Assembly: GCA_004524445.1 (NCBI GenBank)
Contig: SDNP01000021.1
Coordinates: 1-55,458 of the forward strand
Origin: Candidatus Thorarchaeota archaeon
Lineage (GTDB): Archaea > Asgardarchaeota > Thorarchaeia > Thorarchaeales > Thorarchaeaceae
Length of the DNA stretch: 55,458 bases
Direction of reading: 5' to 3'
Position 1 is the first letter of the stretch, and each line of letters starts with the position of its first letter. The position numbers and the translations under genes were made by a program. A model generated the notes under the pieces. It did not search any database, was not told the origin of the DNA, and saw only the letters and a program-made list of their open reading frames with translations. This document shows, piece by piece, positions 1-55,458 of this stretch.

Positions 1-162
1 AAAAGAGATTCGGAGGTGAAAAGAATTAGCAAAGACCGGATGAGGGCCATCTATGAGCGCATGACAAAGGATCGTGCAGCCCTCGAATTACTGTCAATTG
101 GCATAGTTAGTGGCATTGCCACAGTAGTGCAGCCGCCTTGTGAGGATCCTAGCCCGTTCTAG
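1..162 (+). CDS. small ORF (or 3' end of an ORF) ending ...VVQPPCEDPSPF
   Basis: Frame 1 is open from base 1 to TAG at 160-162. GGAGGTG SD at 12-18 precedes ATT (25) and ATG (40). The C-terminus resembles the PEPF ending of the downstream micropeptides. Confidence 0.5.
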   Translation, partial: KRDSEVKRISKDRMRAIYERMTKDRAALELLSIGIVSGIATVVQPPCEDPSPF

Positions 163-287
163 CGTAGCCTGGACGTGTGTGGGTTCTCAAGCAAAGCTAG
201 CCCTATTGCTATGTGATTCATGTCCGAATCATTGCAGCTAGTATGGGGAGCCTAGGTTATCACAATCACGGAAGGAGGAGAAGAACC

Positions 288-329
288 TTGGAGCCCGATC
301 TTGGAGCACCATCACCTGAACCATTCTAA
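288..329 (+). CDS. 13-aa micropeptide (M)EPDLGAPSPEPF, copy 1 (TTG start)
   Basis: GGAGGAG SD at 274-280; same peptide as 411-452 with only synonymous differences. An in-frame ATG at 243 is an alternative start. Confidence 0.7.
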   Translation: MEPDLGAPSPEPF

Positions 330-410
330 GAAAAAAGACGGAGAAAACCGAAAACAAACGAGAGTGACACCCGAATAAAAAATCGAACAAGAAGGAGGAT
401 GAAAGAAAAA

Positions 411-452
411 ATGGAACCTGATTTAGGAGCCCCCAGTCCCGAGCCTTTCTAA
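411..452 (+). CDS. 13-aa micropeptide MEPDLGAPSPEPF, copy 2
   Basis: GGAGG SD at 394-398; ATG...TAA; synonymous-only divergence from copy 1. Confidence 0.7.
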   Translation: MEPDLGAPSPEPF

Positions 453-490
453 GAAATATTTGAATAAAACAAAAAAAAGGAGAAAACGAA

Positions 491-742
491 ATGATAGGAA
501 ACGCAACAGAAACAGCATTCGCAAATTTGATAGCACCTGAGAGCGGAAGAGCAGTTGACCCCTTTGCTGACCCAGAAGTTGTACGCTTGACTGCGGTAAA
601 TCTGGAATTAGCAGTGAAGAATTTAATGACTGCTTCAACTCCACCTGAGTGCATAGTCCTCACTGCAGACATCTGCTCACATAGGCTTGTCGCGAGACCC
701 ACCGCAGATGGCGACGTGAGTGTACTAGTGTTCGACGAATAG
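491..742 (+). CDS. 83-aa hypothetical protein, possibly a truncated roadblock/LC7-like fold
   Basis: AAGGAG SD upstream; apparent beta-beta-helix-beta-beta-beta pattern. The fold call is inference. Confidence 0.65.
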   Translation: MIGNATETAFANLIAPESGRAVDPFADPEVVRLTAVNLELAVKNLMTASTPPECIVLTADICSHRLVARPTADGDVSVLVFDE

Positions 743-925
743 CCAGTACTACGACACTGGAAGAGTCTGTATCCGGGGAATATTCCCCGGAAACTGGGCT
801 TGAAGGAGGCTATATAGTGAACGCAGAACATATGAATAACAGGCAAGTGCTTGAGAGGCATTGGTCCTATACAAAATGCCGTAAGCTGAGTATATTGCTT
901 GATGTAGACATATGGAGAAGCCGAT

Positions 926-2368
926 ATGACAGATGTATCCTCGGAAGTCAGTATTCAAAAGGAGGAAGCTTTGACTGATTTTGAAGAAGATATGTTGCCA
1001 GATGAATATGACCAAGCCGAGAAAAATGAGCAAGATTCGCAACAATCGGACAGCGGTCTGCTGTATTCATTGAAACTTATTTTATCAGCGAAAAATTATG
1101 GTGTGTATTTGATTACCTCATGGATTTTTGGGTCTATTGTATATCTTCAAGCATATCTTAATTTGTATCTAAGGGCGCTGGGATGGGATTTCATAGTAAT
1201 GGGTGCTGTTCTGTCAGTACTGGCAGTTTTCGCATCCGTAATGCGATTAATTGGAGGACATGTAGGAGATATCACGAACAGAAAGAACCTCTCGGTCGTC
1301 GCCATGTTACCGATATCAGTTTTCTATTTCATCATCGGTGTCTTTGTTGACCCATTAATGATTGTTATCGGATTGATAGTGTATCAGTCTCACGAAATTG
1401 CTAGGAGCGGCTCATCCGCCTATATTCTAGAAAACACTCCGAAGAAGCACAGTGGTCTGGCAATGTCGCTATTCAATGCGGGGAAGGTCTTCGGCATTGT
1501 CACCTTGGTTATTTTCGGAGCCTCGGTCACTATTCTAGGTTTTACGGAGTCATTCAGACTAATCTTCTTGGTTGCGAGTTTTATTCTATTCTTGTGTGCG
1601 GTTGCTAGGGCAAAGTATCTTGAGTATGATGGGCAAGCTTCTAATGATTTTCAAGATAAGTGGTCACTGAAACGGTTCTTACAGGAAAATAAAAGGGCTG
1701 CAAAATTATTATTGGCTTCAGTCCCAGGCCTCCTTACCATCGTGATTATAGATGGCATCAGTGATTCGTTTTTCAAATTTGGTGCTTTGATATATGCCAA
1801 TGAAGTACTAGCCATTGACATTTCCGGGATCAATATGATACTACTTGTATACTCGGTGCTTTCCGTTCCTCTCCTTTTCAAACTCGGACGAGTATCAGAC
1901 AAAAGTGGCATAAGAAGAGCAGCATTGATTGTATATCTGCTAATGCCAGTGAGTGCTGCACTGCTGATACTTGCCCCAATTATTACATTCTGGGCTCCCC
2001 AAGCGTGGATATTGAATGCAAACAGCACATATCCTGGGCTGGGAGCCATCTTCTCAACGGCATTCATAGCTATAGTAATGAAATACCTAAACGATACGCT
2101 ATGGTATATGGTCCTGCTTACCCTGATCCAGAAGAGCCTTCCAAAGAAGGATACTGCAAAAATACTCTCCATTTTTTGGTTTACAGTATATGTCACTTCA
2201 TCAGTAGGCCCGTTGATTGCAGGAGCCATATTCGAATATCTAAGTCCTGCTTTTCTGTTTGGAATTATGCTTGTACTGAATCTCATAATTTTGATTTCAA
2301 TACAGATGGGTTCCTTTGCAGAGAATAGCGCTTCAGCGAATGGAAACCAAAAAGATGTTGTTGAGTAG
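926..2368 (+). CDS. MFS transporter with acidic N-terminal extension
   Basis: About 12 hydrophobic segments; motif-A-like GGHVGDITNRK and GRVSDKSGIRR. Confidence 0.85.
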   Translation: MTDVSSEVSIQKEEALTDFEEDMLPDEYDQAEKNEQDSQQSDSGLLYSLKLILSAKNYGVYLITSWIFGSIVYLQAYLNLYLRALGWDFIVMGAVLSVLAVFASVMRLIGGHVGDITNRKNLSVVAMLPISVFYFIIGVFVDPLMIVIGLIVYQSHEIARSGSSAYILENTPKKHSGLAMSLFNAGKVFGIVTLVIFGASVTILGFTESFRLIFLVASFILFLCAVARAKYLEYDGQASNDFQDKWSLKRFLQENKRAAKLLLASVPGLLTIVIIDGISDSFFKFGALIYANEVLAIDISGINMILLVYSVLSVPLLFKLGRVSDKSGIRRAALIVYLLMPVSAALLILAPIITFWAPQAWILNANSTYPGLGAIFSTAFIAIVMKYLNDTLWYMVLLTLIQKSLPKKDTAKILSIFWFTVYVTSSVGPLIAGAIFEYLSPAFLFGIMLVLNLIILISIQMGSFAENSASANGNQKDVVE

Positions 2369-2411
2369 AATTCAAAAAGCCTCATGATTAGGACAACGTG
2401 GACATGATTTG

Positions 2412-3053
2412 ATGGCAGACATCGAGAAGGCAACAAAAATCTTGGAGATTTTGCAAGAGAGATATGAAGATGCTCCACAGACCTATCTCAACTGGGAGAA
2501 TCCCTATCAGCTGCTTATTGTGACAATTCTCTCTGCGCATACCACTGATGCAGCAGTCAATTCTGTCTCTAAAGACCTATTCGAGAAGTATCCTACTCCA
2601 AAAGACTTGGCAAATGCCGATGATGAAGATATCATTGATATAATCAGAAGTGTGGGAACCTATAATCGAAAAACGCGCTATATCAAGGAAACTGCAGAAA
2701 TGATGGTAGATGAGTTCGATGGAGAAGTCCCACAGAATATGGAAGATCTTGTAAGATTCACAGGAGTAAGCCGGAAGACTGCTAACGTTGTTCTTCAGAC
2801 TGCATTCGACATCAATGAAGGCGTTGTGGTTGACACACATGTTGGGCGCGTTACCAAGCGTTTGGGCCTCACTGAAGAGAAATCTGCCAAGAAAATCGAG
2901 CAGGACCTAATGGATTTGCTGCCCAAAGATGACTGGGATGAATGGGCACGAATAATGGGAGCTCATGGAAGAGATTTGTGTAATTCAAGAAGTCCTGATT
3001 GCCCCAATTGCCCCGTTAATCACTTGTGCCCATCTGCAGAATTAGAACAATAA
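2412..3053 (+). CDS. nth: endonuclease III (HhH-GPD, 4Fe-4S)
   Basis: LLIVTILSA, GVSRKTANVV HhH, VDTHVGR, C-X6-C-X2-C-X5-C. Confidence 0.95.
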   Translation: MADIEKATKILEILQERYEDAPQTYLNWENPYQLLIVTILSAHTTDAAVNSVSKDLFEKYPTPKDLANADDEDIIDIIRSVGTYNRKTRYIKETAEMMVDEFDGEVPQNMEDLVRFTGVSRKTANVVLQTAFDINEGVVVDTHVGRVTKRLGLTEEKSAKKIEQDLMDLLPKDDWDEWARIMGAHGRDLCNSRSPDCPNCPVNHLCPSAELEQ

Positions 3054-3120
3054 AACGAAAGAGCCTAAAACGAACTAGTGCGTCGCCACGGTAGGTACAA
3101 TCAGTGCTTGGTGGTTGGAT

Positions 3121-4215
3121 ATGAAAATTGGGATGGTGAGCAAGTTTGATGCAGCTGATGGGCTTTGCGTCAGAGCTAACGAGGTTTTACAAGGGTTGGC
3201 GGACCGAGGTCATGAAATCCATGTATTTACACAGTCACAAGAGGTGGCTGGGATTCCCAAGGAAAATATCCACAGATTTCGTGCGTTACAACTCAATCCG
3301 CATTTCTCATTAGATTCTTTCAACGCCATAAAACTGATAGCAGAGGTGTGTCAGCGTCACGACATTGAAGTACTCCATGTGCAAATGAATTCAGGCAGTA
3401 CCGAGTTCCTAATTCCATATTTTGACGACGCACTCCCCCCAAGAGTAGTAACCTTTCACTTGGCATACGCTAGCGGCAGTTCAACATATACTACCCTCTT
3501 TGAGATTGCATGGAAAGCTTCCATTTTTGCGGCGAGAAAGTATGATCAAATAATTTTGGTTGATCCTTCCCAAAAACCATACTTCACTCGGTTGGGAGTA
3601 CCGGATGAGCAACTATCGGTGATTACAAATGGAGTGAACATCAATCTTTTCAAACCTGGAAAACTGAAAGAAAATAATAAGCTCGACTTCGTGTATGTGG
3701 GGCGGCTGAGTTACGACAAGGGCGTACATATTCTCTTGAAAGCATTTCAAAAATATCACCAAGAGAATCCGGACTCTAGGCTCACTCTGATAGGAGATGG
3801 GATGGTAAAGCATCAGATACGGAAGTATAATGAAAACGAGTCTATTCGATGGCTCGGAGTAGTAAATCATCATCATCTGCCTCAAATTTTGTCTGCTATG
3901 GATGTCTTTGTCATTCCGCAGAATATCGGAGGGCTGGGCTTGAGTGTCATGGAAGCAATGAGCTGCGGATTGCCTGTGATTACAACCGCCATAGGTGAAA
4001 CTGCTAAGCTACTAGGACCAGAAGAGGGAATCCTAGTCGAACCGCATAGTATGCATGGTGTTCTCGATGCCATGAGGAGAATTGGGATGGATAGTGCTCT
4101 GAGGGCGGATATGGCCAAGAGATGTCGTAGAAAAATAGAACATCTCTATTCCTGGAAACAACAACTTGGGATTCTTGAAGAAACCTATCAAAAAGCGATC
4201 AGAAGCAAGAACTAG
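3121..4215 (+). CDS. glycosyltransferase family 4 (GT-B)
   Basis: NGVN, YVGRLSYDKG, GLSVMEAMSCGLPVI motifs. Confidence 0.9.
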   Translation: MKIGMVSKFDAADGLCVRANEVLQGLADRGHEIHVFTQSQEVAGIPKENIHRFRALQLNPHFSLDSFNAIKLIAEVCQRHDIEVLHVQMNSGSTEFLIPYFDDALPPRVVTFHLAYASGSSTYTTLFEIAWKASIFAARKYDQIILVDPSQKPYFTRLGVPDEQLSVITNGVNINLFKPGKLKENNKLDFVYVGRLSYDKGVHILLKAFQKYHQENPDSRLTLIGDGMVKHQIRKYNENESIRWLGVVNHHHLPQILSAMDVFVIPQNIGGLGLSVMEAMSCGLPVITTAIGETAKLLGPEEGILVEPHSMHGVLDAMRRIGMDSALRADMAKRCRRKIEHLYSWKQQLGILEETYQKAIRSKN

Positions 4216-4300
4216 TGTTATCTCACTATTTTTTGTTCATACTGGTCACTGCATATGATTTATCTTTGGTCTTCAATCAGTCTAATTGTAGAATAACTAG

Positions 4301-5626
4301 GTGAACATTGTGTTAGATATCAAGTTCATTCGAGAAAATCCAAAGGAGATAAGAGAGAATCTCAAGAAGAGACGAAACAATGAGAAACTCAAAGATTTAG
4401 AGCGGCTCATTGAACTTGATGAGAAAGTAAGGAAACTTAAGTGGGAGAGTCAGAAGCTTCGGACACAGAGAAATAAGCTATCAAGAAAAGTAGGAGAACT
4501 GAAGAAAGCGGGAAAAGACGCGTCGGAGATTATTGAGAAGGTCAATGGAATAAATGCGGGCATCGAAAAAATTGAGAATGAAACAGAAGTTCTTGAAGAA
4601 AATCTCATTCAAATTCAAATGAGGATTCCAAATATTCTGCACGAGAGTGTGCCATACGGAAAGGATGAAGAGGATAATGAGGTTGTATCTGAATGGGGTG
4701 GAAGACCGGATGCCGGATTCGAAATCAAAAGTCATGTGGATTTGATAGAAACTCTGAATCTGGCTGATATCTCTAGGGCCGCGAAAATAGCTGGTTCGAG
4801 GTTCTTCTTCCTCAAAAATGAACTTGTTATGCTAGATATCGCAATGCAGAAGCTAGCATTGGAGATGTTGATTGACAGGGGTTTCAGCCCAATTTATCCA
4901 CCATTCATGATGAGGAGAACTCCGTATGAAGGAGTTACAGATTTGGCCGATTTTGGTGATGTAATGTACAAGATAGAAGATGAAGACCTCTATCTAATAG
5001 CAACATCAGAGCATCCCATTGCAGCAATGTATATGGATGAGATATTCGAACCAACTCAGCTCCCAATCAAGTTTGCAGGAATTAGCACCTGCTTTAGGAA
5101 GGAAGCTGGAACTCATGGTAAGGACACAAAAGGCGTCTTTCGTGTGCATCAATTCAGCAAGGTCGAGCAATTTGTGTTTAGTCACCCTGATGACTCCTGG
5201 AAAATACATGAGGAACTGCGAGAGAATATGGAGGCATATTTCAGGAAATTGGAGATTCCATATCGCATTGTTAACGTTTGTACAGGAGATATTGGCATAG
5301 TCGCATCGAAAAAGTATGATTTAGAAGCGTGGATGCCTGGGCAGGATAGGTATCGAGAGCTGGGATCCTGTAGCAATTGCACTTCATATCAGGCAACTAG
5401 ACTAAATGTCAAGCACAGAATCGAGAAGGGGAGCGCCGAAAAGGACTATCTTCATACACTCAATAGCACAATGGTAGCCAACCCACGGGCATTTGTGGCA
5501 ATTTTGGAGAATTTTCAGCAAGAGGATGGTACCGTGGAGATCCCAAAGGCTTTGCACAAGTATCTTCCTCCAAAAATGAGAGAAATTAGAGTGGATAAGG
5601 ACTGGCTTGGCAGTTCTAAGAAGTAA
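4301..5626 (+). CDS. serS: seryl-tRNA synthetase
   Basis: N-terminal coiled coil, LIATSE, CFRKEAG, FRVHQFSKVEQF, ELGSCSNC, HTLNST. Confidence 0.97.
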   Translation: MNIVLDIKFIRENPKEIRENLKKRRNNEKLKDLERLIELDEKVRKLKWESQKLRTQRNKLSRKVGELKKAGKDASEIIEKVNGINAGIEKIENETEVLEENLIQIQMRIPNILHESVPYGKDEEDNEVVSEWGGRPDAGFEIKSHVDLIETLNLADISRAAKIAGSRFFFLKNELVMLDIAMQKLALEMLIDRGFSPIYPPFMMRRTPYEGVTDLADFGDVMYKIEDEDLYLIATSEHPIAAMYMDEIFEPTQLPIKFAGISTCFRKEAGTHGKDTKGVFRVHQFSKVEQFVFSHPDDSWKIHEELRENMEAYFRKLEIPYRIVNVCTGDIGIVASKKYDLEAWMPGQDRYRELGSCSNCTSYQATRLNVKHRIEKGSAEKDYLHTLNSTMVANPRAFVAILENFQQEDGTVEIPKALHKYLPPKMREIRVDKDWLGSSKK

Positions 5627-5637
5627 ATTGATAGAAT

Positions 5638-6867
5638 CTAAAGCCCAGCCTCAACGGCCATCTTGATGGCATTATCTATTGATCGTTGCAAGTCAGGCGG
5701 TAAGTCAGGCACCTCGAGCTTCACAAATCCATTCACAATTAACGATGTCGCTTCTTCCTCATCTAAGCCTCGACTCATTAGGTAGGTAAGCTGTTCGGCA
5801 CCAACTTTTCCCACAGTTGCCTCGTGGCTTAATTCGGTCCCCTCTGCTCGAGCATTAAGCATAGGTACTGCTCGAATAGCCCCTTCATCACTTAGAAGAA
5901 GCCCATCACATTCTAGTCTTGCTCTAGTCTTTGGCGATAGCCCAATCAAATCGCCGCGAGCCACTATTTCTGCACTATCTGTGGCGATAGACCGGGAAAT
6001 TACTTTCCCATTAGTCTTCTCGGCTTCCAGACTCAGAGAACCCCCAATATCGTAATAGGAATCCTTGCTTCCATAAACAACCGAATATAGATCTGCCTTG
6101 GCACCTACACCCCGTAATCGAACTTTTGGAAAGGTCTGTATGGACTTCAGGGGACTTAGAACAGCATAGGTTGAAAGAAATACACCCCCCGCGTCAACGT
6201 GGATGGCTGAACGAGGACGGACATCAGTCTGTTCACTCCATTTATGGACCATTGTAAAGGACAACCGGGCATTTTCCTGAACATAAAACTCTGATATTCC
6301 CAAATGCAACGAGCGTTCAAGGTCGCTAGGAGTGGCACACCCTGTGATTATGTGCAACTCCGAACCCTCTTCGGCAACGATGATATTGTGGACGTTTTGA
6401 ACAGACCGATTTTTCTTCATAATCAGACAGGTCTGAACGGGCATCTGGATATTCGCTCCAGCCATTGCCCTAATGAAATACCCATTGTATGGGTTCAACT
6501 CACTGGTTGCCGTATACTTGTCCACATCAACAGGAACCGCTTTCCAGAGATACTTTTTAGCCCAATCATGTTTCTCAAGAGCTTCCCTGATAGGAATTAC
6601 TTCCAATCCCTCCTGTTGCATCATGATGTCAGCAAGAAAGCTCTCATTGTCGAATTGAATGAAGGAACCAGATGTCTTCTTTCCGGATACATCGAAACCA
6701 ACTTCTGAAGCAATCGATCGGTCAGAAGTGTCAAGTTCCTCTAAGCTTTCGATTTGCCTCATGTCTGATTCTGCATACGCATAGCTCTCAAGATTGAGGT
6801 CTTCACCAAAGGCTGCCTCTTTTTTCAGGGCTTCTTCAGCTCGTTTCTTCACTTTTTCTGATGTCAT
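5638..6867 (-). CDS. sufB: SufB/SmsB-type Fe-S scaffold
   Basis: HNIIVAEEGSE, ITGC, LECDGLL, ELSHEATVG, YLMSRGL; directly after sufC. Alternative start at 6894. Confidence 0.92.
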   Translation of the reverse strand: MTSEKVKKRAEEALKKEAAFGEDLNLESYAYAESDMRQIESLEELDTSDRSIASEVGFDVSGKKTSGSFIQFDNESFLADIMMQQEGLEVIPIREALEKHDWAKKYLWKAVPVDVDKYTATSELNPYNGYFIRAMAGANIQMPVQTCLIMKKNRSVQNVHNIIVAEEGSELHIITGCATPSDLERSLHLGISEFYVQENARLSFTMVHKWSEQTDVRPRSAIHVDAGGVFLSTYAVLSPLKSIQTFPKVRLRGVGAKADLYSVVYGSKDSYYDIGGSLSLEAEKTNGKVISRSIATDSAEIVARGDLIGLSPKTRARLECDGLLLSDEGAIRAVPMLNARAEGTELSHEATVGKVGAEQLTYLMSRGLDEEEATSLIVNGFVKLEVPDLPPDLQRSIDNAIKMAVEAGL

Positions 6868-6890
6868 TTTTGACTCTCCTGAAATATGTT

Positions 6891-7664
6891 TCATGCGGTG
6901 ACTTCCGCAAGAAATCGATCATAGCCTTTCTCTTGAAGAACGGGAATATCCTTCATGTCCCCGGTATATGCCACTCTCCCATTTTGAAGGATGAATATCG
7001 TATCAACTTCGAGAAACTCAAGGATGTATCTGTGGTGGCTAATTACAACCATAGTGGTATCTCCTTTATCTCTAATGGATTTGAGCTCCCTCCCCACCAC
7101 CTTCAATGAATCATAGTCCAAACCACTATCTGGTTCATCCAAAAACATAATGTCTGGTCGGAGTGACAGTACTTGAAACAACTCACTTCGCTTCATTTCT
7201 CCACCTGAAAAATTGTCATTGAGGTCTCTATCTGCAAGATTAGAAATGCCCAATCTATCGAAGTCATCATAGAGTTCCTGTCGACAGACGCAGCTTTCGC
7301 CCATCAGATGGTCGGATGGTGCTTTGCATTCATAATCAGGGCAAATCCTGCAAATGAAGTCGTCCAACTTGACACCCGGAATAGCAGGAGGATGTTGAAA
7401 GGCGTACGCGATCCCCATTTTTGCTCTCTGGCTAATATCTTTCTTAAGGAGAGATTCGCCCTTGAAGATGATTTCTCCCCCAGTAATCTCGTACTGTGGA
7501 AGACCCATTACTGCTTTTGCAAGAGTTGATTTTCCAGACGCATTAGGCCCAAGAACCGCATAGACCGCATCCTGCTCGAAAGCCATATCAACTCCACTTA
7601 GAATCGGTATGCCTTCAACTTCCACACGAAGGTCCCGTATCTCCATTAACTTCCCTTCATTCAA
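6891..7664 (-). CDS. sufC: SufC/SmsC-type ABC ATPase
   Basis: Walker A GPNASGKST, FQHPP, FSGGEMKR, LDEPDSGLD. Confidence 0.92.
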   Translation of the reverse strand: MNEGKLMEIRDLRVEVEGIPILSGVDMAFEQDAVYAVLGPNASGKSTLAKAVMGLPQYEITGGEIIFKGESLLKKDISQRAKMGIAYAFQHPPAIPGVKLDDFICRICPDYECKAPSDHLMGESCVCRQELYDDFDRLGISNLADRDLNDNFSGGEMKRSELFQVLSLRPDIMFLDEPDSGLDYDSLKVVGRELKSIRDKGDTTMVVISHHRYILEFLEVDTIFILQNGRVAYTGDMKDIPVLQEKGYDRFLAEVTA

Positions 7665-7734
7665 ATAACATCACATCTCCTATTTGCAGTACAGGAGGGT
7701 AAATTGCCTTCTGTGCAGATGGACAGAATGCTTG

Positions 7735-8166
7735 CTAGTGTTTAGTATATGTTCCCATTAACTCTCCGACTTCAATCTTGTGATTCTCACATTTTTCTGT
7801 GAAATTATCCTTAGCCACAAACTTTAGTTCGGGAATGTCAAGCGCATATAATTTGAAAAAATATCTGTGAGTACCTGATGGAGGTGCAGGTCCGCCCCAG
7901 CCAACTTCTCCAAAATCATTCTCTAATTCGACTCCTGGCACCGGACCACCAGATGGAATTTCAGTCACGTCCGGATCTATCGAATGAACCATCCAATGTA
8001 TCCAATCACCAGCGGGGGCATCTGGATCATGACACAAAAGAGCCAGACTTTTCGCCTTTGCAGGAACGTTATCCCATGCAAGATGTGGAATCTCATTTCC
8101 CTTACGATATGCGCATTTATCTGGAATGGTTTCTGAGTCATTAAAATCGTTACTTCGAAGTTCCAT
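7735..8166 (-). CDS. YbhB/YbcL (PEBP) family protein
   Basis: DPDAP, IHW, GPAPPSGTHRYFFKLYALD. Confidence 0.92.
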   Translation of the reverse strand: MELRSNDFNDSETIPDKCAYRKGNEIPHLAWDNVPAKAKSLALLCHDPDAPAGDWIHWMVHSIDPDVTEIPSGGPVPGVELENDFGEVGWGGPAPPSGTHRYFFKLYALDIPELKFVAKDNFTEKCENHKIEVGELMGTYTKH

Positions 8167-8222
8167 CGAAACTCATCTCAGTTAGCTATATTGAACCCCG
8201 GCCTTGTTAAGCTTAGTGTATG

Positions 8223-8708
8223 TTATTCTTCTGCTTTTGTATTTTTGAGATGAGAAGATAAATGATCAGCAACCCACGAAACATACTTGTCGCAATTGGA
8301 AGTATTTGGTGGGTGATTCTTGCGTTCTTTGCCCGAAGGTGGTAATTCGCCTGCGTCCATTGCTCGGAGTTCATCACATCTTACAGAGCCCCAAGAGTCA
8401 TAGAAATCATCAAGGTATTTTCTAACCGTATCTCTAAGTTTCTTGCGCCGAATTTCGAACGAGGATGGTGATTCCATACCTGTTGTTCCTTTCACAAGAG
8501 CCAAGCAAATGACGCCCCCTGTGACGGCCCCACATAGTTCTCCACGTCCGCACACTCCGCCACCTAAAGCTGATGCAATCCTCATTATTGCGGCATCAAA
8601 CCCAGGCAGTTCTTTCTCGCGGTTCACTTTCAGAAGAACACTCTCTGCGCAGTTCAATTTGAGCCCATTGATTTCTTCCATTGCTCTTGCCAAACCGAGT
8701 GCCTTCAA
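8223..8708 (-). CDS. C_GCAxxG_C_C family redox protein
   Basis: NCAES, LGGG...ELCGAVTGG, VRCDEL, NCDKYV. Confidence 0.85.
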   Translation of the reverse strand: MKALGLARAMEEINGLKLNCAESVLLKVNREKELPGFDAAIMRIASALGGGVCGRGELCGAVTGGVICLALVKGTTGMESPSSFEIRRKKLRDTVRKYLDDFYDSWGSVRCDELRAMDAGELPPSGKERKNHPPNTSNCDKYVSWVADHLSSHLKNTKAEE

Positions 8709-8804
8709 AGCATGCTAAAAGTCCTTGGATTCTTGCCATCACAAGAATTCACACAAACATCATGCTTAAAACCAAGAAGGCATGAGAGCAGTTTGGGTAT
8801 AGCA

Positions 8805-9272
8805 ATGTCAGTGCAGGAGTCATTTGAGAACCTAATCTCGTTGGCGATTGAAAAGGAAGAAGAAGCATATGCCTTCTACACAGAAGCAGCAGAAGAAGCA
8901 TCTCTAAAATCTTCTGCGAAATTACTAAAAGAGCTTGCGGATCAAGAACTAGGTCACAAGGAGAAATTGCAGGATGCCATGGAGGAGGGCGTCTGTGAGT
9001 CTTTCACTTGTTCGTCCGTTGAGGAGGTCAAGGATGAAGGACTTAGCGAGTATTTAGTAGATATTCCGTTGAAGGCATCATCCTCGCCTCAAGATATCTT
9101 AGTAGTTGCCATCAAGAGAGAAAAGGGGGCTCACGATTTCTATCAAAGGCTTTCAGAGCTCACTGGGAACCAACATCATCGAGTTGTTTTTGAAACGCTT
9201 GCCAAAGAGGAAAAGAAACACAAAGAGAGATTAGAGCACATGTATGATGAAGCGTTTCAGCCTTGGAATTAG
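8805..9272 (+). CDS. rubrerythrin/ferritin-like diiron protein
   Basis: Duplicated AI-x2-E...FY...LA-x2-E-x2-H motifs. Confidence 0.88.
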   Translation: MSVQESFENLISLAIEKEEEAYAFYTEAAEEASLKSSAKLLKELADQELGHKEKLQDAMEEGVCESFTCSSVEEVKDEGLSEYLVDIPLKASSSPQDILVVAIKREKGAHDFYQRLSELTGNQHHRVVFETLAKEEKKHKERLEHMYDEAFQPWN

Positions 9273-9343
9273 TAATAACATAGCTAACGACGTATGTAGT
9301 ATAAATGAAAAGTGAAGGGGAGAACCCCCCTCCCCTGCAAATT

Positions 9344-10624
9344 CTATTTCTTGTGCAATTTTGGAGCGGCCACGAAAGCCAGTTCATTCTTTGTGAGATC
9401 ACGAGCAGTCCGATTCAGCGAGTCGTGCTTGTCAAGGTAGTTCCTCAGCATCTTGGGCATATCACCCGCATCCAGTATGTCGGATTTGCTCCTGAAGTAG
9501 TCAAGAATGTCACTGGGGTATTCACGCTTCTCTTCGATTTCAGGATTACCCCCTTCATGTTTTGCGCTGATATTTTTCACATGATCTGCAAGTTCGACGA
9601 GTTCATCAGTGCGGTCATAAGGTTGCCTGACGATGGATTTGTAGGTTTCAGTGATGTGATGTTCGATTCTCACGACATCAGTAAACTCGAAGGCCTCACG
9701 AACGTATGCAGCCAATTCAATAGTTTCGTTATCTACGCTGTTAGATAGATTGAATCCAATCAGTGGAGATGTTCCATCATCTCTGCTGAATAGATTGGCA
9801 GTCAATAGTGTCCATAGACATGCATATGGATTGTCATTACCCATGAAGACGGATATTTTGAATTCCATATCGATCCCCAGCTTGTGCATCATGTAACCGA
9901 CCAGCACACTTCCCGGATTGATGTTCAATACTTGTTTCACACCATAGGTTGTATAGTAGTGGAGGTATTCGTCAGCCCATTTTAGTGGGAAGTTATTTGG
10001 CATTCCAACTCCGCCAAAATAGCCAGTGATTGTTTCAGGTCCTCCTAAGTGTATATTTGTAGGAGCGCCATCAGGACCGGGTAAGGTGCCTTTGGTGTCT
10101 AGTGTTTCTACATATGATGCTCCAACAATCTGCATCCCCGCTGCAAAAGCAACGACTTGATTGTCCTCAACCTGTTCTTTCATATTCCTCACACGGATGA
10201 ATCGTCCAGGCATCAAATCTTGGCGTTCGATTGCATATTTCGCCTCTTCAATTAACCAAGGGAAATATTGGCAGGCGCTGATTTCCAAAGTTACAGCATG
10301 TTCTTCATCGAAATCGATTGAGTCTGCCGCCTCCCCCATGATCTTCCTTCTATATTCAGGTATGGCGATGAATGCCTCATCATCACGCTGCTCTTGGAGC
10401 CAGAGCAAATCGTCAACATATGGTGAATCCTTGGATTCCAACTTATCCATAAGATTAGTAAGCTGACGAGCCTCGCTAGCCTTTCTATTGATTTCTTTGA
10501 TGCTGCCATATTTCTCGATTACTTCTATCAGGCTATTCACTAATGGATTATCATCATCGAAAAAGAAATCGTTAATCTCTTCGATACGCTTCGGGTCTAT
10601 CTTGAGCTTGTTTTGTTTGGCCAT
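9344..10624 (-). CDS. conserved-looking hypothetical protein, about 426 aa
   Basis: Long ORF with enzyme-like composition; probable start MAKQN at 10624; no family recognised. Confidence 0.8.
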   Translation of the reverse strand: MAKQNKLKIDPKRIEEINDFFFDDDNPLVNSLIEVIEKYGSIKEINRKASEARQLTNLMDKLESKDSPYVDDLLWLQEQRDDEAFIAIPEYRRKIMGEAADSIDFDEEHAVTLEISACQYFPWLIEEAKYAIERQDLMPGRFIRVRNMKEQVEDNQVVAFAAGMQIVGASYVETLDTKGTLPGPDGAPTNIHLGGPETITGYFGGVGMPNNFPLKWADEYLHYYTTYGVKQVLNINPGSVLVGYMMHKLGIDMEFKISVFMGNDNPYACLWTLLTANLFSRDDGTSPLIGFNLSNSVDNETIELAAYVREAFEFTDVVRIEHHITETYKSIVRQPYDRTDELVELADHVKNISAKHEGGNPEIEEKREYPSDILDYFRSKSDILDAGDMPKMLRNYLDKHDSLNRTARDLTKNELAFVAAPKLHKK

Positions 10625-10796
10625 ATCTTGCCCATCCAATATGCCCAATCTTGGGCATCCTGTTGTTGATAGGAATGTATAGTCATTAAAAGTACTTCGT
10701 GATATGTCATTCCAATTTTGAGATTGAGTTTTCCTCAAGATGCCATTGGTTTTGTAGGCAGCTCAATAGGGGAACAAATATCTATCTGGAAAATGG

Positions 10797-11360
10797 TCAC
10801 AACTCTTCTTCAGCATCCCATAATTCCTTGCTGCCCGTAGATTGTGCCAGATACTCACGAACTTTAGGTCCGACTAGGGCAGCCACTACTACTCCGGAAG
10901 TAGCTTGAATCCAGTTAAGAAATAGGAGTTCAGCTATGGCTGCTTCATACCCGATAAGAAAAACTTCACCAACGAAATACCCTAGCATCATGATAACTCC
11001 GCCGACAACGAGACCCGCCAAATCACGGGCACCTAGTTTTCCAAATTCATTGGATCTCTTGGAAATCAGTCCCACCAGAAAACCCTCAGTGCCTTTGACG
11101 GCGAAGGTTAAAGGGGCAAAGGCAAGGTAACCCAATGAGACGTCAGCGAGAGCAGACCCCAAGCCGCCCGCGATAAATCCTCCAAGAGGACCAAGAAGCA
11201 TGCCTGAGATCATTACCAGCGTATCACCAAAATTCAGATAACCAGTACTGGTTGGAAATGGAATCGCTATTATGGCTGTGGCAATTGTCACTAAGCCTGA
11301 CATGACTGCTGTTAGAGCTACAAATACAGACGCACTGAAACTATTTCCATCGGATTTCAA
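10797..11360 (-). CDS. ECF transporter S component (HmpT/PdxU-like)
   Basis: GYLNFGD...GMLLGP...GGLGSALAD...VKGTEG signature; multiple TM segments. Confidence 0.85.
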   Translation of the reverse strand: MKSDGNSFSASVFVALTAVMSGLVTIATAIIAIPFPTSTGYLNFGDTLVMISGMLLGPLGGFIAGGLGSALADVSLGYLAFAPLTFAVKGTEGFLVGLISKRSNEFGKLGARDLAGLVVGGVIMMLGYFVGEVFLIGYEAAIAELLFLNWIQATSGVVVAALVGPKVREYLAQSTGSKELWDAEEEL

Positions 11361-11424
11361 GGTGGTTTCATCTCCGCAATGAGCAATCTAGGAGCCCACT
11401 GGTTTACGTGTAAAATAAGCTAAG

Positions 11425-11454
11425 ACTATATATAACCTTGAGCCTATATATAGG
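11425..11454. promoter_or_regulatory. candidate operator/TATA: two CTATATATA boxes, the second within the perfect palindrome CCTATATATAGG
   Basis: Seen in the 105-bp divergent intergenic region just upstream of the ThrC-wHTH gene. Confidence 0.4.
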
Positions 11455-11465
11455 TTTGATATGTA

Positions 11466-12953
11466 ATGTCATACCCTCGTGCGATATGTACAAGATGTGG
11501 CTATGAGACCGTCATAAGCACTCAAGTAGGTAGTTGCCCGAAATGTGAAGGTAGGTTGCTCATCGACTATGATGTGGAGGAGCTCAAGGAGAAAGTGCAA
11601 GGGGAGGTAAAGTCTGCACTCCAGCCGGGGATGTGGAAATATCACAGCCTTTTGCCACTGGAAAACATTGAGAATCGGGTGAGCCTAGGGGAGGGAGGGA
11701 CTTACTTCCATAAGGCCGAGGGATTAGCATCAACGTTAGACCTTGATAGTCTATACCTGAAGGATGAAACAATGAATCCAACAGGTTCATTTCTAGATAG
11801 AGGGACTGCAGTTGAGATTACTGCTCTCAGGCATGCAGGTGTGAATTCAGTGTATTGTTGGTCTACTGGCAACCTTGCAGCATCTGTTGTCGCCTATGCA
11901 GCTCGAGCAGCACTGAGATGCGCCGTATATATCCCCAGAAGAGGCAATGTTGATGTGGGAAAGCTCTATCAGATACTGGCATATGCTGCGGACGTACAAA
12001 CGGTATCTGGCGATAGGGGAGTAATGGCACGAGCGAAAAACGAAAATGGTGCCAGTCATAACATAAGGTCATCAAATCCTTACTTCTTAGAGGGGATCAA
12101 AACGACCACATTTGAAATCATTGAGCAGATGGAATGGAAAACACCCGACTGGTTAGTACTGCCTATGGGAAGCGGAGGGCATCTGTCAATGGCCCAGAGA
12201 GGCCTTCAGCAGCTGCGCCAGGTGGGACTTATTGAGGATATAGACAGTAAATTATTGGGGGTGCAAGCAAAAGGATGTTCACCCATAGTTGATGCTTTTC
12301 AAAGGAACACCGGCATCTCTCCAGTACCATCTGTGAGCACCATAGCAATTGATATTGGAATCAAAGATCCCTCCTGTGGGCAACTTGCATTGGAAGCCTT
12401 GAGAGATTCAGGAGGTATGGCCTTGGCCGTTTCTGATGAAGAGATTCTTAATGCCGTTAGAACACTTGCAAAGACCGAGGGTATTTTTGCAGAACCTGCA
12501 TCGGCAACCACAATAGCAGCTCTAAAGAAGTCAGTAGAATCAGGAGAAATTGATGCGTCAGATACAGTGGTGTGCATCATTACAAGTACTGGACTGAAGT
12601 ACCCCGATATCGCGAAATCATTTGTAAGAAATAGAGAAGACCTGAAAAATATAATTCGAAGAGTTGAGGGCCCGAGATTCACAATGAACCTTGGGGAAAC
12701 AAAAATCCTCATCATGCAGATTCTCTATAGTGGGGAATCATATGGGTATGGCATTTGGAAGACTCTGAAGGAAGAGTATGATACTAAGATTAGCATTCCT
12801 AGTGTATATCAGCATCTCAATGAGCTACGACACAATGGACTAATAGTTAAAACTCGAGAAGAAAAAACCATACGAAAGACGTCGAGGGTATATTATGCTC
12901 TAACAGAGAAGGGGAGAGAAGTATTAACCCATATCGACGAGATTTCTGACTAA
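11466..12953 (+). CDS. threonine-synthase-fold protein lacking the PLP lysine, fused to a C-terminal PadR-like winged HTH
   Basis: Zn ribbon CxxC..CxxC; NPTGSFLDRG in place of FKDRG; STGN; EPASA; C-terminal YGYGIW...SVYQHLNEL...YYALTEKGR. Confidence 0.85.
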   Translation: MSYPRAICTRCGYETVISTQVGSCPKCEGRLLIDYDVEELKEKVQGEVKSALQPGMWKYHSLLPLENIENRVSLGEGGTYFHKAEGLASTLDLDSLYLKDETMNPTGSFLDRGTAVEITALRHAGVNSVYCWSTGNLAASVVAYAARAALRCAVYIPRRGNVDVGKLYQILAYAADVQTVSGDRGVMARAKNENGASHNIRSSNPYFLEGIKTTTFEIIEQMEWKTPDWLVLPMGSGGHLSMAQRGLQQLRQVGLIEDIDSKLLGVQAKGCSPIVDAFQRNTGISPVPSVSTIAIDIGIKDPSCGQLALEALRDSGGMALAVSDEEILNAVRTLAKTEGIFAEPASATTIAALKKSVESGEIDASDTVVCIITSTGLKYPDIAKSFVRNREDLKNIIRRVEGPRFTMNLGETKILIMQILYSGESYGYGIWKTLKEEYDTKISIPSVYQHLNELRHNGLIVKTREEKTIRKTSRVYYALTEKGREVLTHIDEISD

Positions 12954-13067
12954 CTCATCAGTGTTTTCTTGCCTAATTTTGAGATAAGCGAAGTATTTTA
13001 ACACGGAAACCTCATCTTCTAAACTGAACAGTTACTTCTGTTCTAAGGTCAAGAGAGGTACGAGATA

Positions 13068-13460
13068 ATGGCAGACAAGAATTGGTTGCAAACAGATGAT
13101 TGGAAGAATGAGAAACATGTCCCGGTAATTGAGGCCCCGGACAAAGTCAAGAAGGGCGAGGTTTTCCATGTCAAGGTACAAGTAGGTAAAGAAATTTCAC
13201 ATCCGAACACGACTGCCCATCATATCAAATGGATGGACTTGTTCTTCTGGCCTGAAGGAGAAAAATTCCCCTATGAGATAGGTTACATGAGCTTTGATGC
13301 ACATGGTGCCTCGGTTAAGGGAGCAGATACAAGCACTGTGTATTGTGACCCCTATGGGGTTTTTGCGTTCAAGACAGACAAACCGGGCAAACTGATGTCA
13401 ACATCGTATTGCAATATTCATGGCTTATGGAAGCATGAGAAGAAAATCGAAGTGAAATAG
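13068..13460 (+). CDS. sor: superoxide reductase (neelaredoxin-type)
   Basis: EKHVP, HPNTTAHHI, YCNIHGLW. Confidence 0.93.
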   Translation: MADKNWLQTDDWKNEKHVPVIEAPDKVKKGEVFHVKVQVGKEISHPNTTAHHIKWMDLFFWPEGEKFPYEIGYMSFDAHGASVKGADTSTVYCDPYGVFAFKTDKPGKLMSTSYCNIHGLWKHEKKIEVK

Positions 13461-13469
13461 CACCATCAA

Positions 13470-13519
13470 ACTAGTGGGAGCTCTTGCGAATGTGAGAGCT
13501 TCTTCTAGTCTACTTTTAT
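13470..13519 (+). terminator. stem-loop plus T-tract after sor
   Basis: ACTAGTGGGAGCTCTT...GAGAGCTTCTTCTAGT followed by CTTTTTA. Confidence 0.5.
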
Positions 13520-13578
13520 TCATAGATATTTTGTCGAGAATCAATTGAAACCGGAAGATTATGATAATTAGCCGGGTC

Positions 13579-14028
13579 CTAATCGCTTTGTAATTCGAGC
13601 TCTGCGCCCCATATCACTCTTCCATCTGTAAGGCCCTTGGCAGTGAGTTTCTTTCCAAGATTCTCTTCATATTCCAGGGGAGTTTCTTCAGCAGAATCCG
13701 GGTCCCATGGCTTGATGGGAAACAGCTCATATACATCTTCGTCATCAGGTGTGATGCAATACTTATCCTAACAAACCATTTCTGACAGATTGAGTGACCT
13801 CAACGTGCCTGACACTTCTGTGTTCCATCCGTCCACTGCCGGCGTTACCGCCCTCAGCATACCCGAGGATTGCTGAATCAGCAGGGACTTTGTCCATGTT
13901 CATCGAGATGGTATCCCTCCCATGATCCTGGCTTCCTCCTCCTGTGTGGGTGCTGAGGCATCACTCCCAGCCACAGTGAGGTTTTCCACAGTTCTTACCA
14001 CGGCGGGTTCATGATCACCCGCTCTCAT
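13579..14028 (-). pseudogene. 72-aa small acidic protein gene interrupted by a 231-bp insertion
   Basis: Removing 13767-13997 gives an intact ORF MRAGDHEPAVDKYCITPDDEDVYELF...GAELELQSD whose ATG overlaps the upstream TGA (ATGA). Confidence 0.65.
13767..13999 (-). mobile_element. non-autonomous GG-flanked element (MITE-like, possibly IS607/TnpB-derived), copy 1
   Basis: Ungapped 159/189 match to 55270-55458; GG at both junctions; interrupts an ORF; encodes no transposase. Confidence 0.75.
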
Positions 14029-14615
14029 GCCCGTTTTATCCAACGAACAAACTCTGCATGCATGCGATTCTTCTGGAAAAACTCAAGTCTATAGGCTTCA
14101 TTCTCCAAATTCAGCCAGATGTGCTTGAAATCAGAATCAAAGCCAACAACCTGTATAGCCTGGAATACCTTGGGAGGCCTAAATGCGAAAACTGTAAGCC
14201 CGATGAAGATGCCAAATAATAGAACCAAACCAAAAAGATAAGGTGGCAAACCCCTCCCCAGCCATAAGTTCTCTCCAGCGGCTAGAAACGAAATAAACAG
14301 AATCGAGAATAGGATTCCGTCGCCAAGAGTACACAATACCTTGAATTTGTTCTCACCTTCATCTGTATATTGATGGGCCTCGCAGGTCGGTATGAATAAT
14401 GTGCGAGTTTTAACATCCCCAAAGCGGGTCTTTCCAAATCCGGATATTCTTGGATTCGTATATGGGCGTGCTGGATCCTCTTTTTTCTCCGATATGATCA
14501 TTTTAGTAAAGACTGTGGCCTCATCACCACAGACGGGACAGCTTCTCGGAAATGAAACCTTGTCCATCCGAGCCTTGACTATGGGTGGGTCGAATATCTC
14601 AGTCCTGAAACTCAA
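14025..14615 (-). CDS. zinc-ribbon membrane protein
   Basis: CPVC...CEAH followed by two TM helices. Confidence 0.75.
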   Translation of the reverse strand: MSFRTEIFDPPIVKARMDKVSFPRSCPVCGDEATVFTKMIISEKKEDPARPYTNPRISGFGKTRFGDVKTRTLFIPTCEAHQYTDEGENKFKVLCTLGDGILFSILFISFLAAGENLWLGRGLPPYLFGLVLLFGIFIGLTVFAFRPPKVFQAIQVVGFDSDFKHIWLNLENEAYRLEFFQKNRMHAEFVRWIKRA

Positions 14616-14862
14616 TTGGATTCACGCAGGCGATTCAATGGACTGGAGATAAAATTAGGCTAATGGTTCACGTACTTTAGTGCTAATGGTCCAATGAGAG
14701 ATTAACAAACGAACTTCTTCGGTGGTGATAGAATATGATTTCTAGCAAGAGGGGCCTTCAATCTCTTCTTATTCGGAAGCACCAACTTACCGACCCGTAG
14801 GAGCAAAACGTAAATTTGGGGGGGCAATACATCGATTAGTAGGATGAATCTCTTGATAGGAA

Positions 14863-15510
14863 TCAAAAGGTTTCGGTGGATATCTCACCGTTTTTCAAGA
14901 ACCCATTCCGATAGAGTTTCGACACGATATTATTGAATCCAGGACAGATACTCCACTGCATGGAGTATTCACATTTTTCACATGTCTGCGATATCTCCCA
15001 CATCCTTTTTCCACTCATGATAGAGACCAGCGTGAAATATATCATGAAAAGCAGGAAAAATTTTTGTTCAAACAAATAGAAGATGGAGTTTCCAAATATC
15101 AGGATCGAGAAGCTTACTAAAGCGAATGAACAGCCTAAAACAAGTTTTCTGACCAAGCGTCCTTCTGTTGTTTCTCCTAGCTTGAAATGACCTGAAATAA
15201 TAGAAAAAATGGACCCGCTCACGCCTCCATAAAATAGGAAGAATCTTGAGGGTAGAGGAAACCCATTCAACCACAATGCCGTTAATAGCCCAAATGCTGC
15301 AAAGAATGAAATGTTGTTGAATGTACACCCGATACACCATCGACGTCCACGTAGAGTGATGGTATGTGCTTTGAACGCTAAACAAAAAGGATGATGGGCG
15401 GTGAGAAAGGGACCCACGGACTTGAGAAAGAGAAGAGGCCGCCGCAAGATTTCTCCTCTATTCAGCTCCAATAGTGATTTCTCATCTGTCGTGGAAATGA
15501 TTACTTTCAC
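14863..15510 (-). CDS. Cys/His-rich membrane protein
   Basis: HHPFC, CIGC, four TM segments, CEKC...CPGF. Confidence 0.7.
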   Translation of the reverse strand: MKVIISTTDEKSLLELNRGEILRRPLLFLKSVGPFLTAHHPFCLAFKAHTITLRGRRWCIGCTFNNISFFAAFGLLTALWLNGFPLPSRFFLFYGGVSGSIFSIISGHFKLGETTEGRLVRKLVLGCSFALVSFSILIFGNSIFYLFEQKFFLLFMIYFTLVSIMSGKRMWEISQTCEKCEYSMQWSICPGFNNIVSKLYRNGFLKNGEISTETF

Positions 15511-15554
15511 CGACCAATTTACATTTTCTTTGCTTCACGATACCAAGGATTTCT

Positions 15555-15941
15555 TCATGGAGTCATTGGTATCAGATCAAACAGGAGATTGAGCCCGCCG
15601 CCTAGCAGCATAATAATCACAATAAGAACGATTACCTGTAAGATGATAAGAACAATCCAAGCTACGATTGCTCCGCCCCAACCAACTTCATGGCGACTTT
15701 TTATGAAATACCATTGAAGAATACAAGACAAGATGGGCCCAATAACTGGGACAATTATTGCTAGGTTGGAAAGAGCCATCAATAGTGCGGTGACTACTGT
15801 AGATCCAAGTTCTCTATTTCTTCCGTTCACTGGTCCTAATGCCACTCCGAGCAACAGAGCAGTGATGATGAAAGAGATTACAACCATCAACAACGCTATT
15901 GTTCCGAATGTTCCTAGGAATGGAATAAAATCTAATTGCAT
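15555..15941 (-). CDS. small integral membrane protein
   Basis: Three to four TM segments; GGAG SD. Confidence 0.7.
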   Translation of the reverse strand: MQLDFIPFLGTFGTIALLMVVISFIITALLLGVALGPVNGRNRELGSTVVTALLMALSNLAIIVPVIGPILSCILQWYFIKSRHEVGWGGAIVAWIVLIILQVIVLIVIIMLLGGGLNLLFDLIPMTP

Positions 15942-16594
15942 TTTGACTAATCCTCCGGATTACGCGAATCGTAGGCAAGCTACAGGAGTGTGGCATAAAA
16001 GAATTGCTACAGATTCGGAATGGGCTGTTCCAAAAATGTCAGGTAGTTATAACACGCTTTCAGTGCAATCCTTAAGGTAGTATGGAATCGTCAGTGGTTC
16101 TGACGAACCCATTATCAAGACATAGAGGAACGCCATTGACTGGCATGTATATTCGGGACTAAAACCAAACTCCTCAATAATCGAGAGTCACAGAGTGTTG
16201 AAGAGTAGGGAAGTTCTAAGATTTTTGGCGCCCTTTGTTTATTTTGAGGGGGCTTAGAAGCCGGCCCTTGGTACTTCTGTAATAACCACTGCGATTCAGC
16301 TTTTCCCCGAGCTAGGAATGAGCGATGCGAACGGTATAGGTCAGATAATCGAATCGATTATACCGGAGTGCAGTGCAATGGATGTATTTCCTGGGTTGGT
16401 AGTATACCTAGCCAAAAAGGCCTGATAGTTACGGCTAAACCGAAATTAGACAGTATTTAAAAATATTTTAAAGCGTTCATAATCATTTATTTTTGTTTTA
16501 CGGTTTTATGAGGTTTTAATTCTAATAACGGACTTCAGTTTTTCTAATAGTTGCTATATATGGACACTAGTATGGAGTATTCAGTGATTACACA

Positions 16595-17530
16595 ATGAAG
16601 AAATCAAAGCTTTTGATTGCATCCCTTGTTGCAGCTATGCTGGCTATAGCAGTGCCAATGGTTTCAGCACAAGGAAATGGCATTCAATATCAAGAAACAG
16701 CCGGAATGGTCAGGTTGACAACTGATGAGATCGAGATGAAGGTGACGGGTGTCGGAGAGGTTCCCCATTTCCATTGGTGGGACCCAGATAGCCCTGGTAC
16801 GGATTATCACTTGATCTTTGTCAAGTTGTTTGAGGCAAATGACACTGATTCCGATGGAGTATATAACGGAAGTGAAGACCAGATTGTCGGTTCACCATTT
16901 GCCCTACCCTCCACAGGATGGGACTTTAGCGGTTTCGAAACCGAAACTGATGATGGAAATGTTACTGCGGTGCACTTCAATTTCACAAGCACCACAGAAC
17001 ACGACCCCAGGTCTGGAGGCGAAACGGGCAATATCCCTGGCATGGCATCCTTTGATGTAAAGGTACAGCTACGTGTCCACATGGATGTAGAGAATTCCAA
17101 TGAGTTGAAGTTCGACGTGATCATTGACGGTTGGAACTGGACCTACGATGACTCGATTCTTGTCTTACAGTTCACTATCAGTGAGAGCAGTCACGGAGAG
17201 GAACAGGGCTCCAGAGATCCAAGCGATTTCGGACGCACAGGTAACCAATTCCAGTTCAATGGCGCCTATATGGAATATGCAGAAACTGCACGGGCTGCTC
17301 AGAACACATTGGAAGTTAGGGCCAGCTACGGCGATTCGGCAGGTCAACAGGCAGGCAATGCGATTTACTTGGCTTTCGAATACTTTGGTAATGAAACACT
17401 AGAATATGACCCCACCTTGGGCATTGGATCGGATGGCGTCCTCCCCAGTGATAACACAATGCTGTTGCTGATTGGTGGCGGAATTGTTGTCGTAGTCGTA
17501 ATTGCTCTGATTGTCAAGTTCAGAGGATAG
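16595..17530 (+). CDS. secreted, C-terminally anchored beta-rich surface protein
   Basis: Signal peptide ending VSA; N-x-S/T sequons; YDPTLG before a TM helix and KFRG tail. Confidence 0.85.
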   Translation: MKKSKLLIASLVAAMLAIAVPMVSAQGNGIQYQETAGMVRLTTDEIEMKVTGVGEVPHFHWWDPDSPGTDYHLIFVKLFEANDTDSDGVYNGSEDQIVGSPFALPSTGWDFSGFETETDDGNVTAVHFNFTSTTEHDPRSGGETGNIPGMASFDVKVQLRVHMDVENSNELKFDVIIDGWNWTYDDSILVLQFTISESSHGEEQGSRDPSDFGRTGNQFQFNGAYMEYAETARAAQNTLEVRASYGDSAGQQAGNAIYLAFEYFGNETLEYDPTLGIGSDGVLPSDNTMLLLIGGGIVVVVVIALIVKFRG

Positions 17531-17538
17531 ACTCTAAT

Positions 17539-17575
17539 CGGGAGCGGTTATCCCCGCTTCCGTCTTTTCTTTTTT
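17539..17575 (+). terminator. stem-loop plus T-tract
   Basis: CGGGAGCGG-TTATCC-CCGCTTCCG then TCTTTTCTTTTTT. Confidence 0.6.
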
Positions 17576-17714
17576 CAATTCTTCTTGAGTAATACTTCGC
17601 CTTTTTCCAAACAGAATACATTCAATCAGCAACCATAATAAAGAAGTGTTCAAGAAAAGGACACAAGACAAAGACACTGTTGTCAAGAGTCCAGCCCCTT
17701 CGGAGATTTGTCAC

Positions 17715-19718
17715 ATGAATTCAAAATCCTCACTCCAAGATAAAGCTATTAACACTATCCGGTTTCTCTCAGCGGATGCCGTTCAAAAGGCAAATTCAGG
17801 ACACCCGGGAATGCCCATGGGTGCAGCTGCAATGGCCTACGCATTGTGGAAACGCCATCTTAGATTCAATCCAGACGATCCAGAGTGGCCTGACCGGGAT
17901 CGATTTGTCTTATCGGGCGGACATGGTTCGATGCTACTCTATTCATTGTTGTATCTGACTGGCTATGGTGTTTCATTAGATGATATCAAGGATTTCCGAC
18001 AATGGCAAAGCAACACCCCAGGACATCCCGAGTCATTCTGTACCCCGGGTGTCGAGGTCACAACTGGCCCCCTAGGACAGGGATTTGCCAATGCTGTAGG
18101 GATGGCGATAGCAGAGAAACATTTGGCGGCAGTATTCAACGAGGGGGATTATGATGTCGTCAATCATTATACGTACGCAATAGTGACTGATGGGGACTTA
18201 ATGGAGGGCATCTCTTCAGAGGCAGCGTCGCTTGCAGGCCATATGAACCTTGACAAACTTGTAGTGCTATATGATGACAATGACATAAGCATCGATGGGA
18301 GTACTGACCTTACTTTCACTGAAGATGTGGGTAAGCGCTTTGAGGCATTTGGATGGCATGTACAGAAGGTCGACAATGGAAATGATGTGGAAGCAATAGA
18401 TGCTGCAATTCAGGAAGCGAAGGAGGAAAGTCATCCCTCTCTAATCATGTGCAGAACGCATATTGGGTACGGATTGCCCACCCGCCAAGATACCGCTAAG
18501 GCCCATGGAGAGCCAGCAGGCGAGGAGGAACTCAAGAGAGCGAAGAAAAATCTTGGTTGGCCACAGGAAAAATTCCATGTTCCAGAGGAGGTCTTAGAAC
18601 ATTTTAGAGAAGCAATGGAACAGGGAAAGGAACTGCAGTCCGCGTGGAAGCTATTGGTTTCAAACTATGAGAAGGAATACCCAGAGAAGGCAGCTGAATT
18701 CAAAAGACGCCTAGATGCAAGATTACCTGCTGAGTGGGATAAGGATATACCCATTTTTGACCCTGATGAGAAGGGAATCGCAACACGAGCGGCATCCGGG
18801 AAGACACTTGATGCAATCACACCAAGAATACCAGAGATGATTGGTGGATCTGCTGATCTCACAGGCTCAAACAAAACATGGATAGAGGGAAGTGAGGATT
18901 TTCAAGCAGATTCCCCTGCAGAACGAAATATCTACTTCGGGGTGAGGGAACATGCCATGGGAGGTATCGTTAATGGTATGGCGGTTCATGGAGGATTGGT
19001 ACCCTACTGTGGGACATTTTTCATCTTTTCAGACTATATGAGACCGGCCATTCGATTATCTGCTCTCTCAGGATACCCCAGCATTTGGGTTTTCACACAT
19101 GATAGTATCGGCTTAGGGGAAGATGGTCCTACGCATCAACCAATTGAACATCTCGCATCTCTTCGTGCAATGCCAAACCTTGTGGTAATTAGGCCAGGTG
19201 ATGCTAACGAGGTAACAGAGGCATGGCGTATAGCAATCCAACGCAGGGATAATCCGACCGCGATTGTCTTGACCCGCCAGAGTGTACCTATTCTGGATAG
19301 GTCCATATACAACTCCCCGAAAGGTTTGCAAAGAGGGGCATATGTATTGAAGGATTTTGGAGATGGAGACCCAGACATTATTCTCATGGCATCTGGTTCT
19401 GAGGTAGCATTGATAGCTCAGGCTGGAGAAACTCTGGCGAATGAGGGTCATAACGTGCGAATCGTTTCGTTTCCAAGCTGGGGTCTCTTTGAGATCCAAG
19501 ATGCTACTTATAGAAAATCAATTCTGCTTGACGGAGTGAAATCTAGACTCGCTGTGGAGGCCGGAGTGTCACAAGGATGGCAGAAGTGGGTGGGCGACGA
19601 AGGGGATATCATCTCTATCGAGAGATTTGGAGCCTCTGCGCCGTATGAAGACTTGTTTGAGAACTTTGGGTTCACTAGTGAAAACGTTGTCAGGAGAGCT
19701 CATAAGCTTCTGAAATAG
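17715..19718 (+). CDS. tkt: transketolase (full-length)
   Basis: [43 protein letters not shown]. Confidence 0.97.
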
Positions 19719-19742
19719 AGTCGCAGCCATGTGGATTGAAGA

Positions 19743-21014
19743 TTAGTCAGCGTTTTTCATCCGCTTTTCGATTGCAGCCATAGCATCACGTGATGACATG
19801 CGGATTTCCACATCCTCAGCTTTTGATAGGTTCTCAAGAATAAGCAAGTCGGAGGAACCACCAATTTGAGCCATGACCCTGATAGCGCAAATAAGGGCAT
19901 TCTTTTGCCGATAGCTAATGGCAGCGAGAAGATTATCCAAAGAACGGGGATGTGCGATGTCTAGAGAGGAAACAGCAGACTCAAAATCAAAATGCATCTC
20001 AGCTTGCATTCGATTACGCAGTTGTTGTTTTGCTGGTGAACCGATATCAATCAGTCCTCGTACTGCTATTTCCCGTATGTTTTCATCAAAATCTTCTAGG
20101 CATTCATCCAAGATGTCAGCAGTTTCCGGAAGGCACAGTTGTGCAAGAGATTGAACGCTTGCCATTCTGACCCAGCTATATTCGTCATTGACACTCCGTC
20201 TGAGGAACGGTTCTGCACGCAAGTCACCAATAGTTCCCATCTTGGCTGCAGCCATCTTTCGCACATTGGAATTATTGGATGTGATATCGATGCCCAATTG
20301 AAGCAGTGTTGATTCATTCGAACCAACATTCTCAAATTTGATATCTTCAAGCATAAGATTTGGCTCAATGAGGGAGGATATTGTTGATGAAGAAATGGAG
20401 TGCTGCTCTAAGAACGCTTCAACTTTCCGGATGCACTCCCTATTTCGGATGCTTGAGGTAACGCAGAGATAACCATAGTATGTCTGGGCTATGTCCGAAA
20501 GACTGACGGGTTCTTCTGCAAGGCTCTTCAGTTCCGCCGCTCTCTCGTTTACAATCGATGGTATTAGGTGAGCAAGGCGAGTCTTCTTCAGGCGGCTTAA
20601 ATCAATAAAATACGTGTTACCGTTTCTGACATTTTCTTCCATCACCTTAAGAGTAGTATCAAAGACTTGGAAGTCCCAGTCGACAGATTGGAGTTCATTC
20701 AGTCGAGTGAGAACATCATTCACCCCAACACTGGTGTAGATGAATTCTGGGATAGAAAACGCATGAAAGAAGGCCCTCCGGAAAAGACCCCATTGGTCTG
20801 AGAGAACTTCATATGTTTTCATCAGGGATTCAATAACCATTTTACCTCCATCATTCTCAATAGAATCCCTGATTAGAACCGATAAGCTGTCCCAGTCCTT
20901 GCCCTGTATTGATTGGATTGCCTTACTTGGATCATCCAGCTGACTCATCTGAAGCACGGTGTTTGAGTTTGGGCATTCCTTCTTAATCTTCACGTAATCG
21001 CACAAAGATGTCAT
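19743..21014 (-). CDS. HEAT/PBS-lyase repeat protein
   Basis: Repeated VR-x-x-A/S helices in the C-terminal half (NVRKMAA, WVRMASV, NIREIAV, EIRMSS). Confidence 0.8.
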   Translation of the reverse strand: MTSLCDYVKIKKECPNSNTVLQMSQLDDPSKAIQSIQGKDWDSLSVLIRDSIENDGGKMVIESLMKTYEVLSDQWGLFRRAFFHAFSIPEFIYTSVGVNDVLTRLNELQSVDWDFQVFDTTLKVMEENVRNGNTYFIDLSRLKKTRLAHLIPSIVNERAAELKSLAEEPVSLSDIAQTYYGYLCVTSSIRNRECIRKVEAFLEQHSISSSTISSLIEPNLMLEDIKFENVGSNESTLLQLGIDITSNNSNVRKMAAAKMGTIGDLRAEPFLRRSVNDEYSWVRMASVQSLAQLCLPETADILDECLEDFDENIREIAVRGLIDIGSPAKQQLRNRMQAEMHFDFESAVSSLDIAHPRSLDNLLAAISYRQKNALICAIRVMAQIGGSSDLLILENLSKAEDVEIRMSSRDAMAAIEKRMKNAD

Positions 21015-21078
21015 CCGGTTGCTTTATTGCCTGCTTTGCCACTGCTTTTTATCAACGTTGTAAACGGAGAACATTGAC

Positions 21079-21846
21079 ATGGCAAAATATGATTTAGATG
21101 GAAAGATAGCGATAATAACCGGTGGTTCTGGTGGACTAGGTGAACAGTTCGCTCATGGATTAGCCGAAGCCGGTTCAAACGTTGTTCTAGCTGCACGGCG
21201 AGAAAAGAATCTGGAACAAATTGCAGATGAACTGTCTAAGAAGTATGATGTTCGGTCTCTGCCCATCAAAACCGATGTGACAAAGGAAGCAGACATCATA
21301 AACATGGTAGAAGCAACAGTAGATGAGTTTGGCACTGTTGATATCTTGGTGAATAACGCGGGCATGTATGTTGTAAAACCTCTGATAGAACAGACACTTG
21401 ATGACTGGAATCTTGTCATGGACGTCAATCTGACTTCTACATTCATTGCATCTCGAGAGGTGGCAAAGATTATGATACCGAAAGAAAGCGGTTGTATTAT
21501 CAACATCAGTTCAACTTTTGGACTTGGTGCCACGGAATTCACCGAGGTGGGATATTATGCGTCGAAAGGTGGTGTCATTGCTCTTACAAAGGCACTCGCA
21601 GTGGAACTGGGCAAGCACAATATCCGAGTAAATTCAATAGCCCCCGGATTCTTCCCGACAGATATGTCCATTGAGGCCATAGAAACCGATGAGATTCGAG
21701 AAAAGATGATTGAGCCTCGTACTGCTTTGCCCATGCTTGCAAAGAAAGAGTGGATTCGAGGGGCTGTAGCCTTTCTAGCCAGTGATGATGCTCGCTATAT
21801 TACAGGGCATACGCTCGCTGTTGATGGCGGATGGCTTGCCTATTGA
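21079..21846 (+). CDS. classical short-chain dehydrogenase/reductase
   Basis: TGGSGGLG, NNAG, YYASK, VNSIAPG, VDGG. Confidence 0.93.
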   Translation: MAKYDLDGKIAIITGGSGGLGEQFAHGLAEAGSNVVLAARREKNLEQIADELSKKYDVRSLPIKTDVTKEADIINMVEATVDEFGTVDILVNNAGMYVVKPLIEQTLDDWNLVMDVNLTSTFIASREVAKIMIPKESGCIINISSTFGLGATEFTEVGYYASKGGVIALTKALAVELGKHNIRVNSIAPGFFPTDMSIEAIETDEIREKMIEPRTALPMLAKKEWIRGAVAFLASDDARYITGHTLAVDGGWLAY

Positions 21847-21908
21847 TATCTCCTACTACACAATGATTGCGAACATGTTTATGTGGAAGCATAACCAAGC
21901 AGTAAGCT

Positions 21909-22475
21909 ATGTATCTCGGAAAGAAAGTGCGTCTCAGAGCACTTGAGATGAGTGATTTGGACGCAATAATGGCTCATTGGAACACATATGAAACAAGAAG
22001 GTATCTGTATTCGGCTATGCCTCATTCGAGAGAACATGAACGGGAGTGGCTTGAAAGAGCTGCCAAACAAACACCTTGGGAAGACGGCAGTCTGACTCTC
22101 GCGATAGAGGATAGAGATACTCAAGAATTCCTCGGCACTGTGGGACTGGCGCGAATTTCTCCCGAAAATATGCATGCGGAGTTTGGTATAGCAATACATA
22201 ATCCTGCGCAACAGGGAAAGGGATATGGAACAGATGCAACAGAAATCATCCTCTGGATAGGATTTCATGAGCTGGGACTCAATAGTATCCATCTGTACAC
22301 TATGGAATCGAACGTGCGTGCTCAAAGAGCATACGAAAAAGCTGGTTTCAAGAGAGTTGGAAAGATTAGACAGTACATGTATTCAGGGGGAGAATATGAA
22401 GATGCCTTTGTAATGGACATCTTGAAGTCTGAATTCATGGAGAGATGGCCTCCCGGAAAGATGATTGCAAACTGA
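21909..22475 (+). CDS. RimJ/RimL-type GNAT acetyltransferase
   Basis: AEFGIAI, QGKGYG, NVRAQRAYEKAGF. Confidence 0.9.
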   Translation: MYLGKKVRLRALEMSDLDAIMAHWNTYETRRYLYSAMPHSREHEREWLERAAKQTPWEDGSLTLAIEDRDTQEFLGTVGLARISPENMHAEFGIAIHNPAQQGKGYGTDATEIILWIGFHELGLNSIHLYTMESNVRAQRAYEKAGFKRVGKIRQYMYSGGEYEDAFVMDILKSEFMERWPPGKMIAN

Positions 22476-22497
22476 GATAGTAGCATAGGCAGATATC

Positions 22498-23157
22498 TTA
22501 GCCGTGTGGTGTCTGTAAGGAATCATCAGCATATGCTTTCATGATGTTTCGTTCCACACGTCGCAATCGCTCTTGCATGGCCACTCTACTTATATCGAGC
22601 TGATCCGCCAATTCGATAATCTTCACATGTCGAGGGATTGCATAATATCCTGACTTATAGGCGAGTCTGAAGGCCTCCGTTTGCTTATCTGTCAGAGTCA
22701 CTGTCGACTTGGGATACGGAGTTGTTCGAAGCCTTAACAGCTGAACCTCACTGAACCTAGCTCTTAGCAGGTCCAGCATCTCTTTCACTTTCTTCCTTGA
22801 TGGCGCAAGAACCGTGTGCTTCTGAATGCCGTCCTGAATTATGATAGGAAGACGCGACATGCATCCAGTATGAAGGACGGTATCATGTATCGATGGCCCC
22901 TCTAAATGGTGGACCACCCTTGTCCAATATGCCTCAGTGGACTTGTAAGTCACCTCTACTTCACGAATGTTATCATTAGCTTTCAATTGCTCAACATACT
23001 CAATTATATGAGACTCCATCGCTTGCAGTGGCTCGATAACGCCGAAGCCTGCATCACCATTTATGGTCATGATTGATACCCTGACCGGAATTCTGCTAGT
23101 GAGCTCGCAGGAGTAGTAGTTCTCAGCGCTAATTTGAAGGAGGCATTCTAGGACCAT
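22498..23157 (-). CDS. Bat-type (HTH_10) transcription regulator
   Basis: LTDKQ...AYKSGYYAIPR...ELADQLDIS...LRR; divergent from the EamA gene. Confidence 0.88.
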   Translation of the reverse strand: MVLECLLQISAENYYSCELTSRIPVRVSIMTINGDAGFGVIEPLQAMESHIIEYVEQLKANDNIREVEVTYKSTEAYWTRVVHHLEGPSIHDTVLHTGCMSRLPIIIQDGIQKHTVLAPSRKKVKEMLDLLRARFSEVQLLRLRTTPYPKSTVTLTDKQTEAFRLAYKSGYYAIPRHVKIIELADQLDISRVAMQERLRRVERNIMKAYADDSLQTPHG

Positions 23158-23232
23158 TATATGCACCCGTCGTATGACGGCAATGAGTTAAACCGTATAT
23201 CAATATAGCTAGAAACACGTGGAACATAAGTT

Positions 23233-24201
23233 ATGACTAAAAACAATGGAGAGATTACTCCTGAAGATGAAGTCAGGCAACATCGGATTGCAGTTGCGGA
23301 GGCGCTCTTTGTCACATTGCTCTGGTCATCTTCATGGGTTATTATTAAGTTCGGGCTTGAAGAGTTGCCGCCAATCACATTCTCAGGACTTAGATATCTG
23401 ATAGCCTCAATTATCTTGATGACTGTCATTCTATCTCAGAAGAAACTACGACGAGCTCTACAGGGTCAATCAAGAAAGTGGTGGCTGACAGTCACGGCGT
23501 ACGGACTTGTCTTCGTCGCGATTACACAAGGAGCCCAGTTTGTAGGCCTTGATATTCTCAATGCAATCACGGTTTCACTGCTCCTCAATTTGACTCCAAT
23601 TCTTGTTTTGGTCCTAGGAGCTATTTCGCTACAAGAGAAACCAGATGCGAAGCAGGTAGCTTGGATTCTCGTGGGAGTCATTGGTGTACTGATATATTTC
23701 CACCCGATTGATTTGCCCTTTGATCAGCTATTGGGACTTGCAGTGGTACTAGTTGGCGTGATTGCAAATGCGGCATCTTCAATCATGGGACGAGCCATAA
23801 ACCGTAATAGGATATTGCCACCTATTGTCATAACTGGGGTTAGCATCACGATTGGTTCACTAGTTCTTGCTACAGTCGGTCTTGTCCTTGAGGGGCCCAC
23901 CTCTGTTAGTCCCACATCGATGGCCTACCTGTTATGGCTTGGCGTTGTGAATACTGCTCTTGCATTCACAATTTGGAATAAGGCTATGCAGACTCTTCGA
24001 GCAATAGATGTGTCAATCATAAACGGAACTATGCTTCCACAAATCGTAATCTTGTCTATTATCTTCCTGAATGAAATGCCCACATTACTTGACTACTTTG
24101 GCTTGATTTTAGTAGGATTGTCTGCCTTTTTTGTGCAATGGGTCCGTGCCAAAAAGCTCAACAGTAGGCAAAAAATCCCCATTGAAGGTGAAACAATATA
24201 A
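23233..24201 (+). CDS. EamA/DMT family transporter
   Basis: LWSSSW, LRY, about 10 TM segments in two repeats. Confidence 0.9.
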   Translation: MTKNNGEITPEDEVRQHRIAVAEALFVTLLWSSSWVIIKFGLEELPPITFSGLRYLIASIILMTVILSQKKLRRALQGQSRKWWLTVTAYGLVFVAITQGAQFVGLDILNAITVSLLLNLTPILVLVLGAISLQEKPDAKQVAWILVGVIGVLIYFHPIDLPFDQLLGLAVVLVGVIANAASSIMGRAINRNRILPPIVITGVSITIGSLVLATVGLVLEGPTSVSPTSMAYLLWLGVVNTALAFTIWNKAMQTLRAIDVSIINGTMLPQIVILSIIFLNEMPTLLDYFGLILVGLSAFFVQWVRAKKLNSRQKIPIEGETI

Positions 24202-24208
24202 TCCAGCG

Positions 24209-26218
24209 CTAGGTTTTTTCTCGATTATCGACAGAGAGGAATTTCGCATTTATGGCAACTATCACAGTACTGAGCGACATAAGCAAAGCTCCAGCTGCGG
24301 GATCGAGTGCCACCCCGTAAGAGTACAGGACCCCGGCTGCCAACGGGATTGCAATAGCATTGTAACTAGTTGCCCAGAAGAGATTCTGAACCATCTTATC
24401 ATAAGTGGCATCCGAGAGCCCTAGAATTGAGGCAACATCGCGTGGATCATTCCGAACTAAGACAATATCGGCCGTTTCAACAGCTACATCTGTGCCCGCA
24501 CCAATGGCAATTCCAATGTCAGCTGTGGCCAAAGCAGGTGCGTCATTTACCCCGTCCCCCACCATAGCCACCGTCAAGCCGCGGTTCTGCACTTCCTTCA
24601 CCTTCTCTGCTTTTTCATCTGGCAAAACTTCGGCAAAATAGTCATCAAGTCCCAGTTCATCTGATACCCAGCTAGCCACATTTTTGTTGTCCCCAGTAAG
24701 CATCATACATTGTATACCCATGTCTTTGAGCCGTTGAATTGCCTCCCGCGACTCATCCCGAATAATATCACCCAGTGCCAGAAGACCAATGACTTCCTTT
24801 CCTCTTAGGACGTATGCAAGGGTAAATCCCTTCTCCGAAATTTCGTCGATTCGTGGGTCGTCGGGCAACTGATTTGTTTCGCGAACATAGCTTGGGCTTG
24901 CGGCAACAATTTCCTTTCCTTCTACCACGCCTCTGGCACCCTTCCCAGGAATAGCCTCGAAATCATCCACATCGAGCAAGGAGATATTTCGTTCTTCAGC
25001 ACCACGGACGATGCCCTGCGCAATAGAATGCTCTGATCTTGATTCGATAGATGCAGCAAGCTGAAGGACCTCAGCCTCATCAAATGATGAAAAGGAGAGA
25101 ATCTCACTCACAGTAAATTCGCCTTTGGTCAGTGTTCCAGTCTTATCAAAGATAACTGCTTGTAGATTCCTCGCTCTCTCGAACGCAGCCCTATCTCTTA
25201 TCAATAATCCATTCTTTGCTGAGATTGAAGTTGATACAGCAACAACAAGTGGTACAGCTAGACCTAGTGCATGGGGACAAGTGATTACCATGACCGTAAC
25301 AGCACGTTCAATGCCAAACCCCAAAGTCTGACCTGCGAAGAGCCATCCACCCAGAGTGACACTACCTGCTGTAAGCGCGATGATGGTGAGAATAAAGGCA
25401 GCACGATTTGCAAGGTCCTGCGTTCTGGACTTGCTCTGTTGAGCTTCGCGAACCATGTCGATTACCTGTGCAATATAGGTTTCATCACCAACTTTGGATA
25501 TATTTACTTCCAAACTACCTGACCCGTTGATGGTCCCCCCAATAACCTCATCGCCCTCAGTCTTCTCAATAGGCTTCGATTCTCCTGTCACCATGGCTTC
25601 GTTGATGCTGCTTGTCCCCTCAACGATTTCACCATCGGAGGGAATGCGCTCTCCGGGTTTAATGAGTACCCTGTCACCCTTCTGCAGCCTTGATGCCTCA
25701 ATATCCTCGACACTCCCATCATCGTGAACAATGTGCGCTGTGGAAGGTAGTAGCTTAACTAGTTCCTCCAAAGCTTGCGAAGCGCCAAGAATTGACCGCA
25801 TCTCAATCCAGTGTCCAAGAAGCATTACGTCAATCAGAGTGACCAATTCCCAAAAGAAGAGTGTGCCAGGAAGAATGAAGACAACCGCACTGCTGTAGAG
25901 ATAGGCAACCGATATTGCCACCGCGATTAATGTCATCATCCCCAGTTCTCTATCGCGAATCTCGTCAAAGAACCCCTCGAAGAATGGTTGACCTCCATAG
26001 ATGAACACTATCGTTGAGAGCAGGAACAGAACAATCTCGGATCCCGGAAAGTCAAGAAACTCCAATCCAAGTAGTTGCTGAACTAGAGGAGATAAGAGAA
26101 CAACTGGTGGAGTGAGAATTATGGACGCTAGGAACCGTTTTCGAAACCGTTTCATCATCATCCTGTGATGCGATGATTGATCATGTTCTTTGGATTGACT
26201 GTGATTATCAGCCGACAA
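24209..26218 (-). CDS. copB: P1B-type copper-exporting ATPase (CopB-like)
   Basis: His-rich N-terminus, TGES, CPHALG, DKTGT, SEH, GDGVND, YN, MSLST. Confidence 0.93.
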   Translation of the reverse strand: MSADNHSQSKEHDQSSHHRMMMKRFRKRFLASIILTPPVVLLSPLVQQLLGLEFLDFPGSEIVLFLLSTIVFIYGGQPFFEGFFDEIRDRELGMMTLIAVAISVAYLYSSAVVFILPGTLFFWELVTLIDVMLLGHWIEMRSILGASQALEELVKLLPSTAHIVHDDGSVEDIEASRLQKGDRVLIKPGERIPSDGEIVEGTSSINEAMVTGESKPIEKTEGDEVIGGTINGSGSLEVNISKVGDETYIAQVIDMVREAQQSKSRTQDLANRAAFILTIIALTAGSVTLGGWLFAGQTLGFGIERAVTVMVITCPHALGLAVPLVVAVSTSISAKNGLLIRDRAAFERARNLQAVIFDKTGTLTKGEFTVSEILSFSSFDEAEVLQLAASIESRSEHSIAQGIVRGAEERNISLLDVDDFEAIPGKGARGVVEGKEIVAASPSYVRETNQLPDDPRIDEISEKGFTLAYVLRGKEVIGLLALGDIIRDESREAIQRLKDMGIQCMMLTGDNKNVASWVSDELGLDDYFAEVLPDEKAEKVKEVQNRGLTVAMVGDGVNDAPALATADIGIAIGAGTDVAVETADIVLVRNDPRDVASILGLSDATYDKMVQNLFWATSYNAIAIPLAAGVLYSYGVALDPAAGALLMSLSTVIVAINAKFLSVDNREKT

Positions 26219-26333
26219 TAGAGGATGGCCTCCAATCTATGTAGAATGAAATATAGTTAATCAATACTTCGGAATGTGATGCTTCCGAAAAAAGGAGAGG
26301 GCTCAAATTGAGCCCATAAGATGCCCAATGATA

Positions 26334-26636
26334 CTACATCTTCTCAGCTATTTCTTCCTCTACTTCTTCCATTCCTTCTTTATAGAAGTCAGCCTCGTCT
26401 GGGGCGATCTCATAGAGGACTCTGAGAAATTCTCCAGCATGAACCCGTTCTTCGTTTGCTATGTCTGTCAATACTTCTTTTGCGAGTTCGTTATCAGTTG
26501 ATTCAGCTAGTTGCATATAGAGCTGGATTGCTTCGTACTCCGCTGCTATCATGAAACGAATTGCACGAATCAGTTCTGAATTGGTCAACTTCCGGTCGTT
26601 CTTTAAGACTGAAAAAGGATTTGCAAATTCCGGCAT
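26334..26636 (-). CDS. small ferritin-like protein (encapsulin-cargo-like family)
   Basis: AEYEAIQLY...IANEERVHAGEF. Confidence 0.85.
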   Translation of the reverse strand: MPEFANPFSVLKNDRKLTNSELIRAIRFMIAAEYEAIQLYMQLAESTDNELAKEVLTDIANEERVHAGEFLRVLYEIAPDEADFYKEGMEEVEEEIAEKM

Positions 26637-26842
26637 TTTTGTTCATTAGTTCAAAATTTTGAATGTCTTATATTTGTTAGGACATAAGATATTGCCAATT
26701 AGTACTTTGTACGAAATTTAGATGACTCAAACCTGTCTTCAAGGGATTATATCAGCGAATTCAGAATTTGGTAATTTCCACCACTGTTCAGGGCATAAAA
26801 GCATGCGAAACAGCCAAAATGGGTGGTGTATGAATTGAATAT

Positions 26843-27562
26843 ATGGTAGTTCTTGATTTGGGACCACTTAGCACGACCGATATGCTCTTGGCCATTGGCA
26901 CAGTGTTAATCGTTTATGCAGTCCTAATGATTGCCTTTATCATAGACAGCAGAGGGCATCCAAGCTGGATTGCACGAAAAATCATTCATATCTCGGTCAG
27001 TTCGGTGATTGGGCTTACTCTGGTGCTTTATCATAACCTATCAGGACCTTTGGTTGCAGTCATGCTGTTCTTGGCCCCATTGATTCTGGGGCGAGCATTC
27101 TTCGGGCAGCCAGTTTGGAATCTGGTGAGATTGGCGTCCCGCAAACAGGAGAGAAAGAGAAGCTGGCACACCTTGGCTGCGGGCATCTTGGCCATGATTT
27201 CGTACGGAGTGGTGTTTCTTATGTTCCCTAAAGAACCTGCAATCTTTGTGACTGCCATTCTTGCCGTTTCATGGGGCGATGGTTCAGGAGAATTAATTGG
27301 CCGCCCCTTCGGCCGAAGGAAGTATCAACTCCTTGGAAATGACAGGACGGTATTAGGAAGCATAGCCGTGTTTGTATTCACTGTTCTAGCAGCAGCTTTT
27401 GCATTCCAGATATTCTCTTCAAGAAATGTTCTTGCATTGATTCCAGTCTTTTTCGCAATTGGTCTTGTGGTTATGCTAATGGAGGCCGTTAGCATTAGCT
27501 GGCTGGACAACTTCCTTATTCCATTGAGTGCAGCTGGCGTTTTGTTCCTATTCCTCTTCTGA
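26843..27562 (+). CDS. phytol/dolichol kinase-like membrane protein
   Basis: ARKIIH, WGDG, GRPFG, DNFLIP. Confidence 0.85.
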   Translation: MVVLDLGPLSTTDMLLAIGTVLIVYAVLMIAFIIDSRGHPSWIARKIIHISVSSVIGLTLVLYHNLSGPLVAVMLFLAPLILGRAFFGQPVWNLVRLASRKQERKRSWHTLAAGILAMISYGVVFLMFPKEPAIFVTAILAVSWGDGSGELIGRPFGRRKYQLLGNDRTVLGSIAVFVFTVLAAAFAFQIFSSRNVLALIPVFFAIGLVVMLMEAVSISWLDNFLIPLSAAGVLFLFLF

Positions 27563-27604
27563 GAACAATTGGAGGCATCTGTATTACTCTATATTCTGAG
27601 AGAT

Positions 27605-27919
27605 TCATTTTTTGGATACCACAGTCGCATGAATCTTCATTAGGTTTGGATGGTGTTTTAGATGCATTCCACCATCTATAAGTCGCATATTGAATGGGAA
27701 AAGACCGACACTATCGTCGTTTCTAACTTGATCATTCATTTCTGCCAGGATTGCATTGATGAAACAGTCGCCAACATCACTAGTTTTCAGATGCAATTTT
27801 GATAGCAGTTCTTGGAGAGTACACTCGCCATCTAGGTCAAAATAGAGGATTGTATCTTCGTTTGCCCTGCTGTCTGGAATAAATTGTCTTAGTCTTCCAT
27901 ACAGATGAATCTCAACCAT
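27605..27919 (-). CDS. MoaD/ThiS-like beta-grasp protein with C-terminal extension
   Basis: IHLYGRLR, FIN, DDSVGLFP; GG followed by 20 further residues. Confidence 0.7.
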   Translation of the reverse strand: MVEIHLYGRLRQFIPDSRANEDTILYFDLDGECTLQELLSKLHLKTSDVGDCFINAILAEMNDQVRNDDSVGLFPFNMRLIDGGMHLKHHPNLMKIHATVVSKK

Positions 27920-28022
27920 CGTCTACTCGTCAAATGTGTTTGATGATATTACAGGGGAATTGATTTTATAGTTGTGATAGAACGCTTTGGCACTACTTTT
28001 CCTAATCACCGTTCATTGTAAG

Positions 28023-28195
28023 TTGGACAATCCTGGACAGAGAAGTGTTGTCCTCCCAGAAACGGCACGGGGTTGGACTCCTTGAAGATCTTGGAATGAC
28101 CTCAGAAGGTTATGGATGGCCAGAGTATTTAGACACCACAATTCAAACGTCTAACTCTTCTATCAACTATGGATTGACTGTCCAACTTTGTCCAA
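28023..28195. repeat. imperfect 18-bp inverted repeats built from TGGACA/TGTCCA units
   Basis: TTGGACAATCCTGGACAG (28023-28040) versus CTGTCCAACTTTGTCCAA (28178-28195), 15/18 complementary. Confidence 0.5.
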
Positions 28196-28218
28196 GTTTC
28201 TTGGAACTGTCCTGAACC

Positions 28219-28899
28219 CTATCTCAAATCGAGAACCATTCCATCATAGGCAAGGTCTATGGTTACCTCTCTTGATAATGACTTCACTTTTCTCCTGGAT
28301 TCTGAGGCATTTCCGTAAAACCATTTTCCTAAATGGGTAAAGACAATATGAGCTGCACAAGGGCGGAAGAATTCTACTAAGTCAGGAATGCCTTTATGCC
28401 CCCAAATATTGCCTTGCTTATCGCCCATTACTCTACCACCCTGTCTAATAAAACTGCCATCAGTTATTACCAAGTCAAGTTCTCCAAAAGCACTGTGATA
28501 TTTTTTCTCAATCCAGACCATATCCCCCGTGTAGAGAATCCTATGATCACCTTCTATGAGATACGCTCGTGATTCCACTAATTTACTATGAATGGTTGGT
28601 ATTGAGGAGATTGTACATGTTTCAAAATCCACGTGGTCAGGCATAATCCTGACTTCTATATCGTCAGACTCTTCTGGTGCGTAGATAGGAACCTCCACCT
28701 CAATATCCTCTACGATGAAGACAGCATGGTCGGGATGAAGATGGGTTATGAAAATGACTTCTGGTTCATGTTGTAGAAACTCCTCTTCCCCCAAATCGAA
28801 GAGAATCTTCTCGTTGAGAAGAAGTCCCGAGTGTTTTGAGTGATAGGGGCTGGTGGCATCTGTATTCGCACGAGTTCCGAGGAATTTCAATCGAGTCAT
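28219..28899 (-). CDS. metallo-beta-lactamase fold hydrolase
   Basis: FLGT, THLHPDH, YTGD, H motifs. Confidence 0.88.
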   Translation of the reverse strand: MTRLKFLGTRANTDATSPYHSKHSGLLLNEKILFDLGEEEFLQHEPEVIFITHLHPDHAVFIVEDIEVEVPIYAPEESDDIEVRIMPDHVDFETCTISSIPTIHSKLVESRAYLIEGDHRILYTGDMVWIEKKYHSAFGELDLVITDGSFIRQGGRVMGDKQGNIWGHKGIPDLVEFFRPCAAHIVFTHLGKWFYGNASESRRKVKSLSREVTIDLAYDGMVLDLR

Positions 28900-29022
28900 G
28901 TTTGTCTTCTAGATAATATGCATCAGTGATGGTTCTTTCGAAATAGTAGTCGGAAGAATAGAGGTGCTCTGGTCACTCATTTGACTCTCCCGCGGTCATC
29001 AAGGAAAGAATGTTTGAGTCAC

Positions 29023-29051
29023 AAAAAAATAAGAGGGGGTGAAGACCCCCT
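29023..29051 (-). terminator. stem-loop plus T-tract
   Basis: AGGGGGT-GAAG-ACCCCCT next to an A7 tract, just after the stop at 29060. Confidence 0.55.
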
Positions 29052-29059
29052 GTGGATTG

Positions 29060-29428
29060 TTATGCCATTGACTCTTTAACGGCAGGAATATTCAGGTATA
29101 CTAATGTAAGAATGCTTAGTATGATCCCCTCTAGCCAGAAGATCGACAATAGGTAGAGGGGAATTGCCACTATATTGATTATAACAGCCCAATTCCATGC
29201 CCATTCTTCCATATTCCACAACCCTCTCGCAATCCAGAGAGCAAAAATTGCCAAGAGAAAACCAATCGCGGAGGTCGCATCTTCCCAGATTGCGAGACCT
29301 AGAGCGCCAGCAAAGAGCCCCAAAAGGGCGTTTACTAACAGCAGAACGACTGCAATCTTTACCTCTATCGGTTGTTCGGATGGCTTTTTGCCACTAAGAT
29401 CGGATTCGGCAATAGGTATCTCAGTCAT
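29060..29428 (-). CDS. small four-TM membrane protein
   Basis: GGTGA SD before MTEIP; GLW...WAW...YL pattern. Confidence 0.75.
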   Translation of the reverse strand: MTEIPIAESDLSGKKPSEQPIEVKIAVVLLLVNALLGLFAGALGLAIWEDATSAIGFLLAIFALWIARGLWNMEEWAWNWAVIINIVAIPLYLLSIFWLEGIILSILTLVYLNIPAVKESMA

Positions 29429-29609
29429 TGAATTCACCAAATTGCATTGATGATGCACAATACTCCTAATCATCCTTTCTGATACACCAAAAAGATTGCA
29501 AGAACCGGTCATGTGACAGCCGCTTGATGAGCGTAAACTTCCCAGAAGAATAGCCACTAGCCACGAATTGATATTGAGTCACATACTAAGAAATACGAGC
29601 GATTGAGAT

Positions 29610-29921
29610 ATGACAGGTGACGAAAGACGAATTGCTGAAGAAAAAAAGACTATTGAGATGATGATTCACTACTATTGTGATCGTAAACACGAGTCCAAGA
29701 GTCTTTGTCAGGACTGTGAAGAGCTCCTTCGTTATGCACATTCTCGTCTGAATCATTGCAGATACGGTAATGATAAACCAACATGCAGAAGATGTGATAC
29801 TCACTGTTACAGCCCTGTTTATAGAGCAAAAGTCAAGGCGGTCATGCGTTTCGCTGGCCCACGAATGTTGTTTACAGCGCCCATAAGGTGGATCAAGCAT
29901 AAACTACACGATCGTGACTAG
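29610..29921 (+). CDS. YgbA (nitrous oxide-stimulated promoter) family protein
   Basis: EKKTI..MI..YC, LCQDC, KPTC..C..HCY, VMRFAGPRM. Confidence 0.88.
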   Translation: MTGDERRIAEEKKTIEMMIHYYCDRKHESKSLCQDCEELLRYAHSRLNHCRYGNDKPTCRRCDTHCYSPVYRAKVKAVMRFAGPRMLFTAPIRWIKHKLHDRD

Positions 29922-29932
29922 ACACCTCTTCC

Positions 29933-30967
29933 TTACACATCAAGAATCTGCTTGTAATCATGTAACGCCTGTTTTGCACTTGTGACGCCCTCAACGACGG
30001 CATTCCCCTTGGGCAGGAGTGTTATTGTAATTCCATCATCTTTTATTATTTTGAGAAATGCCTCAGTGACCACTGATTTGTAAGCCGCGGGCAACTTCTT
30101 GGCAACGGCATTGAAGTCAATCTTACGACGGGTAGGTGGCGATATACTAAAACTTCCCGTACATAAGATAGTCACCATAAAATCATCCTCCTCAGCAGGC
30201 TCCTTCGAAAGTTTCTTCGAACAGACAGGACAGTCTTCATTCCTATGTATGGCAAAGCGGTCAAAGCTGAGTTGATTGATATCCATATGTAGAAGATGGT
30301 TGGCAAGACTGGGCTCCTTCTGTGTTGATATCATGATTGCCTCTTGAACCTCGATCGAGGCAGCCAGAGAGAGTATCGTTGGAGTCACTCCAACATTTTC
30401 ACAAGTCATTTCTGAGGTGTCTTGCGTGTCACCCAAGAGACAGTGTAGGCACCCGGTTTCGCCGGGGATAAAAGTCGAGATATTGGCATAATGTTGTATG
30501 GCACCTGCATACACGTAGGGAATATGTAGTTCTTGACTCGCTCTGTTGACGGCACGCCTTGCCTTGATTGAGTCCAGTCCATCAAGAATGATATCAGTTC
30601 CTCCAAGGAGGTCGCTAGCGTTATCCTCGCGAATTGTTACGCTGTAGGGTTCAAAAACCACGTCAGGATTCATGGGAGCAAGATTGGATACTGCGGTTTC
30701 TGCCTTTGGGGTCCCGATATCATCTGTGTTATATATGGTTTGACGCTGGAGGTTTGAGAGGTCAACAATATCATGGTCAATCACTCTGATCGTACCAAAT
30801 CCGATGGCTGTTAGAAGACGCAATATGGGGCTACCAAGTCCACCAGCACCCACCACAGTGACATGTGTATCCAGGATTGACTTCATTGCCTGTTCATCCA
30901 CATTTGGCAAAGCAAGCATTCGTGAATACCGGGTTCTTTGGTCGGAGGTGAGTACCAAATTTATCAA
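29933..30967 (-). CDS. ThiF/MoeB (E1-like) adenylyltransferase
   Basis: RYSR, GAGGLG, SNLQRQ, CLHC, TC, CPVC. Confidence 0.92.
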   Translation of the reverse strand: MINLVLTSDQRTRYSRMLALPNVDEQAMKSILDTHVTVVGAGGLGSPILRLLTAIGFGTIRVIDHDIVDLSNLQRQTIYNTDDIGTPKAETAVSNLAPMNPDVVFEPYSVTIREDNASDLLGGTDIILDGLDSIKARRAVNRASQELHIPYVYAGAIQHYANISTFIPGETGCLHCLLGDTQDTSEMTCENVGVTPTILSLAASIEVQEAIMISTQKEPSLANHLLHMDINQLSFDRFAIHRNEDCPVCSKKLSKEPAEEDDFMVTILCTGSFSISPPTRRKIDFNAVAKKLPAAYKSVVTEAFLKIIKDDGITITLLPKGNAVVEGVTSAKQALHDYKQILDV

Positions 30968-31096
30968 CTCTTGAAGCTCTTAGCATATTTACCCTTAAAG
31001 GGATAGATATTGCCCTTTTCGTATCAAGATGTTTTTTAGAATATAACAATTCCATTGCTTGGGCATCGATGTGAATTTGAAGCGAGTCGAGTCTTT

Positions 31097-31924
31097 ATGG
31101 AATTGGAAATAAACCACATAGGTTCAGAATATGGAACCATCGAGTATTACTCATACATGCGCTCAAATCAATCCCCTGTGAATCTCTATATTCATGGCCT
31201 TGGATATCACAAGAACTGGTTCAATAACCATTTTGCAAGATTCGAACTGGACCGCTATTCGTGGATAGTCCCTGACCTAATGGGGCATGGAAACTCGTCA
31301 AAACCGGAGACTCAACAGGCATATACAATGGATAAACAAGCAGAATATCTTGCAGACATTCTGAAGAGAGAGAAAGTAAATCGAATAAGAGTTATAGCCC
31401 ACTCAATGGGAGGAGCAATTGCAATCTCATTATTGGAGCTGTTATCCCGTTCTAGTTCAAAAGGGATAGAACCTATTCTTCTCCTTTATCTTGAGGGAAA
31501 CTTGGATGAAGGAGATGCATTCTTCTCCTCGAAAGTAGCTGAAGTGCCATTTGAGGAATACAAGAAGAGCTTTAAGCCTTGGTGCGAGAAAGTTCTGCAA
31601 ACCACCGAAGATTACTCCATGCGTTCTTGGGTTGAGGCACTCCGAGATGCAGGAAGTTTCACCGTTTGGGCGTCAAGTAGAAACTTGGTAAAGGTCTCAA
31701 AAGAAAGCGATCTCTTCAAGCGTCTTCGAGATGTCTTTGGAGGACCAACTTACTTCGTATTTGGAGAGAGGAACAAGGGGATTTATTCATCAGAAGAATT
31801 GGTAAAGAAAAATAATATGCCAGTGCTATATGTGTCTAATGCAGGACATGCCATGCATGAAGATAACCCGTCAGGATTTTGGAAGATAGTCCTTCAACAA
31901 ATTGAGTCTACATCCAGTAGCTAA
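31097..31924 (+). CDS. alpha/beta hydrolase
   Basis: HGLG, DLMGHG, AHSMGG, AGH. Confidence 0.88.
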   Translation: MELEINHIGSEYGTIEYYSYMRSNQSPVNLYIHGLGYHKNWFNNHFARFELDRYSWIVPDLMGHGNSSKPETQQAYTMDKQAEYLADILKREKVNRIRVIAHSMGGAIAISLLELLSRSSSKGIEPILLLYLEGNLDEGDAFFSSKVAEVPFEEYKKSFKPWCEKVLQTTEDYSMRSWVEALRDAGSFTVWASSRNLVKVSKESDLFKRLRDVFGGPTYFVFGERNKGIYSSEELVKKNNMPVLYVSNAGHAMHEDNPSGFWKIVLQQIESTSSS

Positions 31925-31938
31925 AAAAATAGTAGTTC

Positions 31939-31956
31939 CCGGAGAGTACTCTCCGG
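31939..31956 (-). terminator. hairpin between convergent genes
   Basis: Palindrome CCGGAGAGTACTCTCCGG with an A7 tract at 31923-31929. Confidence 0.5.
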
Positions 31957-31978
31957 AATTTACGCTTGATTTCGAGTT

Positions 31979-32404
31979 TTACCAACTGCGACCGCCAGAG
32001 CTACGACCTCTGCCGCCACCGTAGTCACGTCTGCGACGACCATGGTCAACCTCAGACATGTCATTTTCTTCGTTGACTTCCTCAATCTCTTCGTCAGCTT
32101 CTTCAAGAACGCTCTCGCGTCCGAACTTCAGACGAAGATTGCCCCTGAATAGTCCAGTATGGGCATTTTTCAAAACGTAGGTATTTCCAATTTCCATTTG
32201 ATCGATAGTGTCGTCCCAGAGGGGGATTACAACAGTACCCGTTGTGTCTCCAACGGTAGCATCCGACACACGATGCGTGGAACCATCGCTTCGTGAAGTG
32301 ACCTCATTAGGTTCGGCCTTTTCAAGAACCTTGAATTTGACATTAATATCGCCCATTCTAGGCTCTAACTCAGCGATTTCCAAATCTTTAGTTTCTTCAG
32401 ACAT
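31979..32404 (-). CDS. ssb: single-OB-fold ssDNA-binding protein, paralog 1 (RGG-rich tail)
   Basis: INVKFKVLEK, VGDTTG, LWD, NAHTGLFRGNLRL; acidic linker then RG-rich tail. Confidence 0.88.
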   Translation of the reverse strand: MSEETKDLEIAELEPRMGDINVKFKVLEKAEPNEVTSRSDGSTHRVSDATVGDTTGTVVIPLWDDTIDQMEIGNTYVLKNAHTGLFRGNLRLKFGRESVLEEADEEIEEVNEENDMSEVDHGRRRRDYGGGRGRSSGGRSW

Positions 32405-32654
32405 TCGTATCACTTTATAGTTACAACAAGCTTCCAATAAGAAAAGTATCAAAGAATTGCACACACTCGTACGCTTCTAAAAAACACTCGACTCTAATTA
32501 TCCGCTCTGTATTTCTCACTTTCTCTTAGGTCACTTATAAACTTCCGCATGACTCATTCTTTTCATATGATTAGCTGTAAGGAATGTCAATCTTCAGGGA
32601 TTCCTAATATGGAACATGATTGAGAAATTAAGTCAACGCATAGCAAGACCATCT

Positions 32655-33152
32655 TTAGCCTATCTTTTTCTCGTAGAAGCAGCTCTCATTATGGGTGTGG
32701 ACCAATTCATATCCCATTGCCTCATAGAGATGTCGTGCGGGAGCATTCCATTCTATGACATGAAGGGCTATCGTAACAAGCCCTTCCTTCCTTGTCCATT
32801 TCTCAGCCTCTTGCAAGAGCATCCGCGCTATGCCATGCCTTCGAAGTTCGGGAACCACATATAGATTATATATCCAAGTGAGCCGAGATTTGAACCGCCA
32901 GAATGGTTCTCGACTGCACAGCCAAATGAGAGCGATTTGCGGACGGGCTCTGGAGTCCACTATAAGGACTTCATGAGAAGGGTTGGACAGATCAATTGGA
33001 TCCTCCTCATCCATCTTTCTGAACTTCTCCAAAATTTGCCTCTCGGTTAAGTCTTCAGAACGATTTAGTGTCCCTTTGAATGCCTCCAATTCAGCAGCCT
33101 TGAAAAAATCTACATCTTTCCTTCTATCCCATCTTCGGATTACCGTCTTCAA
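32655..33152 (-). CDS. GNAT acetyltransferase
   Basis: LYVVPELRRHGIA, NAPARHLYEAMGY. Confidence 0.88.
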   Translation of the reverse strand: MKTVIRRWDRRKDVDFFKAAELEAFKGTLNRSEDLTERQILEKFRKMDEEDPIDLSNPSHEVLIVDSRARPQIALIWLCSREPFWRFKSRLTWIYNLYVVPELRRHGIARMLLQEAEKWTRKEGLVTIALHVIEWNAPARHLYEAMGYELVHTHNESCFYEKKIG

Positions 33153-33484
33153 CTCAATATGACTCCTTTCTGAAAACTGCAGTCAGATATACCTCTTGCT
33201 GGTCTATATTTAGCAACCGGTCTGCGTAGTGATATCGGTTCTAATTCACTCTGAAAGGATGATATGGATCGTCTGCTAGGAATGAGGGGAAATCGTTCAT
33301 TATCCCTCTATATTTGGTTTTCGCAGAAAATGTGTAAACAAAAAGCAATGAATGGACCGGAATCAATCACATGCGGAAGTTCACGGTAGAACCATGGAAT
33401 CAGCATGGCCATAGTCCAGTCACATGCATTTGGTAGACAAGGTCTACCAGTCAAATATTGTTCGGCTTTGCGCTAGCCTCTCTA

Positions 33485-33874
33485 TTACCAACGGGTTTCG
33501 CGTCGACGATTGTGGACGACCTCGGACACATTATTGTCCAGGTTCACATCTTCGATATCCTCATCGATATCGACAAGCTCGCTTTCCTGATTGAATTTCA
33601 ATCGGAGATTCCCTTGGAACAGTCCAGTATGGGCATTTTTCAGCTCATAGGTTGTTCCTGTTTCGAGTTTGTCAATAGTGTCATCCCAGACGGGAATTAC
33701 AACGGCACCGGTACTGTCTCCGACAACAGTGTCGGATACGTAATGGGTAGAGTCGTCTCTACGAGAGGTTACCTCATTGGTTTCACCTTTCTCAACTACC
33801 TTGAAGGTGACATTAATGTCACCCATTCCGGGTTCTAGTTCTGCGATGTCGACGTCACGATTTTCAGTTGTCAT
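33485..33874 (-). CDS. ssb: single-OB-fold ssDNA-binding protein, paralog 2
   Basis: Same motifs as paralog 1; GTGAT SD; ends RRRETRW. Confidence 0.88.
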   Translation of the reverse strand: MTTENRDVDIAELEPGMGDINVTFKVVEKGETNEVTSRRDDSTHYVSDTVVGDSTGAVVIPVWDDTIDKLETGTTYELKNAHTGLFQGNLRLKFNQESELVDIDEDIEDVNLDNNVSEVVHNRRRETRW

Positions 33875-33893
33875 CAGTATCACTCAAGTTTTC

Positions 33894-33961
33894 TTAACAG
33901 GCATCAAAAAAGAAACGTATCAACGAAGAGCACTATTACGCAACACTTCAAAATTCAACTT
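33894..33961 (-). promoter_or_regulatory. conserved 5' leader element of ssb paralog 2
   Basis: 67/68 identical to 54025-54092; lies between the TATA box (34003-34010) and the start codon. Confidence 0.65.
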
Positions 33962-34289
33962 CACTTATCCTTTGCTCTGTGATTAGGTATCACCATCTAT
34001 GCTTTATAAAATTCAGGGTTCTCGAAAAACCACACATAGCCGTTAATTTGCCCGGCATGTGCCTTCAATTTGCTCGTGGACTTTGGAGGCCCCTGCTATT
34101 TCATACAGAAGTCACTCTTTCTAAAATGAAAGCTCGAAACAATGCTAAGAGAACGTGTGAACAGCAGAAACGCTTCTTCTCAATTTGCAATGAGCGTCGC
34201 CACCGACTCCATGAGATTATACTAAGGAGGTGGAGTGAGTTGGGTAGATAGAAAAGACAATAAACTAGGAAGACTCTTCGCCTAGGTAT

Positions 34290-35294
34290 GTGTTGTTAAT
34301 GGTTTCCTCAGTCCCTTCATCTCGCGGAAGCATGAAATATGTTGCAACGGTAAACTCTGCGCGGGGTTACTTAAGGCAGAGAGACTTCTTGACCTATGCT
34401 TCACAGCTGGTTCCTGAACCCCAAGGGTCTGAAACATGGTCCCTTGCTTGGGGATATATCCGGCGCTTCGATGACATGCTCGATTCTCCTAGGTTGAGCA
34501 AAGAGAGCGCACGGAGTATGCTAGAAAAGGAACAGGTCATCGTGGAACCGGGCATGGAGGGTGATTTGAAAGTATCAGATACTGCACCTCTGCGACATCG
34601 TTGGTTGGCACAGTTTTTTGATAACGAACGTAAATACTACTCAGGCGATGCCTTGAAGGTAGTTCAGGATTTGTATGAGAGCGCGTGGGAAGATGTTGAC
34701 CGGCGGGGAAAGATTCTCTCCCAGGAAGAAATGGATCGGTTATTATACAAAAAGGCACGGAGCTTCTTCAAACTATATTTCATTCTCTCTGATTTCGACC
34801 TGGGAAATCACCTAGATGATCTTTCATACGTTTTGGGAATGGGACTCGGAATTTTGGATGATATACTAGATATAGCATTTGATTACGAGTCGAACTATGT
34901 CAATATATCTCGTGAAGAAATGGAGATGTTAGGCATCGATTTACAGCCAGATGACAAGGGCTTCCTAGATCGTGTCATCAAGGCCGGATATCTATCATAC
35001 CGGGCAAAACGAATCATGTCCTTCTTACTAAGAGCAAGAAGGCTCTCGCGTCACCTTCGTAGTAAATTGGTCCGAACATTCATTTTGCGCTTGACCGAGA
35101 TTTTCGCGGCGCCAATAATAGAAGGGAGATTGGTTCCTGGTCAGCAATACTTTTTCAAAGGTGGACGTTTATTCAATCGGATTCTGCCACAGAACGAATC
35201 GCTGGCATACAAAATGGGGCATAAATTCATTGAGATTGCCCTTATGTACCCGCAAACGATAACCGGCTTCTTCAAACGCTATTCTGAGGAGTAG
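34290..35294 (+). CDS. class I isoprenoid-synthase-fold protein (squalene/phytoene synthase-like)
   Basis: Two aspartate-rich motifs, RRFDDMLD and LDDILD, followed by D...YVNISRE. Start uncertain. Confidence 0.65.
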   Translation: MLLMVSSVPSSRGSMKYVATVNSARGYLRQRDFLTYASQLVPEPQGSETWSLAWGYIRRFDDMLDSPRLSKESARSMLEKEQVIVEPGMEGDLKVSDTAPLRHRWLAQFFDNERKYYSGDALKVVQDLYESAWEDVDRRGKILSQEEMDRLLYKKARSFFKLYFILSDFDLGNHLDDLSYVLGMGLGILDDILDIAFDYESNYVNISREEMEMLGIDLQPDDKGFLDRVIKAGYLSYRAKRIMSFLLRARRLSRHLRSKLVRTFILRLTEIFAAPIIEGRLVPGQQYFFKGGRLFNRILPQNESLAYKMGHKFIEIALMYPQTITGFFKRYSEE

Positions 35295-35320
35295 GAACAA
35301 GTCACTTACTTGAGCAGCAT

Positions 35321-36664
35321 TCATCCAAGAAGATTCGTAACCAAGCTCTTGTAAGCCTTGTAAGTGAGATCTAGTGTGCCAAGTGACACCCGTTCATTAC
35401 TTGAATGTGGCATTGCTATTAATTCATTACCGGACATGCGGTCGTCGAAGACACTAAATCCGTAAGCATCAGTACCGAACTCATTTCTGAAGAATCTCGA
35501 GTCGGTCTGCCCAGGCGAAAAGAGGGGGACTAATTCTGCCTTCACTCCATGAATATCCTTTAACACAGACTCCATCGCTGATATCATTGGAGAATTCAGA
35601 GAACTCTCATTTCCCTCTATTGGTTCATAGTGGGGAATAGGAAGTAGTTCAACATTGACATCATAGGAGAGGGATTTCAAGTGATGACGAATCCGGTCCA
35701 TGACATAATCTACAGTCTGTCCGGGAAGTCTTCGGATGTCTAAATCAACGTATGCTCTGCTTGGAACGACGTTTGTCTTTGTTCCACCTTGAGTTACATT
35801 GGGAGATATTGTCATCTGGCTAATGGCATGCAGTAGTTTCGCTTGAGCTGGATCCTTCCGTTCTAAGTACCTCAAAACATAGGGCATGAAAATCGCCTTA
35901 CCCAATAACCACTTGGTGAATCGTGATATTGGCATCTTTTCAGTCAGTATCTTGACGTAGTCAGTTCGTATTCTCTGTGGAAAGATAGCCAGTCTTTGAA
36001 TTACTTTGGATAATTTCACTACCGCATTATCACTGGCAAAGGGCATGGAACCGTGCTGCTCTTTTCCCTTTGTAGTAACTCTCAACCAACAATCTCCCTT
36101 TTCCCCGTACTGGAAAGCGTATCGGTTATTTGCAACAGGAAATCCTCCAATCTCTGTTACCAAATAATCTGCCTCGACTTTCTCACGATGATGCTGAATC
36201 ATCCATTGAGCCCCGAATCTACCATGAGTTTCCTCGTCGGACACGATTAGAAGTTTGAGGGTGCCGTTTGGTTCAAATCCATCTCGATAAAGATGAGCGA
36301 ATGTCACAACCTGACAAGATACAATGAATAGCATATCGAAAGTCCCACGCCCCCAGATGAATCCATCATGTATTTCACCTGAGAAGGGAGGAACCTGCCA
36401 GCTGTCTTCGTCTTCTACTGGGACCACGTCAACATGTGCTGGCCCCAGCATCAAACTTGGTCCATCATTCCCTTTGATCTCTGCATAAAGATTCCCTCGT
36501 TCTGGTGCAGATTCAAAGACTTCTGCCTGAATACCATACCCCTGAAGAAACCGATCGACGGTCGTAATCGACTTCATCTCATTTCCAGGAGGGGTCACAC
36601 ACTTGTTCTGGACGAGTTCCTGAAGTAACCCTACTATCTCATCACGGGGCTGCATTTTAGACAT
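35321..36664 (-). CDS. M20 family metallopeptidase/deacylase
   Basis: HVDVVP, WGRGTFDM, DEE, HGS, TDSR, HSSNE. Confidence 0.92.
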   Translation of the reverse strand: MSKMQPRDEIVGLLQELVQNKCVTPPGNEMKSITTVDRFLQGYGIQAEVFESAPERGNLYAEIKGNDGPSLMLGPAHVDVVPVEDEDSWQVPPFSGEIHDGFIWGRGTFDMLFIVSCQVVTFAHLYRDGFEPNGTLKLLIVSDEETHGRFGAQWMIQHHREKVEADYLVTEIGGFPVANNRYAFQYGEKGDCWLRVTTKGKEQHGSMPFASDNAVVKLSKVIQRLAIFPQRIRTDYVKILTEKMPISRFTKWLLGKAIFMPYVLRYLERKDPAQAKLLHAISQMTISPNVTQGGTKTNVVPSRAYVDLDIRRLPGQTVDYVMDRIRHHLKSLSYDVNVELLPIPHYEPIEGNESSLNSPMISAMESVLKDIHGVKAELVPLFSPGQTDSRFFRNEFGTDAYGFSVFDDRMSGNELIAMPHSSNERVSLGTLDLTYKAYKSLVTNLLG

Positions 36665-36760
36665 CTCTATCCAAGTACGAAAGTACCATGACTAAAAAGG
36701 GAATTGTATTTTGTAGAGGGCCTGCACGGACGATGAACAAAGACGAAACTTGACAACTAA

Positions 36761-37531
36761 TTAGGTGCTAACCTCAAATCGAGCCACTTTAGGTTTGGAG
36801 AGCAGAGACCACTCTCCTACCTCTCCTGTATGTCGGGCTCCTAATTCAACATGAAGCATTGCTATGCCACAATCAATTACCTTCGATGTGCCCCAGTCAA
36901 TGAACCCGCCGTATGAGATGGTTATGGAGTCGGAGTCAATCGCGAATCGCCATGGTTGACGGTTGACTGCCGACGGGGCTAATCGTGCAGCCTCAAGAGC
37001 CAACTCAACCCATTCTCGATCCACATCTCCGGACTTGATGAGTTTGGAGAGAGGTTTTCTATCGTGCTCTCGTTTATTTCCAACACGATCCTTCGATTCT
37101 TCTGCGTATCCAAGTGGCGATACACCTACTATTTGTTCACCGTCCCTTATGGCCACATCTTCTTCAGCCCTCTCAGGACGAAAGAAACCAGTCACCCAAC
37201 AAGTATTCAGAGCTCTACTCGTAGCCTCCAAGATGATTCCTTCCCCAAGATACCCCAAGGCGGCCTCAAAGTGATTGACCTCAGTATCACCCACAAAGGC
37301 AACATAGTGAGGTGCCTGTTTTACCTTCAGAATGGGACCGATTAGGCCCTTGAATACGTCGGATTTTGGTGCTCTAACAAGAACGGCACGAGCGCCTGCA
37401 AAAGGGGTGAATTCTTCACAGATCTCCTCGATTTCGGCCAGAAGACCAGAGGATACAGGCTCTTCAGTGTATTGTCTTACAGAATGTCTCTTTTCTATGG
37501 CGTCATACCATGTGTCCACAGGAATATGCAT
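36761..37531 (-). CDS. two-domain nitroreductase family protein
   Basis: RHSVRQY, LNTCWV, APSAVNRQPWRF, DCGIAMLH. Confidence 0.9.
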   Translation of the reverse strand: MHIPVDTWYDAIEKRHSVRQYTEEPVSSGLLAEIEEICEEFTPFAGARAVLVRAPKSDVFKGLIGPILKVKQAPHYVAFVGDTEVNHFEAALGYLGEGIILEATSRALNTCWVTGFFRPERAEEDVAIRDGEQIVGVSPLGYAEESKDRVGNKREHDRKPLSKLIKSGDVDREWVELALEAARLAPSAVNRQPWRFAIDSDSITISYGGFIDWGTSKVIDCGIAMLHVELGARHTGEVGEWSLLSKPKVARFEVST

Positions 37532-37602
37532 GAATACTCTGGATAGATTTTGCACCTGCTGATTGAAAAATATTGAGCCATCAGTGAACTATCATATAAT
37601 TT

Positions 37603-37622
37603 AAATATCGAGATTGTTCGAT
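37603..37622 (+). promoter_or_regulatory. candidate ArsR operator upstream of acr3
   Basis: AAATATCGAGATTGTTCGAT; 18/20 match to the reverse complement of 40620-40639. Confidence 0.6.
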
Positions 37623-37677
37623 TATTTGTTGTTCTGAAACTGGTTCCGGTGTACACAATCAATAGGAAGGAAATGCC

Positions 37678-38766
37678 ATGACAAATAGCTCCAGAAGAGA
37701 AATGAATCTTGCAGATAATAAAGCCCTGAGTGAGGAAGAGATTAGAACAAGAGTAGGATTAGGTCTCTTCGAGAAATATCTACCACTTTGGGTAGCTATC
37801 TGTATGATAATTGGAATTGCGTTATCGCTTACAGTTCCAGGAATCAGTGAGGTGATCGACCAGCTTCAAATCGCCGGAATATCAATTCCAATAGGAATCT
37901 GTCTTTTTTTGATGATGTATCCCGCCATGTTGAATGTACAAGCAGAGGAGCTGAAGAAGTTGGGCAAGAATCCAAAGCCAATCATTCTCACACTGGTTTC
38001 CAATTGGATTGTAGCACCTTTGGTAGGTGTAGCACTTGCAAATATCTTCCTAGGAAGTAATCAGCAGCTCATTGTTGCAATCATTCTGCTCTCTTCTAGT
38101 CCCTGTACGGCCATGGTACTGGTTTGGGGGTATCTGGCAAATGGCAACCAAGAACAGAATATCATCAATACCAGTTTCAATACTGTGACTATCATGATTC
38201 TTTATGCACCTATAGTCGCTCTGTTGACAGGGATTTCATCTATTCCGATAGATCGTTGGCTCCTAGTGATATCGGTAACTGTATTCATTGGGGCCCCATT
38301 AGTGTTTGGTGTCGTAAGCAAGAGGGTTCTGACTGACTGGCGAGGAGTTGAATGGTTCAATGAAAAATACAAACCTACCGTAGGGAAAATAGGACTTGTT
38401 GCTCTGCTCGTGACATTGATAGTTCTGTTCTCACTGAATGGTAAAGTTATGATGGAGAATCCTGATCTTCTAATCCTTGTATCAATCCCACTTCTACTCG
38501 GCTTTCTCATCGTGGTTGTGTATAACCTTCTTATTACAAGAATGGCTGCATTAGCCTATCAAGAGGGTGTGATTACTGTGATCATTGGTTCCTCTAGTCA
38601 CTTCGAAATCGCAATAGCCACAGCAATCTCGATGTATGGAGTAGGATCCATAGCTGCTCTAGGCACAACAATGGGCTTATTTTGGGAAGTGCCCATCATG
38701 CTGGGTATCGTCTATCTTGCAAGATACTTGCACAAAAAGAAGTTCTGGCAAGGAGAGCCTATGTAA
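37678..38766 (+). CDS. acr3: Acr3 arsenite efflux transporter
   Basis: MMYP, NW, PCTAMVLVW, HFEIAIA, EVP. Confidence 0.93.
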   Translation: MTNSSRREMNLADNKALSEEEIRTRVGLGLFEKYLPLWVAICMIIGIALSLTVPGISEVIDQLQIAGISIPIGICLFLMMYPAMLNVQAEELKKLGKNPKPIILTLVSNWIVAPLVGVALANIFLGSNQQLIVAIILLSSSPCTAMVLVWGYLANGNQEQNIINTSFNTVTIMILYAPIVALLTGISSIPIDRWLLVISVTVFIGAPLVFGVVSKRVLTDWRGVEWFNEKYKPTVGKIGLVALLVTLIVLFSLNGKVMMENPDLLILVSIPLLLGFLIVVVYNLLITRMAALAYQEGVITVIIGSSSHFEIAIATAISMYGVGSIAALGTTMGLFWEVPIMLGIVYLARYLHKKKFWQGEPM

Positions 38767-38822
38767 TCAAAATAGATAGATATTTTGATGCGCTAGACTA
38801 TACAGATAGCTGGGGATTAACA

Positions 38823-39116
38823 TTGACCGAAGATGAAGAAATTAACTGGAGAGTGGAATTTCACAAGGCATTGAGCAACCCAAACAGATTAGAGATTTTG
38901 GAGCTCATTGGTGATAAGGAGATATGCCAGTGCGAAATTTTCCCTAAGATGGGACTGGCTCAATCAACAATTTCATCATATTTGGCGCAGTTGGTGAGGG
39001 CGGATGTTTTGGATGAACGCAAGGATGGGGCAAGAAAGTTGTATAAAATCAGCGACCCTCGGATTAGAGAGATTATTGACGATACTAAAGCCATTGCAGG
39101 TAGGTTAACAGATTAG
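38823..39116 (+). CDS. arsR: ArsR/SmtB repressor
   Basis: KALSNPNRLEIL, EICQCE, AQSTISSYL; TTG start inferred. Confidence 0.88.
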   Translation: MTEDEEINWRVEFHKALSNPNRLEILELIGDKEICQCEIFPKMGLAQSTISSYLAQLVRADVLDERKDGARKLYKISDPRIREIIDDTKAIAGRLTD

Positions 39117-39278
39117 CAAATGATGTCCGAGCGCCAACTTCAAAAGAGCAGAAACATCATCACTCTTTCGGAGTGATGCCTGATTTTAGGTCATTCTTGA
39201 ACGGGAAATGACTCCATCATACAGTGGATGCCTCCAAATTATTATCAGTTGGAAGGATTTGTGCTGCATTTCAGAAGC

Positions 39279-39512
39279 TCATAGTCCAAGCAATTTCTCA
39301 ATTTCACTCTCGGTGGGTACGCGTCCTGAGATTTTTACTTCACCATCAATAGCAACTGCCGGAGTCATCAACACTCCACGCGCAACTATTTCGTCTATTT
39401 CATTGACCTCGGAAAGAATAGCAGAATGGTTATGCTTCCGGAGGACGTTTTCAATATTTTTCTTGGTGGTTTGGCATTTTGCGCAACCTGTTCCGAACAC
39501 TTCGATTTTCAT
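39279..39512 (-). CDS. small thioredoxin-like redox-active disulfide protein
   Basis: GTGCAKC, GVLMTPAVAIDG. Confidence 0.9.
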   Translation of the reverse strand: MKIEVFGTGCAKCQTTKKNIENVLRKHNHSAILSEVNEIDEIVARGVLMTPAVAIDGEVKISGRVPTESEIEKLLGL

Positions 39513-39523
39513 TATATCAACTC

Positions 39524-40594
39524 CTAGACTAACATTCCATAGAGCAGGCCAGTAACGACACTCATGACAACAAGAAGTACGCCGTAAGCCAGAGTTCTTG
39601 CAGGTTTCATTATCTTGTTCACAACCAGAAGAGTTTGAATAGACACTGCAGGGTCAGCAATCAAGTATGCCATGAGGGGACCTGGATGCATCCCTAGCTG
39701 GAGAAACATGTCTGCTATTGGAACTTCCACAAGGGTCGGAAAGTACGCAACAGTTCCAAACAACACAGCAAAGAGATTCCCTCCAATGCTGTTTGTTCCA
39801 GCAAGGGCTACAATCAACTCTGCTGGGATCAACGGTCTAATTAAACCTGAGATGAAGACTCCGACCAAGAGTATGGGAAAGAGCATCCTGATGAAACGGC
39901 GAGTTTCTTTCATCCAGAATTTGAGCTCATTTCTGCCATAATATAGCATGGCAATAATAGCAGTGATGAGTGTGCTCACTGCAACCAGAATTATCTTAGT
40001 CAGCAAATCAACGGGTGCAGTGCCGAAGACCATTACCATCGTGAGAGAAAGGAAGAACGCCCCAGATTGATACCGACTGCGTTCTTTGGATCCCTCAGAA
40101 GTAGTATCGTCCTCTACCGTAAGCATATCTGAAGATTCTTTGCGCTTCTCTCTGAATATTGCCTCCATCGATATTCCTATGGCTATTGCAATTATTATGG
40201 ATAAGATCAACTTGATTACAGCAAATTCGGGGCCAATTACTGCTGCAGTGAGAGGGGTGGATAATAACGTAATCCCGGGTCCCGCAAATAAGAATGTGAT
40301 TGCAGGTCCAAAGCCAGCTCCCTTCTTCCATATCCCAGCAAAGAGGGGCAGTATCGTGCAAGAACATACTTCAAGAATAAGGCCGCTCATGGCTGCAAAA
40401 GAATAGGCTATAGCTAAATGCATCCGACTTGTACCCCCACCCATATACTTCGTGATAGTACTCTTGGGAATGAGAGCACTGAACGCGCCAGATATGAAAA
40501 ATGCAGGCAACAAGCACAATAGAACATGAGCGGAGAGATAGTCCCAAAGCGATTCAAGACCCGACAATAGAAGAACGTCAAGAATATTTTGCAT
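39524..40594 (-). CDS. ArsP/DUF318 permease
   Basis: HVLLCLLPAFF, VCSCTILPLF, YFPTLVEVP. Confidence 0.88.
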   Translation of the reverse strand: MQNILDVLLLSGLESLWDYLSAHVLLCLLPAFFISGAFSALIPKSTITKYMGGGTSRMHLAIAYSFAAMSGLILEVCSCTILPLFAGIWKKGAGFGPAITFLFAGPGITLLSTPLTAAVIGPEFAVIKLILSIIIAIAIGISMEAIFREKRKESSDMLTVEDDTTSEGSKERSRYQSGAFFLSLTMVMVFGTAPVDLLTKIILVAVSTLITAIIAMLYYGRNELKFWMKETRRFIRMLFPILLVGVFISGLIRPLIPAELIVALAGTNSIGGNLFAVLFGTVAYFPTLVEVPIADMFLQLGMHPGPLMAYLIADPAVSIQTLLVVNKIMKPARTLAYGVLLVVMSVVTGLLYGMLV

Positions 40595-40619
40595 CTAGAC
40601 ACCCTCATCCATATTAATC

Positions 40620-40639
40620 ATCGGATAATCTCGATATTT
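40620..40639 (-). promoter_or_regulatory. candidate ArsR operator upstream of the ArsP-like permease
   Basis: Reverse complement AAATATCGAGATTATCCGAT matches the acr3 upstream box. Confidence 0.6.
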
Positions 40640-40963
40640 CGATAATAAATATATTGGTATGTTCTGCACTGATACAGCTGGCGGGGTGTGGAAGGTATTA
40701 GTGAGAAATCACCATCGCAACCTATCATTGGAATTGAATGTAGTTAATATCAGGGGTATACCAACAGCTACAGCAAACTTGGAGAAACCTGGACATATAT
40801 GAGATGAAACGCAACCCATTGCCACTGAAATTGTAGAATAGCAGAAAATAGTTCATGGAAATTGTGGGTTTTCCTTGACAACTTGGGGGAATCCCGGCGA
40901 TTCTGAAGAAACCCAGCGCTCATGTGCATTGCGGGATTTAACCGATGCCAGTATTACATGAGC

Positions 40964-41974
40964 CTATTTGCTTGATGCATGTAATAGAGCTGTAAGATTT
41001 TCTTGTGGCGTCTTTATTGGGAAGTCACACCCACTGCTCAGAATGAAACCGCCACCATTTGACGCATCATGTATGCATTTTTCAGCGGCATTTTTCACTT
41101 CAGTGGAAGTTCCCCTCAGTAGTAGAGTTGTATCCACGTTACCAAGTAAAACAGATCGCTCATGAGCCGTCTGTTTCGCATTAGTCAAGTCAACTGCAGA
41201 GTCGATGCTTAGAACATCAGCCCCCGTATCACACATGTTTTCAACGATTTGATTCGTTTTTCCACAAATATGTAACGTCGCGGCTGCGCCATTTGAATGA
41301 ATTTGAGTGATCATCCTCTGAATATAAGGTGCTGAGAAGTCACGAAAGTATTGTGGAGAGATCACACTGTTGCTAGCAGTCGGCTCAAGGATCACTATAT
41401 TATGAGCTCCTGCCTCGATGAGTTGATTGAGGTAAGGTGTCAATATAGAGCGACATGAGCTCACAAAATCTTGTACGGATGCCTTGTCCTCCAGTGTCGT
41501 TTCCAACAATTTGGCAACTCCCAGTAGGTGACCAGCCAGAGTGAATGGACCAATTATGTAACTACTAACTAGGTGGGAATCACCCACTGCCTTGGAGAGC
41601 AGTCTTGTCGACTTGACAAAGACGGGAATTCTGGAATCTTTTGAATCCTCAAGAGAAAAATCTTCTATATCTTCCATCTCTTCAAGAGGGGACCTGTTTA
41701 TGTATGGAAGCTCATCTGGTGGAAATACAACTTCTGCACCAAGCGCCTCAGCCTCAACTGTTAAGTCCATGACATTTAGAACCCCATCGTATTTGAACTT
41801 CCTCATGGATTTTAGAAGGGCGTCTGATTGAGCTCTTGGATCAATCAAGAGGTCCTTCATTGGAATGCCTGTTATTGTTGAAGCATACACTCCTATGAGG
41901 GGGATTACCGGAATTCGCTCAGGTTCTTCAAAGCTCATGGTAGTATGAATCACATCAATCGGCTGCATAGTCAA
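40964..41974 (-). CDS. MtaA/CmuA (UroD family) corrinoid-dependent methyltransferase
   Basis: DLTVEAEALG, GPFTLA, Zn ligands LHICG...SGCD. Confidence 0.88.
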   Translation of the reverse strand: MTMQPIDVIHTTMSFEEPERIPVIPLIGVYASTITGIPMKDLLIDPRAQSDALLKSMRKFKYDGVLNVMDLTVEAEALGAEVVFPPDELPYINRSPLEEMEDIEDFSLEDSKDSRIPVFVKSTRLLSKAVGDSHLVSSYIIGPFTLAGHLLGVAKLLETTLEDKASVQDFVSSCRSILTPYLNQLIEAGAHNIVILEPTASNSVISPQYFRDFSAPYIQRMITQIHSNGAAATLHICGKTNQIVENMCDTGADVLSIDSAVDLTNAKQTAHERSVLLGNVDTTLLLRGTSTEVKNAAEKCIHDASNGGGFILSSGCDFPIKTPQENLTALLHASSK

Positions 41975-42133
41975 GACGCTGAACCTCTGAGTTTCTTATT
42001 TACATTGTTCATGAATATAACAGCATTGAAATGGATGTTGCCATGCAAGATGGCTGACTCGGGAACTTTTTCTCTGCAAAAAAACGAGAATGCTTATCTA
42101 GCGACATAAGGTCAATCTAGTGATGTGATTTGA

Positions 42134-43210
42134 TTGAAACAGAAAAAAATGCGAGCAGCCATTTTCCATGGTCCCAAGGACATCAGGGTAGAAACAATAG
42201 ACATTCCTACCCTCAATCCTGATTGGGTCTTACTGAAGGTTCATGCGGCAGGAGTCTGTGGAAGTGATTTACATCTCTATAAGGAGAAAACGGAGATCCC
42301 CATATCTTCAACTCTCGGGGAGGGCAAATACATTCCGGGCCACGAGCTCTCCGGCGAGGTAGTAGAGATTGGTTCTGATGTAGATAGTATTGAAATTGGC
42401 ACTCGTGTTGGAGTAGAACCGATTATTGGATGCGGTCACTGTAAGTGGTGCAATATCGGAAAGTACAACCTATGTGTCAATTACAAGCTTATTGGATTTC
42501 AATATCCTGGCGGCTTTGCTGAGTATTGCGCAGTACCAGAGGAAAAATGCCTGGTACTTCCCGATAACGTATCATATGAGGCAGGCGCAACTCTGGACTG
42601 CATTGCAGTTGCGGAACATGCCATAAGAAGAGCAAACATAGGCAATGAGGACGCTGTAGCCATTTTTGGGGCAGGAAGCATAGGCCTCTTTGCTGTACAG
42701 GCAGCCATAGCTGCAGGGGCAAGGAAAATCTATTCCATTGGTACACATGATTTCCAATTGGAGATGGCAAGGGAGCTGGGAGCAAGCATCGGCATTCATG
42801 CAAGGAAAGAAGACCCCGTGGAGAGAATCAACGACCTCACCTCAGGTTTTGGAGTTGACAAAGTAGTTGAGGCTGTGGGAGGCGAAACGACAGTGGTAAA
42901 TGATGCGATTAGAATTCTAAGAAACCAAGGTACACTCGTTGTTACTGGCATTTTCGTAAAACCTATTCCAGTAGACCTGTTTGGAATGCTCACCAAAGAG
43001 CTCACAATAACAACTGCGTGGGGCTATGAGCATTGGTCACATAGAAAGGAGTTTGAAGTTTCATTGGATCTATTAGCTAGTGGAAAGATCACTGCTGATA
43101 GGCTCGTGACCCACAAGTACCCTCTAGATGAGGTCAATAAAGCCTATGAGACGGCGATAGATAAGAGTGGAACTGAATCTGTAAAGGTTCAGATATCTTT
43201 TCCTGATTAG
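42134..43210 (+). CDS. zinc-dependent (MDR) alcohol dehydrogenase
   Basis: CGSD, GHE, C-x2-C-x2-C-x7-C, GAGSIG. Confidence 0.93.
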   Translation: MKQKKMRAAIFHGPKDIRVETIDIPTLNPDWVLLKVHAAGVCGSDLHLYKEKTEIPISSTLGEGKYIPGHELSGEVVEIGSDVDSIEIGTRVGVEPIIGCGHCKWCNIGKYNLCVNYKLIGFQYPGGFAEYCAVPEEKCLVLPDNVSYEAGATLDCIAVAEHAIRRANIGNEDAVAIFGAGSIGLFAVQAAIAAGARKIYSIGTHDFQLEMARELGASIGIHARKEDPVERINDLTSGFGVDKVVEAVGGETTVVNDAIRILRNQGTLVVTGIFVKPIPVDLFGMLTKELTITTAWGYEHWSHRKEFEVSLDLLASGKITADRLVTHKYPLDEVNKAYETAIDKSGTESVKVQISFPD

Positions 43211-43269
43211 AGCGCAACCGGGACTAATAGAGCACTGAGAAGAGCAGGAAACCACCGTAGGACAGGATT

Positions 43270-44049
43270 CTACTTCGGAGCAGAATAGACATCCTTGTAC
43301 CACTTCTTCTTGGTTCCAATCTTTGAACGAAGTTTCCAAGTGAGGGACTTGGGTTCTTCTTCGAGCCGAGATAAGGCGCGATCAATTCGTTCCGATATAA
43401 TCTCTCGATCCTCTTCCGTGATATGTTTGTAGTCGGGAAGTAGTTTGCTTACCTTTGCAAGGTTTGTCGTCACCGTGTGATAAAATCCCCAGTCATTTGC
43501 GAGGATACCGGCAATGTGGTCTATGTTTATCATGCCATCACTGTCACCAACATCGTGTTCTCTGAATAATACGATAGTATCTTTAACATCCTTATCACTG
43601 AGCATGACAATCTGCATCTTCTGCAGCAGAATCTCTGCTAGGGGCACCGTAGTAGGATGAATTTCTAACCGATTTCTGTAGTCTATTGTATGGCACATCG
43701 CCAGCTTATCTAAGAAGACATCAACATGTCTACCGTGGGTAGGGTCTAGAAAGATTAGTCTGCCTACCTGTCTGAAGCTGTAGTCGAGAATCCTAGTCTT
43801 GTATCCGAGGGTTTCAAAGAACTTCTCAATCTTCGAACTCTGTTTATCGTATCCTACAAAGTCAATATCGGAAATTTCTCTTTCCATCTTAATATGAAGG
43901 CTCTTGAACTCCGGACAACGGAGTCTAATGGCGATGGCCCCCATAACCCTCAGGACGATATCTTGTTTCTCTGCTTCTCGGAGAATTCTCATTCCTTCTT
44001 CTATATACTCGTCTTGAGGAGTTGAATTTGCATTCACATTGACCACCAA
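43270..44049 (-). CDS. nucleotidyltransferase-fold protein of unknown function
   Basis: MGAIA...REISDIDF and VDVF resemble Pol-beta-type NTase motifs; KDVKD. Confidence 0.75.
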   Translation of the reverse strand: MVVNVNANSTPQDEYIEEGMRILREAEKQDIVLRVMGAIAIRLRCPEFKSLHIKMEREISDIDFVGYDKQSSKIEKFFETLGYKTRILDYSFRQVGRLIFLDPTHGRHVDVFLDKLAMCHTIDYRNRLEIHPTTVPLAEILLQKMQIVMLSDKDVKDTIVLFREHDVGDSDGMINIDHIAGILANDWGFYHTVTTNLAKVSKLLPDYKHITEEDREIISERIDRALSRLEEEPKSLTWKLRSKIGTKKKWYKDVYSAPK

Positions 44050-44122
44050 ATTATATGTTACTTTAACTTCACAGCCGAATGCTTAAATATCTCTTGCGGT
44101 TCTCCGAGGGCGAGGTATAGAT

Positions 44123-45076
44123 TTGACCAGACTCTTCTTCTCTTGTGATGCCCATGGAAGCGTTCCAGTCCTACGAAAGATGGCCAGGGTGCATCAGAAA
44201 TACAATTGTGATGTTGTAATGATGTGTGGCGACTTGACCGGAAAGGCATTGGTTCCAATTATTGAAGAGAAACCTGGAGAATGGTGGTCCGCACCGTACG
44301 GAAAGAAGGAGAAGTACAAGTCGCAGGAGAAGCTTGATGAAGCAAAGAAGATGTATGAGAAGAGAGGATTCTATTGGTTTATGACCACCCAAGGCGAGCT
44401 GGAGGAACTCCAGCAGGACAAGGAGAGAGTTCAGGCGCTTTTTAACAAGCTAATGGAAGACAGAATGGAATGGTGGCTAGATTTTGTCAGGGATGCTGTT
44501 CCTTCCGACATCAAAGTAGTTATCTCTCCTGGAAATGATGATCATGAAGTGATTGATCATCTCATCAAAGAGAATGAACAGGCCATTTATCCTATAGAGA
44601 GGGTAGTACAAATAGATGACACTCATTCTATGATCAGTTGTGAATGGGTGAATACAACTCCTTGGGAGAATACTCCTCGCGAATGCTCGGAGGAGGAGCT
44701 TATGGATAAGCTGGAAACGGAGTTTGATAGGGTAGATAACTATGAGAATCTCCTTTGTAACTTCCATGCACCACCATACGGAACTAGAATAGACCTTGCC
44801 CCAAAGTTGGATGAGAATCTTCAGGTGAAGGTTCGTTTTGGTCGTCCCCCCATGGAAAATGTGGGTAGTACGAGTGTCCGAAAAGCATTCGAAAAATATC
44901 AGCCAATGCTTGGGCTCCATGGACATATTCATGAATCTGCTGGGACTGAACATATAGGCAGAACCCTCTGCATAAACCCTGGTTCAGTTTACCTACAAGG
45001 CATGGTCAATGCCTTCGTCATTGATTTGCCTGACGACTCCAGCGAAAAGGTGGAAGTCTTAAACGTTTCAGCTTGA
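44123..45076 (+). CDS. calcineurin-like (Icc-related) metallophosphoesterase
   Basis: DAHGS, GDLTGK, GNDD, HAPP, GHIHE, NPGS. Confidence 0.9.
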   Translation: MTRLFFSCDAHGSVPVLRKMARVHQKYNCDVVMMCGDLTGKALVPIIEEKPGEWWSAPYGKKEKYKSQEKLDEAKKMYEKRGFYWFMTTQGELEELQQDKERVQALFNKLMEDRMEWWLDFVRDAVPSDIKVVISPGNDDHEVIDHLIKENEQAIYPIERVVQIDDTHSMISCEWVNTTPWENTPRECSEEELMDKLETEFDRVDNYENLLCNFHAPPYGTRIDLAPKLDENLQVKVRFGRPPMENVGSTSVRKAFEKYQPMLGLHGHIHESAGTEHIGRTLCINPGSVYLQGMVNAFVIDLPDDSSEKVEVLNVSA

Positions 45077-45123
45077 CAAAAAAATAGCGTGATTGTATCA
45101 AGATAAATGCGGAATTACTCAAA

Positions 45124-45780
45124 ATGGCTTTGAAGGATAGTCGTGCGACAAATCTGGATCCAGACAATATTCGGAAAGTAATCTATGCTATCGATGCATA
45201 TCGAAATCATGTGTTTTACGATATATCATGGATTGATAAAATGGTTGAGAGCAAAACTCTCGGCAGAGAGTTTGCCGATATGTGGAAACCACTACGGAGG
45301 AAGATGATAAAGATGGCCAGTGTTACGGGAAGAATACCCGGACTTGTCCGACTTGCACGCATTCAATCCTATACAGAAGCGCTATGGCAATTCTCTGTGC
45401 CTATTCTTTTTATCATGCTGTTTGTGGGTCTCATAGCTCCAGGATTGCCATTGATTGGAGTAATTGCACCCTATGTAATGATATTTGCATTTGGGTCCGT
45501 TATTGTAGGAATTCTATCCCGCAGTCTTGTCGGGGGACGAATTGCTCAACGGATTAATCAGTATTATGAGGAGCACCCAGATGTTGACATCCAGAGAGAC
45601 CCTGATTTGCATAAAGCAGTTCAACATCTCATTGGAAAACTCCGACAGTATATCAAACAAAATGGAGAGGATCCTGAGGATCATCTCGTGGGGCTAGAAT
45701 CTCTGGATTACAGAGGCATTAAGGTTGTTAAAGAGCCAAGGCCATGGAGAAAATATAGCTTGGTTAAGGTTGTTATTTAA
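45124..45780 (+). CDS. hypothetical membrane protein (two TM)
   Basis: Central hydrophobic hairpin; lies between the phosphoesterase and permease genes. Confidence 0.75.
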   Translation: MALKDSRATNLDPDNIRKVIYAIDAYRNHVFYDISWIDKMVESKTLGREFADMWKPLRRKMIKMASVTGRIPGLVRLARIQSYTEALWQFSVPILFIMLFVGLIAPGLPLIGVIAPYVMIFAFGSVIVGILSRSLVGGRIAQRINQYYEEHPDVDIQRDPDLHKAVQHLIGKLRQYIKQNGEDPEDHLVGLESLDYRGIKVVKEPRPWRKYSLVKVVI

Positions 45781-45948
45781 CCGAGATGTAAATCACTTTA
45801 AGTTTCTATAGGGGCTTTGAAAAAACCTGTACTAAGTCGATGCTAATTGAGAACCCGTCTAAATATCTTAAAGTCAATTGATGAGTTTTCCGACTAATTT
45901 AAATATCGCGAGAGGCATATCTCCTCCGTTCAAAAGAAGGAGATTTGA

Positions 45949-47535
45949 ATGGAAAAGTCAACATCAGAAATTCTCTTTTTGCGACCTACGTCTGGATTGA
46001 CCAAGTACTTTGGCACTTGGACCTCATTATTTGCAATGATTGGAGCTAGTCTGGGTACGTTCCAGTGGCTCTTTGTTGGAACCCTACAGGATCTCTACCC
46101 GGGTATCGATGCGGGAATGTCCTGGGGGATAGGGATGGGGTTCATGCTAATTTACTCGGTCATGATTACGTTCCTGTCAATGGCCATGCCTCGTTCTGCG
46201 GGTATTTACCAGATATCAGCCCGGGGTCTAAACCCGGTAGCTGGAATTCTGGCCGTGTGGAGAGGTATAATTGCAAATCCGATCATCAAGATGAGTGAAT
46301 TCTACCTGTTTCTCGTCTTTCTTGGTGCTGCATTCGCAAATTGGGGCCAAGTAACAGCCAACCCAACTCTGACTTCTCTGGGAGTAGCATTTTCAAATCA
46401 GAGCCCTGCCGTGCTCGTTACGGTATCGATTGGATTAATGGCAATATTCTCGCTGATTGCATATTTGGGACCACTGTTCCGGGTGGAACCGTTAGTGCAG
46501 ATGGCCGGAGGTGTGTTTTCGACAATAGGCTGGATAATGGCAATATTTGTGCTTCTACTGACACCCGCATCTGCAGTTCCTGACGCGTGGAATTCAGTTT
46601 GGGGCGCTGGTGCTTATCAAGAAGTTCAAACGGTTGCCACGGCAGCTGGATATTCGCCAGCGGCATTTAGCATTGAGATGACATTACTTGCAACTATTTG
46701 GCCGATTGGTCTCGTTTGGCCCTATCTCATCCTCCATTATGGCGGTGAGATTTCTGATCCGGCAAAGAATCTTGTCATCACTCAAGTTGCGGGTGGAGCA
46801 ATTCTCGCAGTGCTGCTCACTTCTGCCGCGGGCCTGTTCCAGACCACTTTTGGAACATTTTCAACACAATACACCGTTGCGGCGGGCACTGGTAATTTGA
46901 CTCAAACCGGATACTTCCAAGCGGGACTCGGGACCTTTACTGCGATTTTGGCTGCGAATCCAATAATCTCTGGATGGATACTTCTATCGCCAGTTGTGAT
47001 AGGGTTAACAGCCACACCCATGAATATGGCCTGGGTAACAAGAGGATTCTTCCAAGCCTCACTCGACAGGATGATGCCTTCATTCTTTGGGAAATTATCG
47101 AGGTTCAACACACCAACATATGCAATCTTGTACTACTTCCTATTTGGTGCACCTTTCGCATTCGCCTATGCGGTGGGATTCGGTGGTTTCTTGAGTGTCA
47201 TAACTTCACTGGTCGGCCTCTGGGGTATAGAGATGATATTCCAGTCTATGGCTGCGTTGGGATTACCCTTCCTCAATAAATCGCTATATGAGGGAAGCAT
47301 AAGGAAACAACCTGAAATAGCGGGTTATTCCCTGATTTCGCTGCTGGGTGTGATAATATTGCCTGTATCACTCGCTGTAACCATCGGGTTCTTCCAAGGA
47401 GTGGCATTCTTATCCATCGTGTCGATGTGTGTGCAATATGGATTCTCCGGACTTTGGTTCGTGTATTTCGCCAAACGACTGGAGGATAAGGACATAGGAG
47501 TTAAGGCTGTATACGAATCCTTACCACCAGAATAA
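45949..47535 (+). CDS. APC superfamily (amino acid/amine) permease
   Basis: FLRPTSGL, AMPRSAGIY, YGGEI, DRMMP, TPTYA; about 12 TM segments. Confidence 0.88.
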   Translation: MEKSTSEILFLRPTSGLTKYFGTWTSLFAMIGASLGTFQWLFVGTLQDLYPGIDAGMSWGIGMGFMLIYSVMITFLSMAMPRSAGIYQISARGLNPVAGILAVWRGIIANPIIKMSEFYLFLVFLGAAFANWGQVTANPTLTSLGVAFSNQSPAVLVTVSIGLMAIFSLIAYLGPLFRVEPLVQMAGGVFSTIGWIMAIFVLLLTPASAVPDAWNSVWGAGAYQEVQTVATAAGYSPAAFSIEMTLLATIWPIGLVWPYLILHYGGEISDPAKNLVITQVAGGAILAVLLTSAAGLFQTTFGTFSTQYTVAAGTGNLTQTGYFQAGLGTFTAILAANPIISGWILLSPVVIGLTATPMNMAWVTRGFFQASLDRMMPSFFGKLSRFNTPTYAILYYFLFGAPFAFAYAVGFGGFLSVITSLVGLWGIEMIFQSMAALGLPFLNKSLYEGSIRKQPEIAGYSLISLLGVIILPVSLAVTIGFFQGVAFLSIVSMCVQYGFSGLWFVYFAKRLEDKDIGVKAVYESLPPE

Positions 47536-47559
47536 GGTCTACTAGAACCTACTCTCTCA

Positions 47560-47590
47560 GGGGAGGTTTACACCTCCCCATCTTTTCTTT
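47560..47590 (+). terminator. stem-loop plus T-tract
   Basis: GGGGAGGT-TTAC-ACCTCCCC then TCTTTTCTTT. Confidence 0.55.
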
Positions 47591-47758
47591 CATCAGAGTA
47601 TTGATGCGAAGGAAAGAAACTATGTAAAGAAGAAAGAGACACAAAAGCCAAAAATAGTGAAGCAAATGAGAACAAATCATCATAAGTCAAAGTTCCAGAT
47701 ACTTGAGCAACAGTATCTGAGCTAGTAATCAATCACATAGGTCATGAGGTGTACAAAA

Positions 47759-48403
47759 TTGACGTCGGATATTTTTAAGGAACTTAAAACTGCTGTAATC
47801 AAAGGAAAGTCAGACCAAGCAAGAAGCGCTGCCAAGAAAGCACTGGAAGAAGGAATTCCTCCGCTTGAGGTTATATCAGAGGGATTAGCCAAGGGAGTAC
47901 GAGAAGTAGGAGATCAGTTCGGTGAAGGTGAGGTGTTTCTGGTCGAGCTGATAGCATCTGGAAAAGCAATGAAGGCAGGTGTGGCTGAGCTGTTACCAGC
48001 AATTAAATCCTCCAAAAAAGAGATTGAAACAGCAGGTACTGTAGTCCTTGGAACTGTTGAGGGCGATATCCATAGCATTGGTAAAGATATTGTAGGAACC
48101 ATGTTAGAGGCAAATGGATTCGAGGTCATCAATCTCGGAGAAGATGTCCCAGCATCGGCTTTTATCGACAAAGCAAAAGAACACGACGCCGATATCATCG
48201 GACTCTCAGCTCTTCTCACTTCATCAATGCTAAGGCAACAAGAGATCATAGAGGCAATAAGAAAATCAGGCCTCGATAATGTGAAAATTATGATAGGAGG
48301 AGCGCCTACAACGAAGGATTGGGCGCAGGAGATAAAGGCGGATGGTTGGGCAGGAGATGCTGTTACTGCGGCAAATCTTGCAAAAGAATTAGCAAAGAAA
48401 TAA
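47759..48403 (+). CDS. methyltransferase cognate corrinoid protein (MttC/MtbC-like)
   Basis: GDIHSIGK (DxHxxG), LSALLT, IGGAP; GAGGTG SD before TTG. Confidence 0.93.
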   Translation: MTSDIFKELKTAVIKGKSDQARSAAKKALEEGIPPLEVISEGLAKGVREVGDQFGEGEVFLVELIASGKAMKAGVAELLPAIKSSKKEIETAGTVVLGTVEGDIHSIGKDIVGTMLEANGFEVINLGEDVPASAFIDKAKEHDADIIGLSALLTSSMLRQQEIIEAIRKSGLDNVKIMIGGAPTTKDWAQEIKADGWAGDAVTAANLAKELAKK

Positions 48404-48435
48404 GAACGAAATAGAAGAATAAAGGTGATTTAGAA

Positions 48436-49872
48436 ATGTACGAGCCGTTATCATATGATGAGATGTATGCCATTCATGTTGCCGCAAGTGAGATTCTTGA
48501 GCGCGTCGGTGTCATGATTCAACATGACGAAGCTCTTGAAATGCTTGAGAGGGCGGGAGCAACCGTCAATAAGAAAACCAAAGTAGCGAAAATACCGGAG
48601 TATTTGGTCAAGGATATGCTGAACAAGGTACCCAGCAGAGACCTGCTTCGCGCACGGAATGAGGACTATAATGTTCTGATTGGAGATGGAACTTCGTACT
48701 TCACTAATGCATTTGGGGCTCATTACACGATTGACTTGGAAACGGGCGAGCGGAGACTTGCCACGGTGCAGGACCTTGATGAATTCACCTTGCTTTCCGA
48801 CTATTTCTCAACAGTAGATTATGTGAAACCCAATATCATTCCCCAGGAGGTATCTCAGGATATTCTTCAGCAGGAAATGGCATTATCGATGTTCAAGAAC
48901 ACGGAAAAACACTGCAGTGTTTTTGCATTGACCCCCGCAGGATTCAGAGATGTAATCGAGATGACAAAAATTCTTGTGGGAGGAGAAGATGAGTTCATTG
49001 AGAATCCGTCTATCATCGACACCGGCTTCAACAATGTCCCACCACTGAAGTATACAAGAGAAATAATCGATATGGTTCTTGAGTGTGCAAAATATAGAAT
49101 CCCATTTGACATCAGTACGGGAGCTTTGGCCAGTGCCAGTGGGCCGGTTACTCTAGCAGGGATGATAGCACAAGGTATAGCTGAAAATCAGGCGGTTGTA
49201 GTAATCGCAGAGCTGGCAGGGCCAGGAACTCCTATCATGTGGGGTTCTTGTGGAACCATCCTTGATCAGAGGAGAGGAACTGCGGCATATGGATCGCCTG
49301 AGAATGGCCTCATCCATGCGGCGTTTGCTCAGATGGCAAGATACTATGGGTTGCCGTATTATGGAGCTGCAGGTGTCGTTGACTCAAAAGCCGCGGACCC
49401 ACAAGCAGCATATGAGAATATGATGAATGCGTTGATAGCAACACTTGCAGGCGCAGATGTAGTACATGATGGTGTGTATGGTATCTTGGAGGCAGGAATC
49501 ACAGCCTCCTATGAGATGTTTGCAATCAGTCATGATATTTGCTCAGCAATCAAGAGAGTTGCTGAAGGATTCCGGGTAACGAAGGAAACCTTGGCAGTAG
49601 ACATAATCGAGGCAGTGGGACATGGCAAGAATCACCTCACAAGTGATGAGGGCCTCGAATTCACCCAGAAACATGTCAGAGAAGAGCAATGGCACCCCTT
49701 GCTGACGGACAGAAGTTCTCGGCCAGACTGGGAAGCAAGAGGATCAAAAGACATGGTTCAACGAGCCCATGAAAAGGTCAAGGAAATTCTAGAGAGTCAC
49801 GAAGTTGACCCAATCGATAAAGAAACCGAAAAGAAGATGAGGCAAATAATAAAAAAGGCCAAGAAAGGATAG
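48436..49872 (+). CDS. MttB-superfamily methyltransferase, pyrrolysine-free
   Basis: SGPVTLAG, YGSPE, QMARYYGLP, DSKAADPQAAYE; no in-frame TAG. Confidence 0.92.
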   Translation: MYEPLSYDEMYAIHVAASEILERVGVMIQHDEALEMLERAGATVNKKTKVAKIPEYLVKDMLNKVPSRDLLRARNEDYNVLIGDGTSYFTNAFGAHYTIDLETGERRLATVQDLDEFTLLSDYFSTVDYVKPNIIPQEVSQDILQQEMALSMFKNTEKHCSVFALTPAGFRDVIEMTKILVGGEDEFIENPSIIDTGFNNVPPLKYTREIIDMVLECAKYRIPFDISTGALASASGPVTLAGMIAQGIAENQAVVVIAELAGPGTPIMWGSCGTILDQRRGTAAYGSPENGLIHAAFAQMARYYGLPYYGAAGVVDSKAADPQAAYENMMNALIATLAGADVVHDGVYGILEAGITASYEMFAISHDICSAIKRVAEGFRVTKETLAVDIIEAVGHGKNHLTSDEGLEFTQKHVREEQWHPLLTDRSSRPDWEARGSKDMVQRAHEKVKEILESHEVDPIDKETEKKMRQIIKKAKKG

Positions 49873-50052
49873 CATACTGACCCAATAAGAAACCGATTCG
49901 GACTGAGTATGTGCGTGCATACGTATTCACACATTATTGGGTATGATGATTACGCGATCTCTAGACACTCATACACCACTGAAATCAATCTTGAGAAACC
50001 ACATGTCGTTACCGGAGACTATTAGTCCCATTAAACATAGTTAATTATAGGG

Positions 50053-50631
50053 ATGATGTTGGATAAATCAAACTGTAACAAAAGCGCTTTTGTCGGACTC
50101 TCTGGGCCACACCACACGCTTGCCGTTTCGGTGAGAGACCCACAGGACAATACAGATTACGCCATGGCAGTGGAATGGACAACCCCGCTCTCAGTAGACC
50201 CTCCCCTTTTTGGAATTGTGATCTCACAGGACAAAAAGACACATGAAGTGATCAAGGAAACGGGCATTTTTGCTGTGAATATTCTGCCAGTGGAGAGGTT
50301 GAAAGAGATTTGGGGATTAGGAACGCGAACCGCAAAACGACAAGAAGACAAGCTCTCAAGAGTCGGGCTCACTGCGGTGGAGGGCACAGCAAATAGGCAT
50401 GCGATCTCCATAGAAGAGGCAGCTGCTTCATTTGAATGTAGAGTTAAGGATGAGATTCAGATGGGTGGCTTCACTCTGTTTGTTGGGGAAGTCTTAGCGG
50501 CTCAAGCTGCTGATGTTGTCTATGACACGCGTGAGGACATGTGGGTGCCGGAAAATATCGGGTTCATCTTCCATGTAGCAAGCGATGTGTTTGTGACCAA
50601 CCAGAAATCAATAGTTCAACCCAGGAAATAA
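50053..50631 (+). CDS. flavin reductase-like (flavoredoxin) protein
   Basis: AMAVEW, SVDPP, FAVNIL, FECRV, TLFVGEV. Confidence 0.85.
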   Translation: MMLDKSNCNKSAFVGLSGPHHTLAVSVRDPQDNTDYAMAVEWTTPLSVDPPLFGIVISQDKKTHEVIKETGIFAVNILPVERLKEIWGLGTRTAKRQEDKLSRVGLTAVEGTANRHAISIEEAAASFECRVKDEIQMGGFTLFVGEVLAAQAADVVYDTREDMWVPENIGFIFHVASDVFVTNQKSIVQPRK

Positions 50632-50732
50632 GGCAAAAAACTCAACAGGGATAAACCTGATTGCGTTCAGCCGAAACCATGGGCATAAGTGCATAAGAGA
50701 GAGATAGCGGAAAGTAGAGATGCGTTTACATA

Positions 50733-51067
50733 ATGGTTGTTTTGACTTTATGCCTGTGGGATTTCATGTGGGTTCTCTTTCTAAGGATCGAAAAATCTAC
50801 AACCATCGTAACTCATAGAACTATGAGTCTGTTTCTGGCTTTGGTAGCCATTTGCCAACTCGCCGCTTATATTCTAGAAACTCTTCTCCAAATCGCTCCT
50901 CAAGTAACCTCTCTTCATAATCAGCCAGACTATTATAGATGAAAGCAATGCCGAGTGTTTCGGTGGTTATTGCGACTCTCTTCTACTTAGCAATGATAGT
51001 GGCAGGGCCTACTCTGTTCATTGCTGCCCTTGCCTCGATTATGAAATCACGTTTGATTGGTGAGTAA
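50733..51067 (+). pseudogene. two ATGA-coupled small hydrophobic ORFs (50733-50942, 50939-51067) or one frameshifted membrane gene
   Basis: Both frames are hydrophobic; the second reads MKAMPSVSVVIATLFYLAMIVAGPTLFIAALASIMKSRLIGE. Confidence 0.35.
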
Positions 51068-51075
51068 GGAGATGT

Positions 51076-53367
51076 CTACTTCCTTCCTCTCTTTCGAATA
51101 AAGACCACCAAAGCAATGACTAGCGTCCCTGCAGCAACTCCCGTAGATAGAATTAGGACGGGCATGAGATAGCCATCAGATGTCGTGGTGGTATTTGGAG
51201 AGGGAGATGTAGTCGATGAAGTAGTTTCGGAGGTTGTAGTTGTTTCAGTGACATCCGAAATGCTTGGAACCTTAGGGAATATGTCAATTGAGTACCCGGG
51301 ATTGATCTCATTTTGTGATATTAGATAAAGGCGCGTCCCATTGGCGAGAACATCTGTTTCGAAACTTAGTAGGTTGCCGTTAGTGTCATACCGTCCTTCG
51401 GATTGGTCTCTGTCAAGAGAATGAACATAATAGCTGCCAGGAGCAAATCCCAACTGTGAAAGGTCATACGTGAAGATGAATAATCTTCCTTCATTTCTGA
51501 GATTCACTGCCCCCGCGAGAATGGTATTGGGAGATATTTGAGCGGCGGTTAGAATCATATCCTCAATTTCCTCTGTAGAGATGGAATTGGTTATTCCCAA
51601 GAAATCAGCATACGCTCTGACAATAGGCCGGTAAAGGTTCCATAACTCAGGTTTCTTGTCAGGTTCTCTGTCTAAATCTGTCGTAGCATCATATGCTCCA
51701 AAATAGAGAACATACCCACTTTCGGGTGCAGATGTATTGTGAAAGAGTAGAAGTGGATAGTCTTCTATCTTTGTATAGGAAGAGTTTTCCTCCGTCAAGT
51801 AGAAGCTGCCGATGGGAGTATAGTCACTTGTTAGGCTATCATTCGTCAGAGCATACGACCAGTAGTAGGGTCGTGTGAAAGTGAGATTTAGGCCAAGCAA
51901 GTTTGATTCTGATGTGTTGAAATAGATATGCCCACCAAATTCGGTTTCATTGACATTATGTTCAATCTGGAATTCCTTTGACTCGTCAAGTGGCTCGTCA
52001 CTAGATCGTATGCCACCAAGTAAGAGCAGATTTCCGCCATTTGCCACGTATTCATTCAACTTCGTGACCGTCGAGTTGTAGTACCATCCATCTGTAAGGA
52101 GTACGAGTGAGTAGTTTGTGAGGTCTATGTCAGTGGTGGCAAAACATCGCTGATTCACACGGTCGTACTCCGTGAATAGTTTGAGACCAGCCAATGTCAG
52201 ACTGGCCTCACCCATCTGATATCCTAACCCGATTAGCAGAACTTCGGGTTCAGGATTGAAGCTAGGAAGAAGAGCGAGTTGACCTGCCAGATTATCAATA
52301 TACCTCCAGGTCCGTCTGCCCATGATGTCAGTCCTCTCATGCCCCCATTTCCAGTTGTAACTATCGTTGTTTTCGGGAGCCCAATCAAAATAACCGAGAG
52401 CATCAACACCGGAAAGGTAAGAGATCCAGGTCTCATGACGCATTTGCTCATAGAATCCCTCTCTGTAATAGAGTCCATCTCCTGCCTCATTGACAAAATC
52501 CCAGATAGTACCCCAAATATCTAGATGGAAGATTCTGTCAGGAAGAGAAGTCCTATAGGCCCTGATGGTCTCGTAGAGCAGCCACGGTTCTTCGTTGGCA
52601 TAATAGCAGTCCATGGCAAATCCCTCCCCCTTCAATTCGTAAGCTGCACAGGTTTCTTCCTGGGTGCCCCATGCAGGGGGCATCGTCATATACTGAAACA
52701 CCAAGGCATGTGGCACCAAGCTTCTCACATAGTCATGCATGTAGTTATAGACCCAAACTGACTTCTCATTTAGCCACTGAAGGCAAACCCAGAATTCGGA
52801 TCGATTCATCTCTCCCAGTGGCTGTAGGTGATGACCTGTTTCCGAAAAGTAAGTGTCATTGTACTTCGCGATATCAGGCGATAACGAATCCCAAATGGAT
52901 ACATAGCGCATCCATGCTGGTTCTTCATCACCCAGGGTTATGCCCCAGATGTCATTCGGATTAATAGGAGAGGCGATTTGGGAGGGGCCTCCCTCATAAC
53001 TGGGTAAGATACCGTAAAGGCTGAAATTGATTGCCTCCTTAGCCCATATCCGAAAAGTTTCGTTGTAGAAGATGTCAAGGGGGTTGTTAACGTGTTCACT
53101 CCACCAACCCTCTATGTGCATGAATTTGATACCTGCTTGGGCCACTGCATGAATATCATTCGCAGCATCCTCTCCGACGTGTCCAGAGAGGGTCCAAATC
53201 GAGAAATTACTGTTCAAAATGGCCTCGACATCTGATAACCCGCCATGTCGCCCACCAACCGCATAAACCTCAGTTATCGGACTAACCTGTGCATGAAGAA
53301 GAATGAAGACAAAAAGCAGTACCGGACATCTTCCGACGTGCAAACTCATCTCCCAAATATGTTGCAC
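51076..53367 (-). CDS. large secreted membrane-anchored protein, glycoside-hydrolase-like
   Basis: Signal-like N-terminus, LGDEEP, YVANGGNLLL (GATase-like trimerisation-domain pattern), Thr/Ser linker, TM helix plus RKRGRK. Confidence 0.7.
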   Translation of the reverse strand: MQHIWEMSLHVGRCPVLLFVFILLHAQVSPITEVYAVGGRHGGLSDVEAILNSNFSIWTLSGHVGEDAANDIHAVAQAGIKFMHIEGWWSEHVNNPLDIFYNETFRIWAKEAINFSLYGILPSYEGGPSQIASPINPNDIWGITLGDEEPAWMRYVSIWDSLSPDIAKYNDTYFSETGHHLQPLGEMNRSEFWVCLQWLNEKSVWVYNYMHDYVRSLVPHALVFQYMTMPPAWGTQEETCAAYELKGEGFAMDCYYANEEPWLLYETIRAYRTSLPDRIFHLDIWGTIWDFVNEAGDGLYYREGFYEQMRHETWISYLSGVDALGYFDWAPENNDSYNWKWGHERTDIMGRRTWRYIDNLAGQLALLPSFNPEPEVLLIGLGYQMGEASLTLAGLKLFTEYDRVNQRCFATTDIDLTNYSLVLLTDGWYYNSTVTKLNEYVANGGNLLLLGGIRSSDEPLDESKEFQIEHNVNETEFGGHIYFNTSESNLLGLNLTFTRPYYWSYALTNDSLTSDYTPIGSFYLTEENSSYTKIEDYPLLLFHNTSAPESGYVLYFGAYDATTDLDREPDKKPELWNLYRPIVRAYADFLGITNSISTEEIEDMILTAAQISPNTILAGAVNLRNEGRLFIFTYDLSQLGFAPGSYYVHSLDRDQSEGRYDTNGNLLSFETDVLANGTRLYLISQNEINPGYSIDIFPKVPSISDVTETTTTSETTSSTTSPSPNTTTTSDGYLMPVLILSTGVAAGTLVIALVVFIRKRGRK

Positions 53368-53615
53368 CCCAAATGCAGAAGTACATTGTGGTCAATTGTT
53401 GATAGTGACAACAGTCGAATTATGATTCAAAATCCATACTATCCCAACTAATTTGGAAGATATAGAAAAAATAAAAGATGGGACCACAAATATCCGCGGT
53501 CAAAGGGCCTCGAGAGACCCAAGACCATCGGGCATCGATTGTGGTCGGGAATAGGTCGCTTCAATAGACAAAGTCTACTAAGCGATTTTCGGTCTACGGT
53601 AGTATCGACGATGCA

Positions 53616-54005
53616 TTACCAGCGGTTGCTGCGTCTGCGATCATGAGAAGCTTGTGACATATCATTGTCAAAATCGACCTCTTCAATCTCTTCATCGACA
53701 TTCTTTAGCTCGCTTTCACGACCAAACTTCAGACGAAGATTTCCTCTGAAGAGGCCAGTGTGAGCGTTTGTTAGCTCGTAGGTAGTTCCAATTTCTAAGT
53801 TTTCAATCGAGTCGTCCCATAGGGGTATGACAACGGTACCAGTACTGTCACCAACAACTGCGTCGGTAACACGATGAGTAGAACCATCACTGCGTGAGGT
53901 CACCTCATTGATTTCTCCTTTTTCAAGTACCTTGAAAGAAACATTGATGTCTCCCATTTTGGGTTCGAGTTCTGCGATGTCAACTTTTCTAGTTTCGGAT
54001 ATCAT
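53616..54005 (-). CDS. ssb: single-OB-fold ssDNA-binding protein, paralog 3
   Basis: Same motifs; ends RRRSNRW; same length as paralog 2. Confidence 0.88.
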   Translation of the reverse strand: MISETRKVDIAELEPKMGDINVSFKVLEKGEINEVTSRSDGSTHRVTDAVVGDSTGTVVIPLWDDSIENLEIGTTYELTNAHTGLFRGNLRLKFGRESELKNVDEEIEEVDFDNDMSQASHDRRRSNRW

Positions 54006-54024
54006 TAGTATCACTTTATTATTT

Positions 54025-54092
54025 TTAACAGGCATCAAAAAAGAAACGTATCAACGAAGAGCACTATTAGGCAACACTTCAAAATTCAACTT
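54025..54092 (-). promoter_or_regulatory. conserved 5' leader element of ssb paralog 3
   Basis: 67/68 identical to 33894-33961. Confidence 0.65.
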
Positions 54093-54223
54093 AGCTAATC
54101 CTTTGCGCTGTAAGGAATAGTCACTTGGTTGGTCTTATAAACTTCGGCATAGGTAGCGGGCAATCATGTACTGATTAGGGGATTGATGTACAGAAAACCA
54201 GTGCTTGGATACTTCACCGTGTA

Positions 54224-55269
54224 TCATAGATTTTTGTTTCGTACAGGATCATGGGCTCGCAAAAGAACGAACAAGGCAACGATGAGTATAAGCGAAGCTA
54301 TCACAAAAGGAACTGTCCCAATGAGACCCGAGTGTGAGGCGCCAGGGACAGGGGTGGCTGTTATGTCTGCAATGAAGCCAAGTGCCAGGGGCCCTATCGC
54401 ATATCCAAAATCACTAATCATGCGGTATAGCCCCATGGATATCTCTAGTTTGTCTTGGGGAGATACATCGGATATGTATGCTGCACTAGGCCCTGATAGA
54501 CCAACGACGGCCCCATATACGGCTAAGACGACTGATAATGTGAAGAGGTCTGTTGTAAAGGGAATAAAGAGAATAACGCCTGCCGTCAAAATGAGACACA
54601 ACGCCAGAGGAATCTTCCTTCCTATTCTATCCGATATGCTTCCAATGGGAGTAATCGTCAGAGCGGTCGTTATTCCCCCCACAGTAAGAGCTAGACCAAT
54701 GGATCCTGAGTTCAGTCCTAGATTATTTGCTGCAAATAGTGGAATTAAGGTTGTTCCAACGCCAGTTCGCAAAAAGAACATGCTAAAGACTGCAAATGTG
54801 ACTAGAAGAAAGGATGGACTGGATAAGACAACTTTCATATCATCCAAGATTTGCCGGCTGTCCAGATGAGAAGATGCATTTCCGACAATAGATAATTTTG
54901 GTAACACTAGTGTTGGAATGATGGCTAGACCGGTTGTTACTGTGTACGAGAAAAAGGGAGCACGGATTCCGTATGCTTCCGCCAAGACCCCCCCTAATGC
55001 AGGCCCCAATATTGACCCAAGCAGGAGCATTCCCATATACAGACTCATCCACCTGCCACGTTTCTGCTCTCCGCAAATCTGAACCAAGAATACTGTAGCA
55101 CTGGTCACATACATGGCTGAACCTGCCCCCTCTATCATCCGAGCAATTATCAGTGTGGGATAATCAGGGGCAAGGCCAGCAAGTGCGGAGGAGGTCGAGA
55201 GAAGTATTAGTCCCAGAATCATAATCTTCTTCTTATCAAAACGCTTCGAGAAGATTCCCGCGGGCATAT
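54224..55269 (-). pseudogene. MFS transporter gene interrupted near its 5' end by the repeat element
   Basis: MFS motifs from DMPAGIFSKRFDKK onward (ARMIEG, GSISDRIGRK). The N-terminus given in the ORF track is element sequence. Confidence 0.75.
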
Positions 55270-55458
55270 CCAGATAAACTATTTCTGACAGATTGAGTGA
55301 CCTCAACGTGTCTGAAACTTCTGTGTTCCACCCGTCCCCTGCCAGCGTCACCGCCCCCAGCGTACCCATAGGCCACTGAGTCAGCAGGGGCTTTGTCCGT
55401 GTTTATCGGGATGGTATCCCTTCCACGGTCCAGGTTTCCTCCTCCTGTGTTGGTGCTG
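55270..55458 (-). mobile_element. non-autonomous GG-flanked element, copy 2 (runs off the window)
   Basis: Colinear, about 84% identical to 13767-13955; ends in GG at the same position. Confidence 0.75.

Follow-up and report, generated by a model that had tools for sequence, protein, structure and literature searches.

Recoded twin micro-ORFs point to a conserved, unannotated Pro-aromatic-ending micropeptide in a family of Thorarchaeota

MicroProteins and tail mimics such as plant LITTLE ZIPPER and Id titrate a partner, and leader peptides of the proline-codon or arrest type, such as those of Salmonella mgtA (MgtL) and E. coli (TnaC), act on the gene downstream. Peptide-coding genes can be extremely short, as in bytA, a biarylitide gene of five codons. 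Roadblock and longin platform domains bind peptide segments of partner proteins. In Bacteria, the C-terminal tip of SSB (SSB-Ct, DDDIPF-COOH) binds many partner proteins by docking into hydrophobic pockets on them (PMC5872125; PMC3632105). This tip is the closest analogue, in form only, of the peptides described here from a locus in a Candidatus Thorarchaeota genome, where a 45-aa protein (gene A) is followed by two micro-ORFs (B1 and B2) for one 13-residue peptide and by an 83-aa protein (gene C).

Like SSB-Ct, peptide B (...SPEPF) and protein A (...CEDPSPF) present a short acidic stretch that ends in Pro-Phe with a free carboxylate, on what would be a flexible tail. B may also share the SSB-Ct mode of action, in which an aromatic anchor and acidic residues allow ligands to compete for one pocket. 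Unlike SSB-Ct, B is a free product of 11-15 aa and A is a 45-aa helix-plus-tail protein, neither being the tail of an OB-fold SSB; moreover, in the B motif prolines alternate with other residues and the last residue is usually Trp. We rejected membership among SSB tails, as the SSB paralog encoded in the window ends in the basic sequence ...RRRETRW and no ORF of at least 100 aa in the genome ends in PxP[FWY]. B also resembles the microProteins, with which we group the archaeal small regulators sP26 and sP36 of Methanosarcina mazei for comparison, in that a very small product copies the interaction module of a larger neighbor and could compete with it. Unlike them, B is far smaller (11-15 aa), copies a linear tail and not a domain, and has a binding function that is proposed here.

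The window, that is, the whole stretch of 55,458 nucleotides analyzed, begins contig C53. A 149-nt overlap joins its start to the end of another contig (C54), which supplies the upstream context. The gene order is AfpA/Mer-like genes, a divergent wHTH pair, A, B1, B2, C, a hairpin, an MFS gene, and genes for EndoIII-like, GT4, SerRS, and SufD proteins. GNATs are also found among the neighbors. The features are as follows, with positions counted from the start of the window:

Upstream, on C54: genes for AfpA and Mer-like F420 oxidoreductases (NCBIfam)
Adjoining gene A on its upstream side: two divergently transcribed wHTH proteins of 474 and 361 aa
12-18, + strand: ribosome-binding site (RBS) GGAGGTG of gene A, 6-7 nt 5' of the ATY start in 22 of 22 listed loci
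25-162, + strand: gene A, an unannotated 45-aa protein, ISKDRMRAIYERMTKDRAALELLSIGIVSGIATVVQPPCEDPSPF*, with an apparent ATT start
274-280, + strand: RBS GGAGGAG of B1; the TTG at 288 begins 7 nt downstream
288-329, + strand: micro-ORF B1, TTG start, 13 codons plus TAA, peptide (M)EPDLGAPSPEPF; the extra, distal copy
394-398, + strand: RBS GGAGG of B2, 12 nt 5' of the ATG
411-452, + strand: micro-ORF B2, ATG start, 13 codons plus TAA, peptide MEPDLGAPSPEPF
479-482, + strand: RBS GGAG of gene C; the ATG at 491 begins 8 nt downstream
491-742, + strand: gene C, an 83-aa protein confined to one Thorarchaeota family
772-791, + strand: perfect GC-rich hairpin TCCGGGGAATATTCCCCGGA between gene C and the MFS gene
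926-2368, + strand: MFS transporter gene, 480 aa (Pfam MFS_1, E = 1e-23)
Downstream of the MFS gene: genes for an EndoIII-like protein, a GT4 glycosyltransferase, SerRS, and SufD

The original prediction, that two ORFs at 288-329 and 411-452, each preceded by an RBS, specify the identical peptide in recoded DNA, was borne out. B1 reads TTG GAG CCC GAT CTT GGA GCA CCA TCA CCT GAA CCA TTC TAA, and B2 reads ATG GAA CCT GAT TTA GGA GCC CCC AGT CCC GAG CCT TTC TAA. Between them, nine of the 12 internal codons and 12 of 36 bases differ, all by synonymous changes, among them Leu CTT/TTA and Ser TCA/AGT. When 12 random base changes were introduced in each of 200,000 simulated trials, the peptide was kept in none. 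Pairs of independent back-translations with the codon usage of the genome are expected to differ at 8.0 +/- 1.6 codons and 9.0 +/- 2.0 bases; the twins are thus about as divergent as independent back-translations, and similarity at the DNA level is gone. Outside the ORFs, GAAGGAGGA precedes both copies (at 271-279 and 391-399). The peptide is found exactly twice in the 2.79-Mb genome, a Candidatus Thorarchaeota MAG.

A six-frame comparison of B1 and B2 gives identical peptides only in the ORF frame of the + strand, the remaining five frames yielding products that are unlike each other or contain stops. A 207-aa antisense ORF lies at 238-861, and its open frame is not maintained in relatives. 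Neither frameshifts nor a longer ORF in another frame or strand that could explain the repeat were seen. In the sister species (G001) and in three independent metagenome contigs both ORFs are kept, and the further changes inside them are without exception synonymous; the spacers, by contrast, have collected many substitutions and all of the indels. The recoding of the twins and the conservation of just one frame in six argue that selection acts on the peptide and not on DNA or RNA. B1 and B2 are two real, selected genes for one 13-residue acidic, proline-rich peptide, and recoded twins of this kind come near to an experimental proof that selection sees the peptide and not the nucleic acid. Of the two, B2 is the probable ancestor, since the single micro-ORF of genus g6 has the same upstream context, GGAGGATGAnAGAAAAA-ATG.

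Orthologs of the micro-ORF, each with its own GGAGG-type RBS, occur in all 33 checkable loci of the family (those with enough sequence upstream of gene C), which span 16 genera. These ORFs have 11-15 codons and lie 33-102 nt 5' of gene C on the same strand; 34 of 39 start with ATG and 31 of 39 stop with TAA. The 39 ORFs encode 33 distinct peptides, on which the residue counts are based. All 33 have Pro at position -2, preceding a terminal Trp (19), Phe (12), or Tyr (2). Further inward, position -3 is Glu, Thr, or Asp in 27 of the 33, position -4 is Pro in 25, position -5 is Asp or Glu in 24, and position -6 is Pro in 23. The C-terminal consensus is thus P-[DE]-P-[ET]-P-[WF], always closing with Pro-[Trp/Phe/Tyr]-stop. 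Pro makes up 32% of all residues in the peptides and Asp plus Glu a further 22%; their net charge averages -2.3. Neither the micro-ORFs nor gene A are present in the public gene calls on the same DNA, nothing resembling the micropeptide or the locus was found in Pfam, NCBIfam, or Rfam, and a literature search that was not aimed directly at the motif returned nothing similar. Purifying selection on a translated micropeptide below ORF-caller cut-offs, as originally suggested, is strongly supported by the occurrence at 33 of 33 loci, by the invariant Pro-aromatic-stop ending, and by the omission of these ORFs from public calls.

Constraint is distributed unevenly along the peptide. When related species were compared in ten genus-level groups, the codon differences in the last six codons numbered 17 synonymous vs. 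11 non-synonymous, as against 5 vs. 53 in the rest of the peptide. By these counts the C-terminal hexapeptide is constrained, as are the ORF length and the RBS, while the N-terminal half turns over fast. The expectation of a dN near 0 accordingly holds for the last six residues and for copies within a genome, but not for the N-terminal half, which changes fast between species. A constrained end with a variable remainder is what one sees where a short binding motif adjoins a variable flank.

Two genera, g1 and g10, hold twin copies that specify the same or nearly the same whole peptide. In g1 (the window genome and G001) the DNA is saturated and the twin peptides are identical. Interconversion of its TCA and AGT serine codons must pass through a non-serine codon, which would fit divergence followed by re-matching of the copies. 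In g10 the twin ORFs are 91-96% identical within each of three species vs. 62-82% between species, and two of these species encode the same peptide twice, the two products in G033 differing by one residue (Cys/Thr). The flanks in the only g10 pair for which they could be aligned (L016/L022) are orthologous by position (0.87-0.88), a pattern that we read as concerted evolution confined to the ORF. Matching of copies within genomes by two routes argues for one specific product at a raised dose.

Gene A occurs in 51 of 59 family genomes and, apart from one marginal match, nowhere outside the family. The protein is highly conserved and ends in QPPCEDPxP[F/Y], the window copy closing with CEDPSPF. 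In an AlphaFold model, residues 3-25 form a helix (pLDDT ~82) and the last 20 residues are a floppy tail. Its start codon in the loci examined is ATT, ATC, or ATA, with ATG in a single exception (G011); in three loci an in-frame stop lies between the RBS-internal GTG and the ATT, so that the ATY codon is the sole consistent start. This apparent AUU/AUC/AUA start is a further overlooked feature of the locus.

The tail of A is of the same kind as the P-[DE]-P-x-P-aromatic end of the B micropeptide. In one genome that lacks A (G014) the micro-ORF reads ...VPVPGEDPLPF, which is almost an A tail. The two tails are not interchangeable copies, given that A never ends in Trp and B mostly does. Genera g4, g13, and g14 keep B and C with no A, and competition with A therefore cannot be the whole function of the peptide. 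No ORF of at least 100 aa elsewhere in the genome ends in PxP[FWY]; with the motif private to the locus, its reader should be dedicated and is likely encoded locally. Covariation of the A and B tails at position -3 was considered and rejected: 6 of 30 match (a level reached by 205 of 20,000 shuffles), and with relatives collapsed 3 of 20 match (2,502 of 20,000 shuffles), which is not significant.

Of 36 genomes of the family, 35 carry gene C, and the 24 examined genomes of the phylum that belong to other families all lack it; its homologs bear the label Candidatus Thorarchaeota. A profile search against 1.84 billion cluster representatives returned eight clusters at E <= 1e-10, all from the same family; the long profile matches P0039 and P0040 are DUF11/DUF7927 repeat proteins and were taken as spurious. 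Searches of Pfam, including Robl_LC7, and of NCBIfam gave no match to C. Its model (pLDDT 83) has a long helix packed on a three-stranded sheet. The top PDB rows from Foldseek are nearly all roadblock/LC7 or longin proteins, at E values of only 0.04-0.3, and include LAMTOR2/3, MglB, dynein Robl, an Asgard roadblock, and subunits of TRAPP. Exhaustive alignment (VIA) gave Z = 3.9-5.3 for longin/roadblock vs. 5.6 for a PAS domain, which is effectively a tie. The ESM Atlas structure search returned roadblock and longin clusters at TM ~0.45-0.5, and the feature search in the same atlas, with scores <= 0.77, was uninformative.

The modeled structure of C is possibly a minimal roadblock/longin-like fold, an assignment that is weak by these scores. 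C resembles the roadblock/LC7 and longin proteins (LAMTOR2/3, MglB, 7yh1) in being a small alpha/beta protein for which they are the top structural matches in three libraries. It differs from the alpha-beta-beta-alpha-beta-beta-beta roadblock fold in its reduced beta1-beta2 hairpin, and from the usual roadblock setting in that no small GTPase gene adjoins it. Complex prediction for C with A scored 0.01, which is evidence neither for nor against binding. A candidate metal site of C (Cys54/Cys62/His64) completed by the invariant Cys of A was rejected, as several genomes have lost the triad, some that have A and some that do not. No covariation between the terminal Trp or Phe of B and columns of the C alignment was evident by eye.

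Beyond C comes the MFS gene, which neighbors it in five of six loci that were examined over a wide span; the locus of G025 has none. As the family shares much of its gene order in any case, this adjacency is weak evidence. A PDB sequence search with the MFS protein gave no match. Between the two genes, a perfect stem of at least 6 bp occurs within ~130 nt after the C stop in 24 of 34 loci, and 17 of these 24 stems begin 14-37 nt after the stop. The stem sequence varies by locus, and in the sister species the stem is kept with a different loop. This position-conserved hairpin 3' of C is a further overlooked feature. A, B1, B2, and C share one strand, and the DNA that separates them has no terminator-like T-stretch.

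What kind of element the micro-ORFs represent can be weighed against these data. That they are non-coding DNA or RNA, or a chance pair of ORFs, is hardly credible and is effectively refuted: all 12 differences between B1 and B2 are synonymous in saturated DNA, what is conserved at the 33 loci is the peptide and not the other frames or strand, there is no Rfam match or fold signal, and indels are confined to the spacers. A cis-acting leader is more probable, although we still consider it unlikely. The micro-ORF would then be an upstream ORF of C, and possibly of the MFS gene, whose nascent chain slows elongation or termination and tunes downstream translation or mRNA stability in the manner of MgtL or TnaC; the trigger would be a metabolite, the supply of proline-tRNA, or aIF5A. 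Like MgtL and TnaC, B is a tiny proline-rich ORF with its own RBS upstream of a small gene and a transporter gene. Its constant position and strand in the 5' region of C (33-102 nt away), its proline content of 32%, and a length of 11-15 codons that fits wholly inside the ribosome exit tunnel all suit such a leader, selection on a nascent peptide would likewise conserve amino acids as the DNA drifts, and the Pro-aromatic-stop that also ends gene A could be the same termination signal. Unlike MgtL and TnaC, however, B has no alternative RNA structure or terminator, a conserved C-terminal residue that is aromatic and not proline, twins that give matching whole peptides, and a neighboring protein (A) that carries the same tail. 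The stalling leader put forward in the original prediction finds no RNA switch or terminator here: the B region (260-520) folds no better than shuffled sequence (z = +0.92), window positions 1-1000 hold no terminator-like site, and none of the 34 B-to-C spacers, which are A-rich and of no fixed length (33-102 nt), has a run of five or more T. An Rfam scan of positions 1-3000 returned only one chance-level miRNA row. The A-B spacer was also considered as a conserved RNA and rejected, as its length of ~125 nt is kept and its sequence is not conserved across genera; folding of the window copy is no better than that of shuffles (z = -0.24). The prolines alternate (PxPxP) and do not form the PP runs of stalling sequences, and the stop is mostly TAA (31 of 39). 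Hardest to accommodate for a cis element is a second copy 160-275 nt upstream, behind another ORF, that is kept identical or near-identical in two genera, with N-terminal halves that vary between species yet are the same between twins (g1 and two of three g10 species). Matched twins suit a trans-acting product better than a cis element, and the recoded twins, together with the contrast between paralogs and orthologs, shift the balance toward a trans-acting product.

Such a product might be exported, either as an unmodified signal or ligand or as a very small RiPP precursor, pumped by the neighboring MFS protein, with the divergent wHTH regulators or some other receptor as its sensor and the N-terminal half as a pherotype-like lineage signature; we regard this as quite improbable. 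Peptide-signal and RiPP loci typically have tiny precursor genes in several copies, next to a transporter and divergent regulators, and in this respect B is like the ComS/SHP/Phr (RRNPP) genes and bytA, which are tiny, sometimes multi-copy, lineage-variable, and near a regulator and a transporter. The variation of the N-terminus between species with matching copies within a genome resembles peptide-receptor co-evolution, and the many assemblies that break at or beside gene A are compatible with strain-level polymorphism. Unlike the RRNPP and RiPP precursors, B is highly acidic and hydrophilic rather than hydrophobic and comes with no signal sequence or nearby processing or tailoring enzyme; it is also too short to hold a leader. 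Where RRNPP systems have an adjacent cytoplasmic HTH receptor with a TPR domain, the adjacent proteins here are the two divergent wHTH regulators. G025 has no MFS gene at the locus, and a hairpin separates the gene from C. Minimal precursors of the biarylitide type mean that small size alone cannot exclude a RiPP. The RiPP core named in the original prediction is nevertheless disfavored by two findings. The terminal aromatic residue is not fixed (Trp, Phe, or Tyr), and the neighboring genes, searched with Pfam and NCBIfam over ~12 kb upstream and ~7 kb downstream, include no radical-SAM, YcaO, ATP-grasp, P450, lanthipeptide, or peptidase gene. The upstream flavoprotein/luciferase-like genes were considered as tailoring enzymes and rejected, as NCBIfam reads them as AfpA and Mer-like F420 oxidoreductases.

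We tentatively favor, at somewhat less than an even chance, a peptide that acts in trans, with its free C-terminal tail competing with that of A for a partner encoded in the locus, perhaps C. The working part would be the extended, free P-[DE]-P-x-P-aromatic-COOH end, and the peptide would be a stand-alone copy of the A tail (CEDPSPF-COOH) that occupies the tail-binding site of the partner and thereby competes with or replaces A. C would be the most likely candidate partner; the MFS transporter and the divergent wHTH regulators would be less likely ones. Variation of the terminal residue among Trp, Phe, and Tyr suits an anchor that sits in a pocket better than a residue that is chemically modified. 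The variable N-terminal half may tune a lineage-specific fit, and the second gene copy would raise the dose. With a weak AUY start for A, and a strong RBS, an AUG, and two copies for B, the peptide might be favored in this competition.

The same features may also be read as a self-specific ligand whose invariant Pro-aromatic anchor docks to a dedicated receptor, with a lineage-specific N-terminal half and with selection keeping the gene copies matched. It would either be exported by the MFS protein or serve as an intracellular switch on a roadblock/longin-type platform, and to this version we give a low probability. A ligand or signaling function is the best fit among the three roles offered by the original prediction, and it stands here as a proposal drawn from the sequences.

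To our knowledge, very few genes of 11-15 codons are conserved across an entire archaeal family, and genes of this size escape annotation pipelines. The locus of this family now gives a short list of candidate partners for the peptide, namely the 45-aa A, the 83-aa C, the MFS transporter, and the two regulators. Asgard archaea are the closest prokaryotic relatives of eukaryotes. If the peptide is a free short linear motif, it would represent an unusually minimal form of protein-interaction control. An exported peptide, if that option is true, would be the first peptide communication signal described in Asgard archaea, and an intracellular one would be eukaryote-style short-linear-motif regulation in the form of a stand-alone gene.

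Gene A, the unannotated 45-residue protein at window 25-162 (+), appears to begin with ATT, ATC or ATA in nearly every genus, and a perfect GGAGGTG lies 6-7 nt 5' of this codon (window 12-27; loci L007-L036). The exception is genome G011, where the start is ATG. At three loci (L019, L024 and L029) an in-frame stop interrupts the stretch leading from the GTG within the ribosome-binding site to the ATT. Gene A looks like an Asgard archaeal case of a conserved start codon other than AUG (AUY).

An invariant Cys is found in gene A seven residues before its end. Residues 23-29 of gene C, the 83-residue protein encoded at window 491-742, form a nearly invariant VDPFxDPE loop that is similar to the motif of the micro-ORF peptide, and a Cys54/Cys62/His64 triad is conserved in most, though not all, genomes.

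Three genera (g4, g13 and g14; loci L037-L040 from G014, G019, G004 and G013) retain the micro-ORF and gene C, and gene A is absent genome-wide. The micro-ORF of G014 resembles the gene A tail (VPVPGEDPLPF). At L035 (genome G020), a decayed additional copy (...IPDPLPW), preceded by GAAGGAGAA, lies approximately 100 nt upstream of the micro-ORF; its stop has been lost and it now reads in frame into the intact one. This decayed copy suggests that additional micro-ORF copies have been gained and lost repeatedly.

Three further features were located within or upstream of the window:

Window 238-861, minus strand: antisense ORF of 207 aa, spanning both micro-ORFs (B1 and B2) and gene C
Window 772-791: perfect GC-rich hairpin between gene C and the MFS transporter gene
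G000:C54:15960-18551 (locus L046): a divergently transcribed pair of wHTH proteins (474 and 361 aa)

Relatives do not keep the frame of the antisense ORF open; it is an artefact of the opposite coding strand. At 24 of 34 loci, the first 130 nt or so 3' of the gene C stop hold a perfect GC-rich hairpin with 6 bp or more, beginning 14-37 nt past the stop in 17 of the 24. The hairpin sequence changes from genus to genus, and between this genome (G000) and its sister species (G001) the stem is kept and the loop differs. The hairpin looks like an RNA stem-loop, at a 3' end or at a processing site.

Both wHTH proteins give weak matches of the HTH_24/MarR/AsnC type, the large remainder of each being uncharacterised, and the pair keeps its synteny with the A-B-C locus in each of the six genera viewed widely. 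C54, the contig that holds the sequence upstream of the window, shares 149 nt with the window's own contig (C53), and this overlap lies exactly over gene A (window 1-149 equals G000:C54:18851-18999). Many other assemblies in the family are also broken at or beside gene A (G209, G200, G154, G234, G002, G222, G228 and G203). These breaks may reflect strain-level polymorphism on the flanks of a conserved core.
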